In this document: piece after piece, positions 1-64,000 of the stretch
How the letters are laid out: each line of letters opens with the position of its first letter
How positions within the stretch are numbered: position 1 is the stretch's first letter
Notes under the pieces: model-generated
What the model was told of the DNA's origin: nothing
What the model saw: the letters and a program-made list of their open reading frames with translations, nothing else
Databases searched by the model: none
Origin: a virus
Taxonomy: Duplodnaviria; Heunggongvirae; Uroviricota; Caudoviricetes
IMG/VR virus record: IMGVR_UViG_2913177423_000001
Span: 19,415-83,414 of that record
Length of the DNA stretch: 64,000 nt
Direction: 5' to 3' (one strand)
Translations under genes and position numbers: made by a program

Positions 1-8027: not shown

Positions 8028-9388
8028 GCCTGGTTAATTGGGAAGAGCACCGCGCCAAATTTATAGCGTTGCGTGAAGAAAAAGGGATCACCGTAAAGGA
8101 ATACTGCGAGCAACACGACCTTAGCTTCAATACCGCCAGAAAGCATCTCAATATGAAAAAAAATGAGGTGCGGTCGCAGGTGAAGACTACAAAAAAAAGC
8201 ACCAAATCACCTGAAAAAAAACGGGCAGGAAGAGCAAAAAAAAGGCCAGAAGAGGGTACAGAAACAACAAAATTTACAGAAACTGACAATTCACAGAGCG
8301 GAAGTTCTTTCCGGAGCATGCCGAGAAAGAAAACTTCGGATCATAAAAATAACGACAATAATAACAATGAGATAAAAGAATCTGTCAGGAGATCATTGCG
8401 CGAAAAAATGGCGAAAATGATCCCCGCCGAAGATAAATGCGCCTCAAAAACCGAGGGATCTTCAGCAATGATCCCTGGCGGTGCTGTGCAGCGTGCCACG
8501 TTGCCCACTACGAGTGTGGCTCGCGACATGATGAAGAACGGCGCAGAAGAGCACCTGCGGTTAGCAATTCAAATGGCGCAAGAACGCGCACTTCAGTACC
8601 AAAGCATTGTTGATCAGGAGGCCGAACGCCTACAGGCGGAGATAGACGCCCTGGGTGATGAACAGCCAGAAGGAATGCACCCTGGGCAGCGACTTCTCGG
8701 TCTAATCAGTGACGCGGCCTACTACATGAACGATTTTATCAGTAGGTTGGCAGCGATATATCAGTCCGAACAAAAGCTGCGACAGGGTGATGAAAAACTT
8801 CGTCAGGGTGCTCGCCAGCAAGCATTCAGAGAGGCCGAGGCCAGAGAAAAACTCGAATTAGCACGCCTACAGGCCGAACAGCGCGGCAAAGAGATTGAAT
8901 ATCGAATTGGCGCTGACGCACGCGCAGCCAGAGTTATCGCCGCCGCTATACGTATGCGTGAGCGCGAGGAACTGGACGATATCGGTGTTGCTGAATACAT
9001 CGAGCGTCAGGGTGTCAGTGTCCCGGCTATCCTCGCGGCGCGCGCGGCAAAAGCTATCGATCTTCTCGAACCGCCAGTTTCTGACATCAATGATGTTGAT
9101 GATGAACAGCTGGACAAAGAGGCAAGGGAGTATGCATTGCTTCAGGCAAACCATTCTCAATGGCTGGCAGAGCGCCGGGCAGATGTGGCTACCATTGTTG
9201 AAGACCTGGGGTGCGGAGATTACGACAGCAATGGCGAGCGTAAGGCTGGGGAATTCGAGGCCAACGACGAAGAGTTAGATATTGACCCTTCGGCAACGGC
9301 TGAAATTTACGGTGATTATGATGCATCAGACGTAGGGTATGACGCCGGAGATGATGATATCGCGATAGAACCTCCGGAGGACGATTAA
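8024..9388 (+). CDS. pacA: terminase small subunit (PacA-like, N-terminal HTH DNA-binding)
   Basis: 454-aa ORF coupled to large terminase (stop/start overlap at 9388); N-terminal HTH-like segment, acidic C-terminus. Confidence 0.65.
   Translation: MSLVNWEEHRAKFIALREEKGITVKEYCEQHDLSFNTARKHLNMKKNEVRSQVKTTKKSTKSPEKKRAGRAKKRPEEGTETTKFTETDNSQSGSSFRSMPRKKTSDHKNNDNNNNEIKESVRRSLREKMAKMIPAEDKCASKTEGSSAMIPGGAVQRATLPTTSVARDMMKNGAEEHLRLAIQMAQERALQYQSIVDQEAERLQAEIDALGDEQPEGMHPGQRLLGLISDAAYYMNDFISRLAAIYQSEQKLRQGDEKLRQGARQQAFREAEAREKLELARLQAEQRGKEIEYRIGADARAARVIAAAIRMREREELDDIGVAEYIERQGVSVPAILAARAAKAIDLLEPPVSDINDVDDEQLDKEAREYALLQANHSQWLAERRADVATIVEDLGCGDYDSNGERKAGEFEANDEELDIDPSATAEIYGDYDASDVGYDAGDDDIAIEPPEDD
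8339..8473. promoter_or_regulatory. candidate pac (packaging initiation) site: cluster of five GATC sites
   Basis: GATC at 8339, 8391, 8419, 8457, 8470 within 135 bp inside pacA-like gene; P1 pac is a Dam-site cluster within pacA. Confidence 0.35.
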
Positions 9389-10896
9389 TGGCTGGCGGGC
9401 GCAAGATTAAATGCGTCACCAGCGATCCACGCTGGCGCGATTGGGTAATCAAATACCGCTACAACTTTACCAAGGCTGTTATTGATATTTTTGGATTGTT
9501 TCCCTCACCTCAGCAGCAGGAGATTATCCAGTCCGTACAGCAAAAAGGGAGCAGAACCACTGTTACCTCTGGTCACGGTACAGGGAAATCGTCGTTAACG
9601 GCTATGTTGTTGCTGATTTATTTGATTCTGTTCCCCGATGCCCGTGTCATCATTGTTGCTAACAAGATAGGCCAGGTTAAAACAGGCGTATTCAAATACG
9701 TTAAACAGTATTGGGCGAATGCAGTTAAGCGTCACGGGTGGTTACAGACCTATTTTGTCCTGTCTGACACCATGTTTTATGAACGTTCCCGCAAAGGGAT
9801 CTGGGAAGTTCTCTGCAAAGGTTATCGACTCGGTAACGAAGAAGCACTGGCGGGGGAGCACGCGGCACATTTGCTTCTAATTCTGGATGAAGCATCAGGT
9901 ATATCTGATAAAGCGATCGGCGTAATGACTGGCGCTCTGACTGAAGAAGATAACCGAATGTTGATGCTATCCCAGCCAACAAGGCCAAGTGGTTATTTCT
10001 ACGATTCGCACCATTCTCAAGCTAAAACCCCAGACAACCCGAAAGGGATCTGGACAGCAATTGTTCTTAACTCAGAAGAATCACCGTTCGTCACACCACA
10101 ATTCATCAGGCAGAAACTCCTGGAATATGGCGGTCGCGATTCTATTGAGTACATGGTTAAGGTGCTTGGTCAGTTCCCTCGGGAGATTAACGGCTATTTG
10201 CTTGGTCGTGATGAATGCGATCGCGCAGCGCGGCGCAAGGTGTTGTTGGAGAAAAACTGGGGATGGGTGGCAACAGCTGACGTTGGTAACGGGCGAGACA
10301 AGTCAGTTCTTAATATCTGTAAAGTGTCTGGTCACCGGGAAAAGCGGCGTGTTGTTAACTTTAAGATAATGGAAATGCCAGGGACTATGGACCCGCTGGC
10401 TTTTGCTGACTTTATATACAACGAATGCACGCCGGATAAATACCCGAATATTACAATCGCGGTTGACGCTGATGGTTTTGGTTCAGATACCTGTGCGCAG
10501 TTGGTGCGCCGTGGTGCTAATCCGGTACGTATTCGGTGGGGGAAACCCATGTTTTCGAACAAAGACAAGGAGCGTTTTGTTAACCAGCGTGCCTACGCAA
10601 ATATTATGGCTCGTGATGCCATAAAGTCAGGCCGTATGCGTATAGACAGTGACCCTAAAACGGCAGAGCAAGCGTCAAAAATCCCTTTTTTACTGAATGA
10701 AGAAGGGAAGATGGCGATGATGCGCAAAGAGCACATGCGGCAAAAGCTAAACATCAAATCGCCTGACCGATGGGATACCTACTGCTTCACTATGCTGGTG
10801 GACTATGTGCCTGCAAATGAAGATATCGGTGCGGAAATGGCTACCTTCCGCGACCAGGTTCTTGCAGACATAGAAATGCCGGATCTGGATATATAA
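9388..10896 (+). CDS. pacB: terminase large subunit (PacB-like)
   Basis: Walker A GHGTGKSS, Walker B LLLILDEASG, C-terminal nuclease-like AVDADGFG. Confidence 0.85.
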   Translation: MAGGRKIKCVTSDPRWRDWVIKYRYNFTKAVIDIFGLFPSPQQQEIIQSVQQKGSRTTVTSGHGTGKSSLTAMLLLIYLILFPDARVIIVANKIGQVKTGVFKYVKQYWANAVKRHGWLQTYFVLSDTMFYERSRKGIWEVLCKGYRLGNEEALAGEHAAHLLLILDEASGISDKAIGVMTGALTEEDNRMLMLSQPTRPSGYFYDSHHSQAKTPDNPKGIWTAIVLNSEESPFVTPQFIRQKLLEYGGRDSIEYMVKVLGQFPREINGYLLGRDECDRAARRKVLLEKNWGWVATADVGNGRDKSVLNICKVSGHREKRRVVNFKIMEMPGTMDPLAFADFIYNECTPDKYPNITIAVDADGFGSDTCAQLVRRGANPVRIRWGKPMFSNKDKERFVNQRAYANIMARDAIKSGRMRIDSDPKTAEQASKIPFLLNEEGKMAMMRKEHMRQKLNIKSPDRWDTYCFTMLVDYVPANEDIGAEMATFRDQVLADIEMPDLDI

Positions 10897-10921
10897 AGCC
10901 CCGGCGATGCGGGGCTTGTGA
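10896..10921. terminator. bidirectional intrinsic terminator between convergent pacB-like and repressor genes
   Basis: hairpin AAGCCCCGG-CGAT-GCGGGGCTT. Confidence 0.55.
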
Positions 10922-11959
10922 TTACCAGAGTTTGGCGGCGCGCTGTGTTTGGGAGAAAGTGAACCCGTAACGTTCTTCTATGGTTTTACCGTATCTTTTA
11001 CGGGCATCTGTCAGTTTTATGCCCGTAAGGTCATCTCCGGACATCATCATTACGTCTATTAACTCCAGATCCATTTTATTCAGTCTCGCCATTGCTTCGC
11101 GCGCAGTTTGTATTTTACGCTCAATGATATGGCGAATAGCCGGATCGGCTTCTTCAAGCATTTTGGTCGATTTGTTCTTTAAGCTCTCACTGCGGATATC
11201 GATGTTCCGCAAGATGTATGACTTCGCAACATAGCTTGGTTGGTGCTTCTCCAGATCGCGAACGCGATAAAGACTAAAATCACCAATCAGGCCACAAGGT
11301 ATCGACTCGACCCCAGAATAAATAGTAATGCTGCGACGTTCGCCGACATTATTAACAACGGGTACTGTGGTATCCGGAAGTTTTGCGAAAACTAAGGCGC
11401 CATGTGCGCCGACCCTGAATCGTGACAGAGTATTGCTGTCTTCGATGTTTGTTGTCAGCACGACATCTGTATATCCCTCTTTGCGCGCCCGGTAAATTTC
11501 ACCTTCAGGTTCCGCCGCAAAAAAGCGGCGCTCTTCTTCAAGCGCCCCAACAATTTGTGAAAAAATCTTGTTTTTCAGGCTCTTCTTAATAATTGCGTCA
11601 TACTTTTTGAGCAAATTTTCGCGTGTAAATGAGCGAGTAGTAGTCGCGCTTTGCACAACAATATGCGTGCTTTGATTCGTGTCCTCTATGATGATTGGGA
11701 TCGGAGAATATACAGACTCAACAATGTTAGACGCTTTGCCGTCGGCATTACGGCACAAGTCAACAAAGGCTTTCCATTCTGCGAGGCACTTTTCAGCTTC
11801 TTCTAGTACATTCTGGTCATGCGTTAGTGCAACGTGGCGGAATTCCTCGCCAGCATAACTGGTATCATGGAAAACAGAGTTTGCGACCACCAGCTCTTTC
11901 CACCGTTCAGCGGTTTGCAGGAACCGTTTGTACTCTTTCTCGATCGACTTCTTACTCAT
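10922..11959 (-). CDS. putative master immunity repressor (C1 analogue by synteny; no sequence-level match claimed)
   Basis: 345-aa ORF divergent from recombinase and convergent with pacB as P1 c1; operator motif copies directly upstream. Confidence 0.45.
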   Translation of the reverse strand: MSKKSIEKEYKRFLQTAERWKELVVANSVFHDTSYAGEEFRHVALTHDQNVLEEAEKCLAEWKAFVDLCRNADGKASNIVESVYSPIPIIIEDTNQSTHIVVQSATTTRSFTRENLLKKYDAIIKKSLKNKIFSQIVGALEEERRFFAAEPEGEIYRARKEGYTDVVLTTNIEDSNTLSRFRVGAHGALVFAKLPDTTVPVVNNVGERRSITIYSGVESIPCGLIGDFSLYRVRDLEKHQPSYVAKSYILRNIDIRSESLKNKSTKMLEEADPAIRHIIERKIQTAREAMARLNKMDLELIDVMMMSGDDLTGIKLTDARKRYGKTIEERYGFTFSQTQRAAKLW

Positions 11960-11970
11960 TATTCCTACTC

Positions 11971-11992
11971 GATTTAGTTTTCTAACATAAAA
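11971..11992 (-). promoter_or_regulatory. operator-like motif (rc ATGTTAGAAAACTAAATC) at repressor-gene start
   Basis: motif copy 12 nt upstream of the minus-strand ATG at 11959. Confidence 0.55.
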
Positions 11993-12057
11993 TTACTATG
12001 ACAAATCTATGTCGAATAACAGGGTGAGTAAAGGATCAAGATGCGTTTTTTTATCAT

Positions 12058-12076
12058 CAAATTTAGAAAATTCTGC
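12058..12076 (+). promoter_or_regulatory. operator-like motif variant CAAATTTAGAAAATTCTGC
   Basis: variant motif copy in repressor/recombinase intergenic region. Confidence 0.4.
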
Positions 12077-12152
12077 TTAAAAACTGCCAGGCATAACTTA
12101 AAGCCCACGCCAGCAATGCATTGCCCATCTACGCGGGAAGGAAAAAAATTCC

Positions 12153-12184
12153 TAATTTTCTAACTTTAGATAATTGGCATTATT
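12153..12184. other. rox: rox/lox-like recombination site (14-bp inverted arms, 4-bp spacer)
   Basis: TAACTTTAGATAAT-TGGC-ATTATTTAAAGTTA; arms are inverted repeats with one mismatch; 160 bp upstream of recombinase gene. Confidence 0.7.
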
Positions 12185-12344
12185 TAAAGTTAGTATATAA
12201 TAATGATCAAACGATCAGTATTGACAGACTCAAAAAGTCATGGTTCGAATCAAGGGCTTAAATTTTAAATTCTCACGGATAACTAGCCTGTCATTTTTTG
12301 TTTTTTCGCGTAGCGACACCAATTTATAGAGGTGAAATGATTAC

Positions 12345-13373
12345 ATGAGTAAACTTATTATCTCCGGTAATCCTGGCATGTTTCTTCGTGATATTGGTGC
12401 TGAGTACCAGGAAGCCGCCAAAAATTTCATGCAGTTCCTTAATGACCAGGGCGCTTACTCACCTAATACACTGCGCGATCTGCGCCTGGTCTTTCACTCC
12501 TGGGCGCGTTGGTGCCACGCTCGTGGTCTTGCGTGGTTTCCGATCTCCCCGGAAGCTGCCCGCGAATACCTGCTTCAACTGCATGATGCGGATCTGGCTT
12601 CAACCACCATTGAAAAGCATTACGCCATGCTCAATATGCTGTTGTCACAATGCGGACTGCCGCAACTCTCTGATGACAAAAGCGTATCCCTGGCGATGCG
12701 GCGCATCCGGCGCGAAGCTGCAACCGAAAAAGGCGAACGCACAGGCCAGGCTATACCGTTGCGGTGGAATGATCTGAAATGGCTCGACGTGTTGCTGTCC
12801 CGTTCCGAGCGGCTGGTGGACCTGCGCAACCGGGCGTTTCTCTTCGTGGCATACAATACCCTGTTGCGTATGGCTGAAATGTCCCGCGTGCGTGTTCGCG
12901 ATCTGGAACAGACTGGTGACACTGTAACGCTTCACGTATCCCACACCAAAACCATCACGACCGCCGCCGGACTTGATAAGGTGCTCTCCCTCCGGACAAC
13001 TGCGGTTCTCAATGACTGGCTGGACGAGTCCGGACTACGTGATCACCCGGATGCGATACTTTTCCCGCCAGTACACCGGAGCAACAAAGCGCGGATCACC
13101 ACCACGCCACTAACCGCGCCCGCGATGGAGAAGATTTTCAGTGACGCCTGGGCGCTGCTGGGTAAGAGTGATGCCACCCCAAATAAAGGCCGTTACCGGA
13201 CGTGGACAGGCCACAGTGCGCGTGTTGGTGCCGCCATAGATATGGCTGAAAAACAGGTGTCTTTGGTTGAAATTATGCAGGAAGGTACATGGAAGAAGCC
13301 CGAAACACTGATGCGTTATCTTCGTCGTGGCGGTGTGACAGCAGGTGCCAATAGCCGCCTCATGGATTCATGA
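12345..13373 (+). CDS. dre: Cre-family tyrosine site-specific recombinase (Dre-like)
   Basis: 342 aa; blocks SWARWCHARGLAWFP, VSLAMRRIRRE, AYNTLLRMAEMSRVRVRDL, WTGHSARVGAAIDMA align with P1 Cre; cognate site upstream. Confidence 0.9.
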   Translation: MSKLIISGNPGMFLRDIGAEYQEAAKNFMQFLNDQGAYSPNTLRDLRLVFHSWARWCHARGLAWFPISPEAAREYLLQLHDADLASTTIEKHYAMLNMLLSQCGLPQLSDDKSVSLAMRRIRREAATEKGERTGQAIPLRWNDLKWLDVLLSRSERLVDLRNRAFLFVAYNTLLRMAEMSRVRVRDLEQTGDTVTLHVSHTKTITTAAGLDKVLSLRTTAVLNDWLDESGLRDHPDAILFPPVHRSNKARITTTPLTAPAMEKIFSDAWALLGKSDATPNKGRYRTWTGHSARVGAAIDMAEKQVSLVEIMQEGTWKKPETLMRYLRRGGVTAGANSRLMDS

Positions 13374-13374
13374 G

Positions 13375-13394
13375 ATTAAATTTCTAACACACCT
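13375..13394 (-). promoter_or_regulatory. operator-like motif (rc GGTGTGTTAGAAATTTAATC)
   Basis: motif copy 2 nt after recombinase stop. Confidence 0.5.
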
Positions 13395-13447
13395 TTTTAG
13401 ATTGTTATCTTTGCTGTAAAGTACCCTCTCCTATTTCGGAGGGTGCT

Positions 13448-13792
13448 TTGCAGAGTCAAATCACGGAATCAAGACGCTTTAAGGTTGATGGTTACACCGT
13501 AACCTTCGCCGCTGGTGTTAAGAACAGTCATGCTGTCGTTGTATTTGGCATCATGACCGGACTTGAGGCCGTCCCTGTGTTTACCCTCGAAAAAAACTGG
13601 CGAAATCTGGAGGAAGCGGAAAGCTACGTCCGGAGAGTAACCATCGCTGCCGCCGAAAAACTCCTGTCCCACTATCAGGAAAATTATCGCACTATGGTCG
13701 AGAAGATTAATCTCGCTTTCACTCGCCCCACTACAGGCTTTATCGCCCCGGAGACTAATGCAGGTCGCTATCCTGCAAGGGGGCGTCGGTGA
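13448..13792 (+). CDS. hypothetical protein (114 aa), first gene of accessory operon
   Basis: TTG start after GGAGGG RBS; 4-nt overlap with next ORF. Confidence 0.4.
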   Translation: MQSQITESRRFKVDGYTVTFAAGVKNSHAVVVFGIMTGLEAVPVFTLEKNWRNLEEAESYVRRVTIAAAEKLLSHYQENYRTMVEKINLAFTRPTTGFIAPETNAGRYPARGRR

Positions 13793-14265
13793 AAAATTAT
13801 TACCCATCTCTGAATTGTTACCCGTCTTCGTATCCGGAATTGTCCGGGAAGCTGTTAGCTCTATTGGCTAAATCACCAACTGAATGGTTTAGGCCAGTCG
13901 TTATCAATCCGCACTTCCTGGATTACGGATCTGTTCGCACTCGTAACGAACTCAAAAACCTGCTGGCGCATGGATTCATTCGACATCGCGCCGGGAAAGG
14001 CTATCAGTTAGCGATTGCGCCAGAAGAGGCCGTGCGGCTATTCGCATATCGTGACAGCCAGACAAAAGCGCGGGTAATAGCTCAAATACTTCATAACGGC
14101 AGCACCTATGCCCGCCAGTTTGGCGGCGACACGTCGCAGTTCTTGCGGGCTGTGCGATCGCTGGAAGAACAAGGAGTTATTGAAAGTTCCTGTCTTCCTG
14201 TTCCTACCGTTCCACATATCAAACGTCGGGTTTACACCTTCACGCAGAGAGCAAAAAAACAATGA
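13789..14265 (+). CDS. hypothetical protein, possible winged-helix DNA-binding
   Basis: ATG overlapping upstream stop; segment LAIAPEEAVRLFAYRDSQTKARVIAQIL is wHTH-like (weak). Confidence 0.5.
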   Translation: MKNYYPSLNCYPSSYPELSGKLLALLAKSPTEWFRPVVINPHFLDYGSVRTRNELKNLLAHGFIRHRAGKGYQLAIAPEEAVRLFAYRDSQTKARVIAQILHNGSTYARQFGGDTSQFLRAVRSLEEQGVIESSCLPVPTVPHIKRRVYTFTQRAKKQ

Positions 14266-14756
14266 TTTACGTAAAAGTGAAACGCCTACATCCGGCAGCG
14301 AAACTTCCAGCTTATGCCACTGCCGGATCGGCGGCGATGGATTTTGAGGCTGTTGAAATAACACCGTGCGTCGATAGCAATGGTGCAATTTCCTCAAGCT
14401 GGTGGGTGCATACCGGGCTGGCTATGGAGATCCCGCCCGGCTGGTGTCTGAAACTCTATCCGCGTTCCGGATTGGGCTGCAAAAAACATACTCGCCTGGC
14501 TAACTGTGTAGGAATTATCGACTCCGATTATCGCGGTGAAATCATGGCAAAACTGATTACTGATCCCGGCGGTGAAGGCGTTTGCCTCAAGCCAGGAATG
14601 GCGGTCATGCAAGGCATTTTTGAGCGTGTTGAACAAGTCTCTCTTGTCGAAGTTGAGGAACTCAACGAAACGGAACGTGGTGCTGGTGGCTTTGGTAGCA
14701 CATCAGAAGGCCGCTTTGAAATTAAGCGTTCACCGCTTCAGTACGAAAAGTTATAA
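14262..14756 (+). CDS. dut: dUTP diphosphatase (dUTPase)
   Basis: dUTPase motifs PRSGL, GIIDSDYRGE, RGAGGFGSTSE. Confidence 0.85.
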   Translation: MIYVKVKRLHPAAKLPAYATAGSAAMDFEAVEITPCVDSNGAISSSWWVHTGLAMEIPPGWCLKLYPRSGLGCKKHTRLANCVGIIDSDYRGEIMAKLITDPGGEGVCLKPGMAVMQGIFERVEQVSLVEVEELNETERGAGGFGSTSEGRFEIKRSPLQYEKL

Positions 14757-14770
14757 GCAGAGGGACAACT

Positions 14771-15457
14771 ATGAAGGAAAAGCTTTTGAAGACGCTCCCT
14801 GAGTACAAATACCACGGAACCATTCGCGCATCGAAAATCAAAAAGATCAAGCCTATTGGCGGATTAATTCCTCTCTGGGGTGATATTGAGGTCACCGAAC
14901 CAAAAGGGGTAACGATTCGTGTTGATTTAATGTTTTTACAAAAATACCGACCACAAATTGGCGGGTATTTGGTCGTTCATGAGGACGGATATTTGTCCTA
15001 TTTATCAGAAAAAACATTTAAAGAGGGCTTTAGTCGAATTGATGACATCTCAGAAAATGAAACAACAGTCATCATTGCCGATGACAAAGGCATGATGATT
15101 AATCTTGCCGGGATCGTATCTATTTATGCTGATGACATCACTAACCAACAAGAAGAAATCGACCTTGAGGCAGCCGACTTTTCTGACGCGCTGATGTGGC
15201 TGAAGGATGGCAAGAAAGTTGCTCGACGCGGGTGGAACGGCGAAAACCAATTCTGCTGGCTGGTTCCTGACAAACAGGGCGCTTCAAGACTAACCCCTAT
15301 AAAACATGCCGCAAGCGGAGAGCTTGAAATCAATTTCGGCTCGCCCCTTGCTCCTTATGGAGAGCATTTCACTTTGAAAAATGCACAAGGTGTCTTTCTT
15401 CCGTGGCTACCTTCTGTCGGCGACCTGCTGGCATGTGACTGGTTTGTAGTGGAGTGA
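14771..15457 (+). CDS. DUF2829 (Tad2-like) domain protein with 130-aa N-terminal extension
   Basis: C-terminal DFSDALMWLKDGKKVARRGWNG ... VFLPWLPSVGDLLACDWFVVE matches DUF2829 signature as recalled. Confidence 0.6.
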   Translation: MKEKLLKTLPEYKYHGTIRASKIKKIKPIGGLIPLWGDIEVTEPKGVTIRVDLMFLQKYRPQIGGYLVVHEDGYLSYLSEKTFKEGFSRIDDISENETTVIIADDKGMMINLAGIVSIYADDITNQQEEIDLEAADFSDALMWLKDGKKVARRGWNGENQFCWLVPDKQGASRLTPIKHAASGELEINFGSPLAPYGEHFTLKNAQGVFLPWLPSVGDLLACDWFVVE

Positions 15458-15463
15458 TTTGAC

Positions 15464-16237
15464 ATGGAAAGCACCAAAACAACTCAATACCGCTTGCGTA
15501 ATGGCCTGCTGGTGGCTGTTAACGCCGACATGTCACTGCCGTTTGACACGATAGAACGCACTATCATGACGTATCTCGGCTTTAATGAAGAGCTGAATGA
15601 AGAGCATGGCGTAGCTATATGGAGTGATGCAGACAGCGGCGTTCGTCGTTACATCACTGCCAGAGGCAAAGACTACTCTCTGGAAGAACTGTTTACCCTT
15701 GCGCAGTCTTTCGAATGTGTAGCATTGGACCTGTTTAATGATCCTGCTATAGCGCAACGACTTATCCGCGAGCTTGGGCTGTCGGTTACCCCAATTATCT
15801 TTAAAAATGGCAGCCTGACTGGCACATGGCGCGTAGAGCGCATCTCAAACTACCTTCCATATAACCGCCAGTTAAACGGGGTAATTTCCGGCGTCAATCA
15901 GCCTGTAGCGTGTGAAAACGCAAACCTGGTTGTCGCTGTTTTGGCAACTGCATGTCGCGTTATTGGTTTGACTAAACAGGCATTTATCCATTTTCCCAAT
16001 GGTGCAGAAGGTGGCGTAGAAATTATCGCGTGTGATTTCGAATTTACCTGGATGCTTCGTGAATATCTGGACCGAACAGTGTTCCGCGCCGAAGAACTGG
16101 ATCTGTATATCACGTCAACGATTCCTGATGATGTGCGAGCTGAAGCAATCGCTACAGCCAGAGCGAAATGCCGTGCGTCGATTGCAGAACAAGCCAAAGA
16201 AGAAGTTACAGTTAAGGAAGTGGCAGATGGTAACTAA
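15464..16237 (+). CDS. hypothetical protein (257 aa), translationally coupled to terminase paralog
   Basis: stop overlaps downstream start; no recognised domain. Confidence 0.55.
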   Translation: MESTKTTQYRLRNGLLVAVNADMSLPFDTIERTIMTYLGFNEELNEEHGVAIWSDADSGVRRYITARGKDYSLEELFTLAQSFECVALDLFNDPAIAQRLIRELGLSVTPIIFKNGSLTGTWRVERISNYLPYNRQLNGVISGVNQPVACENANLVVAVLATACRVIGLTKQAFIHFPNGAEGGVEIIACDFEFTWMLREYLDRTVFRAEELDLYITSTIPDDVRAEAIATARAKCRASIAEQAKEEVTVKEVADGN

Positions 16238-17321
16238 GAGCAATATTTATAAAGATCCGCGCTGGCTGTCGCTGGTGGAGAAATATAAAGACAATTGGGT
16301 ACTGGCAGCAAAAGAATTGTTTGATATTGATTTAAGCCACCAGCAACAACAAATTGTTGAAGCTATACAGCCCAATAATGCAAAAGCTACTGTCACCACT
16401 CCGCATGGGATCGGACGACCGCAAGTGCTTGCTGTTATTAGTACCCTTTATACGATTATGTATCCTGATTCCCGGACAGTAATTGTTTATCCAAAATCAA
16501 ATGCTTGCAAAAGAGGAATTGTTGCATATGTGTGGCAATGTTGGGAGGCATTGCTGAAAAAACAACCTTTTATCATTGAGTATTTTAAGGTCGGTGATAG
16601 CGGTCTGATGTTCAATGAATTTTGGGGAATGTGCTTTTGTAACTACCGCCTTAACTATGAAGATAGCATTGCAGGTCACTACGCCGACCATCTTTTATTC
16701 ATTATTGTGGATTCCGCACATATCAGCGATCGGGCATACAGTATTGTGTGGGCAAGCATGACTAGTGGTGATTCACGCATATTGCTCACTTCAATTCCGT
16801 CACCAGAGGAAATAGGCTTTTTTTATGATTCACATCATGGACGTGCTTTAGCTGAAGATAATCCGAGTGGTGTCTATAAAGCCATTAAGCTGAGTGCTGA
16901 GGATTCACCATTTATTACCCAAGAATATCTTGATCATTTTGCCGAAAGGTATGGCGGGCGAAATAGTGATGACTATCGTCGTATGATTCTTGGTGAGTTC
17001 CCTGGTATTAGGGAGGCTGTTCTTGAATCAGATATGCCGAAGACAATGCGCTTTTCGATGCCTGATGGTAGTGAATGGACAATGCCATTACGAGTGATAG
17101 CCCGGCATCATGCGCAGCACCACGCCAAAAAACATAGCGTCACGACATTAGAATGGTTGAAATCGCACACTATTCCACTCTTCACTGCAGATCACAATGC
17201 TATCGTTGAGTGGGCCAAAACAATTCCGTGGGAGCATGTCGCTGAATACGCTCACATGCTAAAACCGCCGAAAGACAGACACGAAATTAGCTGGCTGACA
17301 GCCGAAAAAATCATTGAATGA
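16227..17321 (+). CDS. degenerate terminase large-subunit ATPase-domain paralog
   Basis: homologous to PacB-like N-terminus (DPRW..QQQ..; YFYDSHH..DNP.G..SPF..YGGR) but Walker A is PHGIGRPQ, Walker B is FIIVDSAH (no Asp-Glu), no nuclease domain; start moved to ATG 16227. Confidence 0.6.
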   Translation: MVTKSNIYKDPRWLSLVEKYKDNWVLAAKELFDIDLSHQQQQIVEAIQPNNAKATVTTPHGIGRPQVLAVISTLYTIMYPDSRTVIVYPKSNACKRGIVAYVWQCWEALLKKQPFIIEYFKVGDSGLMFNEFWGMCFCNYRLNYEDSIAGHYADHLLFIIVDSAHISDRAYSIVWASMTSGDSRILLTSIPSPEEIGFFYDSHHGRALAEDNPSGVYKAIKLSAEDSPFITQEYLDHFAERYGGRNSDDYRRMILGEFPGIREAVLESDMPKTMRFSMPDGSEWTMPLRVIARHHAQHHAKKHSVTTLEWLKSHTIPLFTADHNAIVEWAKTIPWEHVAEYAHMLKPPKDRHEISWLTAEKIIE

Positions 17322-17330
17322 TATCAACAA

Positions 17331-17358
17331 AAAGCCCGCCTGGTCTGGCGGGCTTCTT
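17331..17358. terminator. bidirectional intrinsic terminator
   Basis: hairpin AAAGCCCGCC-TGGTCT-GGCGGGCTT plus T-run, between convergent genes. Confidence 0.7.
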
Positions 17359-17359
17359 T

Positions 17360-17749
17360 TCATAACACAGGGCAATCGTCAAATTCCCCACTCCGGGCAT
17401 CATTGATGATGTGGGTGATCACGCCAAACACAGCATTGCTGCCTGTATATCCATCGTCATCCTTCGGCAACGCTTCCTTCTTGCCGGATCTTAAATCCTC
17501 CAGGTGCTGATGCGGATGCTTCCGGTATCTCTTTACGCGATATTCCCCCTCTATAGCACATACAAGCAGCGAACCATCAACTGGAGTGAGTGAGGAATCG
17601 ACCACAAGCAACGCTCCTTGCAATATGCCTTCGCGGTAATGGCTGTCAGCCGCCCGCATGAAGTAGGTGGCTGATGGATGCCTGATTAGGTGCTGATCAA
17701 GAGATATGCGGCGTTCAGCGTAATCCGCCGCAGGAGAAGGGAAGCCCAT
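17360..17749 (-). CDS. humD: UmuD-prime homolog (HumD-like, S24 LexA/UmuD family)
   Basis: 129 aa; UmuD-like core GSLLVCAIEGEYRVKRY ... AVFGVITHII; LexA box directly upstream. Confidence 0.8.
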   Translation of the reverse strand: MGFPSPAADYAERRISLDQHLIRHPSATYFMRAADSHYREGILQGALLVVDSSLTPVDGSLLVCAIEGEYRVKRYRKHPHQHLEDLRSGKKEALPKDDDGYTGSNAVFGVITHIINDARSGEFDDCPVL

Positions 17750-17767
17750 AGCGTTTTCACCTCTAAA

Positions 17768-17787
17768 TACTGTTTATATATACAGTA
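17768..17787. promoter_or_regulatory. LexA (SOS) box TACTGTTTATATATACAGTA
   Basis: CTGT-N8-ACAG palindrome about 19 nt upstream of humD start. Confidence 0.7.
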
Positions 17788-17847
17788 TACATTAAAGAGG
17801 CTTGAAGTGTGCAATAGAGCGATGCTTTGCGCTCGCCTGGTGGCGCG

Positions 17848-18099
17848 TTATTTTTTGGCTATATCATCTTTCTGATATACCGGATCGTTCCCTTTTGGCA
17901 GCTGGAGGCTTAACTGCCGGTAGTGCCGTAGCCGTTCCATGAAATAGGTGCGCAGGTTCTCCGGCTGCTCACGGGCTACCTGTTCCGCTATGACGGGTAT
18001 GTTCAATCGCTCTTTGTAGGCTACGCCGCTGGCAGCAAGATCTACGTTTACCTTGTCTCGCTCTTCCTGATTTTTAGCCGCAATATTCCAGTCTGACAT
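17848..18099 (-). CDS. hot: DNA polymerase III theta-subunit homolog (Hot-like)
   Basis: [36 protein letters not shown] aligns with E. coli HolE. Confidence 0.8.
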
Positions 18100-18120
18100 A
18101 AAATAGCCCTAATTTATTGA

Positions 18121-18567
18121 TTAGTGTTCATCCCAGGGAGACATATCCGGAAGGGTATCAACAATACGGAATTTACCGGGATAACGGTATCTACAGCCCG
18201 CCTGAGTCCATACAGTAACGACAAATCCCCCGCCCTGTTCATCTTCAGGTAGCAGGCGATCTGCTTGCTCGGAAACCATGTGGACCACAAAAGGAGCATC
18301 ACTACCGTCTTCGAATAGCACCTCAAGGGCGTCCCGGCCTTCCAGGCTACCTCTGCTGATGATGACATATTCTGCACCGCGCATTTCTTTCAACAAATGC
18401 TTTGCGGAGTCAGGCACAAGCAACCTGGCTGCGCCAGCGTTCCACGAGAGATACACATATCCAGCTCGTGCATTTTCTGACTTCCAGTAGTCAGTTTCCT
18501 TTAACGCCTGACCTTCGTTCTTAATGAAAAACATAAAAACTCCCTTTTCAAATTTTCGAGTAAACAA
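18121..18567 (-). CDS. hypothetical protein (148 aa)
   Basis: ORF in minus-strand array; start uncertain. Confidence 0.5.
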   Translation of the reverse strand: MFTRKFEKGVFMFFIKNEGQALKETDYWKSENARAGYVYLSWNAGAARLLVPDSAKHLLKEMRGAEYVIISRGSLEGRDALEVLFEDGSDAPFVVHMVSEQADRLLPEDEQGGGFVVTVWTQAGCRYRYPGKFRIVDTLPDMSPWDEH

Positions 18568-18616
18568 CTTAGCGCGGAATCAGTATTCGCCCCAAGATGT
18601 AAAAAGTCCACCAGCG

Positions 18617-18889
18617 TTATGGTTCGCATTTCCATATGGTGTTCTGAACGCCAGTACCGGGCGCGAGATGGGGGTTAGCGTTCGCGCTATGCTGATATAC
18701 GGCTTTAGACTTTCCATATTGCTGACAGGCTTTATCTGCGGTTTTTTGCAGGCTATCCAGCCCATACCAGCCATCTGACTGAATGCTTACCTTTTCACCG
18801 TCGTTGTATTGCACCATCGCACACCCGGACATAGCCAACATCGCACCGACAATAACGCTTTTCCATAAAACTCTATGCAACATATACAA
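18617..18889 (-). CDS. putative lipoprotein (signal peptide with lipobox LAMSGC)
   Basis: N-terminal hydrophobic signal and Cys lipobox. Confidence 0.5.
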   Translation of the reverse strand: MYMLHRVLWKSVIVGAMLAMSGCAMVQYNDGEKVSIQSDGWYGLDSLQKTADKACQQYGKSKAVYQHSANANPHLAPGTGVQNTIWKCEP

Positions 18890-18952
18890 AAATCCCCTCT
18901 GTGAATTAAGGGGATTTTAACATGGTGATCGGATATCAGCTTTATCCGGAAT

Positions 18953-19705
18953 TTAATCAGCCTCCAGTGGCAATAACGCCTTAGCCATTTCATGAATCAG
19001 CATGGCATCAATGACGCCTAGCGTATGGCCCGGCTTAATCTTTAATGCGGCCTCAAGATAGCCTCTTTCCAGAGTGGTTTTTACGCTTTTCCTGGGCGCT
19101 TGTTGGGGACTATCCGGAAGATCCGGATGGTTGCCAGCCTCATAAGCTACCCGCAACCAGTGCATGAATGTTTCCGCAGACACACAACCACAGTCCACAT
19201 CGATTTTCCCGCGTTGCTGTTCCAGCCATTGCTCAAAATCTAACTTGCAAGCCTTACTTTCAAGTTCATCACCATTGAACTCGACTTTCTGCGACGCTAT
19301 GAGAGCGGCTTCGTACTGTTCGCGAGAGACAACTGACTGGTATTCATCGCTATCAAGGTCACGAATTGGAAGCTCAATCTCACGACAAAAATTCCGCCCA
19401 TAGAACTGGTCTTTTTTGTGGTCTGAGCCAAAAGCAAAAGTCGCGCATGGCGCCATTAAATTGACACTGAGTATGTGACAATAACTCATGCCATCAGGCC
19501 ATCCGCCGCACTTAGGCAACTCCTTCACTAATAAGTCGATCAGCTTCATTGTTTTACCATCTTTGCAAGTCGCCAAAGCCATTTGAGCAAGCGCCAATAC
19601 TTCATCTGCCGTATATCCAGCACCGTGACCATACATTTCTATTCGGGAAATAATCTCTGATATACGCTCTTTATTGATTCTGATCATAGTTCTATTTCCT
19701 TGCAT
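18953..19705 (-). CDS. hypothetical protein (about 245 aa)
   Basis: long minus-strand ORF; start may be internal ATG at 19687. Confidence 0.55.
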   Translation of the reverse strand: MQGNRTMIRINKERISEIISRIEMYGHGAGYTADEVLALAQMALATCKDGKTMKLIDLLVKELPKCGGWPDGMSYCHILSVNLMAPCATFAFGSDHKKDQFYGRNFCREIELPIRDLDSDEYQSVVSREQYEAALIASQKVEFNGDELESKACKLDFEQWLEQQRGKIDVDCGCVSAETFMHWLRVAYEAGNHPDLPDSPQQAPRKSVKTTLERGYLEAALKIKPGHTLGVIDAMLIHEMAKALLPLEAD

Positions 19706-19908
19706 GGTTCGCCTTTACGGCACACAGTAGCGCGATCATTTCTCACATTAACCACTGTCACCGTCCCATCATCACATTGAGTAACAATGAAAGGGTATTC
19801 GCTCTCTTTTATGCAATGTTGCTGTTCTCCAGCCGTTACAACAAAGGGGATTAATAAAGTCAAAAGCACTGCTAATTTACTAAATGTAGCCATAGCGATC
19901 GTTACCAT
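19684..19908 (-). CDS. hypothetical small secreted protein
   Basis: N-terminal signal-like hydrophobic segment; Cys-rich mature part. Confidence 0.4.
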   Translation of the reverse strand: MVTIAMATFSKLAVLLTLLIPFVVTAGEQQHCIKESEYPFIVTQCDDGTVTVVNVRNDRATVCRKGEPCKEIEL

Positions 19909-20108
19909 AACTTTCCTCCTGACTCAAAGTCAGCTATAAGCCAGGCTGCAAAAAGCGGAAACCCGCTCCAAAAACCACACGCCTCCGTACCCCATGTCAC
20001 ACCACCAGCCAACAAAACAAATAAACCGCAAAAGCATACAAACAAAAAAGTAATCCAAATTTCTTTCTGTTTTTCATTATGGTTGACTCCAGTTATCTTC
20101 AATAACAA
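19902..20108 (-). CDS. hypothetical small membrane protein
   Basis: hydrophobic ORF filling gap in tightly packed array; weak. Confidence 0.3.
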   Translation of the reverse strand: MLLKITGVNHNEKQKEIWITFLFVCFCGLFVLLAGGVTWGTEACGFWSGFPLFAAWLIADFESGGKLW

Positions 20109-20370
20109 TACTTAACCTCTGAAGCCATTCAGCTAATTTCAACATGGCTTCTCTTTCGCTTAAACCACGCGGAAAATCATCAAGCGAAATTGCTGGCTTG
20201 ATGATCCCCGAATTATCCATTTCAACGGTCAGATTTTGCTCCAGCACGGTATTCCTTACGCGGCTATTGTGCCGAAGCAAATATACTGAACGTGATTTAT
20301 TGGTTTTGTGGTCGAACGTATATTCGGTAAGTATCATCTGGCTTCCGCCATGATTATTACCGCGCCACAT
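20077..20370 (-). CDS. hypothetical protein (97 aa)
   Basis: ORF in operon array. Confidence 0.4.
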   Translation of the reverse strand: MWRGNNHGGSQMILTEYTFDHKTNKSRSVYLLRHNSRVRNTVLEQNLTVEMDNSGIIKPAISLDDFPRGLSEREAMLKLAEWLQRLSIVIEDNWSQP

Positions 20371-20382
20371 AATTACTCCGTG

Positions 20383-20799
20383 TTAATAAGAGAAATAGAC
20401 CGTTGCAACACTGTTATATTGGTCGAACGAAATAGCATTTACTTCATAGCTGGTGGGCAGCTTCTTACCAAGAATGTAGCCTGGCCATGAGTTCCACGGA
20501 ATTTCTGCACGGTCGTCGTCTTGCCACATTACGCAACCAAGAGAGCCAACCATTTCACCATATCGCTTGCCACAAGTAACAAAGCCGATATTCGGCTTTT
20601 CTTGTGTTACTGATACCGTGGTGGTATTGGCAGATGCATTGATTGCAGTACGCCGCGCTTGCTCGCTAGCGATAGAAGCATTTACTGCCGCCGTGGTCGC
20701 TGCTGTTGCCGCCGCTCCAGCGGCAATAACTGACGCGTGGGATAAATGACTGGCTGATAACATAGCCAGAAAAATAATAGCTCTTTGAAATTTAGCCAT
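20383..20799 (-). CDS. hypothetical secreted protein (signal peptide, Ala/Thr-rich linker)
   Basis: N-terminal signal-like segment IIFLAMLSASHLSHA. Confidence 0.5.
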   Translation of the reverse strand: MAKFQRAIIFLAMLSASHLSHASVIAAGAAATAATTAAVNASIASEQARRTAINASANTTTVSVTQEKPNIGFVTCGKRYGEMVGSLGCVMWQDDDRAEIPWNSWPGYILGKKLPTSYEVNAISFDQYNSVATVYFSY

Positions 20800-21073
20800 T
20801 GATATTCACCTTTATTGCGTACACCTTTACCGGATTCTCTCCAAAGTGCGGATGTGTAATTGTCTTTATTTCATACCCTTCATACGGGACGTCTATTCTG
20901 CGACTGGAGTCGTCGCGCTTCGGATATCCCCTTGTGATAATCAGGCGGTCATACTCCCGGAACATAATTCGCTTATTCCAGTAGTCATTACACAGGCGAT
21001 ACTCTTCCGTTTTCTCTCCGCGAATGATGGCATCGAAGTATTCACCTTTAACGGCAAGTTGCAGGTTAGCCAC
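20792..21073 (-). CDS. ASCH/DUF3850-like domain protein
   Basis: GTG start 6 nt after AAGGAG RBS; LAVKGEYFDAIIRGEKTEEYR resembles ASCH/DUF3850 N-terminus. Confidence 0.45.
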   Translation of the reverse strand: MANLQLAVKGEYFDAIIRGEKTEEYRLCNDYWNKRIMFREYDRLIITRGYPKRDDSSRRIDVPYEGYEIKTITHPHFGENPVKVYAIKVNING

Positions 21074-21575
21074 GGTTAACTCCTTGCTGTGTGGCGTCGA
21101 GTAATAAATCCCACAACCGCTGAGAGCAATTTCCGCATGTACAGCGTTGACCCACAACGTTTATCGCGTTGCTGATTTCCGGCGTTACCTGTTTAGGAAC
21201 CATAACCCAACCATCCGGAGTTACCGGAGAGTTGCGCATTGCGACCTTTAATGCCTCATAGAAGCAACTTTTCAGATTGTTGAACTGACGCCCATTTAGA
21301 GGGCCGTGTTCAGTCAGCATGTTGTGTAATTTCCATGCCGCGTCGTTTACTTCGTTGGATGACAGGGGAGGCAGCTTGTAAGCCTGGCTTACAGGCTCGT
21401 CACCATTAAGCATGGCAGCGCGGAGTTTCTGTATCTCCCGTGCCATTATTGCGTCCTGACGAGGAGTGAACATATCACCTGCAATAATTCTGTTTAGTTC
21501 CTCGTCAGTGAACTCATAATCATCAGGAACATTGTTAACCTCAGCATAAAGAGGCTTTTTGGTAGAAATGGTCAT
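21066..21575 (-). CDS. hypothetical protein (169 aa)
   Basis: ORF in operon array, stop overlaps downstream start. Confidence 0.5.
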   Translation of the reverse strand: MTISTKKPLYAEVNNVPDDYEFTDEELNRIIAGDMFTPRQDAIMAREIQKLRAAMLNGDEPVSQAYKLPPLSSNEVNDAAWKLHNMLTEHGPLNGRQFNNLKSCFYEALKVAMRNSPVTPDGWVMVPKQVTPEISNAINVVGQRCTCGNCSQRLWDLLLDATQQGVNRG

Positions 21576-22198
21576 CGTAAAACACCCTCCACACTTACCA
21601 GTCCGTTCCGCAAAAGATAATCCATCGCCCTATCTGGTAATTTGCAATCAGGTTTTGCTTTTTTCAGTTGGCTGACCAATTGTTTAACCAGCATTGTTAA
21701 TTCGATAACCTGGTAGCGCGGCAATGGTGAATTATCGGATTTGTCCTGACTGTCTGCGCTGCATGAATGCCCTTCCAGCCAAGCCAATGCTTGTCGCATG
21801 AAATACGCAATATGTTTGCCGTGGTAATCGTCTTCATCGATGTGAAAAGCGATACTGCGGATGTATTCAATTGCGTTTTCAATGGCCTCCGGCGTTATCG
21901 GCGCTGACATATTTTGATTTTGGAATGCCAAGACGCGGCTGGCATCCTCAACACCTTTAACTGCATCTGCGCAGTAGTTATAGCGATTGCATTCCACTAA
22001 CTTCTGCTTGAGATTTTCAATTGCTTGCGCGATTTTATCCGGCACTGGCGGTTCTGCCCGGCCTTTCCAGCCTTCCCACATGGCAGCCATCATCACGAAC
22101 CAGGTGTTTCCACAGCCATCTTTTTTGTTATCAAAGAACCAGTCAGCGAACTCTAGGCTCATGCCATTTTGTTCTGCTATTTCATATCGATTATCCAT
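21572..22198 (-). CDS. hypothetical protein (208 aa) sharing a C-terminal module with ORF 25272-25895
   Basis: C-terminus LPDRAMDYLLRNGLVSVEGVL parallels LPNDAMNYLKSCGVVSEDAV. Confidence 0.55.
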   Translation of the reverse strand: MDNRYEIAEQNGMSLEFADWFFDNKKDGCGNTWFVMMAAMWEGWKGRAEPPVPDKIAQAIENLKQKLVECNRYNYCADAVKGVEDASRVLAFQNQNMSAPITPEAIENAIEYIRSIAFHIDEDDYHGKHIAYFMRQALAWLEGHSCSADSQDKSDNSPLPRYQVIELTMLVKQLVSQLKKAKPDCKLPDRAMDYLLRNGLVSVEGVLR

Positions 22199-22213
22199 TG
22201 TTCATCTCCTTGT

Positions 22214-22495
22214 TTAGCATGGCGGCGCGGCGTATAGCTTACGGGTCTGAACGCCTTCCCCAAGGCGTTTCTCTCCCTCGGCAAACCATTCGAAAGCACA
22301 TTCCCCGCAATCTTCCCATTCCCCCCATTCATCATTTTCTGCATCCCACTGGCGATACTGATATGCCACAGGCTCTGCTCCCAGCGATGCCAGCGCAATT
22401 TCATAAGCACGGCGCTCAATATTGTCTCTAACGTCCAGGCTACCGATTCGCTCTTTGATTTCTTTAATCAGTTCTTTGTCTGTAAAAGTGTTCAT
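22214..22495 (-). CDS. hypothetical acidic protein (93 aa)
   Basis: ORF in operon array. Confidence 0.45.
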   Translation of the reverse strand: MNTFTDKELIKEIKERIGSLDVRDNIERRAYEIALASLGAEPVAYQYRQWDAENDEWGEWEDCGECAFEWFAEGEKRLGEGVQTRKLYAAPPC

Positions 22496-22498
22496 AGG

Positions 22499-22687
22499 TT
22501 ATCCTCTAAGTGCCACAACGCGCACTTCCGGGTCAAAGGATGATGAATTTTCATCTGTAATATCAGCGACATGGACTACGAAATCGTTATAGTCACCCTC
22601 TGATTGGTCATAGCCCTGCCAGACCACGACAGCCTCAGGAGGCATTTTTCTGAGCTTGCTGATTAACTGCCTCACTGTCAGTGACAT
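22499..22687 (-). CDS. hypothetical small protein (62 aa)
   Basis: start moved to ATG abutting upstream stop (ATGA overlap). Confidence 0.4.
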   Translation of the reverse strand: MSLTVRQLISKLRKMPPEAVVVWQGYDQSEGDYNDFVVHVADITDENSSSFDPEVRVVALRG

Positions 22688-22688
22688 A

Positions 22689-23243
22689 TCACTCTCCTTT
22701 GATGCGAATGCCAGCGGCGCGGATAGATTTCCATTGTTCCCACATTCGGTTGAAGTCTGTGCCTGATAAGGTTGCGTTACGGTATCCAGTTTCGGTACGC
22801 AATCCTTCAAGCGTCGATTTGGAGATACAAATTGAATGCATTACCCATGATTCAAACAAATCACGCTCCCGAGCTTCGCAACTTTGCTTACTCATATATT
22901 CGATACGATCAGCCATCGCAGCGCACTCTTCAAAGTTGCTAAATGCCTTTCGCTCCCATTCAGCGCATTGTTTTCTAAGCTCTGCAATCAGCTTGTCTTT
23001 GCCTTCCAGCTCAACGCGCAGCTTCCCTACCGTTAGCGCAATATCCTCATTCTCCTGATCGCGGTGTTTGATGTATTGCTGGTTTCTTTCCCGTTCATCC
23101 AGAAGCGCTAGCACAATGTGTGGCGTTATCAAGGACTCAAATTCGGTAACAGCTTGCTCACCTCGCTTGTAATTCTTAATCCCACCTAAATTTTTCGCGT
23201 TCTGTGCCGCCTCACGCAGTGCCTGGTAATTAATTTCGCTCAC
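22689..23243 (-). CDS. Ead/Ea22-like coiled-coil protein
   Basis: coiled-coil core KLRVELEGKDKLIAELRKQ shared with paralogs upstream. Confidence 0.5.
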   Translation of the reverse strand: MSEINYQALREAAQNAKNLGGIKNYKRGEQAVTEFESLITPHIVLALLDERERNQQYIKHRDQENEDIALTVGKLRVELEGKDKLIAELRKQCAEWERKAFSNFEECAAMADRIEYMSKQSCEARERDLFESWVMHSICISKSTLEGLRTETGYRNATLSGTDFNRMWEQWKSIRAAGIRIKGE

Positions 23244-23947
23244 TGGCTGCCTCCTTTGCGAAGCTCTGCGGCAAAGTCAGTGGCATGTTCACCGAGTAGT
23301 TTCCAGTTATCGCGTATATCAGATGCAAGCGACTGTTCGGATTTTGAGTTACATTTCTGTGCAAACATCTCCACCCCCTGCGCCCGCACTTCAGCCAGGA
23401 AAGCGCCAGTAGCAGGAGTGTCAATGCAAACACTGTCACGAAGGATGAAGAACGCATTAAGCATTCCTCTTTCTGGTACATCGTCCTGGCATTCCTCATA
23501 TGCAGCCAATGCATCCATCATTTTCTGACCGAATTGCGGAGGTTGTGCAGATTTCAGTGCTATATTCTCCGCCGCCAGCGTCGCGCGATTGCTCTCCAGT
23601 TCTGCAATGCGCTGTTTTGCGGCATCAAGTTCAATCGACAATTTTTCCAACTGCTCTTTATGCTTTTTGTATGCCTGATATGCGTGCCAGGACTGTCCTT
23701 TGCGCACACTTTCAGTAATATCAGAAATCTGTTCTGGTGTTAGCGTGGTCAGTGGCTGCGCCGGGAAAATCAGCACTTTCCCGGCATCCCAATCAAAACC
23801 CGCCTGAATTGACTGAACCTCAACTGATGGTGTTGAACCAATGCTACCTGGTGAATGGATAACAATCGCCATGTCCATATCACGATGCTGGCAGTGTTTG
23901 TTGGACAAGATACGATTCACCAACTCAGAAAATTTGGAAAATTTCAT
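23240..23947 (-). CDS. Ead/Ea22-like protein, paralog A
   Basis: [14 protein letters not shown] and [14 protein letters not shown] match paralog 24267-24968; start at ATG overlapping upstream stop. Confidence 0.55.
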
Positions 23948-24270
23948 GCTGATTCCCTTTGCTCTTCTTGGATAATGTTGTTGCAATCTTTCACGCACTC
24001 GTCACAGATGAAAACGTTGTCCCCGGCAATTAACTTTTTGACGGTGTGCTGGGATTTATTGCAGAAGCTGCAATAAAGCGTTGGACTGGCTGATACGGAT
24101 GGTGCTCCGGATGTCAGCCGCGCGATGTCGTCCTTGCGGCGCAACATCACACGGCAGCACTCAGCAAGTTTCTCCGGGGAGATTCCTTCCTCCGTGGCGA
24201 GTGCCTCCAGTCGTTCAAGCACGTGGAAGGCTTTTTCCTGGGTAAATGCAGAATGTGATATGGCCATCAT
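23944..24270 (-). CDS. small protein with C-terminal ClpX-type zinc-binding domain (C4 zinc ribbon)
   Basis: [39 protein letters not shown] closely matches ClpX N-terminal ZBD. Confidence 0.65.
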
Positions 24271-24968
24271 CTCTCCCCTTCAAAGTTCGGGCGCAGGCAG
24301 GATTGTCCTTTACGAAGCAGGGCTGCGAACCTGTCAGCCGCATCCGCGCAAGCAGAAGCAACGGAATCAAAAAATGGATCATCTCCGGTATCGCGCATCG
24401 TCAAAGCGAATGCCTCCAATCCCTGAGCCTGTATTTCTACAAGATAAGCCTCAGATATAGTGCTTTTCGCTTCACCTAACTCGTTATGAGCTATGTTCGC
24501 TACACATGCGATGTCTATATCTGGATGATTAATTGGGAGATGGCTAAGAATTGCCTCAAGTGCTGCTTTTTTGTTTTGGCATTCCGCCACCAGCGCCCCG
24601 CTATTGCTTTCCAGCTCTGCAATACACTTTTTAGCGGCCTCCAGCTCAACACGCAGCTTCTCAAGCGTTAGGGCCATCTCCACTTTCTCGTCCAGCAGTT
24701 CAATCACATCAGGATCGCTACCATCAACTACTGATATGCGCGAATTTTTGTAATGCTCGTCAGCATAAGTTCGTCCAGTTTTGAAGCGTCCGTCAGCCTC
24801 CATGCCGGAACAGGCATAAACAACATGTGATCCAGATATGCGTTCCATTGACATTTCCTCGCCACAAACAGAGCATTTAGGCGCTGGTTTCGGTGAATAA
24901 CGTTCACGTAACGGATAGTAAAGCTCGATCTCCGCCAGTTGCTCTGGCGTTAAACCTTCAGACTTCAT
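24267..24968 (-). CDS. Ead/Ea22-like protein, paralog B (N-terminal Cys4 zinc ribbon)
   Basis: CSVCGEEMS...YACSG motif plus [14 protein letters not shown] coiled coil. Confidence 0.55.
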
Positions 24969-25275
24969 GCACTCTCCTTTCGAAATAAACGTACTGATTA
25001 ATCATGCCCAGGGGCATTTCGAGTTTTTCCGCGATCTCACGGCGGGGAACGCCACACTGATGAAGCTGCCGCGCCAGCTCTATATCGCTCTGCCGATATT
25101 TGGCTGACTGGTGAAAGTCACCTTTCAGAATCATTCTGATCCCCAGTTCCCGCGCTTTAGTCCTGACAGCATCTCCGGTACGCCCGATCAGCCTCCCGAT
25201 ACTCTCGACTGTCATAGTTCCGGCGCACTGGCGGAGTATCATGATTTCTGCCCTTCTCCATCCCCGCCATCTCAC
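24958..25275 (-). CDS. putative HTH DNA-binding protein
   Basis: two HTH-like segments (TMTVESIGRLIGRTGDAVRTKARELG; GVPRREIAEKLEMP). Confidence 0.5.
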   Translation of the reverse strand: MRWRGWRRAEIMILRQCAGTMTVESIGRLIGRTGDAVRTKARELGIRMILKGDFHQSAKYRQSDIELARQLHQCGVPRREIAEKLEMPLGMINQYVYFERRVHEV

Positions 25276-25895
25276 GCTGACATCCTCTGAGACATAAACT
25301 CCACAAAACGAACTGCATCTTCAGAAACAACGCCGCATGACTTCAGATAATTCATTGCGTCATTAGGTAGCGGATTAGTTGGTTCGGCATTTGCCAGGGG
25401 TTGAGATAAACGCGTGATTAATTTGACCATTCTCCGCTGCCGGAGGTTGTATCCTTCAGCTAAAGACAGGTAACTGGAAAGGGTATTGCTTAAGCGGGCG
25501 CGAAGCTGATCCGTGCCGTGACATTCAATAGCAACATCACGTAACGCATCGACCAGTTCACGGTAAATATGCGCAGCCATTCTGCAATCTGAGTCAGACG
25601 GCGCTTCATAAATTACCGTCAGCTCCAGTTTTTCAGCCAGGGCGTGTTCTGCTCGTGCTCCTGCGGACGCTTCCCAGCCATTAAGCAGATAGATAGCATC
25701 AGCAGAACGCACCATTGCCAGGCAAATATCCATGTATTCGCTCTGACAAAGGCCACCAGGTAATACCGCCGGATTAAGAACGATATGCCCTTCAGCCATC
25801 AGCTCGCTCGCTTTCGCATTAAACGCCGCGCGGTTGTAATCTGGATAACCAGTCATCGGACCCGCGATGTAAATTTTCAAAACACGTTTCACCAT
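25272..25895 (-). CDS. DUF4406-like protein (nucleoside 2-deoxyribosyltransferase-like fold) with C-terminal extension
   Basis: N-terminus KIYIAGPMTGYPDYNRAAF ... YLLNGWEASAGARAEHALAEKLELTV; start moved to ATG 25895 overlapping leader ORF stop. Confidence 0.55.
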   Translation of the reverse strand: MVKRVLKIYIAGPMTGYPDYNRAAFNAKASELMAEGHIVLNPAVLPGGLCQSEYMDICLAMVRSADAIYLLNGWEASAGARAEHALAEKLELTVIYEAPSDSDCRMAAHIYRELVDALRDVAIECHGTDQLRARLSNTLSSYLSLAEGYNLRQRRMVKLITRLSQPLANAEPTNPLPNDAMNYLKSCGVVSEDAVRFVEFMSQRMSA

Positions 25896-26050
25896 CAAAA
25901 TTTCCCCAGCATCGTGACGCAAAACATAAGCACTGCAAAAAGCTCAATACCAAGCTCAAGTAGCGCCAACGCGCCGAAAAACAGCACATAAAACAGGCCG
26001 ATCTCATTCACAGGTGGCTGGTGGATCGCACTTAAGGCTATAAGCATCAT
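25895..26050 (-). CDS. hypothetical small hydrophobic leader protein (51 aa)
   Basis: GGAGGA RBS then ATGATG; two TM-like segments; stop overlaps downstream start; not in ORF track (below cutoff). Confidence 0.3.
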   Translation of the reverse strand: MMLIALSAIHQPPVNEIGLFYVLFFGALALLELGIELFAVLMFCVTMLGKF

Positions 26051-26086
26051 GTCCTCCAAACAGTAAACAGCGACTGATATTAATGT

Positions 26087-26123
26087 TTTGTGTTAGAAAA
26101 TCAATTTTGAATATCTAACAAAT
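26087..26123. promoter_or_regulatory. inverted pair of operator-like motifs between divergent operons
   Basis: TTTGTGTTAGAAAATCAATTTT and inverted GAATATCTAACAAAT. Confidence 0.55.
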
Positions 26124-26168
26124 ATGATCAATCATAAAAAAATCGCTGATAAGTAAGAGGCAGCCAAC

Positions 26169-26747
26169 ATGCAGAGACAGAGTTATTGGGAGAAACAGAG
26201 ACAAAAAGCCATGCAAAAACTGGCTGATCCGGAATGGCGGGAAGAGCAAAGGGCAAAACGTCTTCAGCAGGCTCAACGCCAGCAGCAACGCGCAAGGGAA
26301 AAAGCCGCATCGCCTGAATATCGTCAAAAGAAACTTGAAAAAGTGAGGCAAAGTGAACAGCGCAGAAGAGAGAGGGCGGCGTCAGCCCTCCCCAAAAAAA
26401 CGCGCCCGTCACGCGGATTAAAAGGGAGATCACTCACAGCAGAAGAGCGCCGGATACAGGAGGCTATAGGCAAACTCCCCTGTATTGCCTGCCATCTTCA
26501 CGGGAAGCATAGCCCTGTCGTATCTCTCCACCACATATTTGGCAGAACGGCTAAAGATGCCCATAAATACGTTCTCCCTTTGTGTAAATGGCACCACCAG
26601 CACGCAGCGCCAGCAGAGATCCGCGAACAATATCCCTGGTTGGTTCCTGTTCATGCTGATGGAAAAATAGGCGGGAAAGCAGATTTTATACGGCACAATG
26701 CCGAAGAGATGACGCTCTATCAGACGGTGCAAGAAATGGTGAATTAA
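26169..26747 (+). CDS. ref: Ref-like HNH endonuclease (recombination enhancement function)
   Basis: basic/Gln-rich N-terminal half; C-terminal HNH-like CIACHLHGKHSPVVSLHHI ... LPLCKWHHQ; operator upstream as for P1 ref. Confidence 0.7.
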   Translation: MQRQSYWEKQRQKAMQKLADPEWREEQRAKRLQQAQRQQQRAREKAASPEYRQKKLEKVRQSEQRRRERAASALPKKTRPSRGLKGRSLTAEERRIQEAIGKLPCIACHLHGKHSPVVSLHHIFGRTAKDAHKYVLPLCKWHHQHAAPAEIREQYPWLVPVHADGKIGGKADFIRHNAEEMTLYQTVQEMVN

Positions 26748-26763
26748 TTTTCTAACATTTTAT
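26741..26763 (-). promoter_or_regulatory. operator-like motif (rc ATGTTAGAAAATTAATTC)
   Basis: motif copy overlapping ref stop. Confidence 0.5.
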
Positions 26764-27078
26764 GTTGAGTTTGAAATTTACTGATTGTACATTTTGATTA
26801 GATTGGTTCACCGCTCGACGCAACGAGACAAATCCTCAAGGATTTCGTATGATTGCCAATGTCATAGTTATGGCAGCGCAATACAGGTGGCTAAAAGCCC
26901 CCGTTGACTCACGGTGTTCCAACCTGTATTGCGCCGCCACCAGACCGTGGAACAGTCTGTGACGGCTTCGAAAGCAAGGAGTCACTATGAACAATTACAA
27001 ACTTTTCCCATCACTCACCGTCTACTCACGCAATAACCTGCGTTCTTTGCTCCCATCAAAACTGGAGGGAGTATCAAA

Positions 27079-27246
27079 ATGACCGTTCGCTACCTGAATT
27101 ATCAAATCCAGAACATCACTGGCGGTTGCTATGACTGGTTTGTCACTCTTGGTAAAGAAGTGATCACCGGGAAGCTGGATGAAGTGAAAGCTAAAGCAAT
27201 GGCCTACGCCTGCAAGCAAGCCCAAAAGAAGAAAAGAAAAGCATAA
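27079..27246 (+). CDS. hypothetical small basic protein (55 aa)
   Basis: GGAGGGAG RBS 7 nt upstream; MTVRYLNYQIQNITGGCYDWFVTLGKE...KKKRKA; below ORF-track cutoff. Confidence 0.35.
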   Translation: MTVRYLNYQIQNITGGCYDWFVTLGKEVITGKLDEVKAKAMAYACKQAQKKKRKA

Positions 27247-27289
27247 GAAAACACACTGTTGCGCCCTGGCATTATCGTGGGGTATATTT

Positions 27290-27425
27290 CTACGGCACCT
27301 TAGAAAAACGGGTGCCGGGATTGGTCTCCCGGTAATGTCAAAGGCGACACATAGACGCCGCAAGCGTCTTTTTTGTTGTCGGCGCACTCGCACACCTATC
27401 AATGGTGGGCTGTGTGGTGGCTTCC
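27290..27425 (+). ncRNA. candidate C4-like antisense regulatory RNA in immI-like leader
   Basis: TTGGTCT (27327) and GTGGGCTGTGTGG (27399) complementary to AGACCAA and CCACACAGTCCAC 60-80 nt upstream of icd-like RBS; hairpins and T-run at 27352-27378. Confidence 0.25.
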
Positions 27426-27538
27426 TCGGAAGCGCCGGTTCCCTTTGACGCCGGTAAGACCAACTCCACACAGTCCACCGCCAGTAAGATTGGTCTCTTC
27501 GGCGGTGGTATCGTTCACTGTCAAAGGAGGCTGCCAAT

Positions 27539-27754
27539 ATGGCTACTACCCCTACCCCAACTCATTCTGAATTTATCTGGCGTTTCTATTCCTGCCAAAA
27601 ACACCTGTATATCTGCGTAATGGCTGCTACCGAAGCAGAAGCTCGCTCATACCTTCCTGATACTCCCTGCATTTTTGCTGCCCGCTTCACTCTTGATGCG
27701 ATGGAGATCCTCAATTACTGGAATCTGCCGATGAACTGCGTGGAGGTGCACTGA
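27539..27754 (+). CDS. icd: Icd-like cell division inhibitor
   Basis: 71 aa; pattern FIWRFYSC ... ATEAEARSYLP ... CIFAARF; AGGAGG RBS; stop overlaps ant start. Confidence 0.55.
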   Translation: MATTPTPTHSEFIWRFYSCQKHLYICVMAATEAEARSYLPDTPCIFAARFTLDAMEILNYWNLPMNCVEVH

Positions 27755-28680
27755 TGAATCTGTCCATCTCTCAAAAAGCGACAATGACCAGCATTGAGAT
27801 CGCGGAGCTGGTAGGTAAGCGTCCTGATAACGTTAAACGCACCATTGAACACCTAGCGGAACGGGGCGTAATATCTTTTCCTCAAATTGAGGAAAAGCCC
27901 ACCGCAGGGCGCCCGGCGAGCTATTACGTCTTCGAAGGCGAGCAAGGCAAGCGCGACAGCATTATTGTCGTCGCACAGCTTTCTCCTGAATTTACCGCCC
28001 GGCTGGTGGACCGCTGGCGCGAACTGGAGAATGCCAGGGGACCGTTAAAAACAAAGGCCGAAATTCTGGCTGAAATGGCGCAAATGCATCTTGAGCATGA
28101 ACGCAGGATCAACGCCGTAAATGCCCAGGTAGCCGAAGTTTCGGCACAAGTGTCCAGGGTCGCTGAAACCGTCGAGCAAATAAAGAAAGGCAATATGCCG
28201 GAAGGTTACATTGGCTACCGCCAGCTGGCGGCGAAATGTGGCTTGACTGAAGCCAAATGTCGCAACCTGGTCAACGCTTACCGTATCCCCACCGATACGC
28301 ATGAGTTTTTAACGCCCGATGGTTTGCTTGCCCGACGCTCCATTGTGGCCCTGGCCCCCTTCCGGAAAGCCTTTAAGCAGGTTATGTCGGAGGCCGAACC
28401 ACGTAATAAACGCTGGTATCATCCAAAAATGGGCCTCTTTCAGGCAATCCACCATCCTTTACCGAAAATCCCAAAAGATAATCTGTCACTGCATACAGCC
28501 AGAGAGAAGATCAGAAGTGGATATGCAACGGTATGCCGTCGTGCCTCATGGTCTGAAGGTGTATGGGTATGGCCCGAAGGCGGATCAAGGAAGCACTGGC
28601 GCACTATCCGAGATGGTAAAATTCATGCTATTGATTTAGCGCCAGAGGATATGGTTGCTATGGACTGGATTGTTAGTTAA
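27754..28680 (+). CDS. ant: antirepressor (Rha/Ant family N-terminal domain)
   Basis: N-terminus MTSIEIAELVGKRPDNVKRTIEHLAERGVI typical of Rha-type antirepressors. Confidence 0.7.
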   Translation: MNLSISQKATMTSIEIAELVGKRPDNVKRTIEHLAERGVISFPQIEEKPTAGRPASYYVFEGEQGKRDSIIVVAQLSPEFTARLVDRWRELENARGPLKTKAEILAEMAQMHLEHERRINAVNAQVAEVSAQVSRVAETVEQIKKGNMPEGYIGYRQLAAKCGLTEAKCRNLVNAYRIPTDTHEFLTPDGLLARRSIVALAPFRKAFKQVMSEAEPRNKRWYHPKMGLFQAIHHPLPKIPKDNLSLHTAREKIRSGYATVCRRASWSEGVWVWPEGGSRKHWRTIRDGKIHAIDLAPEDMVAMDWIVS

Positions 28681-28687
28681 TTACTGT

Positions 28688-28711
28688 TGCCCCGGCCTGT
28701 CCGGGGCTTTA
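28688..28711 (+). terminator. intrinsic terminator after ant
   Basis: hairpin GCCCCGGCC-TGT-CCGGGGC plus TTT. Confidence 0.5.
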
Positions 28712-28739
28712 ACTGCTAAATAATCGGATTCTCCGCACG

Positions 28740-29051
28740 ATGAAGAAAATAGATTTCACTTACTCTGCCGCCACAGTCCAGCGACGTTTCAGTCTCATAA
28801 GGGAAGTGGAACTATCAAAAACCGGGTATCAGGTTCTGTTGGATGAAGAGTTATCACTGATGGTAATAGCAGAAAAATTGGCTATGCCGAATGATCGGCA
28901 CAAAGTCATTGCAAGCCTTGACCTGGTAACAAACAGATACTGGGAAGCAGAGGGACCACATGGAGATGGTGTAATACGCGAAATGATTGAACAAGCGACG
29001 CCCCTACGCTATCGGATACGAAATGAAGTCACCATAATTGAAAGGTCTTAA
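28740..29051 (+). CDS. hypothetical protein (103 aa)
   Basis: ATG ORF, no recognised domain. Confidence 0.5.
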   Translation: MKKIDFTYSAATVQRRFSLIREVELSKTGYQVLLDEELSLMVIAEKLAMPNDRHKVIASLDLVTNRYWEAEGPHGDGVIREMIEQATPLRYRIRNEVTIIERS

Positions 29052-29182
29052 CGATAGTCTGCCACGAATAGTAACTTCCACTGCCTTAAGTTATTTAATT
29101 GCATTACAAAGTGTAAATTAGTAATATTAGAGTCTCACACAGCACTATAACTATATGTTTTTTATGTAAAAGGACGATAATT

Positions 29183-29533
29183 TTGGCTACTAAAGTTAAA
29201 CTAGAAAATCCGCAAACTGGCGAGTCAATAACAGGTTTTTATGGCTTTTCCTGGACTACATTCTTGTTTGGCGCTTTTCCAGCTTTGTTCAGGAAAGACT
29301 TTATAACTTTTGTTGGGGTATTCGTTGTGATGCTGATACTGGCATGCCTCACATTCGGAATTGGCCCTTGGATAGCCTCGTTTATCTGGGCGTTCATGTA
29401 CAATAAATATTTCACCGTAAATAAGATAAAACAAGGATTCGTATTTGCTAGTTCTCACACAGAAAATGAGTTAGCCGCCAGCAAACTTGGATTAGCCTTA
29501 AATCAAAACAACTGCAAAACTATTACCGCGTGA
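29183..29533 (+). CDS. small inner-membrane protein (DUF2628-like)
   Basis: two TM segments; motif GFYGFSWTTFLFGAFPALFRK. Confidence 0.5.
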   Translation: MATKVKLENPQTGESITGFYGFSWTTFLFGAFPALFRKDFITFVGVFVVMLILACLTFGIGPWIASFIWAFMYNKYFTVNKIKQGFVFASSHTENELAASKLGLALNQNNCKTITA

Positions 29534-29537
29534 AACC

Positions 29538-29570
29538 AAAAAAGCAGGCTTATTTTAAGCCTGCTTTTTC
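29538..29570. terminator. bidirectional intrinsic terminator
   Basis: hairpin AAAGCAGGCTT-ATTTTA-AGCCTGCTTT with T-runs both strands. Confidence 0.7.
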
Positions 29571-29575
29571 GATTA

Positions 29576-30451
29576 CTAGTCCTGCTGACAATTAAGGAAC
29601 ATAAACGCACGTTTGTCCGTTAAATCAGTAACATAATATTCACGAATACCATTCGGTTTTATGCGGCGAGCATACACAAACTTATGAACTGGCTGGTCGC
29701 TGCCATAACTAACCTCAGTGCGAAATTCATCGACCGTGCTACCATCCTTTTCTGTCTCTTTGCGTATCAGTTTATTGTTCAGATCTGGCTGAGTCTCATC
29801 CATTCCGCTAAATGCATCTTGCCCGGTACTATTACCCCGGTTGCCACGTGGTAAATCCCACGAAAAATAAGTCCCATAGTCTGTAATTACCTGATCCCAC
29901 GCCCCGGTTTCATCCATATAATGACTACGCTTCCCTTGGTATGTTACGTCAACCTTACAGGAAAACGTTGGCGCGCTATTACTTGCAGCTGAGGCCGTTG
30001 AAGATTGTGTAACACTGCCATTGTTGGCATTTCCATAGTTCCAGCCATCATGCAACGCTTTAACCCACAGATTAGTCAGGGATAGCGTAACATCATTCCC
30101 CAACGCCTGGCTGATTCGAAGCCTCTGTATCCGGCGTAACCCATACTCATAGGCTTCATCGTCATTAATCACTCGCCCACGTTGAGCGGCTACCACCCCA
30201 GATTGCCACGCACGATTAATTTCACGAATAAGATACACTTGTGGATCAACGCCGTATCTGTTGTATTCATAGTAAAGGCTCATTGCGCCGTGTTGGCTCT
30301 GGTATTCATTAGCCCATGATATAACCGCGTTTCTTCCATAATCCGCGAGCGCAGAATGACTTGACAGAAGAAGAGCAACGCCAACAGTCTTCAGTAATTT
30401 GAATCGGCACAACTTTTTAATAATACGATTGGGAAATGTTTTTTTGCTCAC
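29576..30451 (-). CDS. secreted protein of unknown function (291 aa, signal peptide)
   Basis: GTG start; basic N-region then TVGVALLLSSHSALA; stand-alone gene between terminator and non-coding DNA. Confidence 0.6.
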   Translation of the reverse strand: MSKKTFPNRIIKKLCRFKLLKTVGVALLLSSHSALADYGRNAVISWANEYQSQHGAMSLYYEYNRYGVDPQVYLIREINRAWQSGVVAAQRGRVINDDEAYEYGLRRIQRLRISQALGNDVTLSLTNLWVKALHDGWNYGNANNGSVTQSSTASAASNSAPTFSCKVDVTYQGKRSHYMDETGAWDQVITDYGTYFSWDLPRGNRGNSTGQDAFSGMDETQPDLNNKLIRKETEKDGSTVDEFRTEVSYGSDQPVHKFVYARRIKPNGIREYYVTDLTDKRAFMFLNCQQD

Positions 30452-30732
30452 TTTTCAACCTTTTGCCACAAATCCAGACCAACTACCTAATAATAATAAC
30501 TAACCACTCTGTTTTTTTGATAAGCACCAAATCGTTTACAAAAAAAATAGCAAATGACTATTGACACTATTCTGGAAATCACAAACTGCACATAATCCAT
30601 CGCGCTAACGGCTCCCGTTGAAGGTTCTTTTGACGATTAACTTTCAGCCGAAGCGCGGTAGGGAGTCATAACGCCAAAGCAGGCCGCCATGTGCGGCCTT
30701 TTTTTGTATCCGTCATCCGTGGAGGAAGGACA

Positions 30733-31386
30733 ATGGAAAAGATCGCAATATTCAGCCTGACCACCAGCAAACCGCAAATGCTCACTGCAATACTGAAAGA
30801 CGGCGCTCTCGTGATTAACGAAGTAAAACCCCTTCCCGCGTCAGCATTGGAACAAAAGCAAAAAATTCCTCCAGCTATAGCAGCCCTGCGGAAAAGCAAA
30901 TTTAAGGTGCTGGTTGACGAAATTACGCCAACGATCTCCGCTGGCACCGGAGCAAGCCAGGTAACACTCAAGACACGTCATGCCGACGGCAGAGCTGCGA
31001 TCATCGTAGGGATGGAAAGATACAGAGAGCTAAAACTCCAGAAGCTATTATCCCTGCCGCAAAATAACAAAGGAGCTTTCGAAATCCCCGACTCCATCGT
31101 TGACACCGAATACAACGGTAACGGAGAAGAAGTCTACCGAGTGAACTGGCAGGATATCAGGCCGGAACATATTCTGATGATCCTGTGTTGCTACGCGACC
31201 GTATACCACAACGTTGCCAGCGCGGATTACGTGGAACAGATGACAGGCACAGTCGAGAAAGAGCACAAAACAGGCATCCTCGCTTCGTTCCTGTCCATTA
31301 TTGGGCATGAAAAGGTTAAAGCAGGCACCTCCCAGCCAAAGTCACTGGCTGGGAAAGAAGTTGATGAAGATACCGTGATACTTTGA
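30733..31386 (+). CDS. hypothetical protein (217 aa)
   Basis: start moved to ATG with GGAGGAAGG RBS. Confidence 0.55.
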   Translation: MEKIAIFSLTTSKPQMLTAILKDGALVINEVKPLPASALEQKQKIPPAIAALRKSKFKVLVDEITPTISAGTGASQVTLKTRHADGRAAIIVGMERYRELKLQKLLSLPQNNKGAFEIPDSIVDTEYNGNGEEVYRVNWQDIRPEHILMILCCYATVYHNVASADYVEQMTGTVEKEHKTGILASFLSIIGHEKVKAGTSQPKSLAGKEVDEDTVIL

Positions 31387-31715
31387 TCACATCAGTAGCT
31401 TTGTTAACTCCCTCAATACCAGGTAGAAGAGTAACAAAAATACTGACGCCAGTATTTGCGTGGTCAATGAAGCGTTCATAAACAGATCAATTAGCATTAT
31501 TAATTCGAAAATAACATCCATGTCATTCGCTCAGTTTAATTTTTAATCTACTGCCAGTAAGTAATGAAGCTGGCCCCGCATAAAGATTAATGAAAGTCAC
31601 TTGTCACCAGTGAGGGGATTTATGAATCACATCTCCCTGAGCTGGTGGCCTGTCTGTTTCTCGCATTTCACACCCTGCATACAGTTTCCCCAGGTTATGA
31701 CTGAGGATTTTTGTT

Positions 31716-32045
31716 ATGGGCTATAGCAGACTCGACGATCGATACATTGAAGACGATATTCTGCGCGCACTGTTCCACCAGGAGATGATTAAACGGGTAT
31801 CGGAATATCACCCGGATAACTTCCAGTACACGATAAAAATTGATGAAGTCTATCGTTCAGACCTGGCTGCCTACCGGGCGTATGGGAACGCAGATTTACG
31901 CTGGGTATTCAGAGTGCTGGTGGGGCATGAATCAGAAATGGAAGAAATGCCCGCCGGGACCACGTTAACTCTCCCTGATGTGGCATGGCTGAGAAACAAG
32001 ATCCGTGATTATGCTGGCGCTGAACCGGAGATAAAAAATGCCTGA
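31716..32045 (+). CDS. hypothetical protein (109 aa); C-terminus weakly resembles LysM-like tail protein X
   Basis: ends ...AGTTLTLPDVAWL; stop overlaps next ORF start. Confidence 0.45.
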   Translation: MGYSRLDDRYIEDDILRALFHQEMIKRVSEYHPDNFQYTIKIDEVYRSDLAAYRAYGNADLRWVFRVLVGHESEMEEMPAGTTLTLPDVAWLRNKIRDYAGAEPEIKNA

Positions 32046-33234
32046 TTTCCTGAAAAACCAGGACGGGCGCTATATCACTGACGGCCTGTCCTCTAAGGAC
32101 TTCACGCGTATATTCGACCTTATCAGGAAAGAACAAACCCGTAAGCGCCGACAAGCTCACCGAACGCTTACACCTGGCAGACTGAGGAACAAATCCGCCG
32201 AAGATATTCTCAAGTTAGGGAAGAAGAAAGGCGGCACGTTCTTTACGCGAGACGATCTGAAAGGTTTCGAAAAGCTACGGAGTAAAACGCGCGAAAAATA
32301 TGACAGCAAGACGGCTGGCATTACATACGCCCAGCTGGTGGCGTCCAGCCAGGCTATCGATATTAAGCGTGCAAATAACGCCGTAGACGACGGTTCCGGT
32401 ATCAAAAGAGCTACGCCCGTATCTCTTCGCCACAACGTGATTAATATCCGCGTAGAAGCATCAGATATATCCGTCCACCAGCATCATATCGTCCGGATAC
32501 GCTTTGAAGAATGGGATCAGATGGTCGATGACATCGCAGAAGACGATAAATCAGCCCTGAAAGTCACTAAATCACTGTGTGCTGGGCGGGTATCTTTCGA
32601 TTGTGACTGTGGTCGTCATCAATACTGGTATCGTTACATCGCCACTGCGGGTAACTTTGCCCTGGCACCGCCAAAAGAATACGCCTATCCAAAAGTTCGC
32701 AACCCGAAGCTGCAAGGCGTCGCCTGTAAACACGTGATCCACTCAATGACGCGGTTACAGTCCGCCAGTTGGCAAATGAGTATTGCTCGTGCGCTACAAA
32801 AGGCTGCAACGCAAATTGCATTTGGTGACGATCGCCGCCGTACAACCAAACACTTCTCAAAAGAAGACGAGAAGGAGTTTAATCGCAATCGTAGCAGTAA
32901 AACGAACGTTGAAGCCGCCAAACGCGAATGGAGGCTCTATCAGAAACGCCAGGCCGCTTTAAGCACAAAACTGGCAAAGGACAACGGCAAGATTGACATG
33001 CTACGTGACCAGCTGACCAGGGCCAGAAAGTTGTCAGACGCACAGAAAAAACGAGCGGCAGCAAAAGAAGCGGCCTTGCAACGCGAGAAACAGAAAAACA
33101 AGGAGCTTCAGCAACGCCTTGCCGATCAGTTCGCACTGAAGAAGCAGGCGTTCATTGATGCGCTTGTCATGGCAGGAACGTCACCTGAGCAAGCTGAAAA
33201 AATGTTTATGGAGTATGTGAAGAAAGGTTCTTAA
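32038..33234 (+). CDS. SWIM-type zinc-finger protein with basic coiled-coil C-terminus
   Basis: CxC-N27-CxH pattern (FDCDCGRHQYW ... ACKHVIH). Confidence 0.55.
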   Translation: MPDFLKNQDGRYITDGLSSKDFTRIFDLIRKEQTRKRRQAHRTLTPGRLRNKSAEDILKLGKKKGGTFFTRDDLKGFEKLRSKTREKYDSKTAGITYAQLVASSQAIDIKRANNAVDDGSGIKRATPVSLRHNVINIRVEASDISVHQHHIVRIRFEEWDQMVDDIAEDDKSALKVTKSLCAGRVSFDCDCGRHQYWYRYIATAGNFALAPPKEYAYPKVRNPKLQGVACKHVIHSMTRLQSASWQMSIARALQKAATQIAFGDDRRRTTKHFSKEDEKEFNRNRSSKTNVEAAKREWRLYQKRQAALSTKLAKDNGKIDMLRDQLTRARKLSDAQKKRAAAKEAALQREKQKNKELQQRLADQFALKKQAFIDALVMAGTSPEQAEKMFMEYVKKGS

Positions 33235-33242
33235 TTTACAAC

Positions 33243-33266
33243 AAAGGCGGTTATCCCGCCTTTTAT
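33243..33266. terminator. bidirectional intrinsic terminator
   Basis: hairpin AAAGGCGG-TTATC-CCGCCTTT plus T-run. Confidence 0.65.
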
Positions 33267-33267
33267 A

Positions 33268-34017
33268 TTACTTGTCCTTTGATGTCGATTGAGACTCATA
33301 TATTGCCTCTACGTCATCTATTAGTTTATTAATACCCCACAATCCAGTGTCTTTATAAAAATCGCTTTCTTCAATTGCTTTTAATAAATCGGCAAAATCT
33401 TCTTGGGTGGAAATTCTTTTCTTTTTTGCTTTATATACATCGACAATTACTTTTATGCCGTGATACAGAGCCACTCTGGCACTCTCAATCTCTCTCTTCT
33501 TCTCTTCAATTGCAGACAATAATTTATATTGATCTTCTGTTTGCTTTTCTAGACTTAAAAGCTTGTTCTCTTTTTGCTTCAGGTTGATCTGCAATTCTTT
33601 TATTCTTGCTCTCTCTTCTAAATCAAACTCATAGTCAATGTATCTGATTCTTGCATAGTTCCTCCCTGTTGCTTTTGATATACACATTGTTATATAAGGC
33701 ATTACCACTGACGCAGTGGTTCCATATATAAATGGCATAACAAAATGAGCCACAAACGGAGATACAACGATGGGACCAATATAAGGAAAGTGATATTTCT
33801 CGCCAACCCATACTATAGACAATGTTGTATATATATCGTACTTTGATTTAAATAAAATAATAATATCCTGCCAGTTAACGACAAAAAAAGAAACCACAAC
33901 ATATGCAAACAACTTATTAAATAACTTGTCTCTTATGGCTTCTTCGATTGTGTTCTTGACTGTGACATTTTCATCTTTATTTTCTAGTGATGAATCTTTG
34001 CTCATATAAACAATCAA
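33268..34017 (-). CDS. AT-rich membrane protein with cytoplasmic coiled-coil domain
   Basis: about 32 percent GC against the element background; 2-3 N-terminal TM helices then charged coiled coil; start may be internal ATG at 34005. Confidence 0.55.
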   Translation of the reverse strand: MIVYMSKDSSLENKDENVTVKNTIEEAIRDKLFNKLFAYVVVSFFVVNWQDIIILFKSKYDIYTTLSIVWVGEKYHFPYIGPIVVSPFVAHFVMPFIYGTTASVVMPYITMCISKATGRNYARIRYIDYEFDLEERARIKELQINLKQKENKLLSLEKQTEDQYKLLSAIEEKKREIESARVALYHGIKVIVDVYKAKKKRISTQEDFADLLKAIEESDFYKDTGLWGINKLIDDVEAIYESQSTSKDK

Positions 34018-34066
34018 ACCTTCTTATCTTTATTTTTGGTAAAGGCGGTCATCCAGACCGCCAAAC

Positions 34067-34426
34067 TCAAACACCAACCAGGCTTTCAAGAGGAATACCA
34101 AACTGGGAATGTAAACGACGAATCATAGGTAACGTCAAATTTCGTGTCCCATTAAGCACTTCGTAAACACGGTTTGACTTACCAATTGCCGGTTCCAGAT
34201 CCTTCACTGTCAGCCCTTGCTGTTCCATACGAAACTTAATGGCTTCAATAGGTGATGGTGGCTCTATTGGGTAATGCTTTTTCTCGTACTCTTCAATGAG
34301 CAGGCACATTACTTCAAAGAAATCGCCTTCCGGTGTGTTCATTTCCGGTTCGTTATCGAACATCGGTTCGACCGCACGCAGTGCGGCCTCATAATCTTGT
34401 TCTGTACGGATAGGTTTAATGTTCAT
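34067..34426 (-). CDS. higA: HigA-family antitoxin (HTH-XRE)
   Basis: 119 aa; C-terminal HTH LTVKDLEPAIGKSNRVYEVLNGTRNLTLPMIRRL; directly downstream of HigB-like ORF. Confidence 0.7.
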   Translation of the reverse strand: MNIKPIRTEQDYEAALRAVEPMFDNEPEMNTPEGDFFEVMCLLIEEYEKKHYPIEPPSPIEAIKFRMEQQGLTVKDLEPAIGKSNRVYEVLNGTRNLTLPMIRRLHSQFGIPLESLVGV

Positions 34427-34429
34427 GAT

Positions 34430-34732
34430 TTACTCCAGTTCTATTGTATCCGCTTCAATGGCATCGTATTCCTTATGTGTTCCAATAAACTTAACGAACA
34501 TCCATCCTCGCTGATAAGCAATTGCGACAATTAACCTGTAATCATTTCCCTTAATATTGAACACCACGCGCCTGTTTTTAAGGATGCTGGCTGTCCGGTA
34601 CTGTTCTTTGATCTCAGCCGGATTTTTCCAGTCAGCCTTTGTTGCTTCATCAACCCATGCCTTTAATGGCTGTTCTGCATCGGGATTCTTCGCCCAGAAA
34701 TCCCTTAGTGTTTTTACCGAAATTATTTTCAT
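34430..34732 (-). CDS. higB: HigB-family toxin (RelE/ParE superfamily)
   Basis: MKIISVKTLRDFW ... RVVFNIKGNDYRLIVAIAY ... GTHKEYDAI; start at ATG with GAAGGA RBS. Confidence 0.7.
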   Translation of the reverse strand: MKIISVKTLRDFWAKNPDAEQPLKAWVDEATKADWKNPAEIKEQYRTASILKNRRVVFNIKGNDYRLIVAIAYQRGWMFVKFIGTHKEYDAIEADTIELE

Positions 34733-34835
34733 CACAGATTCCTTCTCTCTGAAAGCAGAGTAGTCCCAATATGGGACAATGTAAAGCACTTTAGTCCCAT
34801 GCTGGGATATGAATTGAAATCACAATCTCCAGACA

Positions 34836-35669
34836 ATGCACCTTCGATACCTGATACATCGACCTTTGAGGATGCTTATGGGCCGTTTTGACGAATGGTT
34901 TGCTGACGATGCAAACCTGGTAAGTAAGGAGTCAGAACATGACAGCACGCAGAGAGAAACGCCAGCGCCGATTGAAGAGGATGCAGGAGGCGCGCCGGAA
35001 CATGGCAATACCGGATCGGATTCATTCAGCATTCTGGAAGAGCAATCCACCGCCGAAGCTGATCGCCATGATAATTTCCCTGGTAGCGGCGGTAGTTTTA
35101 CTCCGGACACTGGAGAACCTGATATAGCCATTCTGCCATCTTCCCTGGCAGGCAGAGAACCAACTCCACAGCTAAAAACACGCTATAACGGGCATAAAGC
35201 CTTTAACGACCAGATCCGTGCTGACTGGATGTTAATTATTGAATCCAGCCCAGACGCGTTCCAGGCGCTCTTATACCGACCTGATGTCGGCACATATGGC
35301 GTGGTCAGCGACGAAACTGGAGAAGAGTCATTCACTGAACTGGATAACAACCAGCGCGAACTGACTTACCAGGAACCTGAAATCGTTTATGTGCTGGATA
35401 ACCCTGATGGGCGTGACTCTTTCCATGCTCTTGACTCAGACGGTGAGCAGGACGGTCTGACTGATGACGTCCTTATTCTGCGAATCGCCGCAAATAACGT
35501 ACCCGTCGGCTCAATTCTTGAGTGGAATGAAGAGATGGCAAATGGTGTAGCTCGCCGCTGGTGGTATGTACACCGTATTTTCAGTTACGGCACACAGCAT
35601 GTCGGCTCGCTTTACTACTGCATACCCGCAAGAAACTTTGATACGACTCAGAATGGGGTGATCGAGTAA
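34836..35669 (+). CDS. hypothetical acidic protein (start uncertain)
   Basis: long ORF, Asp/Glu-rich; first gene of rightward cluster. Confidence 0.5.
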   Translation: MHLRYLIHRPLRMLMGRFDEWFADDANLVSKESEHDSTQRETPAPIEEDAGGAPEHGNTGSDSFSILEEQSTAEADRHDNFPGSGGSFTPDTGEPDIAILPSSLAGREPTPQLKTRYNGHKAFNDQIRADWMLIIESSPDAFQALLYRPDVGTYGVVSDETGEESFTELDNNQRELTYQEPEIVYVLDNPDGRDSFHALDSDGEQDGLTDDVLILRIAANNVPVGSILEWNEEMANGVARRWWYVHRIFSYGTQHVGSLYYCIPARNFDTTQNGVIE

Positions 35670-36433
35670 TGTCAAACAATACCCTCCTGGCGCGGATCGG
35701 CGAATGGCAGACAACACGCACAGGGAAATTCCAGACTACTGGCCTTGAGAGCGTGGATAACGCGTTCGCTTCGCTCATTAGCAACATTTTTTCAGATATC
35801 TTGCTGGTGGAACCTACGCGAGAAGAAAAGCGTTTTGCATCGTTTCTGAATCGCCCACCAGCCGAACGTGTTTACGTGGCTCGTTTCGATAATGCTATTG
35901 AGTTTCTTAAAGCCGTGCGCCGCGCAAATGCCGGGCAAGGAAGAAAACCGGAAAACCAGAACATTAATCGCGATGCCTTGCCGTTGATCAACATCTCCCG
36001 GTCTATGGATATCAGCTATATCAATGATGATCAGCAGATAGACCGCAGGCAAACTGCCAGTTTTTGCAACCCGGATACTGGAATGCCTTTAGCGACTCTG
36101 GAATACACCCAGGCTATCCTGACTTATGACGTTACGTTAATGGCTACTGATAAAGCAACCATGAGTCTGATGTGTAATTCGCTGGGCGCGCGGCTCCGCC
36201 TGATGACCGGAACACAATTTGAGGCAAACACTAACCTGGTGCGTGTTCCTGTTCCTCTGATTTGCTCCATTCAGGATGCTAAAGACGTTGGATTTACGGA
36301 TGTTTCGGCACCCGTGGGAGAAGAGAGGATTTATGCTACTCAGGCACCTGTAAGCGTCATTGCGGATGTAATCACAGCCTGGGAATTGGACGCGAAACGC
36401 GTTGTTACTGAAACCTCGCTGGCTATGGGGTAA
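35669..36433 (+). CDS. hypothetical protein (254 aa), probable virion/baseplate-associated
   Basis: start overlaps upstream stop; precedes spike-like gene. Confidence 0.5.
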   Translation: MSNNTLLARIGEWQTTRTGKFQTTGLESVDNAFASLISNIFSDILLVEPTREEKRFASFLNRPPAERVYVARFDNAIEFLKAVRRANAGQGRKPENQNINRDALPLINISRSMDISYINDDQQIDRRQTASFCNPDTGMPLATLEYTQAILTYDVTLMATDKATMSLMCNSLGARLRLMTGTQFEANTNLVRVPVPLICSIQDAKDVGFTDVSAPVGEERIYATQAPVSVIADVITAWELDAKRVVTETSLAMG

Positions 36434-36436
36434 TCA

Positions 36437-37417
36437 ATGTCCCAGGAGTTACAACAATACTTCCTCCAGTCAGTCACAATTAACGATAACAAAGTGCCAC
36501 GAGACTGGATTTTTACCGCAGTGTACGTGGAAAAGAGCAGCCTTAAAGCGCCGTTATTGAAGCTGGAAATTCATGACATGACAGGCACCATAATTGATGA
36601 CTGGAAAGCTAAATACGGTGCATCGCTGGTGGCTGAAATGGGCGATCCAAACGGTAATGCTGGCACTTTTAAAACAACTTTTTTTGTTACGTCAGCAATG
36701 CTGGCTGGGGATGTAGTTACCGTTATTGCGGTCAGTGAAGACGTGCATCGGTTTAAGATCCCCTCCCCTCGCACCAATCTACACACGAACAAAACGCCGG
36801 ACACCATATTCAAGGCGTATAGCGGCAATCTTAAAATTTCCAGCAGTGTCCTAAAGCGTGCGGTTACATATCACCTGAACGCAGGCGACAAGCCGTCAAA
36901 AATGCTCTCAGAGATAGCACGCGACAAAGGTGCATTGTGTTGGGTCTGCCGGGGAGAATTTAACTTTTACACCCTGGCTGATCTGATGAAGCAAACTCCA
37001 TCCTTCACCTACGAAGGTAATAATCCACAAGCGAAATACACCTTGTCAAAAATGCGCATGATTCAACAGGAACATGCGACAACAGCAAAGAATCAGTACC
37101 GTTTTGTGGGCTATTCCATGACTGATGGTTATATCGAATATGGCGATAGTTCCCTGCCTGTACGTTACATATCCGATTCCGATATGGAAACTCTTCGCAA
37201 TATGCAGCTGTCTCTCGTCCCCAAAATGGATATAGAAGTTGCAGGCAATCCGGATATAAAGCCAGGAATGCTGATAGAGATTCTTGTATACCGTTATGAT
37301 CAAGAAAACCGTATCGATGAATCAATGCCACGTAAGCTCATAGTGAAAAACGTCGCTCACTTTGAAGATCGTATAGGCTACACAACCAGAATGATATTAG
37401 GAGTGCCAAATAAGTGA
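36437..37417 (+). CDS. hypothetical protein (326 aa), probable baseplate component
   Basis: coupled to downstream spike-like gene (4-nt overlap). Confidence 0.5.
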   Translation: MSQELQQYFLQSVTINDNKVPRDWIFTAVYVEKSSLKAPLLKLEIHDMTGTIIDDWKAKYGASLVAEMGDPNGNAGTFKTTFFVTSAMLAGDVVTVIAVSEDVHRFKIPSPRTNLHTNKTPDTIFKAYSGNLKISSSVLKRAVTYHLNAGDKPSKMLSEIARDKGALCWVCRGEFNFYTLADLMKQTPSFTYEGNNPQAKYTLSKMRMIQQEHATTAKNQYRFVGYSMTDGYIEYGDSSLPVRYISDSDMETLRNMQLSLVPKMDIEVAGNPDIKPGMLIEILVYRYDQENRIDESMPRKLIVKNVAHFEDRIGYTTRMILGVPNK

Positions 37418-38067
37418 AGCGTAGAGCGCAGATAGTAGGAACCGAACACCCGGCAGGACTCATGCGCGCTCAGGTTCGAATTTTACCTGACTGGAATGGA
37501 GTTCCCGACGATGATCTCCCCTGGGCAGAATACCAGTTACCCATAGGTAACGCGTTTGTACCTACAGTAAAAGGCGACCTGGTATGGGTAGAGTTTCCTT
37601 ATCTGGATGTTAATGGTCGAATTGATACCAGACGCCCAATGATAGTTGGCGCGGCTCAGGATGCGCCTGGTGGAGTACCAAACGTCGCGCCGGAGGCGTC
37701 AGGCAATGGTAGCGGCTGGACGCCACCTGAAGTAGACGGAGCGCCTCCCCGCCCGCAATTTTCGGCGACAAAAGATTTCGTTATTCACCGCAACAATGTG
37801 CTCGAAGTGCGAACGGTTGGCGGTGGATATGAAATAGCGAATACGGCAGCAGGCTCAAGGATAGGAATGAATGAATCAGGGCAGATATACATCATTGGCC
37901 CGGCTGATGTAGTAGTGAATGCGGGAGGGAGTGTTAACGTCAAATCAGCCGATAACATCAGCGTTAATGGCAAAAACATTTCTGTGACAGCCGACGAAAA
38001 TATTGATTTCAAGGCAGGAGGCACCTTCCAGGCTATCGCAAGCAACTTTGATTTCAAGAAGGGATAG
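37414..38067 (+). CDS. baseplate central spike protein (gpV-like OB-fold)
   Basis: N-terminal GDLVWVEFPYLDVNGRIDTRRP resembles P2 gpV-type spike; Gly-rich C-terminus. Confidence 0.5.
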   Translation: MKRRAQIVGTEHPAGLMRAQVRILPDWNGVPDDDLPWAEYQLPIGNAFVPTVKGDLVWVEFPYLDVNGRIDTRRPMIVGAAQDAPGGVPNVAPEASGNGSGWTPPEVDGAPPRPQFSATKDFVIHRNNVLEVRTVGGGYEIANTAAGSRIGMNESGQIYIIGPADVVVNAGGSVNVKSADNISVNGKNISVTADENIDFKAGGTFQAIASNFDFKKG

Positions 38068-38076
38068 AAAACACAT

Positions 38077-38120
38077 CCAATTGTGTTAGATAATTGAATA
38101 GAATTTTCTAACACAATTGG
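38077..38120. promoter_or_regulatory. perfect palindromic double operator (CCAATTGTGTTAGA ... TCTAACACAATTGG)
   Basis: 14-bp perfect inverted termini enclosing two motif copies, ending 7 nt before rdgC-homolog ATG. Confidence 0.6.
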
Positions 38121-38126
38121 TGAAAC

Positions 38127-39032
38127 ATGAGATCTGTCGCTTTCAAAAACATCTTCATCTATCGTCTTTCACGTGAAGTTAACTGGAGTGCCGCAGAAGT
38201 ATCCGATGCTCTTAGCAAATTCGTGTTTACTCCTTGCGGTTCTCAGGACACAGCTAAAGTCGGTTGGACACCTGTTCTTGGTGACAACCTCACCCATGAA
38301 TACCAGGGTTTTCTGCTAATACAGCATAAGCGAGAAGAAAAAATTCTCCCTTCGCAGGTGCTCAAGGAAGAGTTGCAGAAAAAAGTCCTGAAACTCGAAG
38401 AAGAGCAAGCACGCAAGCTGAAGAAAACGGAAAGAGACAGTCTTAAAGATGAAGTCCTGCATTCCCTTTTGCCTCGCGCGTTCACGAGAAAATCACTCGC
38501 CAAAATCCTGATCGACCGCAGCAACCATCTGGTATTCGTTGAGGCAAGCAGCGCCAAAAAGGCAGAGGATCAGCTGGCTTTATTGCGAAAATCGCTCGGC
38601 AGCCTGCCCGTCATTCCATTCACACCACGCGAACCGCTGGAAATCACAATGACCGAGTGGTTTAAAAACGGCTTCCCTGCCGGATTCACAGCAGGTGAAG
38701 ATGCCACATTAAAGGCTCTGTTTGATGATGGTGGTGCCGTTCGCTGCAACAAAGTTGATCTACAGTCCGACGAGATTATGTCTCACATTGAGGCGGGGAA
38801 AGTAGCTACGACCGTTGCAATTAACTGGATGGACCGCGCGTCGTTCAGAGTAAACGATGATATGAGTATCAAAGCCCTGACATTCTGTGATGATCTCTAT
38901 GACCAGAATGACGATATCGACCGGGAGGATGTAGCACAACGATTTGATGCTGATTTCGTGCTCTTTACGGGCGAATTATCTGCACTGTTTAACGCGCTGG
39001 TGGAGGCCATTGGCGGTGAAGCAGAACGATAA
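38127..39032 (+). CDS. hrdC: recombination-associated protein RdgC homolog
   Basis: near-colinear match to E. coli RdgC ([59 protein letters not shown]). Confidence 0.85.
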
Positions 39033-39048
39033 TAACCGACCGCTTGTT

Positions 39049-39696
39049 GTGAGTGTGTGTGATTTTACGGGGGGAATGGTTGCCCCCTGGCTGGAATACG
39101 GTGTCGATGCCGCTATCGTCGATCCACAGCACTTATCGACCAGTGACGAGCTGATGCAATCAGGTGCCGTTCTGACGCGTATTAGTGCGATCATCGATAG
39201 CGATGAAGTATACGCTTTTCTCCGTAAGAATTTGCAGCGCATCGTGTTTCTGGCCGGGTTCCCACCGTGTACTGACCTGGCTGTTTCCGGCGCGCGCTGG
39301 TTTTCGGACAAGGCTAATAAAGATCCGGTCTTCCAGTTCAAAGCAATGCAGGTTGTCTGGCAGTGTTATGACATTGCAAAGATGATCGGTTGTCCGTACA
39401 TGATTGAAAATCCGGTCAGCAAAATATCGACATTCTGGCGTAAGCCAGATCACATCTTTCACCCTTACTTCTTCACTGCATATTGTCAGGAAGATAACTA
39501 CACCAAAAAAACATGCCTCTGGAGCGGCCAGGGCTTTGTCATGCCTGATGCCCTAATGGACGAATCATTAGGCAAGCCAGATAACAGAATCCATGCCGCG
39601 CCACCAGGGCCTGACAGGGCTAATTTTAGAAGTGCTACTCCACATGGATTCGCAAAGGCAGTTTTCGAAGCGAATAAGGGGGTGCTCTATGAGTAA
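39049..39696 (+). CDS. putative DNA (cytosine-5) methyltransferase-like protein (short)
   Basis: motifs CDFTGG, FPPC (PC-motif) and IENP (ENV-like); GTG start inferred. Confidence 0.5.
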   Translation: MSVCDFTGGMVAPWLEYGVDAAIVDPQHLSTSDELMQSGAVLTRISAIIDSDEVYAFLRKNLQRIVFLAGFPPCTDLAVSGARWFSDKANKDPVFQFKAMQVVWQCYDIAKMIGCPYMIENPVSKISTFWRKPDHIFHPYFFTAYCQEDNYTKKTCLWSGQGFVMPDALMDESLGKPDNRIHAAPPGPDRANFRSATPHGFAKAVFEANKGVLYE

Positions 39697-40594
39697 ATCT
39701 ATAGCAAGCATAGCCATAGAAAAACGGGATACGATGGCTGAAATTAGCTATATGCGCACCATTCGGACTCCGGATGAATATGAGCGTCCGATCTTCAAAT
39801 GGGTAGGTGGTAAATTCTCAGAATTGCCTACAGTGCTTGAGCATCTACCACACGGCAAGCGGTTAATAGAACCGTTCGTTGGTGGCGGTTCCGTATTTAC
39901 GAATGCAGGATTTCGCCACAACCTGCTTAATGATATTAACGGTGACCTGATTAACTTCTATCAGACATTGCAGCGGGAAGGACATTCGCTCGTCACGCTG
40001 TCATATAGTTTTTTCAAAAATTACAACAACGCTGACGCTTACCTCGAAGTGCGTGAGGCATTTAACAGAGGAAAGTATGACCAGCTACATCATGCTGCCG
40101 CCTTTTTGTACCTTAATCGGCACTGTTTTAATGGCGTAACACGGTACAACCAAAATGGCGATTTCAACGTGGGGTATGGCAAATACAAAGCGCCCTACTT
40201 CCCACATGCAGAGATGGAGGCGTTTTTGGCTGATGACGTACTCAAAAACACATCCTTTGTATCAGGTGACTTTGCTGGCGTCATCGAGGCGGCTGGTGAA
40301 GACGATGTGATTTTTTGCGATCCGCCGTATGAACCGCTGCCGGATACAGAGGGATTTACCAGCTATTCAGGAAATAGCTTCCGTTTCGATGAACAAAAAA
40401 GGCTTGTATCACTGTTGGTGGCTGCCCACCAGCGCGGCGCGAAGGTAGTGATAACAAACAGTGGCGCGCCCAAAATTCGCGAATTGTACGAAAGAAACGG
40501 TTTTAAGCTGTACCACATGCCAGCCAGACGGTCCGTGTCATGCAAAGCATCCACGCGAATAGTCGCTAACGATATCATTGCAACGCTCAAATAG
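39689..40594 (+). CDS. dam: DNA N6-adenine methyltransferase (Dam family)
   Basis: KWVGGK motif and catalytic DPPY; ATG overlapping upstream stop. Confidence 0.8.
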   Translation: MSKSIASIAIEKRDTMAEISYMRTIRTPDEYERPIFKWVGGKFSELPTVLEHLPHGKRLIEPFVGGGSVFTNAGFRHNLLNDINGDLINFYQTLQREGHSLVTLSYSFFKNYNNADAYLEVREAFNRGKYDQLHHAAAFLYLNRHCFNGVTRYNQNGDFNVGYGKYKAPYFPHAEMEAFLADDVLKNTSFVSGDFAGVIEAAGEDDVIFCDPPYEPLPDTEGFTSYSGNSFRFDEQKRLVSLLVAAHQRGAKVVITNSGAPKIRELYERNGFKLYHMPARRSVSCKASTRIVANDIIATLK

Positions 40595-40618
40595 AAAAAG
40601 CCCCAGGCGGGGCTTTTG
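40595..40618 (+). terminator. intrinsic terminator
   Basis: hairpin AAAAGCCCC-AGGC-GGGGCTTTT. Confidence 0.65.
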
Positions 40619-40661
40619 ATGCCGATACAGTGTCAATTTGATATCAATATGGTTGTATATT

Positions 40662-40720
40662 AACACCATTACGGCACCACTTTGACACCATTATTGCACC
40701 GGTACATGATAGACACCAAT
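40662..40720. repeat. centromere-like iterons (11-bp periodic (A/G)CACCA repeats), downstream cluster
   Basis: ACACCATTAC GGCACCACTTT GACACCATTAT TGCACC ... Confidence 0.5.
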
Positions 40721-40737
40721 GAGGCATCAAATCGGTA

Positions 40738-41022
40738 TCATTTTGCATCCTCTGACTCAGCAAGCATGAGGATGGCATGTCGAATCAGGTTCAATTTGCT
40801 GCGGTTAAGCTTTTTGCTTAACGCATCGAGCACCCCGTACTCATATTCATTAAAGCTCACGCGTATGGATTTAAAGTCACGCGGCGCATCTTTATCTGGA
40901 GTTTGAGTTGCAGCCTCAACGCCCGGCACCAAATCGGCTTTAATGGCGAACTCTTCAATGCGGCGCTCTAGTTCAGGGTCTTTTACAGCTTGTGCATTCA
41001 CTGGCTCACGGCGCTTAATCAC
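40738..41022 (-). CDS. ParG-like small centromere-binding protein (putative ribbon-helix-helix)
   Basis: 94-aa ORF coupled downstream of ParA (4-nt overlap). Confidence 0.5.
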   Translation of the reverse strand: MIKRREPVNAQAVKDPELERRIEEFAIKADLVPGVEAATQTPDKDAPRDFKSIRVSFNEYEYGVLDALSKKLNRSKLNLIRHAILMLAESEDAK

Positions 41023-41651
41023 GATAACAACTCCTTAATCAACATCTGGATCTCGCCCTTTGCTTTCCCGTTGTCCATTTCAACAACACCCTTCCCTTCT
41101 GCCATGCAGTCACGATAAATCTTACGGTCACGGACGACAGTTTTCAGGAGTTCAAGTTGCGGGTATTCAGCAAGATATTCCCTTGCCTCATTGGCTTCGT
41201 TAACGACCGGGTTGGATGGTGCCATAGTCAGCATGGCATACGCCTTAAGTTTAGGGTTGAAATCCATCGCCTCAGCTATAACCTCAACAAGGTGCGGTAG
41301 AGTATCCAGATCCGGCTGGGAAGGACGGAACGGCACCAGAAGCACATCTGCCGCTGTCATGCCTGTACGCATCTCACGACTGTCGCGACCAGCAGTATCG
41401 ACGACAACGTACTCGTAACGTTTATCCAGATCGAGCAGCGTCTCACGAATATTATCGAACTTCTGCACGCAGTGAATGACAGGGGCAACCTCACCTGCAT
41501 TACGGTCTGACGCCCATCGAGCTGCCGTTCCCTGTTTATCAGCATCAATCAAGACGACATCTTTGTTTTTTCGGGCCAGCTCGGCACAAATATTGACGCT
41601 GGTGGTTGACTTGCCACAGCCTCCCTTTTGACTTGCTACCAGGATAATCAT
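41019..41651 (-). CDS. parA: ParA/ParF-type partition ATPase (small Walker-type)
   Basis: deviant Walker A KGGCGKST; 210 aa. Confidence 0.85.
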   Translation of the reverse strand: MIILVASQKGGCGKSTTSVNICAELARKNKDVVLIDADKQGTAARWASDRNAGEVAPVIHCVQKFDNIRETLLDLDKRYEYVVVDTAGRDSREMRTGMTAADVLLVPFRPSQPDLDTLPHLVEVIAEAMDFNPKLKAYAMLTMAPSNPVVNEANEAREYLAEYPQLELLKTVVRDRKIYRDCMAEGKGVVEMDNGKAKGEIQMLIKELLS

Positions 41652-41714
41652 GTCCGCACCTCGGCTTTATTACGGCTCTATTTTCACACTAAAACAGTAC
41701 CGATTTAACACATC

Positions 41715-41882
41715 AACGGTACAGCAATAGCACCATTCTTAATGCCAGGAGTATAACATCAAATCCGATGGATACTGGTACACGTTTTGCGCCTGAATAG
41801 CACTAAATTAGCACCAAATATGCACCAGTACATTAACAACACCAATTCGGCGTTGTTTTGGTGCCACTTCAACACCATTTTG
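41715..41882. repeat. centromere-like iterons ((A/G)CACCA at about 11-bp spacing), upstream cluster
   Basis: about 8 copies between parA start and parR-like stop. Confidence 0.5.
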
Positions 41883-41940
41883 ACACCAAAACTGAACAAA
41901 AAAGGCTGCAATTTGCAGCCTTAAGATAGTGTATGAACCG

Positions 41941-42285
41941 TCAATCAGGTAGAGAGTCAGCCAGATTGCGCGCCGACGCGCTTTTGGCAACAACTTGCTC
42001 CTTCACTGGCTCAATGGAGGCAGGTCGCTCTTCAACCGCAGCAGGTAGTTCCAGGAAGGACGCCAGCATTTTTCGGATCAGATCCGGGTTATTGTCTTCG
42101 GTTAGCAGGGAAGCCAGTAATCCTGGAAGCCTGCTATCGACTTCTCCCAGCGCAAGCCCTGCCAACAATGCAGTTCTTGCCATATCGCTATGTTTTTTTA
42201 TCTTCTCGCTCGCCGCCTTTTCATTGGCATAAGCCTCTGGGCGAAGATAAATCATCACTTTCTTACGTTCCTGAGACATGGACAT
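41941..42285 (-). CDS. ParR/StbB-like partition adaptor
   Basis: 114-aa ORF immediately downstream of ParM-like gene; followed by minus-strand terminator hairpin. Confidence 0.45.
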   Translation of the reverse strand: MSMSQERKKVMIYLRPEAYANEKAASEKIKKHSDMARTALLAGLALGEVDSRLPGLLASLLTEDNNPDLIRKMLASFLELPAAVEERPASIEPVKEQVVAKSASARNLADSLPD

Positions 42286-42291
42286 ACCTCG

Positions 42292-43248
42292 TTAACCGAT
42301 TGCTTTCAGGCCATGAACAAGAGCAAGTTGCGGGTCATCCGCCACGAAGAAACGGTCATCGCGAATATTAACTTGCTCGCGAATTGCATCAGCCACCAGT
42401 GGTGCGCCGCCACCGATCACCATGACATGCGTATATCCTTTAAAGTCGCCAATCACATCAAGAACGCGGGTACGCAGACGGTCAATACTTGCAGCAATGG
42501 CCTTTTTCACATCACCAATAGCTGATGGGTCATTGATATTGTCGTTCAGATAATCTTCATCGTGGCGGTTAATAATGAGCTGATCGACATTGTAATTTGA
42601 CGTTTCGGTATTGGCTCTGGCAAGTGCTTGCCTTACTTCCCTGGTAACCAGAGAGACGCCAAGATTCGAATCGCCAAAAACACGGGAAACTGCCGTCATT
42701 TGCCCGGCGACCATTGAAACATCAAGGGTAGTTCCACCCAAATCGACGATAAGAACAGAGTGGGCAGGGTTCAGATTGTCGCACAGGCCAATTCCTGCCG
42801 GAATAGACTCCGGGCGTACCGTAACTTTCTTAATCGTGAACACATTGCCTTTATTCAGCGTGACGGGGCGCATAAGGCTGGCTTTTTTGCGCTCGATGTT
42901 ATCGAGATTGTATTGCGCGTCGTCGTCGTAAAACTCCGCCAGAGGCAGCGTGACCACGATTTCTACTTCCTGCGGCTCAATGCCACTGGTCAGCAAAGCA
43001 TGGTGAACAGCCAGGACGTTAAGCGGGCTGTATTGCCATTCCACGTTATTCGTCGGCAGAACATCTGGCGAGATCAAATCATACGAATACTTTTCGTCGT
43101 CAATGACATAGTTAAACGGCTTGCCAGCACCAAATGTTGCGGACCAGCCGCGCTTAAAGCTGTTAGGACTGATGTGCGTGCGAGTTTCCCCGTCGTGTTC
43201 CCACAGCATTTTGATATTTGTTGAACCATCGTCGATAAAAATGCGCAT
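42292..43248 (-). CDS. parM: ParM/StbA-type actin-like partition ATPase
   Basis: MRIFIDDGSTNIK phosphate-1 motif, LIVDLGGTTLD phosphate-2, VMVIGGGA adenosine motif. Confidence 0.8.
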   Translation of the reverse strand: MRIFIDDGSTNIKMLWEHDGETRTHISPNSFKRGWSATFGAGKPFNYVIDDEKYSYDLISPDVLPTNNVEWQYSPLNVLAVHHALLTSGIEPQEVEIVVTLPLAEFYDDDAQYNLDNIERKKASLMRPVTLNKGNVFTIKKVTVRPESIPAGIGLCDNLNPAHSVLIVDLGGTTLDVSMVAGQMTAVSRVFGDSNLGVSLVTREVRQALARANTETSNYNVDQLIINRHDEDYLNDNINDPSAIGDVKKAIAASIDRLRTRVLDVIGDFKGYTHVMVIGGGAPLVADAIREQVNIRDDRFFVADDPQLALVHGLKAIG

Positions 43249-43269
43249 CTTCTTGCTCCACTTCTGAGA

Positions 43270-43435
43270 CACATTTGAGAATCAAATCATGATTTTAAAA
43301 GAGAAGGAATCGAAAATCCACACAATTCGAGATGAAAGAGAGTCGTTATTGAGATTATTTTGAGAATATCTTTAACCACTTTCTGGGTTTGATGCAAAGG
43401 TGAGAACAATTCGAGAATAAAACGAGAATTTTAAA
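43270..43435. repeat. parC-like centromere iterons (TTGAGAAT / TCGAGAAT repeats)
   Basis: about 8 copies of GAGA(A/T)T-core repeat upstream of parM-like gene. Confidence 0.5.
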
Positions 43436-43513
43436 TATTTCGTGATTTCACTCTCTCTTTGAGTGACGAAATAACAAAGTGATGACAATAGGCGAATAAC
43501 CAGGAGATGAAGA

Positions 43514-43798
43514 ATGAGCGCAATAGCCACCAGCGACACACTTTGTTCCGGTCACGGAGGATTCCCGCCGCGGCTGGTTGCTGAAACCGTTCCCTGGTTC
43601 ACCGTCAACGGTAAGCCAGTTGTTGTGGATGGTGCCATGTTCCCCAGCCATACAGACGGTAACAGCACACATCCGGGATCGGCTGTATCGACGCGGGCAT
43701 GGTATTCAATAGGTGGAAAGGGAGTCGTCTGCGTAGGCGATCCGCTTTCTTGTGGTTCTGTTATCGCCAACGGCGAGGATATTTTTCAGGTCGCATAA
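43514..43798 (+). CDS. PAAR-like spike tip protein
   Basis: TVNGKPVVVDGA and IGGKGVVCVGDPLSCGSVIANGE resemble PAAR repeats. Confidence 0.5.
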   Translation: MSAIATSDTLCSGHGGFPPRLVAETVPWFTVNGKPVVVDGAMFPSHTDGNSTHPGSAVSTRAWYSIGGKGVVCVGDPLSCGSVIANGEDIFQVA

Positions 43799-44601
43799 TG
43801 CTTGATTCAATAGGTGAAGTTAAAGCCTTCCAAATTCTGTCCGGCGCTGGTGCCTCCACACCGGAATCAATATCCATAAGCCGGGCGGCTTCTTCAAAAG
43901 CTTCGTCACTCGCAAGCGACATACAGGAAATGGTTCATCCTGATAAAACCTATCCTGATTCAGTGTCTGCCTGGACGACTCAATTGCTTGGATTTTCCGA
44001 ACAACTCAATGAGGCAAGCAAGGCATCATCAGCCCTGGCTGACTCTCTTTCCCCATACACGACGCCATCAGAGCTGTTACAGATGAAGATTGGCTGGGAG
44101 TGCCACGCAAAAGGTAATGAACTGATCCCCACGCCAGCGTTCGCCCTGGTTGAGGGGATGGGGAATGTTTCCATACCGCAATCACTAACGGACGCATTGG
44201 CGGCGCTGAAACTTGACGATCTGAATACCGCCATGAACGCCATAAACGCAAAAATTGAAGCTGCCGGGAGTGCTGGGGGTGATAGTGATGGTGGACAGGC
44301 TGGTGGTGGGGCAGCTCAGGCTCCGGACATTACTCAGGATGAAATTGATGATTTACGGGAAGCTGTAACAGTAGCTGAAGTTTCACTCTCCGGGATTAAT
44401 TCAGCAAGTGAGAGTGTCGTAGCCCTTGCTGACCGCATTAAAACGTCAACAACTCAGGCCGCCAAGGGGCTAGAGAACGCTGTAGCCATCACCTTAACAG
44501 GTTCTCTACTGGGCGATGCAGTAATGAGTCCGGCAATCAGTTTAATCATGCCACAAGGCGTTATCGATGCGCTCCAAAAGAGCACCAAAAAGGAACCATA
44601 G
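43798..44601 (+). CDS. hypothetical virion-associated protein (268 aa)
   Basis: ATG overlapping PAAR-like stop (TAATG). Confidence 0.5.
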   Translation: MLDSIGEVKAFQILSGAGASTPESISISRAASSKASSLASDIQEMVHPDKTYPDSVSAWTTQLLGFSEQLNEASKASSALADSLSPYTTPSELLQMKIGWECHAKGNELIPTPAFALVEGMGNVSIPQSLTDALAALKLDDLNTAMNAINAKIEAAGSAGGDSDGGQAGGGAAQAPDITQDEIDDLREAVTVAEVSLSGINSASESVVALADRIKTSTTQAAKGLENAVAITLTGSLLGDAVMSPAISLIMPQGVIDALQKSTKKEP

Positions 44602-44656
44602 CAGCACCACTTAGGCACATAAACGGATGTAAATTGGTACATGTTTAACACCAAAA

Positions 44657-45130
44657 GTGAACCTGAAGAGGATGGTTTTGAAAAAGATAATTTTGATTGT
44701 AATTGCGCTTTTAGCCATTTCTGGAATTTACCGAACAACGACGGCAGTTATCGAACACATCAGGTATGTCCGGTCGCTTGAAGACTCAAAATCACTACTG
44801 GAAAGCACAAACAACACGCTTTCTACCGCATTACAGTTAAGTGAGAACGCTCGCTCTGCCATGCAGGCCGAAAACGAAAGAGTCAAAGCTCTGGAAAAGG
44901 AGTACCAGCGAAAAACAGCAGAACTGAATACCAAACTGATCAAACAACGGGAGGAAAGCCAGAATGAAATCACTCGTCTTGAAACTGCGTTACGCCGTGC
45001 TGGGATTAACGATGTGCGTGTGCCTGATGACGTTATCAGGATGCAGCGGGAACGGGCAAAAGCCATCAACCAGCGTGCCAGTGAAAATTACCGTAGAAGC
45101 CACCAGCAAGCCGCAGGCAAATCTGATTGA
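44657..45130 (+). CDS. i-spanin (Rz-like)
   Basis: N-terminal TM then coiled coil; o-spanin ORF embedded in its 3-prime end. Confidence 0.6.
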   Translation: MNLKRMVLKKIILIVIALLAISGIYRTTTAVIEHIRYVRSLEDSKSLLESTNNTLSTALQLSENARSAMQAENERVKALEKEYQRKTAELNTKLIKQREESQNEITRLETALRRAGINDVRVPDDVIRMQRERAKAINQRASENYRRSHQQAAGKSD

Positions 45131-45296
45131 TTACTCCCCTTGTTTAGTGCCAGAGGACACGCCAGTGCTGTTAAACAAGTATCCAACATACACAGAACAG
45201 TTATTCAGCACGATCGATGAATGCAACCAACGAAACGCACTGAATAACCAAAGGAATAGGGAGATTTGGGAAGGGAAGGGGGATCACGGCTCCTGA
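44964..45296 (+). CDS. o-spanin (Rz1-like outer-membrane lipoprotein)
   Basis: signal peptide with lipobox LSGC; begins in +1 frame inside i-spanin. Confidence 0.55.
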   Translation: MKSLVLKLRYAVLGLTMCVCLMTLSGCSGNGQKPSTSVPVKITVEATSKPQANLIDYSPCLVPEDTPVLLNKYPTYTEQLFSTIDECNQRNALNNQRNREIWEGKGDHGS

Positions 45297-45769
45297 AGCC
45301 AGATATCCTGGCTGTCAGCTTCTTCGAAACCGTGGCAGACGTTAAAGTCACTCAAACGATACTGACGCTGACGGCCTCTATTTCGCTCATGCCAATGCAT
45401 ATATCCACCAGCAAATGCCAGCGGGCAATCGCTATAGTCTATATAGCCAATACCATTCCCCAGGCGGGCCTCGCGTGCGCCAGCTTTCCAGGACAACAAA
45501 AACGAGTCACGATCTGCCAGCATGACAACAAAATCATCCGGCTCACCTATGCAGTGAAGAATCCCTGCTTTACATAACTGTTTTAGCGCCTTCGATTGGC
45601 CCAGGATGTCTTCGCCATAATACTGAAAACAATCATCAACAACAGCGGGATAACCAGCAGGGGGATTCAGGCTGGTTGGTATCGCTGACGCGATTGCCAG
45701 CATTAAGCGATATTGTGATTTTGATGGATTTGCGTGACTCATTTTTTCCTGCCTGTTCACTGTCGCCAT
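45284..45769 (-). CDS. hypothetical protein (start uncertain)
   Basis: minus-strand ORF convergent with spanins. Confidence 0.45.
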   Translation of the reverse strand: MATVNRQEKMSHANPSKSQYRLMLAIASAIPTSLNPPAGYPAVVDDCFQYYGEDILGQSKALKQLCKAGILHCIGEPDDFVVMLADRDSFLLSWKAGAREARLGNGIGYIDYSDCPLAFAGGYMHWHERNRGRQRQYRLSDFNVCHGFEEADSQDIWLQEP

Positions 45770-46149
45770 GCGTTTTTTAACTCTGGGATATCAGCCATTT
45801 CAATTAACTTTCGCAGTCCAGCACTGACTTTCCCATTGCCAATCATAGCAAGCCAGTCTCTCACAGCTTTCGGCATATAGAGCGTAGCTGTTACCGGCTC
45901 TTCAACTCTCGCGGGACATCCGCATACAGGCCATTTAATTGATTCCATAACTTCGGAGGCCGGGGTGAGGGCGGGAACATTAAGAATATCTCTACCAGAA
46001 AACTGGATGACGATTCGTTCAGCGAGGGAGAGTATCTCACTTTCAGCAAGAATTGATGCCAGTTGCGCCTCAACAAGAAAGCGGCTCGTTGTGTTCAGGG
46101 AGTGGCTTTTCGCGCCATTTTTATACGAAACAAAGATCCGATACGCCAT
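45757..46149 (-). CDS. hypothetical protein (130 aa)
   Basis: ATG 12 nt from operator-like motif. Confidence 0.45.
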   Translation of the reverse strand: MAYRIFVSYKNGAKSHSLNTTSRFLVEAQLASILAESEILSLAERIVIQFSGRDILNVPALTPASEVMESIKWPVCGCPARVEEPVTATLYMPKAVRDWLAMIGNGKVSAGLRKLIEMADIPELKNAWRQ

Positions 46150-46160
46150 AACCGTAATGA

Positions 46161-46182
46161 TTTATGTTAGAAAATTAAAATT
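46161..46182 (+). promoter_or_regulatory. operator-like motif TTTATGTTAGAAAATTAAAATT
   Basis: motif copy between divergent genes. Confidence 0.5.
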
Positions 46183-46307
46183 AAACCACATAACAACGTG
46201 CGTGTTAATAGATTTTATTTTACTAATGCTATTGACTAAATCACAAAGTTGGTATTGTTAGCGCGTCAAAAGAACCTTCACGCCGCGCCCGAATTTAGGG
46301 CTTAACC

Positions 46308-48005
46308 GTGAATAAAAACATTCAGCCAGCTCGTGATCGCGAGCGCGATATTATGAATCGGGCGGCAAGCGTCATGGCTATGACCGTCGATCCGACCACC
46401 GATGCTGCGGGCAATATGATTGCTGATCAGGCAGTGATGATGGAGAACCTGGACAAAGCTATCCAGAAGGAGGCTATGTTTGAAGGCGTAAATCCAGAGG
46501 TTGCACGTCAGATCGCTGGTGGGTGGGCTATGTCTCTGCATGAGTACAAGCGCCAGCATGGTCACTACCCGGCAAGCGACATCCTGGCAAACGCACACAT
46601 GGCACTTGAGCGCCTGATGACTGAATGTGCCAGCGATAAGCATGAAGGTACTGGCAGGGCAATGTTTGAGTCTGTCGCTCAATCGATGCGCAGCTCTGAT
46701 GGTGTAATGAAAGTAGCTCAGTATGCAGCTCTGATTCTGCCTGCATCGCTGGGTGCTGCTACCAGTGATGCCTGTACTTTTGTTCCTTGTGAACGTGACG
46801 AGTCAAATATCTATGAACTGGTCAACGTAGCAGGCACAAAATTCGGCACCTTCAAGCAAGGTGACGAACTGAATATGCAGTCCGCAGGTGTTTATTCTCA
46901 AATGAAACGCCTGTATACCCTTTCCACTAAAGGTGATGGCAGCACCAAAACTTTCCAGTTCGACATCCAAAATTTTGAGGGCCAATCCTGCCCGCTGCGC
47001 GCTGGTTATAACAAACTGCTGATCAACCGCAAACCGTCCAAGGTTGACGACGGCGATGGCAACCTTTATTTCAATGATAAAGACAGCAAAGGCAATGCTT
47101 TCTCCGCCACCGCAAAAGTCGCTTATGACACTGGCGTCATCGACATTACCTTCACTCAAGCGCCAGCAGAAGGGACTGAAATTGCTGTTCAGGTCGAAAT
47201 TAACATCGAGCGCAATCCAAGCCTGATTCCGGTAATCAACCAGGCTATGCGCAAGTATGAAGTTCGCCCATCTCAGTACGTAATTGCTTCCGAACACACA
47301 GTAATGTCCGCTTCCGATTTAAGCCGCGAACACGGCCTTGAATTGGCAGCTCTTCAGTTCTCTGCAATGCGCAACTGGATCTCCCATGAAACCGACATCA
47401 TGCGTCTTCGCACCCTGGTATTCCATACCGTTTATGGTCGTGAATTTGATGTGGCTCTGCCTGAAGCTCAAAACTATGAGTCCTGGGTCGGCCTCCTGCG
47501 CCACGCAGTAAACGCCCTGTCTCAGGAAATGGCAAACCGCACCCTGACCACGGGTATTCGCGGCGGCTTCGCAGGTGGTGACGCAGCTAACTTCCTGCGT
47601 TCTCTGCCTCCACAGCACTTCCAAATCGCGCCGGGCTACGTTCAGTCACCGTATGTGCAGTACATCGGCACCCTGTTTGGCACGATTCGTATTTACGAAG
47701 TGCCGCAGCCTGTATGTGAGCAATTCCAGGCACAGGGATATGACTTAGGTCTGGATGACATTTATTTCTATGGTCGCGGTGAAGGCATCGGTAAAGCCGG
47801 GCTGATCGCTGGTGATGCGGTCCCAGCAATCCCGTATGTGCACGAAACCAATCCATCTCTCGTTAACCGCACCACTCTCTGGGGTAGTGCTATCAACGAA
47901 GTCCACCCGCGCAACGGTGAGAATTATTTCGCCCGCCTGCGTCTGACTCGTGCCAAAGAAGGTGCAATCGACATGCTGACCGGGAAGGTCAACGAAAAAA
48001 AGTAA
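46308..48005 (+). CDS. major capsid protein candidate (P1 gp23-like by size and context)
   Basis: 565 aa (about 62 kDa), first gene of late structural block; assignment by size and order only. Confidence 0.45.
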   Translation: MNKNIQPARDRERDIMNRAASVMAMTVDPTTDAAGNMIADQAVMMENLDKAIQKEAMFEGVNPEVARQIAGGWAMSLHEYKRQHGHYPASDILANAHMALERLMTECASDKHEGTGRAMFESVAQSMRSSDGVMKVAQYAALILPASLGAATSDACTFVPCERDESNIYELVNVAGTKFGTFKQGDELNMQSAGVYSQMKRLYTLSTKGDGSTKTFQFDIQNFEGQSCPLRAGYNKLLINRKPSKVDDGDGNLYFNDKDSKGNAFSATAKVAYDTGVIDITFTQAPAEGTEIAVQVEINIERNPSLIPVINQAMRKYEVRPSQYVIASEHTVMSASDLSREHGLELAALQFSAMRNWISHETDIMRLRTLVFHTVYGREFDVALPEAQNYESWVGLLRHAVNALSQEMANRTLTTGIRGGFAGGDAANFLRSLPPQHFQIAPGYVQSPYVQYIGTLFGTIRIYEVPQPVCEQFQAQGYDLGLDDIYFYGRGEGIGKAGLIAGDAVPAIPYVHETNPSLVNRTTLWGSAINEVHPRNGENYFARLRLTRAKEGAIDMLTGKVNEKK

Positions 48006-48152
48006 TGGTGGCGAACGTGTCGGTATCACCTACGTCAGTTGACGTAAATGAAGGTGAAACTATCGCCGCGAGCACTTCAAAGGCACAGAAAAAAACAAAG
48101 CAGAAGTAAGGCAAAAACACGCCCCTGAATAAGGGGCGTTCAGGAGAAAAGA

Positions 48153-48431
48153 ATGGCAAACATTCAAGTAACTATCACGCCATCTGACGCAACAGACAAA
48201 TCTTTCACTGTTGAGTCCGATCACCCTGAAATTGTCCAGGTTGATGGCACTACATGTACCGCTCTTAAGGCAGGGCAGGCAGTGCTGACAATCAAAACTA
48301 ATGACGGCAATAAAACCGCACAGTGCACGGTCACTGTTAGGGAGGCACCTAAAAGCGTAAGCGCCGTCAGTGTTGAACCGACTACGAAAGAAGTAACCGT
48401 AGGCGACAACTTCACGGTAAGCGAATCCTGA
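48153..48431 (+). CDS. Ig-like (Big_2-type) domain protein
   Basis: 92 aa beta-rich Thr/Val pattern with AGRBS; between capsid-like and sheath-like genes. Confidence 0.55.
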   Translation: MANIQVTITPSDATDKSFTVESDHPEIVQVDGTTCTALKAGQAVLTIKTNDGNKTAQCTVTVREAPKSVSAVSVEPTTKEVTVGDNFTVSES

Positions 48432-48499
48432 TCAGAGGCTACCCATTAACCGTGGGTAGCCTTGCCTCGTTCTCTCGCTTTAGAGGATAAGAACACAGC

Positions 48500-50155
48500 A
48501 TGAATAAGATTAGTTTTTCGGTAGGGCAGGCAGCTGGCGTTGCTGTAATGGCGGTAAATGCTGACGCTACCCTCACCAATACCAGCGGTGGCGCATCCGT
48601 CTTTGCTGGACTTGTAATATCGCGTCGTGGCGCACCGGGTAAAGTGCTGAAAGTTGACGATACGACTTTTCAAAGCGTATTAGGTTCACCTATTCACCCT
48701 CGCCAGGGATCGGCATTTGAACCATACCGCCACGTGGAACGTGCCGTAAAAGGCGGCTCTGGTTATGTCGTTCGTGTTTGCGCTAAAGACATGAAGGTGC
48801 CGGGTATTTCTGTTTCCGTTGCGGGCAGAGCAAAAGCGGCTAAGGCGAACAAAACACTTACCGTGGAACCTACTGAAACCACAGTAAATCCAGGTGACAC
48901 ATTGAGCGTTGCCGTTGCTTCAACTGCAACAACGAAATCAGTAACCTTCACTCCAAAAGAGACACCCCAGATTGATGATGGGATGGCCGTATTCTTCATC
49001 AAAGATGGTGATGCATCTCAAAACCGCATGTTATCACTAACTCGCGATGATGAAGAAAGCGAACTCTTTACGCTGACGCTGAAAGAAAAACAAACCGATG
49101 GGTCCGTTGAGGTGCTGGAAAGCCACCAGGTGTCCTTCAATCCAGAAGGCACTAACGACATGGGCCAACCAGCATGGATTCCGACACTGCTTGAAAGCCA
49201 GTCCACTCGCATTGGTGCCGTCCTGGCAGATAATGCGGAAGCATCTGCTGCTCAACTCATGTTTGAGGATGTGGCTTTTGAAGGCGGCACTGATGGCGAT
49301 CTGTCCACCATTGACACTGAAGACTATCTGGAAGCATTAAAAGTCCTCGAAGCTTCAGAGGTTAATTACACCGCATTGCTGTCACTGGGCTGCTATGACG
49401 CTTCCGTCTTAGCCGCGCTCAAAAATCTGGCTGAAGACGTTCGCGTAGACATGTTCTACGACCTGAATGGCAATCAGATGCCAGAAAATGCCATTTCAGA
49501 AGCCAAAAGCCATAGTTTTGGTGGCTCACATCAACCAAGTCGTTATTACTTCCCATTCTCCTGTCGAGACACCTTCACTGGTATGAATGTTGTTTACGGC
49601 ATCAGTTGCGACGCATTTGTCGCAAAAGCGAAAGGTGTTGCGCTGGTTTCTGATGTTGGTGGCTGGCACTACGCTCCGGCAGGTGTATCTCGCGCGACGA
49701 TTGATCGACAGAATATTGCCCGAATACCAAATATCGGTGCCGTTGATCGCGAAGCGTTCGTCCTTGCACGCATTAATCCAGTTTCTGTTGCTGCTGATGG
49801 TTCTGTCTACATCGACGACTCTTTAACAACTTTCAGTAAAAACAACTACCTGCGATTCCAGCACGTTTCGTCTCTGATGAATGCTATTGCCCGCAATTTC
49901 TATGAAGTTGCTCAGACAATTAAGCATGAACCTGACGGCATTACCCAAGCGACGCTGATGAAAGCAATGACTGAATTGCTTGATCGATTCTATGCCTCAG
50001 GTGCGCTAGTGACGCCTCGTGACAAGTCTCAAGGCGAAGATCCATATGTTGTCCAGGTTGTCCAAAAAGACATCGACCTGTGGGAAGTATCCTGGTCTGT
50101 CTGCCCAACTGGAACTGCTCGCCGAATTGTCGGCAAACCAATTCTGATGCGCTGA
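48500..50155 (+). CDS. contractile tail sheath protein candidate
   Basis: 551 aa preceding tube-like genes; assignment by size and order. Confidence 0.45.
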   Translation: MNKISFSVGQAAGVAVMAVNADATLTNTSGGASVFAGLVISRRGAPGKVLKVDDTTFQSVLGSPIHPRQGSAFEPYRHVERAVKGGSGYVVRVCAKDMKVPGISVSVAGRAKAAKANKTLTVEPTETTVNPGDTLSVAVASTATTKSVTFTPKETPQIDDGMAVFFIKDGDASQNRMLSLTRDDEESELFTLTLKEKQTDGSVEVLESHQVSFNPEGTNDMGQPAWIPTLLESQSTRIGAVLADNAEASAAQLMFEDVAFEGGTDGDLSTIDTEDYLEALKVLEASEVNYTALLSLGCYDASVLAALKNLAEDVRVDMFYDLNGNQMPENAISEAKSHSFGGSHQPSRYYFPFSCRDTFTGMNVVYGISCDAFVAKAKGVALVSDVGGWHYAPAGVSRATIDRQNIARIPNIGAVDREAFVLARINPVSVAADGSVYIDDSLTTFSKNNYLRFQHVSSLMNAIARNFYEVAQTIKHEPDGITQATLMKAMTELLDRFYASGALVTPRDKSQGEDPYVVQVVQKDIDLWEVSWSVCPTGTARRIVGKPILMR

Positions 50156-50196
50156 TTTATTACCCCCGCAGGAATGCGGGGGAGAGAGGTTTGAAA

Positions 50197-50931
50197 ATGA
50201 AAAATTATACTGCTGATCCTTTTATGCGTGCGATTTTTGGTTCTGGCTGCTTTGAAAGCGGTGATAAATCCACGCTGGGAAATGATGATAAAGCCATGCT
50301 GGAAAGCGCCGAACAGAAAGGAACTAACACTCAAGCAAAGCCAAAAGAAGATATTGAAACCGCGATGATGGAAGCGGTTGAGTCTCGCGCACAAGGAGAT
50401 ATGCGCAGCCTGGCGGCTTCCATGCTTGCTGGCTGGATTGAGGATGGCGATCCGGAAGCTGACTCATTTGATGCGTTAGCAATCACTATGGCTGGCCTGG
50501 CTGATATCGATGAAGACACCGATTTTACCGATGAACAAGTCGATGCTTATAACGATGCTCTTGCAGCCCTTGCAGATGCTGCTGTTGCGCTTGGCGCAGA
50601 CCAGGACGACGTAACCGAGATGATCGACGATGAAGATGACTCTGCTGCCGAACGTGTATATGACGCGCTTTCCGAAAGCGACGCCGACATGATGGAAGCG
50701 GCTATTGCCATTTACACCGTTGCTGGTGGTGACAGCGCAATGCTGGAAGCGGTACGTAAAAAAGTGGTCCGTGATGGCAAGGTTACCATTATCCGTAAGC
50801 GCCCGCGCCCTCGCCGCATGACATCATTGCAAAAACAGGCGCTGAAAAAAGCACGCCGCAAAGCGCACACATCCGTAGCAAATATCAACCGCAAAAAATC
50901 AATGCGCATTCGCAAAAAACGCGGTTTGTAA
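50197..50931 (+). CDS. hypothetical bipartite protein (acidic N-terminal, strongly basic C-terminal tail)
   Basis: GGAGAGAGG RBS; Asp/Glu-rich body then RKRPRPRR...RRKAHT...RKKSMRIRKKRGL. Confidence 0.5.
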   Translation: MKNYTADPFMRAIFGSGCFESGDKSTLGNDDKAMLESAEQKGTNTQAKPKEDIETAMMEAVESRAQGDMRSLAASMLAGWIEDGDPEADSFDALAITMAGLADIDEDTDFTDEQVDAYNDALAALADAAVALGADQDDVTEMIDDEDDSAAERVYDALSESDADMMEAAIAIYTVAGGDSAMLEAVRKKVVRDGKVTIIRKRPRPRRMTSLQKQALKKARRKAHTSVANINRKKSMRIRKKRGL

Positions 50932-51057
50932 GTGACACAGGCCGCCTGCAAAGGTGGCCTCTTTCTGGGAGGAATAGCTGTGTATTGCGGGGCAAGTTTA
51001 GCTGATGGCATAAGCCCTTTTTTAAAGGTTTATATTATAAACGAGTCCAATACAGAT

Positions 51058-51576
51058 ATGGTGGTTGGCTATATCGGAGAAGGTTCGTCTGCGGAATTAG
51101 CATCACTATGGCAATCTCCATTTGAAGATAAAGCTATGGGAAGTTTGTTAGGAACAATTAGTGATGCAGCTTCATCATTGACTGGCATAGTACAAACTTT
51201 AAGTGGCCGTACAAGCAAAAGCCGATTCAATTCCACGTTAATCTGGGAAGGGCAACAACCACCAGAGTTCAATCTAGTGCTGGATTTCTTAGCAACATCC
51301 AATGCGAAAATTGAAGTTAATGACGCAATTACAACCTTATTAAAAATGGCCTCTCCAGAGTTAAATGACGTTGCGCCAATGGGAAGGATTCCTGAAACAG
51401 TCACAATTAATATTGGCAGAAACGTCCTGCTGACTGGCGTTGTTATCAAAAGCGTAAGTTACCAGCTGGACGCCCCGCGCACACCGGAAGGCTATTTCAC
51501 TCATAACACGGTAACCCTGCAATGCAGCGGAAATACCTCGATTAACCGTAGCAACATATCATCTGTTTTTGTGTAG
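51058..51576 (+). CDS. hypothetical tail structural protein (start uncertain; frame open from 50932)
   Basis: ORF within tail module. Confidence 0.4.
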   Translation: MVVGYIGEGSSAELASLWQSPFEDKAMGSLLGTISDAASSLTGIVQTLSGRTSKSRFNSTLIWEGQQPPEFNLVLDFLATSNAKIEVNDAITTLLKMASPELNDVAPMGRIPETVTINIGRNVLLTGVVIKSVSYQLDAPRTPEGYFTHNTVTLQCSGNTSINRSNISSVFV

Positions 51577-51584
51577 GAGTATTT

Positions 51585-52076
51585 ATGTCCGGTTTTGCAA
51601 ATACAAAAGCCGATATCGCCTTTCTGAAATCTCGGTTTAATAAAAACCTGGCTGCGGGCGAAAAACTTATTGGCTCTGAATATTGGATGACCATTAAAGG
51701 TTATGAGCATTTGTCTGTGCTGGTTCGTACTGCTCAGTTACCAGAAATGACACGCGAAGATGTGGAAGATTACGCTCCTGGTGGCATGAAATTCAACCAG
51801 CACGGACCACTACGCAACTCTGGTGAATTTCAGGTCACATGTGCGGAAACCATCGAGGGCGCAGTTCTCGCTGCTGTAAAACAAATGGTATACGGCAAAG
51901 AATATCTGGAAATTACATTACAGGCAGCTGCTGAATCCAATAGCGGTAACCATAAAGGTCTGATCCGCACATATTCTCACTGCAAAGTGTATTCCGACGC
52001 CGTGGACTTCTCCTCCGAAGACGTAACGGCTGTTGTTAAACCTTCTCTGCGTATTGTTTACAACTGGGCAGAATAA
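51585..52076 (+). CDS. tail tube protein candidate
   Basis: 163 aa, size and position typical of myovirus tube. Confidence 0.45.
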   Translation: MSGFANTKADIAFLKSRFNKNLAAGEKLIGSEYWMTIKGYEHLSVLVRTAQLPEMTREDVEDYAPGGMKFNQHGPLRNSGEFQVTCAETIEGAVLAAVKQMVYGKEYLEITLQAAAESNSGNHKGLIRTYSHCKVYSDAVDFSSEDVTAVVKPSLRIVYNWAE

Positions 52077-52130
52077 TCCCCGCTCCCGCCCTTGTGGCGG
52101 GAACATCTTTGTTTTGGAGTTGTAGGCACG

Positions 52131-52682
52131 ATGACACCAACCGAATTATTAGAAAGCGTTAAGGCACGATTTAATCCACTGCTTGTGCGTGAAGAAGAAA
52201 CGCTGAAAGCCTTCCTGATCAAAGCTCTGACCACGTATCAGGACAGGGCAGGGGTAGTGAAAACGTTAAAACTTGAAAAAGCTGGTGGTACTGCAATTCC
52301 ATTGCCAGAAGATTATCTCTCTCTGGTTCATGTTACCGACAACAATGGCCTGTTGGTCTATTCGGATGAATTATCCGGCTTTATTGAATTAGAGCTAACA
52401 GGTTCAGAACGCTGGCCTTTTCGGATGCTCTATCTGGTTAATCTACGCGACAGAAAGCTGGATGAATGGCAAGTGCCTCCTGCAATCATTGGAATGCTGG
52501 AGGAATATCTGGAGGCGCTTATCAATGTCAGAAATGTCGCCCGGCAGCGTAGAGCGTCCATCGACGGGAAATTTGACTACTCCGATCTGCCCGATGAAGC
52601 CACGCTATATGCCCGCGTGCAGGAGATTGAGGAAAAAATGTCCTCAAACCGGGCCATTATTCCGGGGGCTACCATTTTTTAA
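52131..52682 (+). CDS. hypothetical tail-module protein
   Basis: ATG with upstream GGAG. Confidence 0.45.
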   Translation: MTPTELLESVKARFNPLLVREEETLKAFLIKALTTYQDRAGVVKTLKLEKAGGTAIPLPEDYLSLVHVTDNNGLLVYSDELSGFIELELTGSERWPFRMLYLVNLRDRKLDEWQVPPAIIGMLEEYLEALINVRNVARQRRASIDGKFDYSDLPDEATLYARVQEIEEKMSSNRAIIPGATIF

Positions 52683-52697
52683 CGCTGGAGGCGCAGA

Positions 52698-53405
52698 GTG
52701 AGTATTTTCAGCAGCGTTGGTAGAACGTTGACCACCGCATTGTCATTTAACACGAAATCATTCACCAGCAACCTCATTAGCGACATTCTTGATAAAGCCA
52801 TATCAGGCGGCGGGGTAAGCGGGAATTACAGTAGCGATATTGCCTACGGGAAAAATATTGTTGCTACCGCTATGCGTATCCGTTACGCCCAGGGGTGGCA
52901 GTGGACCGTTGAAGTGGATGGTCTGAACGGCTTCGATATGTTCGTGAAGGATATCACCTACAGCAGTGGGAACATTGAGACAGAAAGCAAGGTGATAGGC
53001 AGCGTGGAGTTCAGTAAGCCAACCTACGTTAGCGCCGGGCCTGTCACTATGACCGTAAGGGATACCGAAGACGGCAAGATCATGAACTGGTTCAAAGAGC
53101 GTCGCTCTCGCGTAACAAATCCGGACGGAACAATAAACCTTCCTCCTGAATATCTGATGAAAATCCGTCTCTACCGGGTAACTCAGGACGGAGGAAAAGA
53201 ACTGGAAGAAGAAATGCGCGTATTTCCTACGCAACTTGGGGAAATCACACGTTCACGTGATCAGGTGTCAGAGTTCTTGTCATACCCAATCACTTTCCAG
53301 AAATACACATCCGCAGGCTCAGGTGTTTCTGCTTTGGTCAACGGTGCAGCAGGTATGGCCACAAGTGCGTTAAAGGGGGCTATCAGTGGAGTGATCAAAT
53401 TCTGA
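52698..53405 (+). CDS. hypothetical tail-module protein (235 aa)
   Basis: GTG start after GGAGG RBS. Confidence 0.5.
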   Translation: MSIFSSVGRTLTTALSFNTKSFTSNLISDILDKAISGGGVSGNYSSDIAYGKNIVATAMRIRYAQGWQWTVEVDGLNGFDMFVKDITYSSGNIETESKVIGSVEFSKPTYVSAGPVTMTVRDTEDGKIMNWFKERRSRVTNPDGTINLPPEYLMKIRLYRVTQDGGKELEEEMRVFPTQLGEITRSRDQVSEFLSYPITFQKYTSAGSGVSALVNGAAGMATSALKGAISGVIKF

Positions 53406-53492
53406 AACGCTTTAATTATGTGTGCTGGCGGGATGATCATTTCCCGTCAGCAACCACGCCCCCAACGATAGCGGGTAGGGAAGGATGCGCAA

Positions 53493-53788
53493 TTTTGAGG
53501 GCATTTTTTACATCATCAATCCATCTGTAATGATGGCATTCTTTACACATTCCAATGTAATCAATAAGTTAACCTAACAAACGATTAAGGAAAATAGCAA
53601 TAAGAATGCCAGACACACACGATATAGACTGAGGGTGATTTTTACATAATCATTGTATATCAATAGGTTACATGAAAACCTAAACTATAAACGACAAGAT
53701 ACATGCGATTTAGATGTAAAAATTGCCCTCAATTGCCGATCGTTGAGGGCAAATTCTACACCTACAGAGTGGTGTAAAAATTGCCCTT
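53493..53788. repeat. iteron array downstream of repA (incA-like), 19-22 bp TGAGGGCAAATCTTACACC-type repeats
   Basis: copies near 53493, 53629, 53713 (inverted), 53741, 53770 (inverted). Confidence 0.6.
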
Positions 53789-54542
53789 AAGACTGTTGAT
53801 AGGTAAATTTTATCCTGGAAACTTTGCCGCCTTCCGTCACTTCTGAGAAGACTATTTTCATTTTTGTATTTTTTTCAATCTCTGCTACAGCCTTCGTTAA
53901 AAAACTTCTCTTAAATTCAGCATACCGCTGGTAGCTTTTTGGCAGCCCGTAACGCTCCCGCATCCATTCGACGCCCAGTATGGCAAAACCGCTTCCATCA
54001 TCCTTTCTGTACTGGCATAAGGACTCATAAAGCCGCATAGAATAAGGATTTGTTAGGCGAGATACTTCGGTAAAATTCAGCCTTGTGAATCTCTTATCAA
54101 GCAGAGTAAAAAATGGCATGAGATATGGATTCAGATGAATAATGTAAGTCCCGCGCCGTGGTGAATAGGCATCCTTAATCATCCAAGGATAAGACTCATA
54201 ACTGTCTTCTGATTCAGTCGATTCATCAGGGTTATATATCGTGACTTTCTTCTCGCTAAGTCCTGAGATGGCCTTACGAATATCCTTGCTGGCTTCGGCA
54301 GAGGGCAAATTATACATCTCTGCATATTCGTTGACCGTTAACTCACAGGCACCTGAACCAAGAACGCCATCCTTAGAAGCATAACGAAGTCTTCCCACCA
54401 CAATAAACAACAATCGCTTTTGGTCGCGCGTCAGGTGATAAGCCGCCTCTGTGATCTCGTTGGCCTGGGCCAGACTACGACTAATTGGTGTCGCTGATTC
54501 AATAAGACTGACGGCTTTTGCCGTTAATTCCGCTCTGTTCAT
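53787..54542 (-). CDS. repA: iteron-binding replication initiator RepA (Rep_3 family)
   Basis: Rep_3-like blocks (LTRDQKRLLFIVVGRL, SYPWM, RLYESLCQYR); start at internal ATG; flanked by iterons. Confidence 0.75.
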   Translation of the reverse strand: MNRAELTAKAVSLIESATPISRSLAQANEITEAAYHLTRDQKRLLFIVVGRLRYASKDGVLGSGACELTVNEYAEMYNLPSAEASKDIRKAISGLSEKKVTIYNPDESTESEDSYESYPWMIKDAYSPRRGTYIIHLNPYLMPFFTLLDKRFTRLNFTEVSRLTNPYSMRLYESLCQYRKDDGSGFAILGVEWMRERYGLPKSYQRYAEFKRSFLTKAVAEIEKNTKMKIVFSEVTEGGKVSRIKFTYQQS

Positions 54543-54565
54543 AACCCTGTGTGATCCTTCAAATG

Positions 54566-54685
54566 GTGAGGGCAATTTTTACATCACTTTGAGGGTAATT
54601 ACTACACCTTTTGAGGGCAAATCTTACACCTTCTGAGGGCAAATCTTACACCGATCACGCTTAGTTGAGGGCAAATCTTACACCT
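54566..54685. repeat. origin iteron array upstream of repA (five direct repeats)
   Basis: GGTGAGGGCAATTTTTACATCA, TTTGAGGGTAATTACTACACCT, TTTGAGGGCAAATCTTACACCT, TCTGAGGGCAAATCTTACACCG, GTTGAGGGCAAATCTTACACCT. Confidence 0.7.
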
Positions 54686-54779
54686 TCCTCCTCTACAGGC
54701 CGCGCCACCACTGGCTCCAGCGATGCCTAAAAAGGATCTAAAAATGATTAAAAATGGAAAAAGGTTTATAAAAATACTC

Positions 54780-54788
54780 TGTGGATAT
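54780..54788 (-). promoter_or_regulatory. DnaA box-like site (rc ATATCCACA) in AT-rich origin flank
   Basis: 8 of 9 match to TTATCCACA next to iterons, AT-rich stretch and GATC site. Confidence 0.3.
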
Positions 54789-54929
54789 GTGAATAGCGTC
54801 ACTTAAGGTGTAAAAATCACCCTCAATAATCACTACACGATTGACAAAATCATCACTCAATCCCCCTCCGAAATCACACACTCCCTATCCTCTGGAAAAT
54901 GAACAGATACCTGCTTATCGGAGGAATAC

Positions 54930-55751
54930 TTGAACATTCCAAAATTCCCATTGCCTTCCCGCCCTGAGACAGAAATTCAGTTCCACGCACCCACCGTGAA
55001 GGATGCGCTGAAATATTCTGACCTGAACCCGGCAGAAGATGAAGCAACTACTACAGAGTACCTGAACTCTATGCAGGATGGCGAAATTAACGACAGTGCT
55101 TACTGGACAGTCCAGGATCGCAGAACTGCCCTTTGGTGGATATTTGTTAATTCACGTCCCGATGCAGTAATGACCTACTCCTATGAGTGCAGTCACTGCG
55201 GTAATACGCATCACGCTGATATAAACCTGAGCGATCTGGCTCAAACAGTAGAGATACTCACTGTACCGCCTTACGTAAAAACCAACGTACCGGTAAACGG
55301 TGTACCAACTGACTGGATACTTAAACCATTAACCGGGAAAGGCGCGGAACTCCTTGAACGTATGCGTGCGTCACTTCCTGATATGAAAAGCCCTGAATAC
55401 AGTGCAGGCGTGGCCCGTATGCGCATTGCAGAACTCGCTTTATGCACGGCACTGGACGACGATCCGGAAGACTTCACTCAAGCAGCTAACCGCCGTTTCG
55501 ACATCATTGAAAGCATGGCGCTTGAAACGGAGTTTACTCCGCTTGTAGCTCGCATACAGCTTATGCAAAAAGACCTTCGCCACGGCCTGAAAATGTCTAT
55601 TGAGAGAGGCAAAAGCCGCCTAATCCTGCCTCCGCAACATTGCAAAAACGCTAAGGAGGGTGCAGACGTGACTACCACGCTGTACGTCCCCTTTCTCAAT
55701 AGAGAGTTTATCCCATCAATTAGATCTGAATGGATGGCTAACCATTATTAA
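54930..55751 (+). CDS. hypothetical protein (273 aa)
   Basis: ATG ORF between replicon and tape-measure gene. Confidence 0.5.
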   Translation: MNIPKFPLPSRPETEIQFHAPTVKDALKYSDLNPAEDEATTTEYLNSMQDGEINDSAYWTVQDRRTALWWIFVNSRPDAVMTYSYECSHCGNTHHADINLSDLAQTVEILTVPPYVKTNVPVNGVPTDWILKPLTGKGAELLERMRASLPDMKSPEYSAGVARMRIAELALCTALDDDPEDFTQAANRRFDIIESMALETEFTPLVARIQLMQKDLRHGLKMSIERGKSRLILPPQHCKNAKEGADVTTTLYVPFLNREFIPSIRSEWMANHY

Positions 55752-55871
55752 CAACCTGACTCTGTATGGATATCAGCCTGTTAGTGACGTTGAACAATTA
55801 CCGCAATGGCGAGCACTCCACATGTCAAAAGCCCTGGAAGAAAAATACAAAGCTCAAGCCGGGAATAAACG

Positions 55872-58800
55872 TTGATCGCCGCTGGCAAAAGAGAGGTTAT
55901 TTTGAAAGAGAATAAAGACCGCATCGCAATAATTGACGCTATTCAGGGGGCGAGCACAAACGAACTCAAGGCTCTTGCTGAGATCAAAGACGCCATTCTC
56001 TCTGGTAGAGGGTCTATAACTCAACTTAATGAAAGGCAGGGTAAAGTTAGTCAAAGACTATCCCGTAGACGCATAGCAAGCGAACCCGATGCCTCTGATG
56101 ATGCCAAGAATACCCAGGCCAACCCATATATAAAGCGCCTTCCGATGAAAAAAGGGAGGACACAGGTCAACAACGGAGAAAAACGACTCATTGTTGCAAC
56201 CAACACATCAGAGCGCGTTCATTTTGCGTCATCACGCCAGTCCGCCCAAAAGTTGAAAGGTTCTGTACCAGTAGCCGCCAATTCTGCCCCTCTTGAACCA
56301 CAATCCCCCCAAAGCCAAAAAGGACCGCTTCGGGATAGTAATGGACGCTTTGTATCCCAGAAAAACAACGAGGATATAGCCAGAAAAAAAGAATGGCAGA
56401 ACGCACGTAAGGCCGACGCCAAACTACAAGAAGGCTTCCTCCGGAAATTAGGCTCCATTATGGGGGTAGATGGCAATCGGTCTTCCAGTGAAGAGTCCTT
56501 AACAGATGCCGCAGGTGTCGGCGCTGGTGGCCCGTTGTGGATGGCTGCTCGCGGCATGTACGACATTACTAAAGAGATCACAGGTAAAGCAGAATCTCTT
56601 AAAGAATGGGTAGAAAAGGGGAAAGGTGAGGCTTCAGCTTCAAAAGTGACATCGCCAGCAATCACTTATCCGGCAGCGGTGAATGCTCAAAAAGCAACAT
56701 CCGCAAAAGCGTTTAATAATGCTGTTGAGACAAAATCCACACAGGCAGTAGAAGAGCAAACAAAAATCCTTCAGACCAATGACAACAAAATAATTGATGG
56801 TCTGGAAAATGTCTCTGACGAAGTAGTTAAACTCCGCAAATCGGTGTCTTCTGGGAATAAGTTCGGCTTAAGTGATCTCTGGAGAAATCGACAAGGCGGA
56901 AGAAATAAAATCAATTTTGGCGATCAGACAAGTAAAAACAAAAGGCGTAAATCGAAAAGGAAAGGTCGCAATCTGGGGAAAAAAGCCCTTTCCGTTGGTG
57001 AAAAAGCCGCTGCCGGAACCGCTGCCGCTGGAGCTGGTGCCGGAGCTGCAAAGACTGTTAAAACAAAGGTTAGTAAAGCCAAAGACATCAGCACCACTAG
57101 CGACGTATCTAAGGGTATTGGTAAAGAGGCAAAAAACACTGCAAAGGCAGTTAAGCCAGTAGGTGTAGTTGCCGAAGAGGCCACAATTAAAACAGGTGAA
57201 ACTGTTGCAAAGAAAAAAACCGAATCCGTAGCCCTCAAAAGTGCTGCAAAAATAGGCGTTAAATCAGCTGCATCTACAGCTGCAAGAGCTATCCCGATCA
57301 TCGGATCGCTGGCTATGGCGGGATATGACGCAATAGATGGTTACACTGATACAGATGCGCAAAAGGCAGCCTTTGGCTTAAGTGATGATGATGCAGTATC
57401 CACACAGCAAAAATCCGCTTACGCAACAGCTAATGTGCTTGATATGGGCGGCTTAGTGTCGGGCGCAACCAACCTGATAGGCAAAGGGATTTCTGCGTTA
57501 GGCTTCGAAAGGGCAGGTGAAAAACTTCAGAATTTTGATACCGGAGATATTGCTCGTGGTGTTAATGGCGCAGTAGATATCACTAAATCTGCTTTTGGAA
57601 GCCTTAAGGATAAATTTTTATCCACTGATGAAAACACGAAGCAAGTAAAAAAAGCGGTTGAGGATGGCACCAAGAAGACTGTCGATGCGATTCATTCTTT
57701 AGGTGAGCAGCTACAAGGCGGGCGTGATGGTGAAGATGGTGTTGGTGAGCACGGGTATACTTCCCCGGCTGAATTTAATGCCCCTACCAGCAACACCATT
57801 GCAGCGGATCTGAATATTGGTGGCAGCAACGCTAAAAACCGCAATTACCGGAATAATAATCTCGGCAACCTTGTTTTCGCTAATCAGGAAGGGGCGACGC
57901 TGGAAGCGCCAAATGCAAAAGGTGAGCAACGTTTTGCGCGATTTAACACGCCTGAAGAAGGGATCAGGGCGCTGGCAAACCAGGTGTCAAGCTATTACAA
58001 CGGCACCAGTGCCGCAGCGGGACACCAGAAGTTACAGACGGTATCAAGCATCATTTCCAAATGGGCGCCGCCAAATGAGAACAATACCAATCAATATATT
58101 GATAACGTCAGTAAATATCTTGGCGTCTCGCCTAATGAAAAAATAGATGTCAGCAACCCAGAGGTTATGACGCAATTAGTTCGTGCAATAGCAACGAAAG
58201 AAGGCGGAAACCCGGCGGTTAACAATGAGTTCATAAAGAATGCTCTTGGGACATTCAACGCAAATACTGGTCGTTGGGAAGGGCGTTTCTCCGATGAAAC
58301 ATTGGCGCGACTTAATAAAATTCAGAAAGAGAATGGCGGTCAGCTAATTGCTCGTGATTCGCAATATAGCGTTGGTCGCAAGGTGAAATATGCTGATGGA
58401 ACATCTCCGGCAAAATCTGTATTGAATGCAGTTCCAACAGCAACACCTAAGCCAATTGAAGTTGCACAACATGCCCAGGCAGCCAAAAAGCCACTAAAAC
58501 CAGGCAACCAACCACAACCGATTAATCCAGAGAACGCTGATGTTAATACCGGCACGCCATCAAGTTTGCCTGAGCGGTTAATCGCCATAAATGAAAGCGG
58601 AATTAGTGGCGTAACTAATTTGTTTGGCGGCGCGGCTACCAGCCTTGCTGGAACACACCTGGACTTGGTGAAGGATTTTGCGTCGGCTACTTCATTAGGT
58701 TCTGTATCTTCGCTTTCCGAAAAAGCGAAGGGAATGGACCAGGCTCTGACTGAAAAAATATCCGGATTAACAGGCAAACCTTTTGGATTCAAAAAAGCCT

Positions 58801-59561
58801 CCCAGGTAGCTGATATCAGAGAGGCTATACAAAAAAGGCCAACCCATGAACGCGATATATCTTCAGTCGATCTTCTCGCTGGCGCGTCACAGCCAACAGA
58901 GAATAAAAAAACACCTGTAAACCCAAAAGGGATTCCGGTCTATGACAATGGCTACAAGGTAATAGACGGCGAAGATAAGGGATTTCTTGGCTCTTTGTTT
59001 GATTCGTCATTAACAGGCATGAAGCGCATTGGTTCGGCTGTATTACCTGCAATTGGTGACAACGTTTCACAACTTGTAGGCGGCATCGATGGCACTGGCA
59101 TATTGAATGATTTTGTCTATCAGGCTACAGGGCAGAATTCAACAATCGCCAGGGCGATTAGCCCACTTACAAGAAGTGCTGGTGGTTGGCTAAATAATGG
59201 CATTCAACAAACCGCTGATAGCATCAGGGGAATATCAACTGAGGCAAATAATGCCATATTTGGCTCTGCGTCAGCCGTGCAGGAACCTTTTCTTGCTATG
59301 CCGCCACAGCTTCCCACTGTAACCGATCTTGCTCGAAGCGGAATAAGGCAACCATTAACTACTGACACTGCAAATAACGATCCTGCTATGTTGAAGGCAT
59401 TGGATAACGTCTGTTCTATCCTGAACGACCTTCTGAATGTGAGCAAAAATAATACGAAAGGCGATCCGGATAAGGTTGTCAAAACATCGCAGCCACAGCC
59501 GCGACCACGTGCGAGCACAACCATTAATGACCCGTCGCTGGATGCTCTGCTTGAGGATTAA
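55872..59561 (+). CDS. tail tape-measure / injection protein (Sit-like, about 1229 aa)
   Basis: very long Lys/Ala/Gly-rich ORF ahead of baseplate genes; start codon uncertain (TTG 55872 or 55902). Confidence 0.6.
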   Translation: MIAAGKREVILKENKDRIAIIDAIQGASTNELKALAEIKDAILSGRGSITQLNERQGKVSQRLSRRRIASEPDASDDAKNTQANPYIKRLPMKKGRTQVNNGEKRLIVATNTSERVHFASSRQSAQKLKGSVPVAANSAPLEPQSPQSQKGPLRDSNGRFVSQKNNEDIARKKEWQNARKADAKLQEGFLRKLGSIMGVDGNRSSSEESLTDAAGVGAGGPLWMAARGMYDITKEITGKAESLKEWVEKGKGEASASKVTSPAITYPAAVNAQKATSAKAFNNAVETKSTQAVEEQTKILQTNDNKIIDGLENVSDEVVKLRKSVSSGNKFGLSDLWRNRQGGRNKINFGDQTSKNKRRKSKRKGRNLGKKALSVGEKAAAGTAAAGAGAGAAKTVKTKVSKAKDISTTSDVSKGIGKEAKNTAKAVKPVGVVAEEATIKTGETVAKKKTESVALKSAAKIGVKSAASTAARAIPIIGSLAMAGYDAIDGYTDTDAQKAAFGLSDDDAVSTQQKSAYATANVLDMGGLVSGATNLIGKGISALGFERAGEKLQNFDTGDIARGVNGAVDITKSAFGSLKDKFLSTDENTKQVKKAVEDGTKKTVDAIHSLGEQLQGGRDGEDGVGEHGYTSPAEFNAPTSNTIAADLNIGGSNAKNRNYRNNNLGNLVFANQEGATLEAPNAKGEQRFARFNTPEEGIRALANQVSSYYNGTSAAAGHQKLQTVSSIISKWAPPNENNTNQYIDNVSKYLGVSPNEKIDVSNPEVMTQLVRAIATKEGGNPAVNNEFIKNALGTFNANTGRWEGRFSDETLARLNKIQKENGGQLIARDSQYSVGRKVKYADGTSPAKSVLNAVPTATPKPIEVAQHAQAAKKPLKPGNQPQPINPENADVNTGTPSSLPERLIAINESGISGVTNLFGGAATSLAGTHLDLVKDFASATSLGSVSSLSEKAKGMDQALTEKISGLTGKPFGFKKASQVADIREAIQKRPTHERDISSVDLLAGASQPTENKKTPVNPKGIPVYDNGYKVIDGEDKGFLGSLFDSSLTGMKRIGSAVLPAIGDNVSQLVGGIDGTGILNDFVYQATGQNSTIARAISPLTRSAGGWLNNGIQQTADSIRGISTEANNAIFGSASAVQEPFLAMPPQLPTVTDLARSGIRQPLTTDTANNDPAMLKALDNVCSILNDLLNVSKNNTKGDPDKVVKTSQPQPRPRASTTINDPSLDALLED

Positions 59562-59941
59562 TGCTGATGCTTTACGAAATAGACGCAAGACTTCAAACGA
59601 ATGAGAGTGGCGTCATTATTGCAGAGGGTAGTAACGCTACCTGGATGGCCCGCCTTGACGAGTGGCTACGAACCCCCGAAGGGAGCGTTTATGGCTTACC
59701 GTCATGGGGAAACCCAATGGAAGAGTTTAAGCACGAACCATTCGGTTCTGAAACTTCGCACATAGTTGAAGTGGCTATCGAAGGGAGAATGATGACAAAA
59801 CTACGACAAGACCTGCCCGGTTTAGATGTGCAGGGGATTCGCTGTACATCCATTTCTGAAGATTCTTTATTAATCAGTTTTTATGCGAAAGGGGGGAGCA
59901 TGGATATTGTTATGCAGAAATCAAGCGAGGTGGGTGCGTGA
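59561..59941 (+). CDS. baseplate wedge protein (gp25/W-like)
   Basis: 126 aa; GLPSWGNPMEEFKHEPFGSETSHIVEV resembles gp25/GPW. Confidence 0.5.
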   Translation: MLMLYEIDARLQTNESGVIIAEGSNATWMARLDEWLRTPEGSVYGLPSWGNPMEEFKHEPFGSETSHIVEVAIEGRMMTKLRQDLPGLDVQGIRCTSISEDSLLISFYAKGGSMDIVMQKSSEVGA

Positions 59942-61368
59942 CGATTACCGAATTACTCGACAAATTTAATACCAAGCTGAATGAAAACCCCTGGTGGTCA
60001 CGTTTTGTAAACAGTCAGTTTGTACAGATGCAGGCGGTGTTCGGTGCGCAGGTGATTTATATTGCGCGCACATTTGCAAGTCGCGCTCTGACCGAGGGAT
60101 TTATTTCAACGGCCACACGGAGAGCAAGCATTTTAGCGGGAGCTGAAGACCGCAGTTACGTCGGGCGATTTGTGAGTGCTTCATACGGCACAATTTCGAT
60201 AACGAATAAAACAGATCGGGATATAACGTTGCCTGCGGGAGCAGAGTTGCTTGCCAGCGACCAAACGCCACTTGCAATTATTAACAGTGTTATTGTTCCT
60301 GCCGGGGGAGCTGTTCACGGTGTTGAAACCAAACAGCATGAAGCCGTGAGCGTGACATTTGATGTTGAAAAAGAAACCGCCTTTCTTACGCTGTTGCTTT
60401 CCAGGGAACTGACAAAAGAAGTGTCCAGCCTCGATGTTACTGTGATTATTAATGGTGCAGAAGAGAAATGGACCTACAACCCATTATTTCGAATGTCCAG
60501 AGACAAGAGCAAACACTATGTATTGGCATATAAGCCAACGGAACAACTTGGCGTCAAATTTGGTGATGGTTCTATGGGGATGATGCCGCCAGCTGGGTGC
60601 CAGGTGCGAATTGATGTAATGGCAAGTCTCGGTGACTACACTTTGGCTGAAGGACAAAAGTTAGAACCTGCTGGAAATATTGCTCAATATGTAGAGTCAC
60701 TGGAAATTAAAACCGATTCGATTATTACCGGAGGCGGTGGAATGGAAACCACAGAAGAAACCCGAAACCGTGCACAGTATTATGTTGCATACGATGAACA
60801 AGTCGTATGGGGAGGTGATTATCGTCAATTCATCCAGAACGTGGTACACGGCACGTCATGGCTTAACGTTTGGGGGGAAGCGTTACAAGAAAAAATAACC
60901 GGATTTGATGTGCGCAACATCAATAAGATTTTCTTTTGTGGGCATAAGCCGGGCGTAAGCCAGGAACAACTAAAGTCAGAAATACTTAAAGCCCTGGAGA
61001 ATGTGCCAAACGAATTGAACAAGCGGTTCGAATATGTGGACACAAATGAGCAGCCATTTACTATAACTTTCACAGGCATTGCACGTAAAAACGTTCTGAT
61101 AGATGACGCTAAAAACGCCATTAGAAAGGCGTTAGAGGATAATTTTGGTCGTGATTCGTCTTCATTTAGTTTGTTGTTACAGAGCGATGATGATTCCCAG
61201 CAATGCTATGCGCAGGTAAAAGTTAAAGACATTTGGCGCGTTATAGAATCACTGGATATGTTTCTCTCTTACGATATTACAACACAGAATATGAAGGATG
61301 CTGTTTACTTCAATGACTTTATATACCTTGACGTAAATTCATCTACCTTCAGTATTTCCTATCCGTAA
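59938..61368 (+). CDS. baseplate J-like protein
   Basis: 476 aa, coupled between gp25-like and fiber-proximal genes. Confidence 0.5.
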   Translation: MTITELLDKFNTKLNENPWWSRFVNSQFVQMQAVFGAQVIYIARTFASRALTEGFISTATRRASILAGAEDRSYVGRFVSASYGTISITNKTDRDITLPAGAELLASDQTPLAIINSVIVPAGGAVHGVETKQHEAVSVTFDVEKETAFLTLLLSRELTKEVSSLDVTVIINGAEEKWTYNPLFRMSRDKSKHYVLAYKPTEQLGVKFGDGSMGMMPPAGCQVRIDVMASLGDYTLAEGQKLEPAGNIAQYVESLEIKTDSIITGGGGMETTEETRNRAQYYVAYDEQVVWGGDYRQFIQNVVHGTSWLNVWGEALQEKITGFDVRNINKIFFCGHKPGVSQEQLKSEILKALENVPNELNKRFEYVDTNEQPFTITFTGIARKNVLIDDAKNAIRKALEDNFGRDSSSFSLLLQSDDDSQQCYAQVKVKDIWRVIESLDMFLSYDITTQNMKDAVYFNDFIYLDVNSSTFSISYP

Positions 61369-61378
61369 TGAGGCTGAA

Positions 61379-62224
61379 ATGAAAGAGAATTGGTTTAAGG
61401 AGCGGTTAACTAAAGCAAAACAGGATTCTAAGCTCTGGAGCGCCTTCATAGGCGCTTTACAGGACGTCTGGGATGAAGCTGTAGAACCGATATTAACCAG
61501 AATAAGTAACAGAAAATCATTCTTCACGATGGCAAGTGAAGATATGGATACTCGTATCGCGGAATACGGGCGCTTTTTCGTTATTACCGAAAAAGATAAG
61601 ACCCGTAGACCAATGCTTCTGGCCCAACGTTTAGATGAAGTGCATTTTAAAGGAACTCTCCGCCCGATTGAGCAGACGTTCTGGCGTGAATTCGGCACAA
61701 TCCCTGTAACATGGGAGCCTCTTTACGCCCCCGTAGATTTAGAAAAGCATCCCTATGGTTCGTATTTTGCTACAGCAATTGAGATACCTACAGCGCAGGC
61801 CCAATTTGGAGAATTCTTTCTAACATCACGAGGGCTGGTTGTTGTTGATCAGAATAAGCTCTATCGCTCATATGGCGAGTATAATAAAGGTACGGCAGTA
61901 CAGAAATTATTAGCAGATTTTGAAACAGTAATCGCGCCTTTGTTACCGCTGCATATTGTTTTTGATGGAGTGTCCTTCCAGCTTAGTGCTGTATTCCCTG
62001 AAGTGGCAGAAATACTAAATTGCTTGTCTACGGACGTTTCGGTAATTGAAGGTGTTTATGTTACTGATAGTATGACTGATATGCTATCCCGTAGTGATAA
62101 CTCCTGCCAGGTAGACAATATTTCGCTTGATGCTATTCCGAACAGAACGGCAGAAAAGCAACTACATCTTGATATAATCCCACTAGATGCCTGGCCTTTA
62201 GATTACCACCTTCAGCCTGTTTGA
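61379..62224 (+). CDS. baseplate/tail-fiber attachment protein candidate
   Basis: 281-aa ORF in baseplate-fiber block. Confidence 0.45.
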   Translation: MKENWFKERLTKAKQDSKLWSAFIGALQDVWDEAVEPILTRISNRKSFFTMASEDMDTRIAEYGRFFVITEKDKTRRPMLLAQRLDEVHFKGTLRPIEQTFWREFGTIPVTWEPLYAPVDLEKHPYGSYFATAIEIPTAQAQFGEFFLTSRGLVVVDQNKLYRSYGEYNKGTAVQKLLADFETVIAPLLPLHIVFDGVSFQLSAVFPEVAEILNCLSTDVSVIEGVYVTDSMTDMLSRSDNSCQVDNISLDAIPNRTAEKQLHLDIIPLDAWPLDYHLQPV

Positions 62225-62320
62225 TAATTCTTCCCCCGGGCGTGCGGGGGAAGAACAACGGAAATCACAAACTGAGCATACTCTCCTTCGGTTCATTGCT
62301 TATGAAGGGGCTATGTTCGT

Positions 62321-62767
62321 ATGGCAGAAAATTTAAAGGCAAGAGATGGCAATAGCCTGTATAAGGCACAATTGCTTTCCTACTACTATTCACGCCGTGC
62401 CGAATCAGCGATCGGTAAAGGTGCGCGTTTCGTTATCTCTAAGGCGTATTGGTGCAAATCTGGACTGGTAACTGCAAATGGTGCTGGTGGCTGGAATATT
62501 GCTGACATTCCACTCGATTTTAAATTGAGTGACGCTCAACAGTTTGCTGCTTCCGATCTGATATTGTCCAGTGTGGATGGAATTATCACTATCAATGCTG
62601 CCTTCCCTCAAGAAAGAATGCCGGATAACACGCCCTATGACTTTAACACGCTTGTGCTTGTTGATGCTGAAGATCAGGCTTTTGGCGTGCTTTGTACCCA
62701 ACAGGATACTCTCTACAAAGGTAAGCGTTACAGCATTCTCATGACAATCGAGCAAGTTGAGGGATGA
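62321..62767 (+). CDS. hypothetical protein preceding tail fiber gene
   Basis: 148 aa; stop overlaps tail fiber start. Confidence 0.45.
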   Translation: MAENLKARDGNSLYKAQLLSYYYSRRAESAIGKGARFVISKAYWCKSGLVTANGAGGWNIADIPLDFKLSDAQQFAASDLILSSVDGIITINAAFPQERMPDNTPYDFNTLVLVDAEDQAFGVLCTQQDTLYKGKRYSILMTIEQVEG

Positions 62768-62769
62768 TT

Positions 62770-64000
62770 ATGGGAGCTGATAAAACGAAAAGCATAATGA
62801 CACTATCTTCACGTGTCACGCAGCCACTGCTTGCTGATGTTCAATATTTCGAACTGTATAGTAGTTCGGCTCTTAACAGGAAGTTAAAAAATATTGTTTT
62901 GCCAGGTTTTTACTGCGGATTTGAACCAGTTCCCGGCACAGGATTGAGTGTCCGTATTACTTCTGAAAATTCAGATGGTAAGGGTGCTGCTTCAGTAGAT
63001 GTAAATAATGTTCAGATATCCGTTCAACAAATAGAAGATGTGATTGTTCCGGTAAAGGCCGGGGCTACGAACATTATTGTGCTGGAAGCTAATTTTGAAC
63101 ATGGTGTAAAAACTACCCAGGTAGATATCACATCTTCTGTCAGTGCTGCCAGAATATACGCTCGCACGGACAACACTATCGGGCAGAATCAAATTGAATT
63201 ATGTCGAGTTGTCGTGCCTAGCGGTGCTACAGCCGTGACTAAAGAAATGATTGTGCTTAAATACCGCGTCAATCGTGCTGTTGGCGTTGAGTTCTCTAAT
63301 GAAATAAGCAGTACAGAAGAGAGAAAAGCGGCTACTCCCCTGGCTGTCAAAACCCTCCATGATTTGGTTGATACAAAAGCCCCGATCGACAGCCCGAATC
63401 TGACAGGGACGCCAACTTCGCCTACACCAGAACCTGGTACAAACAACACACAGATCGCAAATGCGGCCTTTGTCTATGCGGCTATAAATGCGCTGATCAA
63501 TGGCGCACCAGGGACTCTGGATACACTGAAAGAAATTGCGTCCGCCATCAACAACGATCCGAAGTTCAGTGAAACTATTAATAAAGCACTGGCTCTTAAA
63601 GCACCTTTGGCAAGTCCTGCATTAACGGGAATCCCTACTGCGCCTACCGCTGCACAGGGAACAAATAATACTCAGATCGCTACGACTGCTTACGTACGGG
63701 CTGCTATATCTGCATTGGTCGGCTCATCACCAGAAGCTCTTGATACCCTGAATGAGCTTGCAGCAGCACTTGGCAATGACCCGAACTTTGCGACAACAAT
63801 GACAAATGCGCTGGCAGGCAAACAGCCCCTTGACGCAACTTTAACCGCACTTGCGGGGCTTGCAACTGGCGCAAATAAATTGCCGTACTTTACAGGTAAA
63901 GATACTGTTGCCCAGACTGATTTAACTTCAGTCGGTCGCGATATCCTGGCTAAAACAAGTGTCCTTGCTGTTATCCAATACCTTGGTTTAAGAGAACTCG
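62770..64000 (+). CDS. tail fiber protein, N-terminal part (3-prime truncated by window end)
   Basis: repeated SPxLTGxPT(A/S)PT..GTNNTQIA(N/T)(A/T)A(F/Y)V modules and KLPYFTGKDTVAQTDLTSVGRDILAK; frame open to last base; not in ORF track. Confidence 0.75.
   Translation, partial: MGADKTKSIMTLSSRVTQPLLADVQYFELYSSSALNRKLKNIVLPGFYCGFEPVPGTGLSVRITSENSDGKGAASVDVNNVQISVQQIEDVIVPVKAGATNIIVLEANFEHGVKTTQVDITSSVSAARIYARTDNTIGQNQIELCRVVVPSGATAVTKEMIVLKYRVNRAVGVEFSNEISSTEERKAATPLAVKTLHDLVDTKAPIDSPNLTGTPTSPTPEPGTNNTQIANAAFVYAAINALINGAPGTLDTLKEIASAINNDPKFSETINKALALKAPLASPALTGIPTAPTAAQGTNNTQIATTAYVRAAISALVGSSPEALDTLNELAAALGNDPNFATTMTNALAGKQPLDATLTALAGLATGANKLPYFTGKDTVAQTDLTSVGRDILAKTSVLAVIQYLGLREL

What the first reader, a model, noticed from the sequence alone, without database searches (positions are those of the whole stretch)
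8339..8473. GATC cluster inside the pacA-like gene: candidate methylation-sensitive pac site
Five GATC sites lie within 135 bp, where about 0.5 is expected by chance, in the low-complexity linker-coding part of the small terminase gene. P1 pac is a cluster of Dam sites within pacA and cleavage depends on methylation; this element also encodes its own Dam-family methylase.
Basis: partly seen in the sequence, partly recalled or inferred. Interest (0 to 1): 0.55.

Follow-up and report, generated by a model that had tools for sequence, protein, structure and literature searches.

The report
Likely packaging site of D6-like phage
The five GATC sites inside the small-terminase gene of this D6-like plasmid-phage are almost certainly its DNA packaging start site, the counterpart of the methylation-controlled pac site of phage P1; that is expected for a P1 relative, and its only unusual features are a different recognition word and a different layout.

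Summary
In detail: GATC occurs at 8339, 8391, 8419, 8457 and 8470, inside pacA (8024-9388) of a phage-plasmid 92% identical to phage D6. Taken alone the cluster is not significant: a 64-kb window with 216 GATCs gives 5 in 135 bp in 18% of random placements. Comparison makes the case. All five GATCs sit at the same gene positions in three D6-clade lineages only 70-75% identical. In that linker only 11% of 4-mers are invariant. Codons supplying GATC bases never vary, while the next synonymous positions do. The same octamer (ATGATCCC/GGGATCAT) is read in three different reading frames, so the constraint is on DNA, not peptide. Eighteen lineages of the wider P1 family carry 123 GATCs in this part of pacA against 30 expected, and the experimentally defined P1 hexamers show the same conservation pattern. 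The element encodes a Dam-family methylase, and a rox site lies 3.7 kb downstream, as lox does in P1. The best reading is a P1-type pac site, probably gated by Dam methylation. It differs from P1 in its word (TGATCC rather than TGATCA/G) and in having one cluster with no clear left arm. Cleavage and dependence on methylation are inferred, not shown. Interest is modest.

The parts
8339..8473 (.). Array of five GATC-containing elements: the candidate pac site core
   Evidence: All five lie at identical gene positions (316, 368, 396, 434, 447) in 22 of 24 unique D6-clade sequences and in three deep lineages 70-75% identical.
8337..8344 (-). Octamer 1: CGGATCAT on the + strand, which reads ATGATCCG on the - strand (codons D106-H107)
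   Evidence: GGATCA is present in all 24 unique D6-clade sequences. The GAT codon is invariant, while the next codon varies between CAT and CAC.
8389..8396 (-). Octamer 2: GAGATCAT on the + strand (ATGATCTC on the - strand), one base off the consensus GGGATCAT
   Evidence: inverted repeats I4 and I5 with octamers 3 and 5. Codon 123 switches between Arg AGA and Gly GGA while keeping GA, and the Ser124 TCA codon is invariant.
8417..8424 (+). Octamer 3: ATGATCCC (codons M-I-P 132-134)
   Evidence: Present in 23 of 24 unique sequences. The Ile133 ATC codon is invariant, while the third base of Pro134 varies. It forms direct repeat D4 with octamer 5 at a spacing of 51 bp.
8455..8462 (-). Octamer 4: GGGATCTT on the + strand, one base off GGGATCAT
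   Evidence: Other lineages have GGGATCAT or GAGATCAT here. The GATC is invariant while codon 145 switches between Gly and Arg.
8468..8475 (+). Octamer 5: ATGATCCC (codons M-I-P 149-151)
   Evidence: Present in all 24 unique sequences. The Ile150 ATC codon is invariant, while the third base of Pro151 varies.
8362..8374 (.). IHF-like sequence TAACAATGAGATA in the AT-rich gap between octamers 1 and 2 (tentative)
   Evidence: It has 2 mismatches to WATCAANNNNTTR, and such matches occur about 10 times per kb in the window, so it is weak on its own. It resembles the annotated P1 pac IHF site AAACAAAGAGTTA, and its ATAACA core is invariant in the D6 clade.
8084..8091 (-). Outlying GGGATCAC at pacA position 63, a possible sixth element
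   Evidence: Identical in all 24 unique D6-clade sequences. It lies in the conserved helix-turn-helix coding part, so the evidence is weak.
8024..9388 (+). pacA, the DNA-recognition (small) subunit of the pacase, which contains the site
   Evidence: PHROG 1711 terminase, 1.6e-174.
9388..10896 (+). pacB, the large terminase/pacase subunit
39593..40594 (+). Dam-family N6-adenine DNA methyltransferase of the element
   Evidence: The D6 homologue is annotated as a site-specific DNA-adenine methylase.
12161..12192 (+). rox-like recombination site, 3.7 kb downstream of the array
   Evidence: One mismatch to the annotated D6 rox site. In P1, lox lies 4.0 kb downstream of the pac cleavage site.

Best explanation
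The array at 8339-8473 is the core of this D6-like phage-plasmid's pac site, where headful DNA packaging starts. It is the functional counterpart of the P1 pac site. The proposed mechanism has five steps. First, late in lytic growth the PacA subunit uses its N-terminal helix-turn-helix domain to bind the repeated octamers ATGATCCC/GGGATCAT, which lie in both orientations inside its own gene. Second, PacA-PacB, possibly helped by host bending proteins, cuts the concatemer in or next to the array. Third, packaging runs towards pacB, c1 and rox, so the first headful carries rox at both ends. Fourth, because every element has a GATC core, cutting is probably allowed only when the sites are fully adenine-methylated, by host Dam or by the element's own Dam-family enzyme. 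Fifth, newly replicated, hemimethylated copies would then be spared, which limits cutting to one start per concatemer and to late times. What is shown here: the sites exist, the constraint on them is at the DNA level, they lie in the pac-equivalent part of pacA, and the methylase is present. What is inferred from P1: binding by PacA, cleavage, packaging direction and dependence on methylation.
For: (1) Context: the gene order is lpa-pacA-pacB-c1-rox-dre, as in D6 and P1. (2) Position: the mapped P1 pac hexamers lie at pacA positions 195-348 with cleavage at 275-285, and the sites here lie at 316-450, in the linker after the helix-turn-helix domain. (3) Conservation: three D6-clade lineages 70-75% identical keep all five GATCs in place. 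In the linker only 11% of 4-mers are invariant, so five out of five has a probability of about 1.6e-5. (4) Constraint on DNA rather than protein: the codons supplying GATC bases (GAT106, TCA124, ATC133, ATC150) are invariant, against 32% for comparable codons gene-wide. The synonymous positions just outside the sites vary. Gly/Arg swaps at codons 123 and 145 keep the GA. The same octamer is read as D-H, G/R-S and M-I-P in three frames. (5) Turnover: a 56%-identical PacA gene (L008) has lost two sites, gained two nearby, and carries three more upstream. (6) Family-wide pattern: 18 lineage representatives carry 123 GATCs at pacA positions 130-520 against 30.1 expected. (7) Positive control: six of the seven experimentally defined P1 hexamers are retained in place in a relative with 63% identity in the linker. 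(8) The flanking base of the hexamer covaries with the predicted recognition helix of PacA: NTAR-K goes with GGATCA/TGATCC and NTAR-R with TGATCA. (9) Three of the window's seven ATGATCC heptamers lie in the array, p=5e-4. (10) A Dam-family methylase is encoded. (11) rox lies 3.7 kb downstream, as lox lies 4.0 kb from P1 pac. (12) P1 background: the 161-bp pac site has seven TGATCA/G hexamers, and synonymous recoding of them lowers P1 titre about 9-fold (PMC10028697). Dam methylation of pac is required for P1 packaging (PMC12707154).
Against: No virion-end, cleavage or methylation data exist for this element or, as far as I could read, for D6. None of the five sites is a P1-type TGATCA/G hexamer. 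The P1 layout of two arms (4+3) around a spacer of about 95 bp is not seen. The D6 clade has no cluster at the position of P1's left arm. Two of the five octamers in this lineage are one base off the consensus. Two natural near-identical variants have each lost one GATC, so single sites are dispensable or those copies are impaired. The IHF-like motif is not significant on its own. The cluster alone is not significant in the window. The lineages compared are related, so counts across them are not independent.
Confidence: 0.7

Rival explanations
1. It is the pac site, but the GATC core is only part of the PacA recognition word. Methylation would then play no gating role in this lineage.
For: Dependence on methylation was not testable here. 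The flanks of the word differ from P1, so the recognition chemistry may differ too. Sites can be lost singly in nature.
Against: The GATC core is kept in every lineage of the family while the flanking base changes between T, G and C. That pattern is what a requirement for Dam methylation would produce. The element keeps its own Dam-family gene. In P1 the dependence has been demonstrated (PMC12707154).
Confidence: 0.13
2. It is a Dam/SeqA-responsive regulatory array that times expression of pacA or pacB, or sequesters new DNA. It would not be the packaging start, and pac would lie elsewhere.
For: Clustered GATCs are known SeqA and Dam regulatory targets (general knowledge). No end-mapping data place pac here.
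Against: The array sits where pac was mapped in P1. The repeated unit is a specific octamer that covaries with the PacA helix, which a bare GATC array for SeqA would not need. There is no promoter-like context, and no iterons or DnaA boxes lie nearby. No other comparable array exists in the 64 kb examined.
Confidence: 0.1
3. The conservation reflects protein function: short peptide motifs (M-I-P twice, D-H, G-S) in the PacA linker. The GATCs would be a by-product.
For: The residues over the sites are conserved in the D6 clade, and M-I-P is kept in L008.
Against: The same DNA octamer encodes three unrelated peptides in three frames. Gly/Arg replacements keep the GATC. Synonymous positions inside the sites are frozen while adjacent ones vary. 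Other lineages place the sites in different peptides, such as D-H repeats at a 12-bp period in Pantoea.
Confidence: 0.05
4. It is a chance cluster with no function.
For: At least 5 GATCs in some 135-bp stretch arise in 18% of random placements in a window like this one.
Against: The sites are conserved across three deep lineages (about 1.6e-5), GATC is enriched in this part of pacA across the family (123 against 30), and heptamers cluster here (5e-4).
Confidence: 0.02

Closest known systems
Bacteriophage P1 pac site (HEX4 - IHF site - cleavage site - HEX3, inside pacA; cleavage by PacA/PacB regulated by Dam methylation)
   Same: It lies inside the 5' third of pacA, in the linker after the helix-turn-helix domain. 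It consists of repeated short elements, each with a GATC core. The phage encodes its own Dam-type methylase. The same pacA-pacB operon is present, and a Cre/Dre-type recombination site lies about 4 kb downstream (PMC10028697).
   Different: The word is TGATCC/GGATCA (extended ATGATCCC), not TGATCA/G, so it is asymmetric and has an orientation: -,-,+,-,+. There are five elements in one 135-bp cluster instead of 4+3 around a spacer of about 95 bp. No cluster lies at the position of P1's left arm, and the IHF site is only tentative. PacA is 20% identical to P1 PacA.
Phage D6 (AY753669, MF356679), the type of the D6-like plasmid prophages
   Same: pacA-pacB is 92% identical in DNA, and the same five GATCs lie at the same positions.
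   Different: Neither D6 GenBank record annotates a pac site, although rox is annotated. I could not read the two D6 papers (Sauer and McDermott 2004, PMC534624; Gilcrease and Casjens 2018, PMC5800970), so the site may already have been described there.
GATC arrays in pacA of other P1-family plasmid prophages (Pantoea, Serratia, Xenorhabdus, Citrobacter, Enterobacter)
   Same: All carry GATC-core repeats at pacA positions of about 130-520.
   Different: Most are bipartite and use TGATCA, for example six or seven copies at a 12-bp period in Pantoea. Two distant lineages use CGATCA. Only the D6 clade, L008, L052 and L085 use GGATCA/TGATCC.

Membership tests
P1-type pac site | Lies inside the 5' part of the pacA gene of a pacA-pacB pacase operon | tested here: met
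   pacA is at 8024-9388 and pacB at 9388-10896. The array covers pacA positions 316-450, and P1 pac covers positions 195-348.
P1-type pac site | Several repeated short elements, each containing a Dam site (GATC) | tested here: met
   Five GATC-core octamers occur as direct and inverted repeats. They are conserved across lineages.
P1-type pac site | The hexamer sequence is TGATCA or TGATCG | tested here: not met
   None of the five matches. The contexts are GGATCA, AGATCA, TGATCC, GGATCT and TGATCC, and the clade consensus is TGATCC/GGATCA.
P1-type pac site | Two hexamer arms (4 and 3) flank a central spacer that holds the cleavage site and an IHF site | tested here: inconclusive
   No cluster lies at the left-arm position, and the spacings within the single cluster are 52, 28, 38 and 13 bp. 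An IHF-like 13-mer at 8362-8374 resembles the P1 site but is not significant.
P1-type pac site | The sequence is constrained as DNA, beyond what the coding function requires | tested here: met
   Synonymous positions inside the sites are frozen and those next to them vary. The same word occurs in three frames, and sites turn over in L008. The P1 control behaves the same way.
P1-type pac site | Cut by PacA+PacB, with virion DNA ends and the headful series starting here | not testable with these tools
   No virion sequencing data are available. One public contig (L076) starts right after the first GATC, which is an anecdote only.
P1-type pac site | Cleavage requires adenine methylation of the GATC sites | not testable with these tools
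   The only support is indirect: the GATC core is kept while the flanks change, and a Dam-family gene is present.
P1-type pac site | The phage encodes its own Dam-type methylase | tested here: met
   The gene at 39593-40594 matches TIGR00571 at 2e-73 and E. coli Dam at 3e-58. GATC specificity is inferred from similarity to Dam and DpnM.
Plasmid-origin type GATC cluster (oriC / P1 oriR-like, SeqA-sequestered) | GATC repeats lie next to DnaA boxes, iterons and a rep gene | tested here: not met
   The cluster lies inside pacA. The nearest DnaA-box-like matches are at 2201 and 11556, and no iteron family occurs in 8150-8650.

The most novel reading that the evidence does not exclude
The D6-type site could be a distinct architecture of methylation-gated pac site: a single array of asymmetric octamers (ATGATCCC) whose orientation, rather than a two-arm layout, sets up cleavage and packaging direction. 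A single Arg-to-Lys change in the PacA recognition helix (NTAR-R to NTAR-K) would have retargeted the pacase from TGATCA to TGATCC while keeping the Dam checkpoint. That would mean natural, mutually orthogonal pac/pacase pairs exist across P1-family phage-plasmids, and packaging specificity could be reprogrammed.
Probability: 0.3. Interest if true: 0.5.

Novelty: new member of a known kind. Interest (0 to 1): 0.35.

Why it matters
D6-like phage-plasmids are common in E. coli, Salmonella and Shigella: 121 plasmid records match this pacA. Some P1-family elements carry resistance genes. Knowing their pac site tells where headful packaging starts, and so which neighbouring DNA is moved most often. 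It also gives a second packaging signal, probably orthogonal to P1's, for phagemid and transduction tools like those built on P1 pac (PMC10028697). The comparison across the family also suggests a simple rule: the GATC core is fixed while the flanking base and one helix residue change together. That rule could be tested directly as a model of how a terminase and its site co-evolve under a methylation checkpoint.

Tried and rejected
- **Single-sequence cluster statistics.** R-scans for k=3 to 7 gave p=0.18-0.93, so this was rejected as sufficient evidence.
- **IHF consensus scan.** The only match in 8250-8550 has 2 mismatches, and such matches occur about 10 times per kb. I kept it only as a tentative feature.
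- **Shared 'TGTCAG' near the P1 cleavage site and at 8383-8388.** It is not conserved in the D6 clade, so I dropped it.
- **Phased A-tracts upstream (8154-8244) as a substitute for a left arm.** They are not conserved in the other lineages and simply reflect Lys-rich coding, so I dropped them.
- **Origin-like reading.** No DnaA boxes or iterons lie nearby.
- **Literature.** The two D6 papers, the P1 genome paper and Sternberg and Coulby 1990 are not held. Full-text searches found no description of a D6 pac site.
- **Structure prediction.** A single-sequence model was used instead and is of low quality (pTM 0.26).
- **Protein-level searches.** tblastn of this PacA against phage genomes found only D6. 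Pfam, NCBIfam and the PDB gave no match for PacA.
- **Contig ends in pacA.** Only one was found.
- **Metagenome scan.** Not run.

Full report
**What the window is.** The region holds lpa (7635-8027), a 454-codon pacA (8024-9388), pacB (9388-10896), a c1-like repressor gene on the minus strand (10922-11959) and a Cre/Dre-like recombinase gene (12345-13373). The pacA-pacB segment is 92% identical to Escherichia phage D6, a distant P1 relative that lives as a plasmid prophage. The D6 records name these genes pacA, pacB, c1 and dre. This pacA matches 121 plasmid records, mostly from E. coli, Salmonella and Shigella, at 67-98% identity. The PacA protein aligns end to end with P1 PacA at only 20% identity. 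It matches a PHROG terminase family at 1.6e-174.

**Checking the observation.** GATC occurs at 8339, 8391, 8419, 8457 and 8470. With 216 GATCs in 64 kb, 0.46 are expected per 135 bp. This is the densest cluster in the window for every k from 3 to 8. A cluster this dense somewhere in a 64-kb window is not rare, however. Random placement of 216 sites reaches 5 in 135 bp in 18% of trials, and no r-scan statistic falls below 0.18. With the pac-equivalent part of pacA fixed in advance (positions 130-520), the count is 5 against 1.3 expected, p=0.011. On the window alone the finding is therefore suggestive and no more.

**Comparison within the D6 clade.** I collected pacA genes from plasmid records and, using PacB as bait, from genome and viral contig collections.
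- Twenty-four unique D6-clade sequences fall into three deep lineages that are 70-75% identical across pacA and about 67% identical in its first 600 bases.
- All five GATCs sit at the same gene positions (316, 368, 396, 434, 447) in 22 of the 24. The other two are close relatives of the window, and each has a single GATC-to-GACC change.
- In the linker only 42% of columns and 11% of 4-mers are invariant across the deep lineages. All five GATC 4-mers are invariant, which has a probability of about 1.6e-5 if the sites are treated as independent.
- The alignment shows the sites as islands of identity in the least conserved part of the gene.

**The constraint is on DNA, not on the peptide.**
- Among codons whose amino acid is invariant and degenerate, 32% are invariant gene-wide. 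The four such codons that supply GATC bases (GAT106, TCA124, ATC133, ATC150) are all invariant.
- The synonymous positions immediately outside the sites do vary: His107 CAT/CAC, Pro134 CCT/CCC/CCA, Pro151 CCT/CCC, Ser146 TCA/TCT.
- At codons 123 and 145 the amino acid switches between Gly and Arg (GGA/AGA) while the GA of GATC stays.
- The repeated unit is an octamer, ATGATCCC or its complement GGGATCAT. It is read as D-H, G/R-S and M-I-P in three different frames.
- A more distant gene (L008, PacA 56% identical) has lost two of the sites, gained two nearby, and carries three more upstream.
- In the window, three of the seven ATGATCC heptamers in 64 kb lie inside the array, p=5e-4.

**The wider family and a positive control.** Every lineage of P1-family pacA that I recovered has GATC-core repeats at gene positions of about 130-520. 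The lineages include P1-like, Pantoea, Serratia, Xenorhabdus, Citrobacter, Enterobacter and several known only from viral contigs. Across 18 lineage representatives there are 123 sites against 30.1 expected from the flanking DNA. As a control, six of the seven experimentally defined P1 hexamers are kept at the same positions in a relative whose linker is 63% identical. The D6-clade array shows the same signature. In P1, the annotated cleavage positions lie at pacA positions 275-285, between hexamers at 195-229 and 325-348, with an IHF site at 256-268. The P1 site is described as 161 bp with seven TGATCA/G hexamers. Synonymous recoding of those hexamers lowers P1 titre about 9-fold (PMC10028697). 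Dam methylation of pac is required for P1 packaging, which makes the P1 methylase essential in dam-negative hosts (PMC12707154).

**How this site differs from P1.**
- None of the five sites is TGATCA or TGATCG. The clade word is TGATCC/GGATCA, which is asymmetric, and the orientations are -,-,+,-,+.
- In this lineage two of the five octamers are one base off the consensus.
- Most lineages have two clusters, but the D6 clade has a single one and nothing at the position of P1's left arm. The only outlier is a conserved GGGATCAC at position 63, inside the helix-turn-helix coding region.
- The flanking base of the hexamer tracks one residue of PacA. Genes with NTAR-K, STGR-K or NTLR-K use GGATCA/TGATCC. 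Genes with NTAR-R use TGATCA or CGATCA.
- That residue lies at the start of the third helix of the N-terminal domain in a single-sequence model (helix 35-57, pLDDT about 80). This fits a recognition helix, but the model is of low overall quality.
- I read this as co-evolution of pacase and site with the GATC core held fixed. That is an inference from a few lineages that are not independent.

**Supporting context.** A Dam-family methylase gene lies at 39593-40594. D6 annotates its homologue as an adenine methylase next to a putative cytosine methylase. A rox-like site at 12161-12192, one mismatch from D6 rox, lies 3.7 kb downstream of the array, and lox lies 4.0 kb downstream of P1 pac. In P1, packaging is understood to run from pac towards lox, so that the first headful carries lox in its terminal redundancy. 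The direction is from my own knowledge of the P1 literature. The roughly 112% head capacity is from PMC10999674. The same geometry here suggests the same direction of packaging.

**Rivals.**
- A peptide-motif explanation fails on the frame and synonymous-site evidence.
- An origin-like or purely SeqA-type array is unlikely. The unit is a specific octamer that covaries with PacA, no DnaA boxes or iterons lie nearby, and the position matches mapped P1 pac.
- Chance is excluded by the comparison.
- The live alternative is that this is pac but is not gated by methylation. The fixed GATC core among changing flanks, together with the resident methylase, argues against that, but nothing here tests it.

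**Limits.** No data on virion ends, cleavage or methylation were available. One public contig (L076) begins exactly after the first GATC of the array, which I treat as an anecdote. The two papers most likely to have discussed a D6 pac site could not be read. The GenBank records do not annotate one, and full-text searches found nothing. Prior description therefore cannot be excluded.

**Verdict.** This is the expected pac site of a P1 relative, so it is a new member of a known kind, with a diverged recognition word and layout. Interest is modest (0.35).

Noticed in passing
L076 / L114 (IMGVR_UViG_2537562191_000021), locus position 1: This public contig begins at pacA gene position 320, the base right after the first GATC of the array. 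It is the only D6-clade contig seen with an end inside pacA. It could be a real pac end or an assembly accident.
   Followed up: partly
window 12161-12192: The rox-like site has one mismatch to the annotated D6 rox (left arm TAACTTTAGATAAT instead of TAACTTTAAATAAT). It lies upstream of a 342-codon Dre/Cre-like recombinase gene (12345-13373).
   Followed up: partly
window 8024-8027: The lpa stop codon overlaps the pacA start codon (ATGA). P1 instead has an 85-bp gap that holds the late promoter LPpac. The late promoter for pacAB in this element must lie elsewhere and was not located.
   Followed up: no
PacA residue 40 (window 8141-8143) and homologues L003-L106: One residue of the predicted recognition helix (NTAR-K versus NTAR-R) covaries with the hexamer flank (GGATCA/TGATCC versus TGATCA or CGATCA) across the P1 family.
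   Followed up: partly
L078 (pacA position 368) and L089 (pacA position 396): Two natural near-identical relatives have each lost one GATC of the array through a T-to-C change (GACC).
   Followed up: no
window 63384-63678: The second-densest GATC cluster (5 in 295 bp) lies in a tail-fibre-like reading frame. The GATCs come from a repeated peptide (…TQIA…, cag atc gc), so this is a coding repeat and not a site array.
   Followed up: partly
window 38944-39696: A 250-codon ORF overlaps the start of the Dam-family gene and corresponds to D6's 'putative DNA-cytosine methylase', but it has no Pfam or NCBIfam match. In P1 the two activities are described as fused in one protein, Dmt (from my own knowledge).
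   Followed up: no
window 4398-4474, 4479-4554, 6027-6102: Three tRNA genes (Arg-TCT, Thr-TGT, Met-CAT) lie upstream of the lpa-pacA block. The D6 record annotates Asn, Thr and a doubtful Ser tRNA at the matching place.
   Followed up: no
L004 (pSa1423-90k) 2501-3866: This pacA copy has many frameshifts (18 stops in frame) yet keeps all five GATCs. This is probably a sequence-quality problem in that record.
   Followed up: no
L009-L012, L056-L072 (Pantoea/Enterobacter lineage), pacA positions 154-214: Six TGATCA sites occur at an exact 12-bp period and encode a (G/S)DH-type peptide repeat. This is the most regular array in the family.
   Followed up: no

What the first reader, a model, noticed from the sequence alone, without database searches (positions are those of the whole stretch)
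13448..17321. Accessory six-gene operon after the recombinase: dUTPase, Tad2-like fusion, unknown protein and a dead terminase paralog
Six tightly coupled plus-strand genes (4-nt overlaps, one shared terminator at 17331) sit where P1 carries cra/ref/mat/res/mod. Content is not morphogenetic: a possible winged-helix protein, a canonical dUTPase, a DUF2829 (Tad2-like) domain fused to a 130-aa extension, a 257-aa unknown, and a terminase-ATPase paralog with destroyed Walker A/B. The combination suggests an anti-defense or packaging-interference cassette that may be undescribed as a unit.
Basis: partly seen in the sequence, partly recalled or inferred. Interest (0 to 1): 0.8.

Follow-up and report, generated by a model that had tools for sequence, protein, structure and literature searches.

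The report
Mosaic early accessory operon after recombinase
Behind the Cre-like recombinase of this D6-type phage-plasmid lies a real six-gene operon, but it is a patchwork: an old family backbone (c8-like, winged-helix-like and IsaA genes) into which a dUTPase, a Tad2-type immune-signal sponge fusion and an inactive copy of the phage's DNA-packaging ATPase have been inserted.

Summary
The six genes are real. They are tightly packed and end at one strong terminator (17332-17355).

The window is a D6-like phage-plasmid, and the same cassette occurs in phage D6 and in 235 plasmid records.

Gene identities:
- **g1** is the homolog of P1 c8, which also directly follows cre in P1.
- **g2** is probably a winged-helix protein.
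- **g3** is a near-canonical trimeric dUTPase. Its motif IV arginine is lost.
- **g4** joins a Dec-like OB N-domain to a Tad2/DUF2829 sponge domain that keeps the ADPR-pocket motifs.
- **g5** is IsaA, which is non-essential in P1.
- **g6** is a paralog of the phage's own PacB terminase ATPase domain. Its Walker A and B residues are degenerate in all three paralog clades. The nuclease domain is replaced by a small domain that elsewhere stands next to DnaB. The gene is under purifying selection.

Distant P1-family phage-plasmids carry cre, a c8-like gene, a ~170-aa protein and isaA at the same site. This trio is therefore ancestral, and dut, the Tad2 fusion and the dead PacB are inserts.

IsaA and dead PacB recur as an overlapping pair after ssb in about 120 P1-like plasmids.

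An operator-like motif and a hairpin that buries the g1 ribosome-binding site and start codon precede the operon.

Verdict: this is a mosaic early accessory operon with one credible counter-defence gene, not a single dedicated system. The IsaA/pseudo-terminase pair is the new part. Interest is moderate.

The parts
13377..13390 (+). Operator-like motif TAAATTTCTAACAC, 4 nt after the recombinase stop codon and about 60 nt upstream of g1. Probably a binding site for the element's C1-family repressor.
   Evidence: The core AWWTTTCTAAC occurs 8 times in the window against 0.21 expected. Most copies are intergenic. The same site is conserved in D6 and in L006. Binding by C1 is inferred, not shown.
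13414..13453 (+). Perfect 16-bp RNA hairpin. Its 3' arm contains the GGAGGG Shine-Dalgarno sequence and the TTG start codon of g1.
   Evidence: dG -26.4 kcal/mol, z -6.3, and 0 of 200 shuffles fold as well. It is conserved in D6 and L006, and a terminator-like hairpin sits at the same place in L008.
13448..13792 (+). g1, 114 aa. Homolog of P1 C8 (annotated 'establishment of lysogeny, putative'), equal to D6 orf117 and phrog_1968.
   Evidence: Homologs follow cre in L008, L009 and L011. A profile built from these finds P1 C8 at E 6e-11. P1 c8 also directly follows cre.
13789..14265 (+). g2, 158 aa. Equal to D6 orf116 and phrog_6669. Probably a (tandem) winged-helix protein.
   Evidence: hhalign gives 92% probability (E 7e-7) to the positional equivalent in L008. 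That protein hits MarR_2 at E 2.3e-5 (24.9 bits, cut-off 27) and several other winged-helix families weakly.
14262..14756 (+). g3, 164 aa. Trimeric-type dUTPase with a 16-aa C-terminal tail. Motif IV reads AVMQ instead of RIAQ.
   Evidence: Pfam PF00692 E 3.9e-14. NCBIfam NF001862 122 bits against a cut-off of 103. PDB dUTPases down to E 8e-25, with printed alignments.
14771..15175 (+). g4 N-terminal domain, about 135 aa. Always found fused to DUF2829 in phage-plasmids. Partial similarity to the OB-fold and stalk of the phage L decoration protein Dec.
   Evidence: phrog_11049 E 1.5e-19. All 11 complete (211-233 aa) homologs carry PF11195. A profile hits PDB 6e3c (Dec) at E 9.8e-5 over residues 60-125.
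15176..15457 (+). g4 C-terminal Tad2-like (DUF2829) domain with GWNG and W-x-P-S-x-x-D motifs and a long beta2-beta5 insertion.
   Evidence: PF11195 74 bits against a cut-off of 25. PDB ModTad2 9eib E 3.8e-12, with SptTad2, SPO1 Tad2 and HgmTad2 also matched. Pocket residues are taken from 10.1101/2023.11.15.567273.
15464..16237 (+). g5, 257 aa. IsaA homolog, equal to D6 orf113 and phrog_2326. Two alpha/beta domains followed by a 35-residue C-terminal helix.
16227..16991 (+). g6 N-terminal part. A PacB (large terminase) ATPase-domain paralog with degenerate Walker A (PHGIGRP against GHGTGKS) and Walker B (IIVDSA against LILDEA).
   Evidence: BLASTP to the window's own PacB gives E 7e-61, 37% identity over residues 7-259. 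tblastn matches P1-family PacB genes. Alignment of the three paralog clades is. dN/dS is 0.14-0.26.
16986..17321 (+). g6 C-terminal domain, about 110 aa, replacing the terminase nuclease domain. It belongs to a small-domain family found standalone next to DnaB and fused to other replication or recombination-module proteins.
17332..17355 (+). Intrinsic terminator shared by the operon and placed between it and the convergent humD-like gene (17360-17749, minus strand).
12345..13373 (+). Cre/Dre-type tyrosine recombinase immediately upstream (context).
   Evidence: Pfam Phage_integrase. D6 annotates it as 'similar to P1 gene cre'.
9388..10896 (+). PacB, the functional large terminase with intact Walker A and B motifs. 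It is the parent family of g6 (context).
10922..11959 (-). C1-family repressor, 345 aa (context). Candidate binder of the operator-like motif.
   Evidence: The equivalent gene in L006 carries PF27008 Phage_P7_repressor_C1.

Best explanation
This is one transcription unit downstream of the Cre/Dre-type recombinase of a D6-like phage-plasmid. It is an evolutionary mosaic rather than one system.

**Backbone (shown).** A c8-like gene (g1), a probable winged-helix protein (g2) and IsaA (g5) occupy this position after cre in distant P1-family phage-plasmids.

**Inserts in the D6 lineage (shown).**
- g3 is a trimeric dUTPase.
- g4 is a Tad2-family sponge domain fused to a Dec-like OB domain.
- g6 is a catalytically dead copy of the PacB terminase ATPase domain. 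It is fused to a small domain otherwise found beside replicative helicases, and its start overlaps the end of isaA.

**Regulation (inferred).** The operon is silent in the lysogen and is switched on early after infection or induction. A C1-type operator lies just upstream, and a hairpin buries the g1 ribosome-binding site and start codon.

**Function (inferred).**
- The Tad2 domain sequesters ADPR-derived or cyclic-nucleotide alarm signals of Thoeris, CBASS or Pycsar-type defences.
- The dUTPase keeps dUTP low during phage DNA synthesis.
- IsaA and the pseudo-terminase act together as non-catalytic binding proteins on the packaging or replication machinery, as a regulator, a dominant-negative or a decoy.
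For: **One unit**
- Junctions are overlaps of 4 to 11 nt or gaps of 6 to 14 nt. There is one strong terminator and no internal promoter-like site.

**Mosaic origin**
- IsaA relatives at 25-28% identity lie in ~90-100 kb phage-plasmid contigs as pacB, c1 (reverse), cre, g1-like, a ~170-aa gene, then isaA. A 40% relative on a 2.9-kb contig shows the same cre, g1-like, g2-like, isaA order. None has dut, Tad2 or the paralog.
- g1 falls in the P1 c8 family, and c8 also follows cre in P1.
- D6 lacks g6 and has a truncated g4.
- P1-like elements carry g4-isaA or isaA-g6 after ssb.
- Plasmid counts: IsaA in 475 records, the Tad2 fusion in 278, the g6 C-terminal domain in 166.

**Tad2**
- Pfam score is 74 bits against a cut-off of 25. 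The nearest solved structure is ModTad2, E 3.8e-12.
- GWNG and WLPSVGD align with the ModTad2 and SptTad2 pocket motifs. They match 4 of the 5 HgmTad2 residues whose mutation abolishes gcADPR binding.
- Alleles differ in the insertion that forms the second pocket and in GWNG. No plasmid record is more than 77% identical in g4, although the flanks are above 90%. This is typical of counter-defence genes.

**Dead PacB**
- E 7e-61 to the window's own PacB.
- The Walker A lysine column reads R, Q or E. The Walker B DE columns read VD, TE or IN across three clades.
- dN/dS is 0.06-0.26, and the ORF is intact at 364-366 aa in three clades.

**Pairing with IsaA**
- The two genes overlap by 11, 14 and 8 nt in three lineages at two different loci.

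**Regulation**
- The motif is enriched 8 against 0.21 expected and is mostly intergenic.
- In P1 the equivalent genes sit behind the C1 operators Oref and Ossb.
- Hairpin z-score is -6.3.
Against: - There are no expression data. C1 binding to the motif is inferred, and only a weak promoter (TTAAAT-N16-TAGATT, by eye) overlaps it.
- The hairpin could be a processing or attenuation site rather than a translational block.
- No ligand can be assigned to the Tad2 domain. One pocket residue differs (T92 to G), and the N-terminal fusion might prevent the tetramer that forms the pockets.
- Loss of the dUTPase motif IV arginine may lower its activity.
- IsaA and the g6 C-terminal domain have no informative structural relatives.
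- P1 isaA is dispensable for plaque formation.
- Nothing shows that IsaA and g6 interact or touch the packaging machinery.
- PADLOC finds no defence-system relatives.
- dS is saturated for the deepest comparisons.
Confidence: 0.55

Rival explanations
1. First reader's reading. All six genes form one dedicated anti-defence or packaging-interference cassette that works and is inherited as a unit.
For: The genes are tightly coupled and share one terminator. The complete six-gene block recurs in at least 39 plasmids and in L006 and L007.
Against: The gene sets separate freely. D6 lacks g6. Distant lineages have only g1, g2-like and isaA. P1-like elements carry g4-isaA or isaA-g6 at another locus, without dut, g1 or g2. 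g1 is the P1 c8 homolog.
Confidence: 0.08
2. The operon is mainly a lysogeny or regulatory operon. c8-like g1 and winged-helix g2, perhaps with IsaA, govern establishment of lysogeny or plasmid-state control. The dUTPase, Tad2 fusion and dead PacB are passenger 'moron' genes that exploit its promoter.
For: P1 c8 is annotated 'establishment of lysogeny, putative' and holds the same position. g2 relatives resemble MarR-type winged-helix proteins. The trio is the conserved part. The hairpin over the g1 start suggests tight dosage control.
Against: The c8 function in P1 is itself only putative. IsaA has no DNA-binding or regulatory fold match. This reading does not explain why isaA travels with g4 or g6 to the ssb locus without g1 and g2.
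Confidence: 0.22
3. The dead PacB (g6), alone or with IsaA, is a dominant-negative that poisons the pacase of competing P1- or D6-type phages. That would make it a superinfection or competition weapon, or a brake on the element's own premature pac cleavage.
For: g6 keeps the whole ATPase-domain fold and PacB-specific surface motifs such as G-x-FYDSHH and NP-G...AI-L..E-SP, while it has lost catalysis and the nuclease domain. It is under purifying selection. It is about equally distant, 33-38%, from D6-type and P1-type PacB.
Against: There is no evidence of binding to PacA, PacB or the portal. The location behind an operator-like site suggests lytic rather than lysogenic expression, which fits exclusion poorly. 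The C-terminal domain associates with replication and recombination modules, not packaging.
Confidence: 0.12
4. g6 is a decoy or shield against host sensors that recognise large terminases (Avs1-3 type STAND proteins). It would bind them without activating them.
For: Avs proteins sense terminase large subunits (background in PMC11564622 and 10.1101/2025.06.06.658234). g6 mimics only the ATPase domain and sits next to another counter-defence gene, g4.
Against: This is entirely speculative. No terminase-mimic anti-Avs protein appeared in the papers consulted. A mimic could equally trigger the sensor.
Confidence: 0.06
5. g6 is a decaying duplicate of pacB, a pseudogene relic with no function.
For: The catalytic motifs are destroyed and differ between clades.
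Against: The ORF is intact at 364-366 aa in three clades that have diverged to 48-66% identity. dN/dS is 0.06-0.26. The gene is present in 166 plasmids. It has gained a conserved foreign C-terminal domain.
Confidence: 0.03

Closest known systems
Phage D6 orf117-orf113 block (NC_050154, genes gp010-gp014)
   Same: Same position after the cre-like gene and same order: orf117, orf116, dUTPase, DUF2829 protein, IsaA-like. Identity is about 94% at the DNA level over 61% of the query.
   Different: D6 has no PacB paralog. Its DUF2829 protein is only 146 aa, without the full N-terminal domain. pdcA, doc and phd follow in D6, whereas here the terminator abuts humD.
P1 c8 and the P1 isaA-IS1-isaB variable region
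   Same: g1 belongs to the c8 family and, like c8, directly follows cre. g5 is 47% identical to P1 IsaA. In P1 both loci lie behind C1-controlled operators.
   Different: P1 has ref, mat, res and mod after c8, and keeps isaA after ssb. P1 IsaB is unrelated to g6. P1 has no dut and no Tad2 gene at these sites.
Tad2 / DUF2829 immune-signal sponges (SPO1 Tad2, HgmTad2, ModTad2, SptTad2)
   Same: The domain scores well above the Pfam cut-off. GWNG and W-x-P-S-x-x-D pocket motifs are present, along with a long beta2-beta5 insertion like the dual-pocket members.
   Different: The characterised members named here are ~89-104 aa standalone tetramers. This protein is 228 aa with an N-terminal Dec-like OB domain. 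One pocket residue differs (T to G). The ligand is unknown and nothing has been tested experimentally.
PacB / large terminase subunits (Terminase_6N-type ATPases)
   Same: Homologous ATPase-domain fold over about 255 residues, with 37% identity to the element's own PacB.
   Different: It lacks the Walker A lysine, the Walker B acidic pair and the nuclease domain, and has a different C-terminal domain. It works, if at all, as a pseudo-enzyme.
Trimeric dUTPases (E. coli Dut and phage Duts)
   Same: Motifs I, II, III and V are present, and the protein passes the NCBIfam equivalog cut-off.
   Different: Motif IV reads AVMQ instead of R-I/V-A-Q. There is an extra 16-residue C-terminal tail.

Membership tests
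Trimeric dUTPase (PF00692 / NF001862) | Profile score above the curated cut-off | tested here: met
   Pfam 53 bits against 22. NCBIfam NF001862 122.1 bits against 103.
Trimeric dUTPase (PF00692 / NF001862) | Five conserved motifs, including the motif III catalytic Asp and the motif V glycine-rich P-loop-like arm | tested here: inconclusive
   In the printed alignments, PRSG, GIIDSDYRGE and RGAGGFGST are present. Motif IV reads AVMQ where the reference enzymes have RIAQ. The role of that arginine in phosphate binding comes from general knowledge and was not tested.
Tad2 / DUF2829 sponge | DUF2829 domain above the Pfam gathering score | tested here: met
   74.4 bits against 25, residues 136-227.
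Tad2 / DUF2829 sponge | ADPR-pocket residues (HgmTad2 W21/N22 and S90/T92/D93) | tested here: met
   g4 W155/N156 and S215/G217/D218. Four of five are identical and T92 is Gly. Mapping is by the explicit alignments to ModTad2 and SptTad2 and the residue list. The HgmTad2 mapping is by motif and range only.
Tad2 / DUF2829 sponge | Homotetramer that binds and sequesters a defence signalling molecule | not testable with these tools
   Needs biochemistry. The N-terminal fusion could alter oligomerisation.
Tad2 / DUF2829 sponge | Small standalone protein (about 90-170 aa) | tested here: not met
   228 aa, two domains. The 11 complete (211-233 aa) homologs share the fusion.
Large terminase subunit (TerL / PacB) | Homology to the TerL ATPase domain | tested here: met
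   E 7e-61 to the window's PacB. phrog_2 E 2.6e-9.
Large terminase subunit (TerL / PacB) | Walker A GxxxxGK[ST] lysine | tested here: not met
   PHGIGRP against GHGTGKS. The lysine column is R, Q or E in the three paralog clades.
Large terminase subunit (TerL / PacB) | Walker B hhhhDE acidic pair | tested here: not met
   V-D, T-E or I-N in place of D-E.
Large terminase subunit (TerL / PacB) | C-terminal RNase H-like nuclease domain | tested here: not met
   The alignment to PacB ends at residue 259. The remaining ~110 aa belong to a different small-domain family.
P1 IsaA family (phrog_2326) | Full-length sequence homology to P1 IsaA | tested here: met
   47% identity over 98% of the protein, E 3e-68. 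phrog_2326 E 6e-130.
P1 C8 family | Sequence homology and position directly after cre | tested here: met
   A profile of g1 relatives finds P1 C8 at E 6e-11. Both genes are the first gene after cre. Direct pairwise similarity of g1 to C8 was not significant, so the link is transitive.
Winged-helix (MarR-like) DNA-binding proteins | Match to a winged-helix profile above cut-off | tested here: inconclusive
   g2 itself has no Pfam hit. Its homolog in L008 (hhalign 92%) scores 24.9 bits on MarR_2 against a cut-off of 27.
Phage L Dec-type OB-fold decoration protein | Homology over the OB fold and trimeric stalk | tested here: inconclusive
   A profile of the g4 N-domain against PDB 6e3c gives E 9.8e-5, covering only residues 60-125. 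No structure was predicted.
Known anti-phage defence systems (PADLOC) | Any component profile match | tested here: not met
   No family at E <= 0.01 for any of the six proteins.

The most novel reading that the evidence does not exclude
IsaA and the catalytically dead PacB-like protein form a conserved two-protein module of P1/D6-type phage-plasmids. The module uses a terminase look-alike, joined to a helicase-associated small domain, to control or sabotage DNA packaging or replication. It might act as a built-in brake on the element's own pacase, a dominant-negative weapon against rival phages, or a decoy for terminase-sensing immune receptors. It would be the first described pseudo-terminase with a dedicated function.
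Probability: 0.2. Interest if true: 0.75.

Novelty: new variant of a known kind. Interest (0 to 1): 0.45.

Why it matters
P1 and D6-type phage-plasmids are widespread in Escherichia and Salmonella and often carry resistance genes. Three points bear on that.

- **Tad2-type sponges.** Many of these elements carry a rapidly varying Tad2-type sponge fusion in an early operon. This would help explain how they spread among hosts armed with Thoeris, CBASS or Pycsar.
- **IsaA.** The work gives the long-unexplained P1 gene isaA an evolutionary context. It is an ancestral partner of cre and c8, not an 'insertion-associated' oddity.
- **The pseudo-terminase.** A terminase ATPase domain that has lost catalysis, kept its fold under selection and gained a domain otherwise found beside DnaB is a concrete, testable candidate. 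It could regulate or antagonise DNA packaging, a type of protein not described so far in the material consulted.

None of this is shown experimentally. The value lies in well-defined hypotheses and constructs.

Tried and rejected
- **g6 as intact P1 isaB:** rejected. P1 IsaB has no significant similarity to g6 or to the P1-like paralog.
- **IsaA function by sequence profile against PDB:** nothing found, best E 0.9.
- **IsaA function by Foldseek against viral models:** only P1's own protein.
- **g6 directly against PDB sequences:** noise only.
- **PADLOC on all six proteins:** no hits.
- **Pfam at E <= 10 for g1, g2, g5 and g6:** nothing meaningful.
- **Rfam on 11000-18500:** only chance-level hits.
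- **Word-indexed protein search with the g6 C-terminal domain:** returned only fragments.
- **AlphaFold-database fold library:** unavailable.
- **The D6 genome paper (PMC5800970):** could not be read.
- **Literature search for inactive-terminase or anti-Avs decoys:** no precedent found.
- **Pseudogene reading of g6:** considered and rejected on dN/dS and conservation.

Full report
**What the window is**

The region lies in a D6-like phage-plasmid. Upstream are PacA (8024-9388) and PacB (9388-10896). Next come a 345-aa C1-family repressor on the minus strand (10922-11959) and a Cre/Dre-type tyrosine recombinase (12345-13373). Megablast of 13400-17400 finds phage D6 at about 94% identity over 61% of the query. 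It also finds 235 plasmid records, mostly ~90 kb non-mobilizable Escherichia and Salmonella plasmids, of which 39 cover at least 80%.

**Checking the observation**

The six plus-strand ORFs exist as described:
- g1 13448-13792
- g2 13789-14265
- g3 14262-14756
- g4 14771-15457
- g5 15464-16237
- g6 16227-17321

The ATG at 16227 gives a 364-aa product, which agrees with the 364-366 aa proteins called in public genomes.

The junctions are two 4-nt overlaps, gaps of 14 and 6 nt, and an 11-nt overlap. A strong terminator follows at 17332-17355, with a 9-bp stem of which 7 pairs are GC, dG -19 kcal/mol and z -5.4. It faces a convergent humD-like gene. No sigma-70-like site and no convincing terminator lies inside the block. 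All six products match PHROG families, five with E <= 1e-46 and g4 with 2e-43.

**Gene identities**

g3 is a trimeric dUTPase. Pfam gives E 3.9e-14 and the NCBIfam equivalog scores 122 bits against a cut-off of 103. PDB dUTPases match down to E 8e-25. Motifs I, II, III and V are intact in the printed alignments. Motif IV reads AVMQ where the reference enzymes have RIAQ, so 'canonical' is slightly too strong.

g4 has a Tad2-like DUF2829 domain at residues 136-227, scoring 74 bits against a cut-off of 25. Its nearest solved relatives are ModTad2 (9eib, E 3.8e-12), SptTad2, SPO1 Tad2 and HgmTad2. The explicit alignments show GWNG and W-L-P-S-V-G-D opposite the same motifs in ModTad2 and SptTad2. 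In HgmTad2, the mutations W21A/N22A and S90A/T92A/D93A markedly reduce gcADPR binding (10.1101/2023.11.15.567273). Four of those five positions are identical in g4. The family is now known to be a versatile sponge for 3'cADPR, His-ADPR, N7-cADPR, cyclic dinucleotides and cUMP/cCMP (10.1101/2025.08.24.671296 and 10.1101/2024.01.03.573942). No ligand can be assigned from sequence.

The ~135-aa N-terminal domain of g4 occurs fused to DUF2829 in all 11 complete homologs (211-233 aa), on ~90 kb contigs. Its profile hits the phage L decoration protein Dec (6e3c) at E 9.8e-5 over residues 60-125. That is a probable but partial homology.

Alleles of this fusion differ in three length classes of the beta2-beta5 insertion. 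In characterised Tad2 proteins this insertion builds the second pocket. Alleles also differ at GWNG, which becomes EWKG or GWKG. No PLSDB plasmid is more than 77% identical to the window's g4, although the flanking genes are above 90%. This pattern suggests rapid allelic turnover.

g6 is a paralog of the element's own large terminase. BLASTP to PacB gives E 7e-61 and 37% identity over residues 7-259. tblastn recovers PacB of D6, P1, P7 and SJ46 at 33-38%. Three paralog clades could be aligned: the window, a 66% variant in L006, and a 52% variant in P1-like elements. In that alignment the Walker A lysine column reads R, Q or E. The Walker B Asp-Glu columns read V-D, T-E or I-N. PacB has GHGTGKS and LILDEA.

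Homology to PacB stops where the nuclease domain should begin. The last ~110 residues belong to a separate small-domain family. That family occurs in four other settings:
- a 98-aa standalone gene directly after DnaB in Salmonella plasmid CP053320
- a 98-aa standalone gene (gene_35) two genes downstream of DnaB (gene_33) in Cronobacter phage JK004
- the C-terminus of the 511-aa ORF36 of Xanthomonas phage CP2, beside Erf, exonuclease and SSB genes
- the N-terminus of Bordetella phage PHB04 gp107, beside RecE

Its model has pLDDT 83 and no clear fold match.

The paralog is not decaying. It is an intact ORF of 364-366 aa in all three clades. dN/dS is 0.14-0.26 for the ATPase-like part and 0.06-0.07 for the C-terminal domain, although dS is saturated in the deepest pairs. 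The C-terminal domain is found in 166 plasmid records, 44 D6-like and about 120 P1-like. P1 IsaB is unrelated to g6.

g1 is D6 orf117. Homologs follow cre in three distant phage-plasmid lineages, with E 2e-34, 6e-23 and 1e-10. A profile of these finds P1 C8 at E 6e-11. P1 c8 is annotated 'establishment of lysogeny, putative' and is likewise the first gene after cre.

g2 has a clear homolog in L009. Its profile aligns with the positional equivalent in L008 at 92% probability. That protein hits MarR_2 at E 2.3e-5, just below the cut-off, and several other winged-helix families weakly. The winged-helix idea is therefore plausible but not proven.

**The comparative picture**

IsaA relatives of only 25-28% identity lie in ~90-100 kb contigs. 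The order there is pacB, c1 (reverse), cre, a c8-like gene, a ~170-aa gene, then isaA. A 40% relative on a 2.9-kb contig shows the same cre, c8-like, g2-like, isaA order. None of these has dut, Tad2 or a PacB paralog. The backbone cre, c8, g2-like, isaA is therefore ancestral to the P1 family.

The D6 lineage inserted dut and the Tad2 fusion between g2 and isaA, and some members added the PacB paralog after isaA. Phage D6 itself lacks the paralog and has a 146-aa DUF2829 protein.

In P1-like elements isaA has moved behind ssb. There it is preceded by the Tad2 fusion in SJ46 and Ro157c2YLVW. RCS47 matches the same g4-isaA stretch in the searches, although its region was not inspected. In MH422554 and in IncY plasmid pEC13-3, the paralog instead follows isaA with an 8-nt overlap.

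In plasmid records, IsaA is found in 475, the Tad2 fusion in 278 and the paralog domain in 166. The six genes are thus not one inherited unit. The recurring sub-modules are g4-isaA and isaA-g6. IsaA and the paralog have diverged in parallel (47% and 52%). Their overlapping junction is kept in three lineages at two loci, which argues that they work together.

**Regulation**

The motif AWWTTTCTAAC, with extended consensus TAAWTTTCTAACAC, occurs 8 times in the window against 0.21 expected. Most copies are intergenic, including two between c1 and cre and one at 13377-13390, directly after the cre stop. That site is conserved in D6 and L006. In P1, monovalent C1 operators are similarly scattered, and they control ref and mat after cre and ssb before isaA. 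I infer that this motif is the C1-type operator of the D6 immunity group and that the operon is repressed in the lysogen.

Between the motif and g1, a perfect 16-bp hairpin spans 13414-13453, with dG -26.4 kcal/mol and z -6.3. It encloses the GGAGGG Shine-Dalgarno sequence and the TTG start of g1. It is conserved in D6 and L006, and a terminator-like hairpin with a U run occupies the same place in L008. This suggests additional translational or attenuation control. No expression data exist.

**Most likely function**

Shown:
- gene identities
- the mosaic history
- loss of catalytic residues in g6 under purifying selection
- conservation of the Tad2 pocket motifs

Inferred:
- The operon is an early, repressor-controlled accessory operon.
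- The Tad2 fusion sequesters host immune signals.
- The dUTPase limits dUTP during replication.
- IsaA and the pseudo-terminase act as a non-catalytic pair on the packaging or replication machinery.

The mode of action of the pair cannot be decided. It could be a regulator, a dominant-negative or a decoy. No precedent was found in the papers consulted.

**Novelty and verdict**

The genes are already deposited and partly named in D6 and P1. The dUTPase and the Tad2 domain are members of known families. Three things appear undescribed:
- the reading of the locus as an ancestral c8, g2, isaA backbone with inserts
- the Dec-like/Tad2 fusion with allelic variation in its pockets
- the conserved IsaA/pseudo-terminase pair with a helicase-associated C-terminal domain

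Interest is moderate at 0.45. The finding offers well-defined hypotheses, not a demonstrated new system.

Noticed in passing
window 13414-13453: A perfect 16-bp hairpin (dG -26.4 kcal/mol, z -6.3) buries the Shine-Dalgarno sequence and the TTG start of the c8-like gene. It is conserved in D6 and L006. A terminator-like hairpin with a U6 run sits at the same spot in distant phage-plasmid L008, and nothing comparable is present in P1 or L011.
   Followed up: partly
window 861-874, 1904-1917, 3154-3167, 3310-3323, 11971-11981, 12154-12164, 13377-13390, 26090-26103, 26745-26758, 38101-38114, 46164-46177: The repeated motif TAAWTTTCTAACAC has 8 exact core copies against 0.21 expected and is mostly intergenic. 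It is probably the operator set of this element's C1-family repressor and differs from the P1 operator consensus recalled from memory.
   Followed up: partly
P0040-P0050 (homologs of window 14771-15457): Phage-plasmid Tad2 fusions come in three allelic classes that differ in the length of the beta2-beta5 insertion. In the short class GWNG is changed to EWKG or GWKG and the pocket Gly to Ala or Asp. This suggests switching of ligand specificity.
   Followed up: partly
L016:1304-1600; L017:3001-3297; L018:2471-2806; L019:2501-2830; L020:2498-2827: The C-terminal domain of g6 defines an unannotated small-domain family (consensus M.DGS.W.VP..VIA..RA.YYA...PLF..D..EIEDWA.NNMNW.DV). It occurs in Salmonella, Cronobacter, Xanthomonas, Bordetella and Rhizobium phages, usually within replication or recombination modules and directly after DnaB in one case.
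   Followed up: partly
window 14262-14756 (residues about 112-118): The dUTPase motif IV reads GMAVMQ instead of GERIAQ, so the conserved arginine is missing. D6 orf115 is near-identical overall (phmmer E 5e-111), but its motif IV was not inspected.
   Followed up: no
window 17360-17749 compared with L001 3850-5184: In D6 and many plasmids, pdcA, doc, phd and one further ORF lie between the cassette and humD. In this window the terminator abuts humD directly, so this variant lacks the phd-doc addiction module at this site.
   Followed up: no
window 16032-16226: The mechanical ORF for g6 extends upstream to a GTG at 16032, inside isaA in another frame. One public record (P0001, 438 aa) also has a longer N-terminus than the usual 364-366 aa. 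The ATG at 16227 is the start used by most annotations.
   Followed up: partly
L008 6820-7479 and L011 5838-6884: Distant phage-plasmids carry other cargo just after isaA. L008 has a Ref-like RecA-dependent nuclease a few genes downstream. L011 has a DUF4406 protein followed by a ParD/ParE pair. The site downstream of isaA therefore looks like a general cargo-insertion hotspot.
   Followed up: no

What the first reader, a model, noticed from the sequence alone, without database searches (positions are those of the whole stretch)
14771..15457. DUF2829/Tad2-like domain fused to a novel N-terminal domain
The C-terminal 95 residues (DALMWLKDGKKVARRGWNG ... LPWLPSVGDLLACDWFVVE) match my recollection of DUF2829, the family that includes the Thoeris anti-defense protein Tad2. 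Here it is fused to an uncharacterised 130-aa domain, which is atypical for the roughly 90-aa stand-alone proteins.
Basis: partly seen in the sequence, partly recalled or inferred. Interest (0 to 1): 0.65.

Follow-up and report, generated by a model that had tools for sequence, protein, structure and literature searches.

The report
Tad2 sponge with Dec-like head
This plasmid-prophage gene joins a Tad2 domain, known to soak up bacterial alarm molecules, to an N-terminal domain that is not new but related to a phage capsid-decoration protein, and that domain turns out to sit beside five different alarm-sponge families, making it a testable candidate for a new anti-immunity module.

Summary
The ORF (14771-15457, +, 228 aa) is real. 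Its C-terminal ~100 residues are a clear Tad2/DUF2829 domain: Pfam PF11195 scores 74 bits against a cutoff of 25, solved Tad2 structures are the top sequence and fold hits, and the core ADPR-contact residues W155/N156/W212/S215/D218 are conserved.

The fusion is already annotated ("DUF2829 domain-containing protein"). It occurs in 188 of 5,426 complete E. coli genomes, almost always on D6/P1-like plasmid prophages. A 2025 sponge survey deliberately filtered out such proteins, so they remain untested.

What I add: the OB domain belongs to a family of more than 1,000 clusters. It is often a stand-alone ~90-aa phage protein and sits N-terminal to five verified sponge families (Tad2, Sequestin, Acb4, Acb2/Tad1, Lockin).

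Most likely this is a counter-defence protein whose Tad2 half sequesters a TIR/Thoeris ADPR-derived signal. The OB head may be a second binding module or a tether; this is unresolved. I rate it a new variant of a known kind, of moderate interest.

The parts
14771..15457 (+). Complete ORF (228 aa plus stop): Dec-like OB domain, linker, Tad2 domain
   Evidence: ORF list. phrog_872 covers residues 4-228 at E=2e-43. Full-length homologues at 35-96% identity.
14760..14765 (+). Shine-Dalgarno-like GAGGGA, 5 nt upstream of the ATG
   Evidence: Read directly from the sequence.
14792..15040 (+). Residues 8-90: OB-fold domain homologous to the phage L Dec OB domain
15041..15157 (+). Residues 91-129: variable linker with short beta-strand repeats (TTVIIADDKGMMINLAGIVSIYADD) that aligns to the start of Dec's trimeric spike
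   Evidence: The A2 profile alignment extends to Dec residue 121. pLDDT is 43-54 in the monomer model. In relatives the segment is replaced by helical segments, extra domains, or nothing.
15158..15454 (+). Residues 130-228: Tad2/DUF2829 domain
   Evidence: PF11195, 74.4 bits. Foldseek to 8WJE, 9EIB, 8SMF and others at E~2e-6, target TM 0.74-0.86.
15233..15241 (+). W155-N156-G157: beta1-beta2 loop ADPR-contact motif (SPO1 W25/N26; HgmTad2 W21/N22/G23)
   Evidence: Alignments. Contact residues from papers read. W155 is invariant in 39 homologues.
15266..15361 (+). Residues 166-197: hypervariable insertion between beta2 and beta3 of the Tad2 domain
   Evidence: Low pLDDT. Mean pairwise identity 0.28. 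Corresponds to the insertion that builds the second pocket in HgmTad2/SptTad2, but those pocket residues are not conserved here.
15404..15424 (+). W212-L-P-S215-V-G-D218: second half of the ADPR pocket (SPO1 W73/S76/D79; HgmTad2 W87/S90/D93)
   Evidence: W212, P214, S215 and D218 are invariant in 39 homologues.
12345..17355 (+). Tightly packed same-strand gene block containing the ORF: Dre-like recombinase (12345-13373), two unknowns, dUTPase (14262-14756), this gene, isaA-like ORF (15464-16237), phrog_5902 ORF (16227-17321), then a strong intrinsic terminator (17332-17355)
   Evidence: Gaps or overlaps between genes are at most 75 nt. The same order is annotated in D6 and in E. coli plasmids.

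Best explanation
The gene encodes a two-module counter-defence protein of a D6-like plasmid prophage.

Shown: the C-terminal domain is a Tad2-family domain with the conserved ADPR pocket.

Inferred from the characterised family: it assembles as a homotetramer and sequesters an ADPR-derived signal made by TIR (Thoeris-type) defence proteins. The candidates are 3'cADPR/2'cADPR, His-ADPR or N7-cADPR, and the exact ligand is not predictable. Sequestration keeps the host effector from being activated.

Shown: the N-terminal domain is a Dec-like OB-fold from a large phage family. That family occurs alone or at the N-terminus of proteins carrying five different verified sponge domains.

Inferred, less certain: the OB head adds a second binding activity to the sponge. 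This could be a second small-molecule pocket, giving a dual sponge like the tested Acb4-Tad2 fusion, or binding to a protein partner.

The gene lies outside the structural modules, in an accessory block next to the recombinase and dUTPase. That fits an intracellular role rather than a virion role.
For: Tad2 identity:
- PF11195 at E=1.1e-20; PDB sequence hits to ModTad2, SptTad2, SPO1 Tad2 and HgmTad2.
- Foldseek E~2e-6, target TM 0.74-0.86.
- All five core contacts are conserved and invariant in the family: W155, N156, W212, S215, D218.

Topology precedent:
- Pm86 ORF47 (Acb4 N-terminal, Tad2 C-terminal, 185 aa) blocks both Thoeris I and CBASS I (10.1101/2025.07.12.664507).

OB head:
- Dec homology.
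- 1,049 representatives; of the top 148, 53 are stand-alone (110 aa or shorter).
- 17 Pfam partner-domain matches among the top 148 are to sponge families: Sequestin 9, Tad2 4, Acb4 2, Acb2/Tad1 2. The only other Pfam match is a borderline DUF7130 hit.
- An OB+Acb4+Lockin protein is listed in the Lockin homologue table.
- Sister Lastavirus phages keep the same OB head in the same early slot but swap Tad2 for Sequestin.

Context:
- The gene sits in the dre-dut accessory block.
- The SopranoGao homologue is the second gene of an operon beside divergent regulators.
- Stand-alone OB genes lie in moron or accessory regions.
Against: - There is no experimental test of this protein or of any OB-Tad2 fusion; such proteins were excluded from the 2025 survey.
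- The base-facing pocket residues differ from SPO1/HgmTad2 (N204, Q206, L210, G217 in place of T65, D67, H71, T78). The ligand is therefore uncertain, and binding itself is inferred.
- The oligomeric state could not be modelled. A trimeric Dec-like spike and a tetrameric Tad2 would be symmetry-mismatched.
- The OB domain's closest characterised relative binds capsids, not nucleotides.
- The window allele departs from the OB family signature at 5 of 24 strongly conserved positions.
- D6 itself carries an N-truncated copy, and dut-Tad2 fusions lack the OB domain. The OB head is therefore dispensable for retention of the Tad2 half.
- Expression timing is inferred only from gene position.
Confidence: 0.72

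Rival explanations
1. The OB head has no ligand of its own. It is a passive scaffold for folding, solubility or oligomerisation that phages reuse at the N-terminus of sponge cassettes. The protein would then be a single-specificity Tad2 sponge.
For: - The OB domain is N-terminal in every protein where its fusion partner is a recognised sponge family.
- Linkers are freely exchangeable.
- Tad2-only derivatives persist at the same locus (D6 orf114, dut-Tad2 P0058).
- The structure-guided sponge screen did not report an OB family.
Against: - 53 of the top 148 representatives are stand-alone proteins of ~90 aa, which a mere scaffold would not explain.
- 24 positions, many of them polar or aromatic (H, K, Y, D, Y, S, S, E, Y), are at least 85% conserved across phages of very different hosts.
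- Known sponges oligomerise on their own and need no scaffold.
Confidence: 0.3
2. It is a capsid decoration protein like Dec. The OB domain and spike-like linker bind the D6-like capsid as trimers. The Tad2-like domain is either displayed on the virion, or tethered to assembling capsids inside the cell where capsid-sensing TIR proteins fire.
For: - Homology to Dec covers both the OB fold and the first part of the spike.
- Low monomer pLDDT in the linker mirrors Dec, whose spike orders only on trimerisation.
- The hypervariable middle of the OB domain coincides with Dec's main capsid-contact site.
- Some depositors annotate homologues as 'capsid decoration protein'.
Against: - The gene lies in an accessory block beside dre and dut, not among the head genes. 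In SopranoGao and LASTA it is an immunity-proximal operon gene.
- Only 1 of 5 Dec capsid-contact residues is conserved (K30->K27; Y31->P28, Y49->R50, Y71->D72, E73->Y74).
- The spike-like linker is absent or replaced in many homologues (P0070, P0055), and Dec without its spike does not bind capsids.
- The GP4 stand-alone homologue is not seen in the 3.7 A capsid map.
- The P1 virion proteome found no decoration protein.
- The same conserved OB signature occurs in phages with unrelated capsids.
Confidence: 0.08
3. The DUF2829 domain acts as an anti-CRISPR, as was first proposed for AcrIIA7, rather than as a signal sponge.
For: AcrIIA7/HgmTad2 is a significant PDB hit (8KBI and 9KZR, E~1e-6).
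Against: - Li et al. could not reproduce any Cas9 inhibition by HgmTad2 or its homologues and showed that it is a gcADPR/cGG sponge.
- E. coli lacks type II-A CRISPR (my own knowledge, not tested here).
- The ADPR pocket is conserved here.
Confidence: 0.02

Closest known systems
Tad2 (Thoeris anti-defence 2; Pfam PF11195/DUF2829): SPO1 gp34.65, MoTad2, HgmTad2/AcrIIA7, SptTad2
   Same: The C-terminal 100 residues share the fold (helix alpha1 plus an antiparallel sheet). They also share the W-N-G and W-x-P-S-x-x-D ADPR-contact motifs. Best identity to a solved member is ~35% (MoTad2).
   Different: - Characterised members are stand-alone proteins of 88-104 aa; this one carries a 130-residue N-terminal extension.
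- The base-facing residues differ.
- The beta2-beta3 insertion is 32 aa and hypervariable.
- The HgmTad2 cyclic-dinucleotide pocket residues (R31, S47, N85) are not conserved.
Sponge-sponge fusion proteins (Acb4-Tad2 of Pasteurella phage Pm86; Tad2-Sequestin; Sequestin-Acb4) described by Tal et al. 2025 (10.1101/2025.07.12.664507)
   Same: The topology is the same: partner domain, linker, C-terminal Tad2. The partner also exists as a small stand-alone phage protein and is fused to several sponge families. The genes sit in accessory regions.
   Different: The partner here (the Dec-like OB domain) has no demonstrated ligand and is not one of the named sponge families. Proteins carrying it were filtered out of the functional survey.
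Phage L decoration protein Dec (PDB 6E3C)
   Different: - Dec ends in a trimeric spike and is a virion protein. This protein ends in a Tad2 domain and is encoded outside the head module.
- 4 of 5 Dec capsid-contact residues are not conserved.
- Dec lacks the family's Y-x-D-G-Y-x-S-x-S-P signature.
PHROG families phrog_872 (full length) and phrog_11049 (OB part)
   Same: The protein matches phrog_872 end to end (E=2e-43), so the architecture is already a recognised phage protein family.
   Different: Both PHROGs are annotated 'unknown function'.

Membership tests
Tad2 / PF11195 (DUF2829) | Significant match to the Pfam model above its gathering threshold | tested here: met
   74.4 bits against a cutoff of 25, E=1.1e-20, residues 136-227 covering model positions 2-73 of 73.
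Tad2 / PF11195 (DUF2829) | Tad2 fold (N-terminal helix plus antiparallel beta-sheet with extended loops) | tested here: met
   The 24 best Foldseek PDB hits are all Tad2 structures: E=2e-6 to 1e-4, target TM 0.61-0.86. Core pLDDT is 75-91.
Tad2 / PF11195 (DUF2829) | Conserved ADPR-pocket residues (SPO1 W25, N26, W73, S76, D79; HgmTad2 W21, N22, G23, W87, S90, D93) | tested here: met
   W155, N156, G157, W212, S215 and D218 are all present. The base-side residues T65, D67, H71 and T78 are replaced by N204, Q206, L210 and G217.
Tad2 / PF11195 (DUF2829) | Homotetramer, with pockets formed between protomers | not testable with these tools
   Only monomer AlphaFold2 was available.
Tad2 / PF11195 (DUF2829) | Binds and sequesters a TIR-derived signal and relieves Thoeris defence | not testable with these tools
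   Requires biochemistry and phage assays.
HgmTad2/SptTad2-type dual sponges (second cyclic-dinucleotide pocket) | Pocket residues R31, S47, F70 and N85 in a long beta2-beta5 insertion | tested here: not met
   The mapping gives V165, H179, Y196 and a gap. Only the aromatic residue is retained, although the insertion is long at 32 aa. The alignment inside the insertion is of low confidence.
Phage L Dec-type capsid decoration protein | Dec-like OB-fold domain | tested here: met
Phage L Dec-type capsid decoration protein | C-terminal trimerising spike (Dec residues ~90-134), which is essential for capsid binding | tested here: inconclusive
   The linker, residues 93-125, aligns to Dec 88-121. 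It is shorter than the spike, has low confidence, and is followed by Tad2. Many homologues lack it.
Phage L Dec-type capsid decoration protein | Capsid-contact residues K30, Y31, Y49, Y71, E73 | tested here: not met
   These map to K27, P28, R50, D72 and Y74, so 1 of 5 is conserved. The capsid here is unrelated to that of phage L/P22, so conservation was not strictly expected.
Phage L Dec-type capsid decoration protein | Encoded with late or head genes and present in virions | tested here: not met
   The gene lies in the dre-dut accessory block. Its Lastavirus homologues are in an immunity-proximal operon. Virion presence itself could not be tested.
Multi-sponge fusion proteins (Tal et al. 2025) | The partner domain also occurs as a short stand-alone phage protein | tested here: met
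   53 of the top 148 representatives are 110 aa or shorter. Stand-alone copies occur in GP4, Dewey and others.
Multi-sponge fusion proteins (Tal et al. 2025) | The partner domain is fused to several independent sponge families | tested here: met
   Tad2, Sequestin, Acb4, Acb2/Tad1-hairpin and Lockin.
Multi-sponge fusion proteins (Tal et al. 2025) | The partner domain itself binds an immune signal | not testable with these tools
   No paper in the searchable library describes it. Motif probes did not find the family among the 124 candidates tested in Table S2.

The most novel reading that the evidence does not exclude
The Dec-like OB domain is itself an uncharacterised anti-defence module. It would be either a further family of immune-signal sponge, or a protein-binding head that targets sponges to where signals are made. 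This would make the window protein a dual-function inhibitor. It would also imply that phage L's capsid decoration protein Dec and this family of more than 1,000 clusters share an origin, one having been exapted from the other.
Probability: 0.35. Interest if true: 0.75.

Novelty: new variant of a known kind. Interest (0 to 1): 0.5.

Why it matters
Signal sponges are a main route by which phages disarm Thoeris, CBASS and Pycsar. Two new families (Sequestin and Lockin) were found only in 2025, and Sequestin was found through its fusions to known sponges. The same reasoning applied here points to an abundant OB-fold domain that heads multi-sponge proteins and has not been tested. If it is active, it would:
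- add a new counter-defence module;
- explain a widespread gene of E. coli and Salmonella phage-plasmids, which are vehicles of resistance genes;
- link a capsid decoration fold to immune evasion.

If it is only a scaffold, the gene is simply one more Tad2 sponge.

Tried and rejected
- **Pfam on the N-domain.** Nothing credible at E<=1. Pfam on the four neighbouring ORFs also gave nothing.
- **Lockin as the identity of the OB domain.** Rejected. Lockin is described as a curved beta-rich hexamer reported absent from INPHARED. This domain is present in INPHARED phages, and its only significant PDB match is Dec.
- **TadIV-1 and the RyR-like Tad as identities.** Nothing in their abstracts or outlines links them to an OB or Dec-like domain, and the only significant PDB matches of the OB model are Dec and generic OB folds.
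- **The GP4 stand-alone homologue as the GP4 cement protein.** Rejected. The cement protein gp1 is a different, Ig-like 157-aa protein.
- **A P1-type C1 operator controlling the operon.** No match with up to 3 mismatches anywhere in the window.
- **The single strong promoter-like hit.** It lies inside the rox site, so I do not rely on it.
- **MoTad2 His-ADPR contact residues.** Not listed in the accessible texts, so ligand specificity could not be narrowed.
- **HgmTad2-type cyclic-dinucleotide pocket.** Not conserved.
- **Literature on an OB-fold or Dec-like sponge partner.** None found.

Full report
**Observation.** The window has an ATG-initiated ORF at exactly 14771-15457 on the + strand, 228 aa. 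A GAGGGA ribosome-binding motif lies five bases upstream. Pfam PF11195 (now named "Tad2-like") matches residues 136-227 over essentially the whole model at E=1.1e-20, 74.4 bits against a cutoff of 25. A sequence search of the PDB returns only Tad2 proteins as significant hits: ModTad2 9EIB, Tad2 8V3E, SptTad2 8WJD, SPO1 gp34.65 8SME and HgmTad2/AcrIIA7 8KBI/9KZR, at E=4e-12 to 4e-6.

**Context.** The window is part of a D6-like plasmid prophage of E. coli. pacB, pacA, c1 and the Dre recombinase gene lie upstream, and the region is 88-91% identical to phage D6 and to ~90-kb E. coli plasmids. The gene sits in a tightly packed same-strand block:
- Dre-like recombinase (12345-13373);
- two ORFs of unknown function (phrog_1968, phrog_6669);
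- dUTPase (14262-14756);
- this gene;
- an isaA-like ORF (15464-16237);
- a phrog_5902 ORF (16227-17321);
- a strong intrinsic terminator at 17332-17355.

None of the four unknown neighbours has a Pfam match. The only strong promoter-like match lies inside the D6 rox site (12163-12194), so I do not lean on it. No P1-type C1 operator was found. RefSeq annotates the homologues as "DUF2829 domain-containing protein", and UniRef names some "Thoeris anti-defense Tad2 family protein". The family is in 188 of 5,426 complete E. coli genomes, with 187 of 193 places on plasmids. No complete genome has the window's allele above 86% DNA identity; a 96%-identical protein (P0001) exists in the large protein collection.

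**The Tad2 half.** A full-length AlphaFold2 model built on 39 homologues has a confident Tad2 core. Its 24 best Foldseek PDB hits are all Tad2 structures, at E=2e-6 to 1e-4 with target TM 0.61-0.86. I took the ligand contacts from the papers:
- SPO1 Tad2: W25, N26, W73, D79, plus S76, T78, I63, T65, D67 and H71 (10.1101/2023.05.01.538930).
- HgmTad2: W21, N22, G23, W87, L88, S90, T92 and D93 (10.1101/2023.11.15.567273).

I mapped them through the HMMER alignments. The core contacts are all present: W155, N156, G157, W212, L213, S215 and D218. Of these, W155, W212, P214, S215 and D218 are invariant across 39 homologues. The residues facing the base or co-ordinating waters differ: T65->N204, D67->Q206, H71->L210, T78/T92->G217. 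The second, cyclic-dinucleotide pocket of HgmTad2/SptTad2 (R31, S47, F70, N85) maps to V165, H179, Y196 and a gap, so it is not conserved. The window protein does have a long (32-aa), low-confidence, hypervariable insertion at that place. Tad2 homologues are now known to bind 3'cADPR, 2'cADPR, His-ADPR, N7-cADPR, cyclic dinucleotides and cUMP/cCMP (10.1101/2025.08.24.671296). I therefore commit only to "an ADPR-derived TIR signal", with the closest solved relative being the His-ADPR binder MoTad2 (~35% identity).

**The N-terminal half is not novel.**
- A single-sequence search gave a weak hit to the phage L decoration protein Dec (6E3C, E=0.18).
- A profile of 18 N-terminal regions raised this to E=1.8e-7 over residues 21-125 against Dec 23-121. 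That span covers the OB fold and the first part of Dec's C-terminal spike.
- Foldseek with the full model finds 6E3C right after the Tad2 hits (E=1.3e-3, probability 1.0).

The segment between the two domains (residues 91-129) has short beta repeats and low monomer confidence, as does Dec's spike, which orders only in the trimer (PMC6449081 and PMC11398494). Among homologues this linker is replaced by helical segments or extra domains, or is missing altogether. Only 1 of 5 Dec capsid-contact residues is conserved.

**The OB domain belongs to a large family with a telling set of partners.** An exhaustive phmmer search with residues 1-94 found 1,049 representative clusters at E<=1e-3. Among the best 148:
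- 53 are stand-alone proteins of 110 aa or fewer;
- 58 have the domain at the N-terminus with a C-terminal extension;
- 11 have it at the C-terminus;
- a few are tandem OB-OB proteins.

Scanning all 148 against Pfam gave only five families: PF21825 crAss001_48 (9 members), PF11195 Tad2 (4), PF13876 Phage_gp49_66 (2), PF24729 Acb2/Tad1 hairpin (2) and one borderline DUF7130. Tal et al. (10.1101/2025.07.12.664507) show that PF21825 is the 3'cADPR sponge Sequestin, discovered precisely because it is fused to Tad2 and Acb4. They also show that PF13876 is Acb4, and that an Acb4-Tad2 fusion from phage Pm86 blocks both Thoeris I and CBASS I. In Pm86 the Tad2 domain is C-terminal, the same topology as here.

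Individual architectures I verified:

| Architecture | Proteins |
|---|---|
| OB+Tad2 | P0176, P0264, SopranoGao_55 |
| OB+Tad2+Sequestin | P0063, P0085, P0090 |
| OB+Sequestin | P0262, P0187 |
| OB+Acb4 | P0169 |
| OB+Acb2/Tad1 hairpin | P0207 |
| OB+Sequestin+Acb4 | P0152 |

Their Lockin homologue table (Table S4) also holds a 374-aa protein. I show it to be OB (74 bits against my family HMM) + Acb4 (87 bits) + a Lockin-like domain that is 57% identical to the adjacent table entry. The OB head is therefore joined to five experimentally verified sponge families. In sister Lastavirus phages, the same OB head sits in the same immunity-proximal operon slot. It is followed by Tad2 in SopranoGao and by a middle domain plus Sequestin in LASTA. 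This amounts to a natural cassette swap.

**Has this been seen before?** Yes, but only in passing. [quoted passage not shown] Li et al. restricted their pocket analysis to short Tad2 versions. I found no paper in the searchable library that characterises the OB or Dec-like domain in this setting. Motif probes did not find the family among the 124 candidates of Tal et al.'s Table S2 (the probes are not exhaustive). Lockin, TadIV-1 and the RyR-like Tad are different folds or families.

**What the OB head does is unresolved.**

For a binding module of its own (second sponge or partner binder):
- it is abundant as a stand-alone ~90-aa phage protein;
- it lies in accessory regions, such as the Dewey post-lysis moron block and the run of small genes in Dolphis;
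- its recognisable partners are almost exclusively sponges;
- 24 positions are at least 85% conserved across very different phages, many of them polar or aromatic: H-K, G-G-Y, Y-x-D-G-Y-x-S-x-S-P, F-E-x-G-Y.

For a capsid-related role:
- the homology to Dec;
- the family's hypervariable middle (columns 24-55, conservation 0.27 against 0.66 and 0.73 for the flanks) coincides with Dec's principal capsid-contact site.

Against a capsid role:
- the gene positions;
- the non-conserved contact residues;
- the dispensable spike-like linker, given that Dec's OB domain alone cannot bind capsids;
- the GP4 homologue is absent from the 3.7 A capsid map, which contains only the MCP and an Ig-like cement protein (PMC9698820);
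- the P1 virion proteome detected no decoration protein (PMC9024508).

The window's own OB allele keeps 17 of the 24 signature positions, has 2 conservative changes, and differs at 5 (K->G16, Y->H70, S->L78, P->S79, E->K84).

**Evolution.** Within D6/P1-like plasmids the gene is a mosaic. OB, linker and insertion-loop alleles reassort independently, with identities to the window allele of 0.22-0.99, 0.03-0.97 and 0-1.0 respectively. The Tad2 alpha1-beta2 core stays at 0.58-1.0, with mean pairwise identity 0.80. Decayed or rearranged copies exist:
- D6 orf114 lacks the first ~67 residues;
- a dUTPase-Tad2 in-frame fusion lacks the OB domain (P0058);
- the RCS47 copy is split by IS1.

This pattern fits an arms-race accessory gene in which the Tad2 core is the constant element.

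**Verdict.** The best-supported reading is a modular counter-defence protein. Its Tad2 half is a sponge for an ADPR-derived TIR signal: membership in the family is shown, ligand binding is inferred. Its Dec-like OB head is a recurrent partner of sponges whose own activity is unknown. The protein itself is a new variant of a known kind. The useful and testable lead is that the OB family, by the same guilt-by-fusion logic that uncovered Sequestin, may be a further anti-defence module.

Noticed in passing
window 12163-12194: The D6 rox recombination site (taactttagataattggcattatttaaagtta) lies just upstream of the Dre-like tyrosine recombinase gene (12345-13373). The only strong sigma-70-like promoter match in the region (12174-12201, 11 of 12) lies inside it.
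   Followed up: partly
L007:2489-3364 (Klebsiella phage LASTA_00052, residues ~110-200); also P0092, P0119, P0100, P0101, P0083, P0081, P0057: A ~90-aa middle domain (motif ...GEHYACKPDIFEATYEP) recurs next to Tad2 and Sequestin domains. It has no significant Pfam match; the only trace is a weak PGDYG PF14083 hit (E=0.023, below threshold) in P0057. It is another unnamed, recurrent partner of sponge domains.
   Followed up: partly
P0058 (241 aa); L002:2594-3034 (D6 orf114); RCS47 15513-15950: The same locus shows rearranged copies: an in-frame dUTPase-Tad2 fusion that lacks the OB domain, an N-truncated copy in phage D6 itself, and a copy split by IS1 next to isaA in RCS47.
   Followed up: partly
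homologues P0017, P0029, P0031, P0034-P0044 (alignment A1): One allele class in D6/P1-like plasmids has W-K instead of the W-N ADPR contact (REWKGEKQ...), together with a short insertion loop (VLAGSVNLHDIQVPYGDHF). This suggests a different ligand specificity.
   Followed up: no
BFVD A0A384WK77 (Vibrio phage vB_VpaS_KF6, 394 aa): The OB domain also occurs in a protein annotated as a MazG pyrophosphatase. This is a nucleotide-metabolising partner rather than a sponge.
   Followed up: no
window 16227-17321: The last gene of the block (phrog_5902, 364 aa) has a weak terminase-large-subunit-like ATPase match (phrog_2, E=2.6e-9) but no Pfam family. Its function is unknown.
   Followed up: no
L004:4989-5264 (Ralstonia phage GP4, AXG67700.1): A stand-alone OB-family gene sits between the portal and major capsid genes, next to a CsrA-like 'carbon storage regulator' gene. 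The protein is not part of the published 3.7 A capsid structure.
   Followed up: partly
P0130, P0132, P0210: Tandem OB-OB proteins exist in the family, with two full OB domains in one chain.
   Followed up: no

What the first reader, a model, noticed from the sequence alone, without database searches (positions are those of the whole stretch)
16227..17321. Catalytically degenerate paralog of the large terminase ATPase domain
ORF 16227-17321 aligns along the whole ATPase domain with the PacB-like terminase at 9388-10896, but Walker A is PHGIGRPQ instead of GHGTGKSS, Walker B is FIIVDSAH instead of LLILDEAS, and the nuclease domain is replaced by an unrelated His-rich C-terminus. The upstream 257-aa ORF is translationally coupled, mimicking pacA-pacB order. 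A pseudo-terminase could act as a packaging decoy, a regulator, or a fossil duplication.
Basis: seen in the sequence. Interest (0 to 1): 0.75.

Follow-up and report, generated by a model that had tools for sequence, protein, structure and literature searches.

The report
Dead terminase-ATPase paralog in P1-like phage-plasmid
A D6/P1-like phage-plasmid carries a well-conserved second copy of the ATPase half of its DNA-packaging enzyme that has lost every catalytic motif and is fused to a small uncharacterised phage domain. It is an optional gene made before packaging starts, so it probably acts by binding something rather than by packaging DNA.

Summary
ORF 16227-17321 (364 aa) matches the ATPase domain of the window's PacB (9388-10896) at 37% identity over 258 aa (E 7e-61). 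It folds confidently as a TerL ATPase domain and lacks Walker A, Walker B and the nuclease domain.

It is not a fossil. dN/dS is 0.05-0.3, and full-length copies sit in about 163 of 753 P1-like plasmids in PLSDB. It belongs to a clade of dead, mostly ATPase-only proteins (about 250-270 aa) found in diverse P1-like phage-plasmids.

The C-terminal 103 aa belong to a family of at least 956 clusters, about 100 aa each in the 120 listed. These proteins have no Pfam match or known fold, and sit near replication genes in the six loci inspected.

The "pacA-pacB mimic" idea fails. The upstream gene is IsaA, which is unrelated to PacA, and IsaA and the pseudo-terminase each occur without the other.

The gene ends early operons: cre-dut-Tad2-like-isaA in the window, and the C1-operated ssb operon in P1 variants. 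Its ATPase-like domain differs sharply between plasmids (53% identity) whose PacA and PacB are 92-98% identical.

My best reading is an accessory, binding-only TerL mimic used in phage-host or phage-phage conflict. The mechanism is unproven.

The parts
16227..17321 (+). Pseudo-terminase gene (pTerL), 364 aa. It is a dead PacB-type ATPase domain fused to a small uncharacterised domain.
16227..17009 (+). N-domain (res 1-261) with a TerL ATPase fold. AF2 pLDDT is above 90 for res 11-260.
   Evidence: model. (Foldseek top hits: Sf6 gp2, P74-26, T4 gp17, HK97 and D6E terminases).
16401..16424 (+). Walker A remnant PHGIGRPQ. The first Gly is Pro, the Lys is Arg, and the Ser/Thr is Pro.
16698..16721 (+). 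Walker B remnant FIIVDSAH. The Asp is Val and the catalytic Glu is Asp.
16785..17009 (+). Lid and C-motif region (res 187-261), including FYDSHH, SP, YGG and LGxFP. It is the best-conserved part, both against PacB (45%) and within the dead clade (57-73%). The SQPT coupling motif is degenerate here (SIPS).
17010..17318 (+). C-domain (res 262-364). It is a divergent member of a large family of phage proteins, about 100 aa and standalone in all but two of the 120 listed. The fold is a beta-hairpin plus four helices.
17103..17135 (+). His-rich helix RHHAQHHAKKH. The His positions are conserved in the 52%-identical P1-variant homologue, but the standalone family has R..A..Y..E here.
15464..16237 (+). 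isaA homologue (257 aa, acidic, function unknown). It overlaps pTerL by 11 nt.
14771..15457 (+). Protein with a Tad2-like (DUF2829, PF11195) domain, directly upstream of isaA.
   Evidence: 74 bits against a cutoff of 25..
12174..12201 (+). Sigma-70-like promoter (TTGGCA-16-TATAAT, 11/12) upstream of cre. It is the likely start of the seven-gene operon that ends with pTerL.
   Evidence: This is a consensus match only.
12345..13373 (+). Cre-like tyrosine recombinase, the first gene of the operon.
17332..17355 (+). Intrinsic-terminator-like hairpin (9-bp stem, 7 GC pairs, T tail) 11 nt after the pTerL stop. It lies between pTerL and the convergent humD.
9388..10896 (+). pacB, the intact large terminase (GHGTGKSS, ILDEAS, nuclease domain). 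It is the parent paralog.
8024..9388 (+). pacA (terminase small subunit, phrog_1711). It is unrelated to IsaA.

Best explanation
SHOWN. The gene encodes a pseudo-enzyme. It is an anciently duplicated PacB-type large-terminase ATPase domain that keeps the fold and the lid subdomain. It has lost Walker A, Walker B, the catalytic Glu, the SQPT coupling motif and a conserved Arg, and it has no nuclease domain. It is fused to a divergent copy of a widespread uncharacterised phage domain of about 100 aa. It is under purifying selection. It is dispensable, because P1 and D6 lack it. It is present in about a fifth of P1-like plasmids. It sits last in operons that carry early or accessory genes rather than the late pacAB genes.

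INFERRED. It cannot hydrolyse ATP or cut DNA, so it works by binding. Because it is made before or independently of PacA and PacB, I think it acts as a molecular stand-in for the terminase ATPase domain in a conflict. The most likely version is that it engages host sensors that recognise the terminase ATPase fold (Avs1-3 or Upx type) without activating them. Less likely, it poisons the packaging motor or small terminase of rival phages. The variable C-terminal add-on would tune or anchor this activity.
For: Homology and dead motifs.

Fold.

Purifying selection in both domains (omega 0.05-0.3).

A clade of dead, mostly ATPase-only homologues, encoded as complete genes (checked for P0007, P0009, P0012, P0013, P0014 and P0016), mostly on contigs with P1-type C1 repressor, Cre-type integrase or pacAB-sized genes.

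Patchy distribution: absent from P1, where IS1 plus isaB replace it exactly after the isaA stop, and absent from D6. 163 of 753 PLSDB plasmids carry it. The region is a published hypervariable hotspot (PMC6906374, PMC9603915), and isaA is non-essential (PMC10695390).

Neighbours: a Tad2-like gene two genes upstream, and the dar anti-restriction operon next door in P1 variants.

Early-type operons: a promoter before cre and a terminator after pTerL in the window. A C1 operator before ssb and a terminator after pTerL in P1 variants.

Allele turnover: the ATPase-like domain is 53% identical (dS 1.5) between plasmids whose PacA, PacB, IsaA and pTerL C-domain are 92-98% identical (dS 0.2). Tad2-like is the only other hyperdivergent gene in the locus.

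Charge: the N-domain has net charge -6 against +9 for PacB's ATPase domain, which argues against DNA binding.

The terminase ATPase domain alone suffices to trigger the Upx immune sensors, and Avs2 binds mainly that domain. T4 has a TerL-ATPase-only paralog, vs.8, that triggers EcAvs2 (bioRxiv 10.64898/2026.04.30.721860).
Against: There is no direct evidence for any binding partner.

Ligand binding normally activates Avs sensors, and vs.8 is a trigger rather than an inhibitor. A mimic could therefore be harmful unless it binds non-productively.

Avs2 and Avs3 contact the nucleotide in the terminase active site, which this protein probably lacks. It may simply be invisible to them.

PADLOC gave no hit, and I had no anti-defence library to search.

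The neighbours also include DNA-metabolism genes (ssb, cre, dut, ref), which fits a replication or recombination role equally well.

The allele-turnover argument rests on two to three alleles. Operon boundaries are consensus-pattern predictions only.
Confidence: 0.4

Rival explanations
1. It is an accessory factor of the element's own DNA metabolism, made early. The dead ATPase fold and the C-domain would act as a scaffold at replication or recombination intermediates or at DNA ends. Examples are helping cyclisation or recombination with Cre, Ref or SSB, or timing the switch from replication to packaging.
For: It is co-operonic with cre and dut in the window and with ssb in P1 variants. A dead homologue is translationally coupled to a Ref (RecA-dependent nuclease) gene. 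Standalone C-domain homologues sit after dnaB-type helicase genes in lambdoid prophages and in phage JK004. In Xanthomonas phages the domain forms the C-terminus of a DUF1351 protein next to an Erf recombinase. Dead homologues recur across deeply diverged P1-like elements.
Against: The lab phages P1 and D6 lack the gene and grow normally. The N-domain lost the positive charge of PacB's ATPase domain (-6 against +9). The C-domain lost 18 of the family's 38 near-invariant residues, most of them polar or charged. The sharp allele divergence beside conserved flanks is unusual for a housekeeping accessory.
Confidence: 0.25
2. It is a dominant-negative packaging inhibitor. It would co-assemble with PacB-type motors, or titrate PacA or the portal of competing P1-like phages. 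This would resemble satellite proteins that block helper small terminase, and would give the carrier an edge in co-infection or superinfection.
For: It is derived from PacB, and the lid subdomain is its best-conserved part. In other terminases the lid mediates subunit contacts; that is general knowledge and was not tested here. It has no catalytic residues or nuclease, so it is a natural poison subunit. Its alleles vary independently of the resident PacA and PacB. In the window it lies in the cre operon, which in P1 is expressed in lysogens (my own recollection of P1 biology, not checked here).
Against: It is only 37% identical to its own PacB, and interface retention is untested. In P1 variants it lies behind a C1 operator, so it would be off in lysogens. 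It would risk poisoning the carrier's own packaging. Early rather than late expression fits poorly.
Confidence: 0.2
3. It is a decaying remnant of a pacB duplication with no function.
For: All catalytic motifs are lost. The gene is dispensable and is often absent.
Against: dN/dS is 0.05-0.3. The 364-366-aa ORFs are intact in all eight copies inspected, and the other roughly 155 full-length PLSDB matches run uninterrupted over at least 80% of the protein. The AF2 fold is confident. Dead homologues are conserved across lineages at 30-40% identity. The RBS and the coupling to isaA are conserved.
Confidence: 0.03

Closest known systems
PacB, the large terminase subunit of P1/D6-like phages (TerL ATPase domain)
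   Same: There is clear sequence homology across the whole ATPase domain: 37% to the window's own PacB, E 7e-61. The predicted fold is the same. The Q-motif glutamines, the P-loop glycines and the lid motifs (FYDSHH, SP, YGG, LGxFP) are conserved.
   Different: It lacks the Walker A Lys and Ser, the Walker B Asp, an intact catalytic Glu, the SQPT coupling motif and the nuclease domain. It is not next to a small terminase. It lies in early or accessory operons rather than the late pacAB unit. It is acidic rather than basic.
T4 vs.8, an uncharacterised paralog of the T4 terminase ATPase domain (bioRxiv 10.64898/2026.04.30.721860)
   Same: Both are phage-encoded paralogs of the resident large terminase that consist of the ATPase domain only, and both have unknown function. 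This holds for most members of the dead clade (252-268 aa).
   Different: vs.8 is reported to keep conserved Walker A and B motifs and to activate EcAvs2. The clade described here has lost them. The two probably arose from independent duplications, one from a T4-type terminase and one from a PacB-type. That is inference, because I made no direct comparison. The window's member also carries an extra C-domain.
Satellite-encoded packaging-interference proteins (SaPI Ppi, PICI Rpp; recalled from memory)
   Same: These are non-enzymatic proteins that act on terminase components by binding. They are a possible functional analogy.
   Different: I know of no sequence or fold relationship. They target the helper phage's small terminase and are encoded by satellites rather than by the phage itself. 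This was not tested here.
Family of uncharacterised ~100-aa phage proteins (standalone in Cronobacter phage JK004 gene_35 and in lambdoid prophages between dnaB/P and ninB; also the C-terminus of the Xanthomonas phage CP2/SAC DUF1351 protein)
   Same: The C-terminal 103 aa align with this family over nearly their whole length (39% to P0070 and to the JK004 protein). They share its hydrophobic core, which includes the invariant W, P, F and A positions.
   Different: Here the domain is fused rather than standalone. It is neutral (pI 6.9) rather than strongly acidic (family median pI 4.3). It has replaced 18 of 38 near-invariant residues, most of them polar or charged, and has gained a conserved His patch.

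Membership tests
Functional large terminase (TerL/PacB) | Sequence homology to the TerL ATPase domain | tested here: met
   BLASTP gives 37% over 258 aa, E 7e-61 against the window's PacB. The nearest intact relatives in a search of 1.84 billion proteins are PacB-like proteins of about 500 aa.
Functional large terminase (TerL/PacB) | ASCE/TerL ATPase fold | tested here: met
   AF2 pLDDT is above 90 for res 11-260. The top 29 Foldseek PDB hits are all large terminases.
Functional large terminase (TerL/PacB) | Walker A motif GxxxxGK[ST] | tested here: not met
   The motif is PHGIGRPQ. Family members have R, Q, H, E, M, C, T or I at the Lys position. Every intact TerL that covers this column has G-K-[ST], with two single-residue exceptions.
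Functional large terminase (TerL/PacB) | Walker B motif hhhhDE with a catalytic Glu | tested here: not met
   The window has IIVD, and relatives have VTE, VMD, VIN, ITD, CPN, VLH, IPD or VPQ. Intact TerLs have DE, rarely EE.
Functional large terminase (TerL/PacB) | C-motif (coupling motif, SQPT) and the conserved Arg after it | tested here: not met
   Q190, T192 and R194 are at least 80% conserved in intact TerLs and are not conserved in the dead clade.
Functional large terminase (TerL/PacB) | C-terminal RNase H-like nuclease domain | tested here: not met
   The alignment with PacB stops at res 259. The C-domain profile against the TerL profile gives hhalign probability 1.3%. The predicted fold is a beta-hairpin plus helices.
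Functional large terminase (TerL/PacB) | Paired with a small terminase gene | tested here: not met
   The upstream IsaA has no similarity to PacA. The IsaA-pTerL pairing is facultative.
TerL-ATPase-only paralogs (T4 vs.8 type) | A separate gene that encodes only a terminase-like ATPase domain, alongside an intact terminase | tested here: met
   The window has intact pacB plus this gene. The clade members whose contigs were inspected are complete genes of 252-266 aa. The window's copy adds a 103-aa domain.
TerL-ATPase-only paralogs (T4 vs.8 type) | Conserved Walker A and B motifs, as reported for vs.8 | tested here: not met
   The report on vs.8 is bioRxiv 10.64898/2026.04.30.721860.
TerL-ATPase-only paralogs (T4 vs.8 type) | Direct sequence relationship to vs.8 | not tested
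   The vs.8 sequence was not fetched. An independent origin is inferred from the PacB-type affinity.
Uncharacterised ~100-aa phage protein family (C-domain) | Alignment over nearly the whole domain with family members | tested here: met
   phmmer gives E 1e-13 to P0070 over res 267-363. A profile search returns 956 clusters. tblastn hits JK004 and Xanthomonas phages.
Uncharacterised ~100-aa phage protein family (C-domain) | Retention of the family's near-invariant residues and acidic character | tested here: inconclusive
   20 of 38 near-invariant positions are kept, mostly core W, P, F, A and L. Most polar invariants are replaced. The pI is 6.9 against a family median of 4.3.
Known anti-phage defence systems (PADLOC) | Match to a PADLOC model | tested here: not met
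   No hit at E up to 0.1 for pTerL or IsaA.
Anti-defence proteins or immune-sensor decoys | Binds or inhibits a defence protein such as Avs1-3 or Upx | not testable with these tools
   The only support is contextual: the Tad2-like neighbour, the dar operon neighbour, early operons and allele turnover.

The most novel reading that the evidence does not exclude
The dead terminase-ATPase clade is an early-expressed mimic of a conserved viral 'pattern'. It would occupy or mis-assemble host receptors that detect the terminase ATPase fold (Avs1-3, Upx) before the real terminase appears late in infection. That would be an anti-defence strategy based on a catalytically silenced copy of the phage's own immune target.
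Probability: 0.15. Interest if true: 0.85.

Novelty: new variant of a known kind. Interest (0 to 1): 0.6.

Why it matters
Large terminases are among the most conserved phage proteins, and they are now known to be a main target of bacterial pattern-recognition immunity. This gene is a selected, widespread and catalytically dead copy of the sensed domain. It is carried as optional early cargo by clinically common E. coli and Salmonella phage-plasmids, and it is currently annotated either as 'hypothetical protein' or, wrongly, as 'terminase large subunit'.

It is therefore a concrete, cheap-to-test candidate for a new class of conflict protein, either an immune decoy or a packaging poison. It also shows what canonical P1 lost to its IS1 insertion. 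Finally, it links a very large uncharacterised family of small phage proteins to a tractable model system.

Tried and rejected
- Pfam, NCBIfam and PADLOC gave nothing for pTerL or IsaA. PHROGs only places pTerL in phrog_5902, 'unknown function', which PacB also matches.
- A PDB sequence search with pTerL and with an IsaA profile gave only noise.
- IsaA against PacA (BLASTP) and IsaA against the TerL profile (hhalign) showed no relation.
- P1 isaB is not a remnant of pTerL. The homology between P1 and the P1 variant ends exactly at the isaA stop.
- In the full-length AF2 model the C-domain had low confidence. I refolded it alone with 120 homologues (pLDDT 87). Foldseek against the PDB found no match (best E 0.8). 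BFVD returned only uncharacterised viral proteins.
- The P1 C1-operator consensus is absent from the window, which is expected for the different D6-type repressor. A P1 late-promoter pattern gave only chance-level hits, none near the gene.
- Literature searches found no description of this gene or of dead terminase paralogs. The word 'decoy' in the 2026 Nature Avs paper refers only to mass-spectrometry databases.
- Monophyly of all the dead sequences is not supported (3 of 100 bootstraps). The core clade gets only 56 of 100.
Full report
**What the window is.** The region is a D6/P1-like phage-plasmid. The genes run in this order:
- lpa (7635-8027)
- pacA (8024-9388)
- pacB (9388-10896)
- a P7/D6-type C1 repressor (10922-11959, minus strand)
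- a Cre-like recombinase (12345-13373)
- two small ORFs
- dUTPase (14262-14756)
- a Tad2-like/DUF2829 protein (14771-15457)
- an isaA homologue (15464-16237)
- the ORF in question (16227-17321)
- a convergent humD/S24 peptidase (17360-17749)

About 90-kb E. coli and Salmonella plasmids carry the same isaA-plus-ORF pair at 94-97% nucleotide identity, annotated 'hypothetical protein' twice.

**Checking the observation.** The ORF starts at an ATG with a good Shine-Dalgarno sequence and overlaps the isaA stop by 11 nt. BLASTP against the window's PacB gives 37% identity over 258 aa, E 7e-61, and covers only the ATPase domain. In alignments with relatives, and with about 100 full-length intact terminases from an exhaustive search, Walker A is PHGIGRPQ and Walker B is IIVD. 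Nearly every intact terminase covering those columns has G-K-[ST] and D/E-E there. AlphaFold2 models residues 11-260 at pLDDT above 90. The best PDB matches are the large terminases of Sf6, P74-26, T4, HK97 and D6E.

**It is one member of a clade of dead terminase ATPase domains.** The exhaustive search found further proteins with the same defects:
- P0007, P0009, P0012, P0013, P0016, P0043, P0052 and P0122 (244-268 aa, ATPase domain only)
- P0014 (444 aa, with a different C-terminal extension)
- P0004, P0005 and P0006 (366 aa)
- the P1-variant form (364 aa)

Six of them (P0007, P0009, P0012, P0013, P0014 and P0016) were looked up and are complete genes. Most sit on contigs with a P1-type C1 repressor, a Cre-type integrase or pacAB-sized genes. 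Across this clade the Walker A Ser-Gly-His-x-Thr-x-Lys, the Walker B Asp-Glu, the SQPT coupling motif and the following Arg are all lost. The Q-motif, the structural glycines and the lid motifs (G.FYDSHH, SP, YGG, LG.FP) are kept. The lid region is the most conserved part, at 45% to PacB and 57-73% within the clade. The nucleotide-binding core is the least conserved. That is the reverse of what an active ATPase shows. A neighbour-joining tree puts the core dead sequences together next to PacB-like terminases, but support is modest (56 of 100). Two sequences, P0043 and P0122, fall elsewhere, so more than one inactivation event is possible.

**It is not a fossil.** Nei-Gojobori dN/dS is 0.05-0.3 for both domains across eight DNA copies. 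tblastn of PLSDB finds 753 plasmids with a PacB-type match. Of these, 163 also carry a full-length copy of this protein: 34 of the window type, 10 at 60-80% identity, and the rest of the P1-variant type at about 52%.

Canonical P1 lacks the gene. Its sequence is collinear with IS1-free P1 variants up to the isaA stop. After that point IS1 and the unrelated isaB replace it. D6 also lacks it. The gene is therefore selected but dispensable. It lies in a region already described as hypervariable among P1-like plasmids (PMC6906374, PMC9603915), and isaA was scored non-essential in P1 (PMC10695390).

**The C-terminal domain.** Residues 262-364 are unrelated to the nuclease domain. They belong to a family of at least 956 sequence clusters of phage proteins. 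All but two of the 120 listed are about 100 aa, and they have no Pfam annotation. Members occur in three settings:
- in lambdoid prophages between the dnaB/P genes and ninB
- in Cronobacter phage JK004, downstream of its DnaB-type helicase
- as the C-terminus of a DUF1351 protein next to an Erf recombinase in Xanthomonas phages

Folded with 120 homologues, the domain gives a confident model (pLDDT 87) of a beta-hairpin, four helices and a small sheet. The model has no PDB match, and its only BFVD neighbours are uncharacterised viral proteins.

The fused copy is a divergent member. It keeps 20 of the 38 near-invariant positions, mostly the hydrophobic core. It replaces most of the polar and charged ones. 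The standalone proteins are very acidic (median pI 4.3), whereas this domain is neutral. A close relative, P0007 (75% identical, same locus), lacks the C-domain altogether. P0014 has a different extension. The constant module is therefore the dead ATPase domain.

**The 'pacA-pacB mimic' idea.** IsaA shows no similarity to PacA or to terminases. It has no detectable relatives of known function or structure. IsaA ends the cre operon without a pseudo-terminase in Enterobacter and Klebsiella elements, in D6 and in P1. Dead homologues follow a Ref nuclease gene with an overlapping stop and start, follow a radical-SAM gene, or stand alone. The coupling in the window is real, but the resemblance to pacA-pacB is only positional.

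**Expression context.** In the window, the genes from cre to the pseudo-terminase are packed with gaps of 75 nt or less. A near-consensus sigma-70 promoter lies upstream of cre, and a strong terminator hairpin lies 11 nt after the stop. In P1 variants the gene closes an ssb-isaA-pTerL unit. A C1 operator with one mismatch sits just before ssb, and a terminator sits right after the gene. Both units are early or lysogenic-type rather than the late, Lpa-dependent pacAB unit. This is an inference from sequence patterns, not from expression data.

**Allele turnover.** I compared the window with a plasmid carrying the P0004 allele. Protein identities were:

| Protein or domain | Identity |
|---|---|
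| PacA | 92% |
| PacB ATPase domain | 96% |
| PacB nuclease domain | 98% |
| IsaA | 95% |
| pTerL C-domain | 96% (dS 0.2) |
| pTerL ATPase-like domain | 53% (dS 1.5) |
| Tad2-like gene | 66% |

The Tad2-like gene is the only other hyperdivergent gene in the locus. The ATPase-like domain is thus exchanged as a cassette, independently of the element's own terminase. That argues against a tightly co-evolving partner of PacA or PacB. It is the pattern usually seen for genes engaged in conflicts. The N-domain is also acidic (net -6) where PacB's ATPase domain is basic (+9), which argues against retained DNA binding.

**Interpretation.** What is shown is a conserved, dispensable pseudo-ATPase derived from a PacB-type terminase. 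It is modular and sits in early accessory operons next to a Tad2-like gene, or next to the dar anti-restriction operon in P1 variants.

What is inferred is that it works by binding. My preferred mechanism (about 0.4, including its sub-variants) is a terminase-ATPase mimic used in conflict. The terminase ATPase domain alone is enough to trigger the Upx sensors, and it forms the main surface that Avs2 binds. T4 has an ATPase-only terminase paralog, vs.8, with intact motifs that triggers EcAvs2 (bioRxiv 10.64898/2026.04.30.721860). An early-made, nucleotide-free version could engage such sensors unproductively, or it might simply have escaped them.

The rivals are an accessory role in the element's own replication or recombination (about 0.25) and dominant-negative interference with the packaging of rival phages (about 0.2). 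A functionless remnant is effectively excluded. None of the mechanisms could be tested with the tools available. The decisive experiments are listed under next steps.

**Novelty.** I found no description of this gene or of catalytically dead terminase paralogs in the searchable literature. Databases call it 'hypothetical protein' or, misleadingly, 'terminase large subunit'. It is best classed as a new variant of a known kind: a terminase-derived pseudo-enzyme. Its nearest described analogue is the catalytically intact T4 vs.8.

Noticed in passing
window 6559-7134 (+) and 14771-15457 (+): The window holds two separate genes with a Tad2-like (Thoeris anti-defence 2, PF11195) domain, one upstream of lpa/pacA and one upstream of isaA. 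The second is hyperdivergent between otherwise near-identical plasmids (60-72% protein identity, against 89-98% for most neighbours).
   Followed up: partly
L004 (phage P1 NC_005856) 5525-7133, compared with L002 4995-6089: In canonical P1 the homology to IS1-free P1 variants stops exactly at the isaA stop codon. IS1 plus the unrelated isaB occupy the place of the pseudo-terminase gene, so the reference P1 genome has lost this gene through an IS1-associated replacement.
   Followed up: yes
window 17322-17360, compared with L018 7137-7738, L020 4884-5485 and D6 (L001 4052-4653): The phd-doc toxin-antitoxin pair lies between this locus and humD in D6 and several close relatives. It is missing in the window, where humD follows directly after the terminator.
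   Followed up: no
window 16032-16226: The reading frame of the pseudo-terminase stays open for 65 codons upstream of the real ATG, overlapping isaA in another frame. A metagenome record (P0001, 438 aa) annotates a similarly long N-terminally extended form as 'Terminase large subunit'. It is probably a chance open frame and an annotation artefact.
   Followed up: partly
L008 7336-8792; L011 7027-8795: In other P1-like contigs a dead terminase-ATPase gene is translationally coupled to a Ref (RecA-dependent nuclease) gene, or directly follows a radical-SAM gene. The upstream partner therefore varies while the dead ATPase domain stays constant.
   Followed up: partly
proteins P0156-P0272 (e.g. 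L024 5001-5315, L027 5001-5300, L005 5001-5297): This is a very large family (at least 956 clusters) of strongly acidic phage proteins of about 100 aa (median pI 4.3) with about 38 near-invariant residues and no Pfam model or known fold. In the prophage and phage loci inspected they sit downstream of dnaB-type helicase genes, in lambdoid prophages ahead of the nin genes. It looks like a good target for characterisation in its own right.
   Followed up: partly
proteins P0039, P0047, P0069, P0077, P0134 (metagenomic terminases): Several intact PacB-like terminases (646-863 aa) carry a large insertion inside the Walker A motif, which reads ...GH | insert | HNTGKS. It looks like an intein. This is only a side observation from the alignment.
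   Followed up: no
window 10922-11959 (-): The C1-type repressor is 345 aa, against 283 aa as I recall for P1 C1. The P1 operator consensus ATTGCTCTAATAAATTT has no match within 3 mismatches anywhere in the window, so this element must use a different operator sequence.
   Followed up: partly
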